20,000 nucleotides of DNA from Reclinomonas americana ATCC 50394. Its lineage: Eukaryota. Positions within the stretch are counted from its first letter, which is position 1; every line of letters starts with the position of its first letter. Under the pieces are notes generated by a model. The model did no database searches. It was not told where the DNA came from and saw nothing but the letters and a program-made list of their open reading frames with translations. Below are positions 1 through 20,000 of the stretch, piece after piece. A program made the position numbers and the translations under genes. The stretch spans positions 150,973-170,972 of the forward strand of contig PS015063.1 in assembly GCA_048213135.1 (NCBI GenBank), read 5' to 3'.

Positions 1-5527
<5,527 letters not shown>

Positions 5528-5549
5528 CTGACAAATACAAACACGAACA

Positions 5550-7399
5550 ATGAGTGACGTAAGCGATAAATTGTCCAAGCAAATGAGTGAGGTGCGCGCG
5601 CACACTCTCTCACTCACACACTCTCTTGTTACACACATTCACACACTCTCTGTTACACACATTCACACACTCACTCACTCACTCACTCACTCACACTCAA
5701 TTTCAAACTTTTCCACTCACTCTTTTCTCATTCTTCTCTCTCAGAGTGGCGACAGTGCGCCTAAACCGCGCGGAAAGCGCAGAAAGATCAACATTGATTA
5801 CATTCAAGTTGCGATCTCTTCATCTGTCTTTCTCTATTATTCTCTCTTTCTTCTCACACTTTTTTTGTTGTTTCTTCCGCTTGTTTCTTGTTTGTGTTTT
5901 TTTTTGTAGGATAAGACGCAGCGATTGACTACGTTCCACAAGCGCAAGGAGGGATTGTTGAAGAAGGTGAGAGTTGATGGAGAATGCGGCAAGTGCGGTT
6001 GATTTCTCGGATGCGCAGACACGCGTTCTCCTCTTGTGTGCACTCTTCTGTGTGCATAGCAGGGTACTTGCTGCCACTCTCGCACTCTCTCACTCTCACT
6101 CACTCGTTCACTCTGCCATTCGCCGCATTCATCTGCCAATCGAGAGTGGGCAAGTGCATTTGATACGTGTTCTCCTCTTGTGTGCACTCTTCTGTGTACA
6201 CAGCAGGGTACTTGCAGTTACTGTCACACTCGCACTCTCTCGTTCGCCCTGCCATTCACGACAATCATCTGCTGACTGAGAATGGGCAGCTCTGATTGAC
6301 TAGCGCACACACCTCCGTAATCTTCTGTGTGCACCAGGGCTCTCACGCTTTCGATGATCTAACGGTGGTTGCTGTCACTGTAACTCATTCTGTCGGACTC
6401 TTTTTCATCACGCGGTTCACTGTCGGGCAATTGCTGTCACTCGCATGGTTACACCTCACCGCTCGTTGTGAGCAAGTACTCTCTTGCATCCTGACTGAGC
6501 TCTCGCACATCCTCCCTTTTCTCCTCTCTCTCCCTTTCCCTCCGTTGCGCTCACTCCTCCCTCCCCAATATCGCAGGCGTACGAGTTGAGCACATTGACT
6601 GGATCGCAGATTCTGCTGCTCATTGCGTCGGAGACCGGCCAGGTTGGTGCTGCGTAGCTTGTTTGTGACCTCGCGCTGGTGTACATCGTCTCTTTCTCTC
6701 TCTCATAGTCATGCTCCTCATACCACGCCGTTGATTTCATCGTCTATATCACTCGCTTTCTCTGTCTCTCACTCACATTCTCACTGTGTTCTCATCTGTG
6801 TTTCTCTCTCTCTCTCCCCCCTCCCTCTCTCTCTCTCCATGCACATCTTGCCGCGCTGTCAATGTTATCATTCTCATCTTCTCACGCTGCACTCTTCATG
6901 CACACCATGGTTGACACGCTCGTGCACACCGTTGAGAGCAACCAGCTGATTCATGCTGCTGTTTCTCTCAGCTTCCTTCATGTACGCTTCTGCATTCTCT
7001 GATCTCACCGCGCATTTCGTTTCATCGTGCTCATTCTTGCCCTGTTCTCTCTGCTTCATTCATCCACGCTGCTGTTTCATGTTTCCTCCCCTGATTTCCC
7101 CGCGGCATTGTTGGCATCCTCCGTGTTCGAGTAGCTGTCCCTCTCAGCTTCATTCTCCCCCATTCTCTTTTTTCACCCTCCCTCCTGATTTCCCTCTTGC
7201 GCACATCTTTCCCTCACTTCACTCCCCCTCCCGCAGGTCTACACCTTCGCCACTCCCAAGTTCCAGCCCCTCATCACCCGCCCACCCGGCAAGACATTCA
7301 TCGAGGTGCGTCACGCTTCCCCTTCCACCACCCTCTCCCTCACTCACAATAACGCCGCTTTGCACCACACAGTCGTGCTTAAACGCGCCTGACGAGTGA
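5550..7399 (+). CDS. SRF: SRF/Mcm1-type (type I) MADS-box transcription factor, about 96-107 aa, 6 exons
   Basis: Exons 5550/5583-5591 (or 5550-5558), 5745-5807, 5910-5966, 6577-6642, 7237-7305, 7373-7399. They splice to MSE-SGDSAPKPRGKRRKINIDYIQ-DKTQRLTTFHKRKEGLLKK-AYELSTLTGSQILLLIASETGQ-VYTFATPKFQPLITRPPGKTFIE-SCLNAPDE*. This is colinear with the SRF/Mcm1 MADS + SAM domain (KKAYELSTLTG, ASETG.VYTFAT, CLN.P). The first exon is uncertain. Confidence 0.95.
5985..6340. repeat. Degenerate direct repeat of about 145 bp (2 good copies plus a decayed third) in MADS intron 3
   Basis: The block gttctcctcttgtgtgcactcttctgtgt(g/a)ca(t/c)agcagggtacttgc occurs at about 6025 and 6169, with a partial tcttctgtgtgcaccaggg at about 6321. 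Confidence 0.8.
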
Positions 7400-7528
7400 C
7401 GCCCGTCACCTAATGGACGTGTCTCCTCCCAATCACCATCATTTTCATTGCTCGCCTGGAGACACGCAAACACCATTAAAGTGACGCACGTCATCAAGCG
7501 GGGTTGTGTAAGTTGCTGTTGTTGTGTT

Positions 7529-10500
7529 TCAGTTGGCCATGAAGTCGCCACCTGTGGCGAAGAGGCAACGGCATCAGCAACATGTTCTCACAGAGGACAT
7601 CGCTCTCATTACTCTCTCTGCCTTCTCTCTCTCCAATTCTCGGACCACAACCCTTCGCTCACCCCTCTCGCCCGCGCATTCTTCAGAATAACACTGCCTC
7701 AGAACGCACTCAATGCCTGCTCTTTTTCTCTCCAACTCTCAGACCACAAACCCTCCATCGCTCACCCCAGTCGCCCGCGCATTCTTCAGAATAATACTGC
7801 ATCAGAAAGCACTCGATGACTTCTCACTTTCTCTCCAATTCTCCGACCACAAACCCTTCACTCACCCCTCTCGCCCGAACATTCTTCAGACAAACACTGC
7901 ATCAGAACGCACAAGATGCCTTCTCACTTTCTCCACTCGCTCACCCCTCTTGCCCGAATATTCTTCTGAAAAACACTGCCTCAGAACGCACTCAATGCCT
8001 GCTCTTTCTCTCCAACTCTCAGACCACAAACCCTCCTTCGCACCCCTCTTGCCCGAGCATTCTTCAGACCAACACTGCATCAGATCGCCTTCTCTTCTCT
8101 CCAATTCTCAGACCATAATCTCTCCACCACGAGATGCTCACAGTAAAAGCGCGCACATTCCCCTTCTACTTCCCTTCTCCTCCCTTCCCCCTTCCCCTCC
8201 CCTTCTCCTCCCCTCTCCCCTTCTCCTCCCTCCCCCCTTTCCCCTTTCCCCCTCCGCACCATTAATATCAATGGAGGCCCCATTAATATGCGCCGCACTC
8301 TCCGTCGCCAGAAACCCAATCAACGACGCAATCTCCGCCGGCTGCGCCATGCGACCGGCCGGACACCGCCTCTCCCACGCCGCCAGCGTCTCGGCCGGCA
8401 AGAACTTGCGCAACTCCTAACAAAAAATAAGGGTGAGGAGCGGTCACGAAAGAAACGCAGGCAAGCAAGTTTTCTTTACCGGCGTGTCGACGAGGGACGG
8501 GCACACGGCATTGACGGTGATGCCGTGGCGCGCCTCCATGCACGCCAGTTGCCTGGTGAGACCGAGCAGACCGGCCTTGGAGGCGCTCACGGGGAGGGAG
8601 CCTGGCGTGTCACTCGTGAGGAAAAGCAAAAAAGGGGGAAAAGGTGGAGATGGGGGGTGACGAACCGCCACGGCTGTGGCTCTTGCCGGCCTTGGACGAC
8701 AGATTAATGATGCGTCCCCAGCCGGCCTCGCGCATCTGCGGTGATTTGTGAGGGGAGGCGGGGATGGGGAAAGGGGGAAAACAGGGAGAAGCTTTACGCA
8801 ACGTACTTGATCGCAGCGCGGCATGTGTAGAACGAGCCCTGGGGATGGATAGTGAGTGAGGAGACAACGGAGCAGATCATCTTGCTCCTTCTTGTGACTC
8901 TTAGATACGCGCTCTCTCATCGCGATCCTTCTAGTCCATGCATTTTCACAGACTCTCGGTTGTACCCCAGCGCTCTCACCCGTGCGATCCTCACATTCTG
9001 ACATTCAGTCGCTACCAACGGCCCTTTGCACACTGCACTGGTCACAAAGCTCCTACCACTTGTTAACCCGCTGCTCCAGCGCTTCATTCCTCGCCCTGTG
9101 GCTGACTGTTGGTTGCTAACAAAGCCTGTCCACACACGCATCAACCTCGCGCACCCACCTCGCTGTTGTGGCAATGCTCAATTCCTCACACCCGTCACCT
9201 ACTACGCTCTTTCACTCACTGCGATGATCATTCATCTCCAACCGCTTGCTAACCGTGTGCAGTCAGCTCACAAGTGCTCGCTTCCTCGTCACTACTTTGC
9301 AAAGTGCACTCTCAACCTTGTGAATCATTTTTTCGATCCATTCCTGCATCCCCCTTCTCCTCTCACCCCCTTCTCCTCTCTCACCCCTTCTCCTCTCATC
9401 CCCCTTCTCCTCTCAGCCCCTTCTTCTATCATATGACCCCTTCGCCTCTCAACCCCTTCTCCTCTCAACCCCTTCTCCTCTCGACCCCTTCTCCTCTCTA
9501 CCTTCTCCTCTCACCCCCTTCTCCTCTCAACCCCCTTCTCCTCTCACCCCTTCTCCTCTCAACCCCTTCTCCTCTCGACCCCTTCTCCTCTCACCCCCTT
9601 CTCCTCTCAACCCCCTTCTCCTCTACTACCCTTCTCCTCTCCCTCCCTCTCTCTCCCTCCTCCCTCTCTCTCCTACTCTCCTACTCTCTCTCTACTCTCC
9701 TCTCTCTCTCTCTCTCTCGNNNNNNNNNNNNNNNNNNNNNNNNNNNNNNNNNNNNNNNNNNNNNNNNNNNNNNNNNNNNNNNNNNNNNNNNNNNNNNNNN
9801 NNNNNNNNNNNNNNNNNNNNNNNNNNNNNNNNNNNNNNNNNNNNNNNNNNNNNNNNNNNNNNNNNNNNNNNNNNNNNNNNNNNNNNNNNNNNNNNNNNNN
9901 NNNNNNNNNNNNNNNNNNNNNNNNNNNNNNNNNNNNNNNNNNNNNNNNNNNNNNNNNNNNNNNNNNNNNNNNNNNNNNNNNNNNNNNNNNNNNNNNNNNN
10001 NNNNNNNNNNNNNNNNNNNNNNNNNNNNNNNNNNNNNNNNNNNNNNNNNNNNNNNNNNNNNNNNNNNNNNNNNNNNNNNNNNNNNNNNNNNNNNNNNNNN
10101 NNNNNNNNNNNNNNNNNNNNNNNNNNNNNNNNNNNNNNNNNNNNNNNNNNNNNNNNNNNNNNNNNNNNNNNNNNNNNNNNNNNNNNNNNNNNNNCTTCTC
10201 CTCTCAACCCCTTCTCCTCTCATTCCCCTTCTCCTCTCATCCCCTTCTCCTCTCAACCCCTTCTCCTCTCATCCCCTTCTCCTCTCATCCCCCTTCTCCT
10301 CTCATCCCCCTTCTCCTCTCATCCCCTTTTCTCCTCTCAACCCCTTCTCCTCTCAACCCCTTCTCCTCTCACCGCCTTCTCCTCTCACCCCCTTCTCCTC
10401 TTAACCCTTCCCCTCTCAACCCCTTCTCCCCTCGACCCTTCTCCTCTCAACCCCTTCTCCTCTCGACCCCTTCTCCTCTCGACCCCTTTCTCCTCTCACC

Positions 10501-11133
10501 CCCTTCTCCTCTCACCCCCTTCTCCTCTCATCCCCCTTCTCCCCTCATCCGCCTTCTCCTCTCACCGCCTTCTCCTCTCAACCCCTTCCCCTCTCACGCC
10601 CTTCTCCTTTCCCGCCCTCACCGACAAATTGAAATCCATGATCAATCGCCACTCCTCATCCGTCATCTCGCAAATGTCCTTGTTGGGACGCGTTATCGTC
10701 GCACAGTTGACAAGAATGTGCAGCCGACCACCCATATCCTCCGCCGCTCGGGACACCACAATGCGGACCTCCTCCGAGCTCGACACGTTGAGTGGGATGA
10801 TCGAAATACGTTGCGCTGTTGGGGGGGAAGAATGAGACAGAATACAAGAGTTGCTGCTCGTGCGCGCGCGCGCACACACCTCCTGCAGGCGATGGTGGTG
10901 CGACGGGCAGCGAGGCCACGCACGCGCGCAGAGCCGTCTCGTCCACACCCGTCGCCACCACCGACGCACCCATGGCCCACAATTGGTGGACCACCGCGCA
11001 ACCAATGTCGCGGGAGCAGCTGCGGCGTGGGAAGGAGATGTGGTGAGCGCGGGTGTGAGGGAAGACAACTGTTGACAGGCAACACGAACCCAGTCACCAG
11101 AGCCACGCGACCGTGGAGAGGTGGGAGCACGGC
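7529..11133 (-). CDS. Classical short-chain dehydrogenase/reductase (FabG-like fold) with degenerate catalytic motifs; start exon not located (candidate ATG TCG micro-exon at 12902-12897)
   Basis: Exons 11133-11090, 11019-10880, 10815-10622, 8838-8803, 8735-8666, 8601-8480, 8416-8260, 7551-7529 give about 261 aa: LHGRVALVTGCSRDIG...GGRLHILVNCAT...MTDEEWRLIMDFNLSGSFYTCRAAIKYMREAGWGRIINLSSKAG...SLPVSASKAGLLGLTRQLA...HGITVNAVCPSLVDTP...CPAGRMAQPAEIASLIGFLA...HINGASIDINGGDFMAN*. Confidence 0.9.
7628..8115. repeat. Tandem repeat of about 100 bp unit (about 5 copies) filling the last SDR intron
   Basis: Recurring ctctccaa(t/c)tctc(a/g)gaccacaaaccct...cacccctct(c/t)gccc...attcttcaga...cactgc(a/c)tcagaacgca. 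Confidence 0.9.
9345..10600. repeat. Minisatellite of about 16-17 bp unit (CCCCTTCTCCTCTCAA/C) in the longest SDR intron, spanning an N gap
   Basis: Dozens of ccccttctcctctca(a/c/t) copies on both sides of gap 9720-10194. Confidence 0.95.
9720..10194. other. Assembly gap (others: 204-223, 4886-4905, 11709-12210, 12803-12822, 15762-15801, 17115-17607, 17810-17920)
   Basis: Runs of N, most adjacent to simple repeats. Confidence 1.
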
Positions 11134-11399
11134 CTGAGGGGAGGAGGGAAATCAGCGGAAAGAATAATCAGGACTGGAAGAGCCGGAATTTTGTCTGCGA
11201 TAAGAATGCTTCTCATAAACTACGGAGAAGGACAGCTGCTTATAAGACTCTGAATGCAACAGGGAGCTCTGCTGTTGTTCTCTCTCTCTCTCTCTCTCTC
11301 GCTGCACATCGGTAGCAAACTACTCGCTCGCGACTCTATCAATCTATCAAGATCCAGAATGCGTCGCTGTGCTCATTCCCTAAGCGATCCACGAACGTG

Positions 11400-11708
11400 C
11401 AAGACACCTTACCGCTCGCAATCACTCCTTTCCTCTCTGAGGATCAGTGCTGCTCCTTGGCAACAAGACAACTCGCTCGAGAATCAAGGGCGCCTCTCGC
11501 TCTCTTTTCCATTCTCTCACGTGAGACTCAATCGACTCGTTCACATGCTCAAGAAGAACGATGCTCTCAGCCCCACGCAATCACCGTCTCTTCAGTCTCA
11601 ATCCAGCTCGGAACATCATCGCAAATGATCATTGCAGTGGTTCGCAAGACACCTCAGTCAAGACTCGCAGCGTAGCTTGAGAATCAAGGGCGCCTCTCTC
11701 TCTCTCTC
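11400..11708. repeat. Degenerate direct duplication next to a gap
   Basis: gagaatcaagggcgcctctc at about 11478 and 11680; caagacacct at about 11400 and 11644. Confidence 0.6.
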
Positions 11709-12824
11709 NNNNNNNNNNNNNNNNNNNNNNNNNNNNNNNNNNNNNNNNNNNNNNNNNNNNNNNNNNNNNNNNNNNNNNNNNNNNNNNNNNNNNNNNNNNN
11801 NNNNNNNNNNNNNNNNNNNNNNNNNNNNNNNNNNNNNNNNNNNNNNNNNNNNNNNNNNNNNNNNNNNNNNNNNNNNNNNNNNNNNNNNNNNNNNNNNNNN
11901 NNNNNNNNNNNNNNNNNNNNNNNNNNNNNNNNNNNNNNNNNNNNNNNNNNNNNNNNNNNNNNNNNNNNNNNNNNNNNNNNNNNNNNNNNNNNNNNNNNNN
12001 NNNNNNNNNNNNNNNNNNNNNNNNNNNNNNNNNNNNNNNNNNNNNNNNNNNNNNNNNNNNNNNNNNNNNNNNNNNNNNNNNNNNNNNNNNNNNNNNNNNN
12101 NNNNNNNNNNNNNNNNNNNNNNNNNNNNNNNNNNNNNNNNNNNNNNNNNNNNNNNNNNNNNNNNNNNNNNNNNNNNNNNNNNNNNNNNNNNNNNNNNNNN
12201 NNNNNNNNNNAGAGAGAGAGAGAGAGAGAAGAGAGAAAAGAGGAAAGTAACAAGGAAGTAAACAGAAAGAAAGAAAGGGACGGAAACTTGATCACACAGA
12301 GCAACCGAACCACTGACTTCACAGACACACACTCTCTCTCTCATCCATTCTCACATGCAGACGAAAAGACGAGCAGACAGAGAGGAAGAAAGAAGCAGCG
12401 AGACAAGTTCACCAAACAGCCCGACTCAAAATGAAATTCGCAATGAACAGTGACCGAATACCGACGACGATGCAGACACAAACGCCGGTACTCTCGTATG
12501 CACATACGATACCAAACAGACAGAAAGAGAGACACAAAGACTTCTTCGCACTGACTCGCTGACATTCACGTTCTATCTCACACACTCATTCTTTCTCACG
12601 GCCAGCAGACAGAAAAAGAAAGGAAGATACACAAACAAATTCTTGCCAAAGCCCATGCACACATGCACACACACAAGCACACACAAGCACACACAAGCAC
12701 ACAAACACACAAAGAGAGAGAGAGAGAGAGTTATTGAGACGGACAGGCAGAACAACGGAAAAGAAACATTCTCCTCTCCCTTCCCCCTTCCCCCCCTTCC
12801 CCNNNNNNNNNNNNNNNNNNNNAG

Positions 12825-12865
<41 letters not shown>

Positions 12866-13175
12866 TGAGACAGCGAGAACGGCGTGCGAAGCTAACCGAC
12901 ATATGTAAGCAATCAGAAATATATCAGCAATCGACTCCCCTCTCTGCTGTCCCCAATGCAATTTGCTGATGCTCATGCGAAAGGCAACGAACGTGCACAA
13001 AATGCAAGCACGGCGGACCGCAAAGAGAACACAGAGCAAGTAAGAGAACAATCGGAAGACAGGCGAGTCTCAGAGAGAGAGAGAGAGATAGACTGACTGA
13101 GACACAGACAGGCAGACAGACAGACAGACAGAGAGACTCGCTCGCTCGCTCACACACACATGTACATGCAGAGAC

Positions 13176-13206
<31 letters not shown>

Positions 13207-13509
13207 CCGTGTGTGCTTGCGTGTGTGTGAGTAGAGAGAGGAGAGCAACATGAAGATGCAAGCATAGCGATAATGGCAGCAGAAATCTGGGAGAAGGAGA
13301 CACATTAACACACTCACACACTCACACACACACACATACACGCTCACACATCGACACGGATAGAAAGACGGACAGAGAGAAAAAAGAAACATGTCATTCC
13401 TCCCCTCTTGCCCCCTTCTCCCCTCTCCTTCCCCTTCTCCTTAATTCCCCCTTCCCCCTTTCCCCTCTCCTTCCCCCTTTCCCCCCCTCCTCCTCCTCCA
13501 CCACGCAAC

Positions 13510-15686
13510 GACTCCGACGCCACACCATCCACGGGCGGCAGCGCGGGCAAAAAGTGCGGCAAACTCGGCACCGCAGCCGCCGCCGCTGCAGCAGCCGTCG
13601 CAGCAGACAGCGCGCGCGTCGGCGGCCTACGAATGGGCTCGTCGTCGTCGCCCGACGATTCACTGCTGCTCGCCGAGTCGGTGGTGTCCTGCGCGTCCAC
13701 ATAAAAGGCCTGCACGATGTAGTAAGTCACTGCCTCGCCAGAAGCAGGCGACATAATCACATACCTGCTCGGACGATTCGTCGGCTTGTGCGTCGGGGGC
13801 GGCGGCACCTGCAGCGCGACGAACTCGCTTCGGACGACGCAAGCGGAAGCGCGTAATGTCGCTGGGAATCTGCATGGCAGAGAAGAGGGTGAGTGTTTCT
13901 GAATGTACACACACTTATGCAAGCAAACAGACACGCAACTCGAGTGCCCATCACACGGCGCTTCTTCTTGGCCGGACCGTCCCCATCGGCGCCATCCGGT
14001 GCACTCGAGTCGCCCTTGCGATCCTCGTCGGGCGAGATGGGACGCTTGGCTGGAGGGAGCGCACAACAATGAGCGGGCAAGATAAAGAGAGAACGAGATG
14101 CCAGCGACAAACCTTTCTTTGGTGCAGGCCGCCGCTGCTTCTGCGCTGCTCCACCAGCTGCCGCACCAGCCGCCGCAGCAGTCCCCGAGCCGGCTTCTGT
14201 GATTGCCGACGCGGAATCTGCGTGGAATTAAAGATGAGAGAATGACAACAGAAGGATATGGGAACTTCACACAAACCATCAGCTGGCGGCGCGGCAGAGA
14301 TTGGCGGTGTGGAAGGCGAATGAATGTCTGGGGCTGAGCGAGCGGTCCGCAAGCCGAGCATGAATGGGCGCATAATGTCCTGCACGAGTTGCACATGAGC
14401 GGAGCGTCACACTCTCTCCTGCTGCACGTCTGCGAACACACCTCCGGCGACTGCACACCCAGATTCCGCAGCTCGCGAGCAATGTTGGTTCGGCCGCGTC
14501 GAGTGTTGACTCCCGGCACAAAAGCACTGAGATTGTCGACCTGGAAATCGCGGCCGAAAATCTCCTCCGCCAGCTCGCTCGGCAGAATCGGTGGAGGCGG
14601 GGGCGCGGGACCGGCTGCCATGCGAGATGCAATGGTTAGAAACGACGCACCCCCCTTTTTCTCGTGCTCTCCCATTACTTACTGTCGGGAATGAGAACGT
14701 AGCCACGGCGCCCTCCCGATCCCGTCGGCGTCGGCACCGAGGGCGTCGCATCTGCCGCCGCCGCCGCCGACGAGCCACCACCACCACTGGCTCCAGTCGC
14801 CGTCGACGCACCTCCGCCCGCCGCAGCCGCAGCAGCATTCTTGTCGATAGGCGGGGAGGTGGGTGACAGCGCACTTGCACCACGTGCAGTCGACTTCTTC
14901 GAGCTCTGCTCGAAAGGTGAGCACGGCATCATCAGGAAAAAACATTACTTCACAGCACCCATCGCAACTTCCGTCGGCGACCCGAGTCCGCCATCGCGTC
15001 GCGATGACGACGACGGTGTCACTGGTACTGGCGCTCCACCGGCGCTGGAAACAGGAGGCGGAGGGATGGCCAGCGAACCCACAATGCCGGCACTCATCGC
15101 ATTGGCCGTCATCACCGACGGACTCCACACCGAGTCCAACGCGAGGCCAGCGGCCGGTGCCGTCAGCAAGTTGGCACTGGCGGCTGCAATGGCCACAGTG
15201 GCCGACGCCGACATGGCCGCAGCGGCGGCGGCGGCGGCGGCTGATGAAGAAGAGGCGGAGTAGGCGGTGGTCGACGACGAGGATGACGAGGATGCCAGGC
15301 CGTTGAGGGCGAAAAAGGCGGCCTGGTTGGAGTTGTTGCTCTGGCGGCCACCGGTGGCGGCGGGGATGCTCATGGGTGGGATGTTGAGGAGACTGCAAAA
15401 GGGGAAGGGGGAGGGGGAGGGGAAGGGTAAGGATAAGGAAAAGGGAAAGGAATTGGGGGAAAGAAAGGGAAAGGAAAAGGGGAAGGAAAAGGGGGAAGGA
15501 AAAGGGGGAATGAAAAGGGGTGAGGTGATGCAAAGAAACTTTCGAGAATGCTACGCTAGAGAAAGTGACCAAATATCAAGAGACACAATTGATGCGCAAA
15601 CGCCCTCAAACATACACGTACGGATGCACGAAAGAAACAACGACAAGAGCAACACAAAGACGAGTACACAAGAGAAAATGTGCTCA

Positions 15687-15754
<68 letters not shown>

Positions 15755-17690
15755 CAACGAANNNNNNNNNNNNNNNNNNNNNNNNNNNNNNNNNNNNNNN
15801 NCATGAGAGATGATACAAGAGGAGAAGGAAGAGAAGAGTGGGTACTGACGAACCACGTGGTGAGTTGCGCCAGGTAGGCGGGGCTGTTGAGGGGGAGGCC
15901 GGTGGCTGGAGAGGGGGGACTTTGAGACTGACTGGGCGTGATGATAGGTGCGGAGAGCAACAGACGATTCCAGAAGATTCTAAAACACGAAAAAGTTACA
16001 AAGCCATTGCCCGCCACAAACCTCGCCCAGCCTCCAGTGCCGTCTTGATGACTGCATGATCGGCTTCATTCTCAGCCTGCAGACGCAGTTCAGTGACACC
16101 GCGCACAATCAACGAAGACAAAGCAGACACACACCCGCAGACGCAAAGGCCAAGCGCCAGCACTGATGTTTTGGCGAACATTACGCGGCGTGCGCTGCAT
16201 CGCCAGACGCACAGACTCGCGAGCCTGCACGCGCAGCGGTTGTGTAAGCAGGCGGGGCAAGACCAAGGTGTCGCCACGGTCACGCAACTGCACGCTTCTT
16301 GAACATAATGGTCTCCCACTCCTCGCCCAGGCGCTTGTACTCGGTGACGAGTGCACGCGTTTTCTTGGCCTGCAGTCGGCGACGGAACAGCACCACCTGT
16401 CGCACACGCTCGCGCACCAGGGTGTTGTAGTCGAGTCGACTGAGCACGGCCGAGGATTCACCAGTGGGGCCTGCGCGACGCGATGAACATTATTCTCTTT
16501 CCCCCAGAACATGTAGCGACAAGGAACACAAACCATCGTCTTCATCGTCGTCTGCAGCCGCCAGCGAGGCCTCCTTTGCTCGCTGCTGTGTCTCATGCAG
16601 GCACTGCAGTGCGCGCTTCAACGTCTGCACACATCGAGGTGAGGTGCCTGAGAAAGAGTGAGCGACTGCAGAGACACTCGTGCCGCACCGATGGATCGTC
16701 ATCATCGACGACCGTGTCGCGGTCCATCTCCAGCAGCTTCGGGGCGACAAGCACATGTGCCCACTTGGCGCGCTTGCGGTTCTCGAGGGCCACGGTCTCG
16801 GCCCAGCGCAGGGGGCGCGGTTTCTTGGCTTCGGGGGCGGTGGGCTCCGTCGACACGGAGGTGGCGGTGGTGTTGGAGGAGCTCAGGCCTGGTCGAGGGG
16901 GCAAGAAGGGGGGAAGGGGGGGGAGGGGAAAGGAGGGAAGGGGGTGAATGGGAGAAGGGAGAGATAAGAGGAGAGGGATGGGGAGATGCGGTAAGGCGAG
17001 ACGGAGAGAGGTTGTGGATCACGATGACGGGTTACGGGGTCAAGAGCAGGAAGGTGAAGAGGATGTGGCAACAGAACGATGGCGAGGAAGCAAACGTGGA
17101 TGAGAGGCGAGGAGNNNNNNNNNNNNNNNNNNNNNNNNNNNNNNNNNNNNNNNNNNNNNNNNNNNNNNNNNNNNNNNNNNNNNNNNNNNNNNNNNNNNNN
17201 NNNNNNNNNNNNNNNNNNNNNNNNNNNNNNNNNNNNNNNNNNNNNNNNNNNNNNNNNNNNNNNNNNNNNNNNNNNNNNNNNNNNNNNNNNNNNNNNNNNN
17301 NNNNNNNNNNNNNNNNNNNNNNNNNNNNNNNNNNNNNNNNNNNNNNNNNNNNNNNNNNNNNNNNNNNNNNNNNNNNNNNNNNNNNNNNNNNNNNNNNNNN
17401 NNNNNNNNNNNNNNNNNNNNNNNNNNNNNNNNNNNNNNNNNNNNNNNNNNNNNNNNNNNNNNNNNNNNNNNNNNNNNNNNNNNNNNNNNNNNNNNNNNNN
17501 NNNNNNNNNNNNNNNNNNNNNNNNNNNNNNNNNNNNNNNNNNNNNNNNNNNNNNNNNNNNNNNNNNNNNNNNNNNNNNNNNNNNNNNNNNNNNNNNNNNN
17601 NNNNNNTTACATGATGCAAGGAGATGGGAAGACAAAAGATTGGAAATCAGAAAACCCCAGCAACAACAGAAGACGATCTCACTAATTGAG

Positions 17691-17746
<56 letters not shown>

Positions 17747-19666
17747 CGAGAACAGAATCAGCAGAAGGGACCGCTGGACAACCGACCACCCACTTTGATT
17801 GCACACCCCNNNNNNNNNNNNNNNNNNNNNNNNNNNNNNNNNNNNNNNNNNNNNNNNNNNNNNNNNNNNNNNNNNNNNNNNNNNNNNNNNNNNNNNNNNN
17901 NNNNNNNNNNNNNNNNNNNNAATCGACTCACCCGCTGCATCGCCTCCCGCCGCCAACTGCCTCGATTCCTCCTCGGCGCGCGCCAGTCGATCCTTCTCCT
18001 GCTGCTCACGCTGCCGCTGCGCCTGCAGTCGCCACTCGTGCTGCTCGCGCAGCTGCGAAATCGACTTGCGCATGGCAATCATGTCGACCTCGCTCTTGGT
18101 GATGTCGAGATCGATGCGATCAATGGCCTGCAACAGCTCGTCCTTGGTCGGCAACTGCGGGCGATCCACCAACGGCGGCAGCGGGCCGGTCTCGGCCGTG
18201 TCCGCGCCACCCGCCGCCGTGCCCGACAGCGGTGGGAGGGATGACGACGAGGAGGCCGACTGCAGCGGAGGTGGAGGCGGCAGCGGTGGTGGTGGGTGGG
18301 AGGGAGGTGGATGCGCGTGCATGTATTGCGGTGACGGCACACTGTCCACCAGGTGGCTCGGCAGTGTCAGCGGCGGCGGTGGGGCCTTGGAGAAGAATGG
18401 AGAGCGCCGAGGTGATGGGGCAGTGGCTTGCGACGAGGCCGGCGTGGTTGGAGGAGGAGGTGGTGGTGCAGAGGCCGAGGCGGGCGACGCCGACGACGGG
18501 GACGGCTGGGAGACGCCGCCGGGTGTCAGTGGTCCGCCGCGTGAGAGGCCAGAGAGAGGGGGTGGTGGGTAGCGCTGCGCGAGGGGGGTAAGAGAGATGG
18601 GGGGAAAGGGAAGAAGAAAGAGGTGGGGAGGGGAGTAGGGAGGCGCAACGTCACGCGAAGGGGGGATGGCAGGTGGTGGTCCACTGCTACCGCGGTACGG
18701 ACCGGCATCACGGGGTGGGGAGTCGACGCGACGGCGTTTCAGCATGGAGCCGTCGTCGCTGCCGCCTCGGGAGTAGGCCACCTGGGGGGATCACAAAGGG
18801 ATGAGAGAGTGTGGGAAGCATGGAGAAGCAGACATCGAAGTTGAAGAATATTAGATGCGCGAATGAAGGGAGAAGCAAATGAGCGATCGGAGACAGAGGC
18901 AATCGTCCAGGGAGAAGAATATCAGATGCGCGAATGAAAGGAGAAGCAGATAAAGGATCGACGACTGTAAAAGATGGGAAAATGAAACAGCAAAGATCGA
19001 GGAATGACGATATGCAATGCATCTATACAGCACGCGAGTCAGCGACAGCACAATCGACAGCATGTCAAAGCTCAACTTCCGTGACAAGCTCTCGTGTGTG
19101 ATTTCCTTCAAGACGACTGACAAACGATCGACAGCAAGGATCGAGGAATCATGATGTGCAACACAAACAATACAGTCCATGGACGAGTCGGCGACAGCTC
19201 GCACAGGAATGCGACGAAAGTCAAAGCTCGGCATGAAGGAAATCTCTCTCTGTCTCTCTCTCTCTCATACAAACACGCACGCACGCACGCACAGGATTCC
19301 TCTACAACCACCGAACTCGCGCGACAACTATACGCTCAAAGAGGCACCCTCACGAAAACATAAAAATCCTCATGACACACAAGAGTTTCCTCTTCTCAAC
19401 CAACGTGCTGGTAGTGTACACACACGAGTGCTGCGAATATCCACTTGCGCCTCTCATGACCAACTCACCCCTGCGTACGCCGACGATGGATTGCTGCGCG
19501 TGATAATCGGCAAGTCGGGATCGCGTTCCGAGCGCTTGCCGGTTCCCCTCAGTGCGGTCGGCTGTGGTGGTGGCGAGGAGCCACGATACGACGATGATGA
19601 AGAGGAGGAACCCGAGGCGGAGGGAGGCAGAGCCCGTGATGAGCCGGACGGGGGACCGCGTGGCCA
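13510..19666 (-). CDS. Nuclear receptor corepressor-like (N-CoR/SMRT/Snt1 family N-terminal, GPS2/TBL1-interacting region) protein; both ends unresolved, about 1030 aa visible
   Basis: Phase-consistent exons 19666-19469, 18781-18650, 18574-17932, 16888-16689, 16624-16534, 16470-16289, 16224-16135, 16076-16022, 15905-15854, 15392-14969, 14905-14683, 14614-14442, 14379-14277, 14217-14113, 14049-13940, 13869-13765, 13709-13510. Motifs occur in N-CoR order (N-CoR sequence recalled, not searched): TKDELLQAIDRIDLDITKSE ~ SKEELIQSMDRVDREIAKVE; VALENRKRAKWAH ~ IYDENRKKAEEAH; LVTEYKRLGEEWE ~ ICQRYDQLMEAWE; LLNIPPM...FFALNGL ~ LSVIPPM...FINMNGL. Basic NLS-like stretches: LKRRRV, PAKKKRR. Confidence 0.75.
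15689..15752. repeat. (AC)n microsatellite, intronic
   Basis: Perfect AC run of about 60 bp. Confidence 0.95.
18840..19165. repeat. Short degenerate direct repeats in an intron of the N-CoR-like gene
   Basis: gaagaatat(t/c)agatgcgcgaatgaa(g/a)ggagaagca at about 18843 and 18914; cagcaa(a/g)gatcgaggaat at about 18988 and 19132. Confidence 0.7.
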
Positions 19667-20000
19667 CTGCGTGAGAGACAGGATTCAGAAATCGACGGAC
19701 ATAGAAGAGAAAGATGCTGACCACAATGTGGAAGGGATGACATACACAGGGCAGAAACGCATTCACAAACATGCAGAGGACTGCATCCCTCGATCTCTGC
19801 TTCTCTCCCTCTCGCCCAGTGTGTGTGTGTGTGTGTGAGCGTGTGCACGGGTAAGTCAACACATTCTCGACAAAATCCAAACGCCTCTCACTGGCTGCAT
19901 CCCTCTGCGTCTCTCTATCTCTATCTCATTGTGTGTGCGTGTACGCGTGCGTGAATAAATCAGTGAAGCGCTGCATCCCTAGTGTCTCAAAATTGTTCGC

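Follow-up and report, generated by a model that had tools for sequence, protein, structure and literature searches.

Whether the last base of an exon can decide which word marks the start of the intron that follows is a question raised by a 20,000-nt stretch of DNA from the protist Reclinomonas americana ATCC 50394 (contig PS015063.1; hereafter the window), in which four genes were annotated by hand. The assembly to which this DNA belongs contains many gaps. Seven of the 5' splice sites (donors) proposed in the window read GTTGCG, namely those at 5808 on the plus strand and at 8802, 13509, 13939, 14968, 16288 and 18649 on the minus strand, where a preliminary description had located them. The bases that precede them are, in the same order, A, C, C, A, A, A and C, which bears out its further statement that none of the seven has a G at position -1.

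A donor word tied to the last base of the exon

The four genes contain 43 inferred donors, 33 with a G at -1 and 10 without. GTTGCG accounts for 7/10 of the latter and 0/33 of the former (Fisher p=3.7e-6), a figure that applies to hand-annotated donors picked by eye, both in the preliminary description and in the present annotation, and in the low-complexity NCoR-like gene the motif may have biased the choices. The preliminary count had been 7/10 against 0/34, and an independent annotation thus arrives at nearly the same partition. Sites of this kind occur in three genes and make up about one intron in six (7/43 donors in the window). On the evidence of the sequence, this distribution supports a discrete GTTGCG donor class that would be restricted to exons lacking a final G.

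Counted simply as a hexamer, GTTGCG shows no enrichment: both strands together hold 14 matches where 10.96 +/- 2.91 would be expected, and the same number or more is attained in 38 of 200 shuffles. It is noteworthy because of its placement and not because of its count. Within genes the sense strand carries 10 copies, seven of which are inferred exon-to-intron boundaries, while two lie in exons of a short-chain-dehydrogenase-type (SDR) gene (8409 and 10997) and one in an intron of a MADS/SRF-type gene (6544). The copy at 10997, which reads G|GTTGCG within SDR exon 2, is left unspliced according to the adh_short match, showing that the motif by itself is insufficient.

Two junctions placed by homology

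The SDR gene (8260..11133, minus strand) consists of seven exons, of which exons 2, 3, 5, 6 and 7 match the adh_short and adh_short_C2 profiles in colinear profile order, and the joined exons read open without a stop. Its intron 4 (8736..8802, minus strand; 67 nt, phase 0) has the donor TAC|GTTGCG, positioned by adh_short profile arithmetic. In the Pfam match, exon 3 extends to about position 110 of the profile and exon 5 resumes at position 123; the 12 residues of exon 4 (8838-8803) span exactly the gap between them, and because this exon closes the profile gap exactly, the 8802 junction is fixed. In agreement with this placement, a stop lies two codons past the junction, and CTCAC occurs 14 nt from the AG. 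A word-indexed search of longer proteins with SDR exon 3 returned two candidates, neither of them significant.

The MADS/SRF-type gene is represented by its first five exons (5550..7305, plus strand), which join without a stop in the reading frame and match Pfam SRF-TF on exons 3 and 4 (profile positions 4-22 and 23-44, respectively). The donor of its intron 2 (5808..5909, plus strand; 102 nt, phase 0) reads CAA|GTTGCG and was placed by frame and by the MADS match. The only other frame-compatible GT within 60 nt, at 5826, would add six residues to the MADS box, and the junction was fixed by a MADS N-terminal consensus spacing that we take to hold for this protein. The Pfam match does not cover the junction, as the SRF-TF model begins three positions before exon 3, and a PDB search with the 21 residues of exon 2 gave no match at E<=10. 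The preliminary description had considered both junctions fixed by homology; this is upheld for 8802 by the Pfam profile, whereas 5808 is placed by frame together with the assumed MADS spacing. A one-base slide of the junction, producing a TT...GG intron, was considered and rejected: it would leave the mRNA at 5808 unchanged, but 8802 does not permit it, as the exon that follows begins with A.

Candidate junctions in the NCoR-like gene

The remaining five GTTGCG sites belong to an NCoR-like gene (13510..19666, minus strand) with 17 inferred exons, recognized by a Pfam match of the exon 18574-17933 to GPS2_interact (PF15784, E=7e-07) and by its open exon chains. These chains, of 258 and 703 residues, are stop-free, and the longer one joins 14 exons over 13 introns, three of which begin with GTTGCG. 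At four of the five sites, reading frame, base composition and branch-site motifs point to splicing at the GTTGCG word.

The candidate intron at 16225..16288 (minus strand; 64 nt, phase 0, donor GCA|GTTGCG) lies within the 703-residue chain. It has a stop two codons past the junction, a sole alternative donor 60 nt upstream and CTTAC 21 nt from the AG, and its composition is ambiguous (-4.8 to +7.3 in the composition model). A word-indexed search of longer proteins with the adjoining exon (16289-16486) gave 65 candidates, none significant. An exhaustive HMMER search with this exon gave two hits, P0001 and P0002, both of them internally repetitive proteins aligned through short repeated stretches and of no help in placing 16288. 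The putative intron at 14906..14968 (minus strand; 63 nt, phase 0, donor GAA|GTTGCG) is suggested by a stop eight codons past the junction and by CTCAC 13 nt from the AG; a frame-compatible alternative donor is present at 14953 (GCT|GTGAAGT, giving a 48-nt intron).

Composition sets the other two candidate introns apart from their flanks. Removal of the segment 13870..13939 (minus strand; 70 nt, phase 0, donor CGA|GTTGCG) would move the frame by one, as the neighbouring open frames require; the composition model scores it as intron-like, at -11 per 100 nt, CTCAC is found at a distance of 21 nt from the AG, and 13954 offers a frame-compatible alternative donor. The segment 18575..18649 (minus strand; 75 nt, phase 0, donor GAC|GTTGCG) contains the single frame-compatible GT-AG pair within 60 nt, is intron-like in composition whichever of the three frames is taken (-26 to -39 per 100 nt) and carries CTTAC at 15 nt from the AG. 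It is also in frame and free of stops; its removal is not required, and read-through is possible.

The fifth site, GTC|GTTGCG at 13504..13509 (minus strand), would be a phase 2 donor and is doubtful. An acceptor was looked for and none was found, the frame stays open to 13344, and the site is followed by a block rich in purines, in contrast to the pyrimidine-rich introns of the window; the composition model is not applicable to this block. The site may mark the end of the NCoR-like gene. The preliminary description had itself singled out 13509 as the weakest of the seven, a judgement with which these results agree. Its broader proposal of a second donor class in three genes appears partly confirmed: the partition by exon end, the junctions at 8802 and 5808 and the branch-site motifs speak for it, and 13509 falls away as a secure member.

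U2-type features of the putative GTTGCG introns

The putative GTTGCG introns resemble U2-type GT-AG introns. An AG that restores the frame is present at 6/7 sites, the exception being 13509, and CTYAC precedes the AG by 13-21 nt in 5/6 of the introns with an acceptor. The exception here is the 5808 intron, which has no CTYAC in its last 45 nt and carries a long T tract instead. The looser motif CTYAY occurs in the last 45 nt of 24/40 of all introns, compared with 20/120 interior 45-nt windows. Minor introns of the U12 type have the donor consensus /RTATCCTT; all seven sites read GTTGCG, and the U12 donor motif is absent from them. An introner-like family was likewise rejected: members of the class aligned with each other at a mean local score of 8.2, compared with 7.9 for alignments to other short introns and 7.7 for those others among themselves. 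Beyond the donor the introns have no sequence in common, so they are not copies of a single element.

An apparent one-base displacement of the ordinary donor

The other 36 donors follow the pattern (A)G|GTNNGT, in which G is nearly invariant at -1 (33 donors) and at +5 (34 donors); T occupies +6 in 21 and A occupies -2 in 20. When the seven GTTGCG donors are displaced by one base inward, the equivalent positions hold G in 7/7, G in 7/7, T in 4/7 and A in 4/7. Some ordinary donors are of the G|GTGCG type, and the four that had been cited (5592, 7306, 8259 and 16688) are all present in the sequence, with 8259 possibly a gene end; the four include GAG|GTGCGC at MADS intron 1 (5592..5597, plus strand), GAG|GTGCGT after MADS exon 5 (7306..7311, plus strand) and TCG|GTGCGG in the NCoR-like gene (16683..16688, minus strand). 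The earlier characterization of GTTGCG as the ordinary motif moved by one nucleotide is therefore matched by the positional frequencies, although the class is narrower than the repertoire from which it would derive: GCG is found in 7/7 GTTGCG sites and in 4/36 ordinary donors, among which GTGAG is commoner (12/36). If the ordinary repertoire were simply shifted, words such as GTTGAG would be expected as well, and the uniform GCG counts against such a shift.

A further signal comes from the codons that end the exons. Four GTTGCG sites follow codons that could end in G without changing the residue (CAA, GCA, GAA and CGA), and all four end in A. Codons ending in A make up 15-24% of these families, so that the joint probability is about 1e-3, a post hoc value with n=4. 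In contrast, 12/12 phase-0 ordinary donors come after a codon that ends in G.

Collectively, this evidence leads to a reading to which we assign an even chance, namely that GTTGCG(T) is a genuine second U2-type GT-AG donor class, used at exon ends other than G and read in a +1 shifted register. The word of this class, (A)|GTTGCGT, would correspond to the ordinary word with its second G changed to T, so that the sole usable GU would lie one base upstream. Whatever reads the ordinary word would then bind GTTGCG sites one base deeper in the intron; this reader would most likely be the 5' end of U1 snRNA, followed by U6, and cleavage would remain after the GU. A more far-reaching version, which we put forward tentatively as a possibility, holds that there are two co-equal 5' splice-site codes. 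In such a system the word (A)G-N-U-G-C-G-U would be bound at a fixed place and the cut made where the GU lies, with the last base of the exon selecting between G|GUGCGU and H|GUUGCGU. Behind the second code there would be either obligatory +1 shifted U1 pairing and then a bulged U6 helix, or a second, dedicated U1-like snRNA.

Dedicated, bulged or spurious

The energetics of pairing were calculated with a human-type U1 5' end, AUACUUACCUG (from Tan et al., 2016, PMC4856993), which may differ from the host's own U1. With this end and forced registers, the shifted register outscores the canonical one at 5/7 sites, with a negative energy at only 2/7. When the duplex is left unconstrained, the median of the best energies is -1.9 kcal/mol in the GTTGCG class against -7.5 kcal/mol for the other 36 donors. 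That every register pairs weakly with a human-type U1 end counts against a plain shift, and it is the kind of result expected if the class were real and depended on an snRNA dedicated to it or retuned for it, either an additional U1-like RNA or a U1 with a 5' end complementary to GUUGCG(U), acting in its own normal register. The sharp definition of the class also fits such an RNA, as TGCG occupies +3 to +6 in 7/7 sites where ordinary donors vary at +3 and +4, and co-evolved U1 5' ends are described for Entamoeba (ACAAAC) and Mastigamoeba (ACGUAC) in the part of a preprint available to us (bioRxiv 10.1101/2022.06.08.495308). However, an Rfam search of the window (E<=1) found no snRNA gene, all matches being miRNA-like chance ones driven by microsatellites; a standard U1 is kept in lineages with GYGCGY or +4C donors, according to the same portion of that preprint; and a dedicated RNA alone does not account for the A at -1 and the T at +7, which mirror the ordinary -2A and +6T. 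This explanation seems unlikely.

Somewhat less probable still is a real class whose register is canonical, a single U (+2 or +3) being bulged out of the U1 and U6 helices so that GCGU lands as it does in ordinary donors. Bulged +2/+3 registers are known for human sites, as covered in the relevant part of Tan et al. (2016, PMC4856993). Here a forced bulge at +3 outscores the canonical register at 6/7 sites, and U6 would recover its pairing positions +5G and +6U if the +3 U were flipped out. Nevertheless, all seven bulge energies are positive with the human-type U1 end, and the shifted register is superior to the bulge at 6/7 sites. Additionally, a G at -1 should help the canonical register and is present in 33/36 ordinary donors, yet it is found at 0/7 sites here, and synonymous sites take A. 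The +1 shifted reading is favoured over the bulged U because it regains the -1G and +5G positions and because the exon-final codons end in A.

That the class is an artefact of junctions misplaced in low-complexity coding sequence, of motif-guided annotation or of a T added to GTGCG by the assembly is very improbable: 5/7 sites do fall within one poorly conserved gene, with alternatives at 14968 and 13939, optional splicing at 18649 and a doubtful 13509, the word lacks overall enrichment and the assembly is rich in gaps, but 8802 and 5808 were placed independently of the motif, the GTTGCG copies within SDR exons stay in frame, composition and branch-site motifs back the introns, and a chance extra T, including one of the 454 type, would not follow the -1 base.

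Relation to known splice-site registers

The closest parallel to the proposed +1 shifted reading is found in human +1 shifted 5' splice sites (Roca and Krainer, 2009, as described in the part of Tan et al., 2016, PMC4856993, that was available). In those sites, as would be the case here under the shifted reading, the downstream bases fit the U1 5' end only when the pairs are moved one position intronward, and the human model site ACA/GUCAAGUAU likewise lacks a G at -1 and is still cut at its GU. The differences concern frequency and sequence. All validated noncanonical registers combined are given there as about 1.5% of human 5' splice sites, whereas GTTGCG would serve 7/43 donors in three genes of a single window, with pairing that we infer; and the word is nearly fixed, with a GCG tail in place of the U1-complementary AAGU. 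Human bulge +2/+3 and asymmetric-loop registers, treated in the same source, share with the present sites an extra U directly after the GU and a remainder displaced by one, but they retain canonical pairing on the exon side (e.g., CAG/GUU...), whereas the present sites lack the -1G in 7/7.

Similar to GTTGCG, the Entamoeba donor GUUUGU(U) is a tight, lineage-specific word with a U at +3 and a preference at +7, and an altered snRNA is a possible reader; in Entamoeba, however, where U1 has co-evolved with the donor, a single class in the normal register covers about 88-90% of introns, whereas here two classes would coexist and the base at the exon end would decide between them. Among the ordinary donors in the window, those reading G|GTGCG(T) resemble, in their GC-rich character, the GYGCGY donors of Mamiellales and the +4C donors of Thecamonas, both of which occur with a standard U1, and for neither lineage does the available part of the preprint that describes all three of these systems (bioRxiv 10.1101/2022.06.08.495308) mention a displaced GTTGCG subclass. 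Among jakobids, the accessible part of Gray et al. (2020, PMC7050145) states only that the 134 introns of Andalucia all have the form GT...AG. No description of a GTTGCG-type donor class was found in the literature on jakobid (Reclinomonas/Andalucia) splice sites or on shifted registers, and in the portion of a tunicate preprint at hand a shifted register is merely raised as a possibility (10.1101/2025.08.15.670264).

Knowledge of noncanonical U1 registers comes from rare human sites; their use by about one in six introns of a genome would show that the register is a part of the splicing code that can evolve and be selected. Such a genome would also supply hundreds of natural cases in which to follow the hand-over of the 5' splice site among U1, U5 and U6 and the fixing of the cleavage position. 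If the version with two co-equal codes holds, R. americana would be the first organism to employ a noncanonical register routinely, as a selected component of its splicing code, and would provide a natural system that separates recognition of the 5' splice site from the choice of the cleavage site. The tie to the last base of the exon, with its A at synonymous sites, is a prediction open to direct testing. Gene-finding programs trained on ordinary donors would misplace exons of this kind, and 3/4 of the genes in the window would be affected.

Gene content

The sequence of the window is eukaryotic, with abundant assembly gaps and microsatellites. A minus-strand gene occupying 5512 to the window start encodes a repeat protein whose translation shows FxxN and GGGA-type motifs, and a MADS/SRF-type gene follows on the plus strand (5550-7305), with an SRF-TF match on exons 3 and 4. 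The minus strand also carries a short-chain dehydrogenase (SDR) gene (11133-8260), with adh_short matches in colinear order on five exons, and a low-complexity NCoR-like gene (19666-13510) containing a GPS2_interact domain (E=7e-07). In the NCoR-like gene a SANT domain was not detected within the window, and protein searches with its exon 16289-16486 gave no detectable relatives; 14 of its exons joined yield 703 residues with no stop. The 1783-nt SDR intron is filled by a long array (9350-10600) of a pyrimidine unit of ~12-13 bases (cttctcctctca-like), broken by an assembly gap. By eye, units of ~110 bases are repeated in tandem at 7600-8100, in the stretch 3' of MADS exon 5 that separates the MADS gene from the convergently oriented SDR gene.

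A probable donor class tied to the last exon base

Donors of the four genes were annotated from three-frame translations, independently of the preliminary description, which had reported seven 5' splice sites reading GTTGCG, all after exons not ending in G. The seven words were confirmed in the sequence at 5808 (plus) and at 8802, 13509, 13939, 14968, 16288 and 18649 (minus), preceded by A, C, C, A, A, A and C, respectively, and the restriction held: GTTGCG accounts for 7/10 donors that follow a base other than G and for 0/33 donors that follow G (43 inferred donors; Fisher p=3.7e-6). The remaining three non-G donors are A/GTGTGT (2842), T/GTGAGT (2430) and A/GTAAGT (14682), the slash marking the exon end. 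As a plain word GTTGCG is not enriched (14 copies vs 10.96 +/- 2.91 expected; 38/200 shuffles reach 14), and its 10 sense-strand copies in genes comprise seven at inferred exon ends, two in SDR exons and one in a MADS intron. Placement, not abundance, distinguishes it. GTTGCG alone is nevertheless insufficient for donor use, because both SDR exon copies are unused, namely G/GTTGCG inside exon 2 at 10997 (minus) and A/GTTGCG at 8409 (minus), two bases past the acceptor of exon 7. The class is very probably real.

Proposed register of U1 pairing

The counts in the 36 ordinary donors, mostly (A)G/GTNNGT, are 33 for G at -1, 34 for G at +5, 21 for T at +6 and 20 for A at -2. Neither of the two invariant Gs is present in GTTGCG donors in the canonical frame. 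Displaced by one base into the intron, the reading recovers both Gs in 7/7, T at the +6 equivalent in 4/7 and A at the -2 equivalent in 4/7, which matches the ordinary frequencies; (A)G-G-T-G-C-G-T thereby recurs in full as (A)G-T-T-G-C-G-T. U1 would thus read these donors one base further into the intron. This shifted register, already proposed in the preliminary description, is the best-supported mechanism, and we put its chance of being correct at about even. Forced-register energies calculated for a human-type U1 end, taken from the available text of Tan et al. (2016; PMC4856993) and possibly unlike that of the host, are better for the shifted than for the canonical register at 5/7 sites and than for a bulged-U register at 6/7, but the shifted energy is negative at only 2/7. 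Medians for the best unconstrained duplex with the same end are -1.9 kcal/mol in the class and -7.5 in the remaining 36 donors (Mann-Whitney p=5.5e-5).

GCG occurs in 7/7 GTTGCG donors vs 4/36 ordinary donors (p=1e-5). Since GTGAG is the commoner ordinary form, a plain shift should also have produced GTTGAG; the weak energies and uniform GCG speak against a simple shift of a standard U1. Together they indicate that the class has its own, tighter word, which could reflect either compensation for weak pairing or a reader whose GC-rich end is complementary, such as a retuned U1 or a second one. No snRNA genes were found in the window. Co-evolved U1 ends are described in Entamoeba and Mastigamoeba, and a standard U1 is retained in lineages with GYGCGY or +4C donors, according to the accessible part of a preprint (bioRxiv 10.1101/2022.06.08.495308).

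Alternatively, U1 could read GTTGCG in the canonical register with one U bulged out. Such a bulge predicts G at -1, whereas the shifted register predicts A, because that base corresponds to the ordinary -2. Six of the seven GTTGCG donors are in phase 0; two follow TAC and GAC, codons unable to end in G, and the other four follow CAA, GCA, GAA and CGA, all ending in A, whose A-ending share in their codon families is 15-24% (joint probability about 1e-3 in a small, post hoc test). By comparison, ordinary phase-0 donors follow a G-ending codon in 12/12 cases. Human examples of shifted and bulge +2/+3 registers are known but rare, the validated noncanonical registers combined making up about 1.5% of human 5' splice sites, in the text available from Tan et al. 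(2016; PMC4856993). A spurious extra T was rejected, as an error would not follow the -1 base, as were U12-type donors and a single mobile intron family, since GTTGCG introns are alike only in their donor.

GTTGCG donors are a variant of a known donor kind for which no published description was found: our literature search returned none of GTTGCG donors or of jakobid 5' splice sites, and the Andalucia genome paper, in its available portion, gives 134 GT...AG introns and nothing further on splice sites.

Support for individual junctions

The 8802 junction is fixed by SDR homology, as first described: the adh_short alignment of exon 3 ends at about position 110 and that of exon 5 begins at 123, leaving a gap that the 12-residue exon between them fills exactly, and a stop lies two codons past the junction. 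For 5808, also said to be fixed by homology, the SRF-TF match (exon 3 begins at position 4, exon 4 resumes at 23) and the frame agree, and the sole other frame-compatible donor within 60 nt (5826) would add six residues to the MADS box; exon 2 probably contributes the N-terminal MADS consensus, correctly spaced. At 16288, a stop lies two codons past the junction and the single alternative donor is 60 nt upstream. Frames fit at 14968, where the frame-compatible alternative 14953 gives a 48-nt intron, and at 13939, with 13954 as its frame-compatible alternative. The candidate intron at 18649 is 75 nt, in frame and stop-free, and in every frame its composition strongly resembles that of introns.

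The site at 13509 is the weakest, as previously ranked: no acceptor was found downstream, and a purine-rich block unlike every other intron in the window follows directly. Such purine-rich (GGGGAAAGG-like) blocks, opposite in composition to all other introns, lie at 8140-8259 and 13400-13509 (minus), directly after the donor-like words G/GTGCGG (8259) and C/GTTGCG (13509). Instead of introns, both could be low-complexity tails at the ends of genes, and 13509 may accordingly be the end of the NCoR-like gene rather than a donor.

Intron signals across the genes

The introns are backed independently by the 703-residue stop-free reading of the NCoR-like gene and by branch motifs: CTYAC lies 13-21 nt before the AG in 5/6 GTTGCG introns having an acceptor, and the looser CTYAY occurs within the last 45 nt of 24/40 introns overall vs 20/120 interior windows. 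Intron signals of the repeat-protein gene (1-5512, minus) differ from those of the other three genes (5550-19666): its 14 donors include eight GTGAG and none with T at +3, and its branch motifs are CTGAC/CTAAC-like, whereas 15 of the 29 donors in the other genes have T at +3 and their branch motifs are CTCAC/CTCAT/CTTAC. T at +3, rare in animal donors, is also frequent in ordinary-register donors with G at -1 (16533, 16021, 14276, 14112, 11089, 8665 and 15853, minus; 6643, plus), which read GTTTGT (four), GTTCGT (three) or GTTGGT (one) and all keep G at +5 and T at +6.
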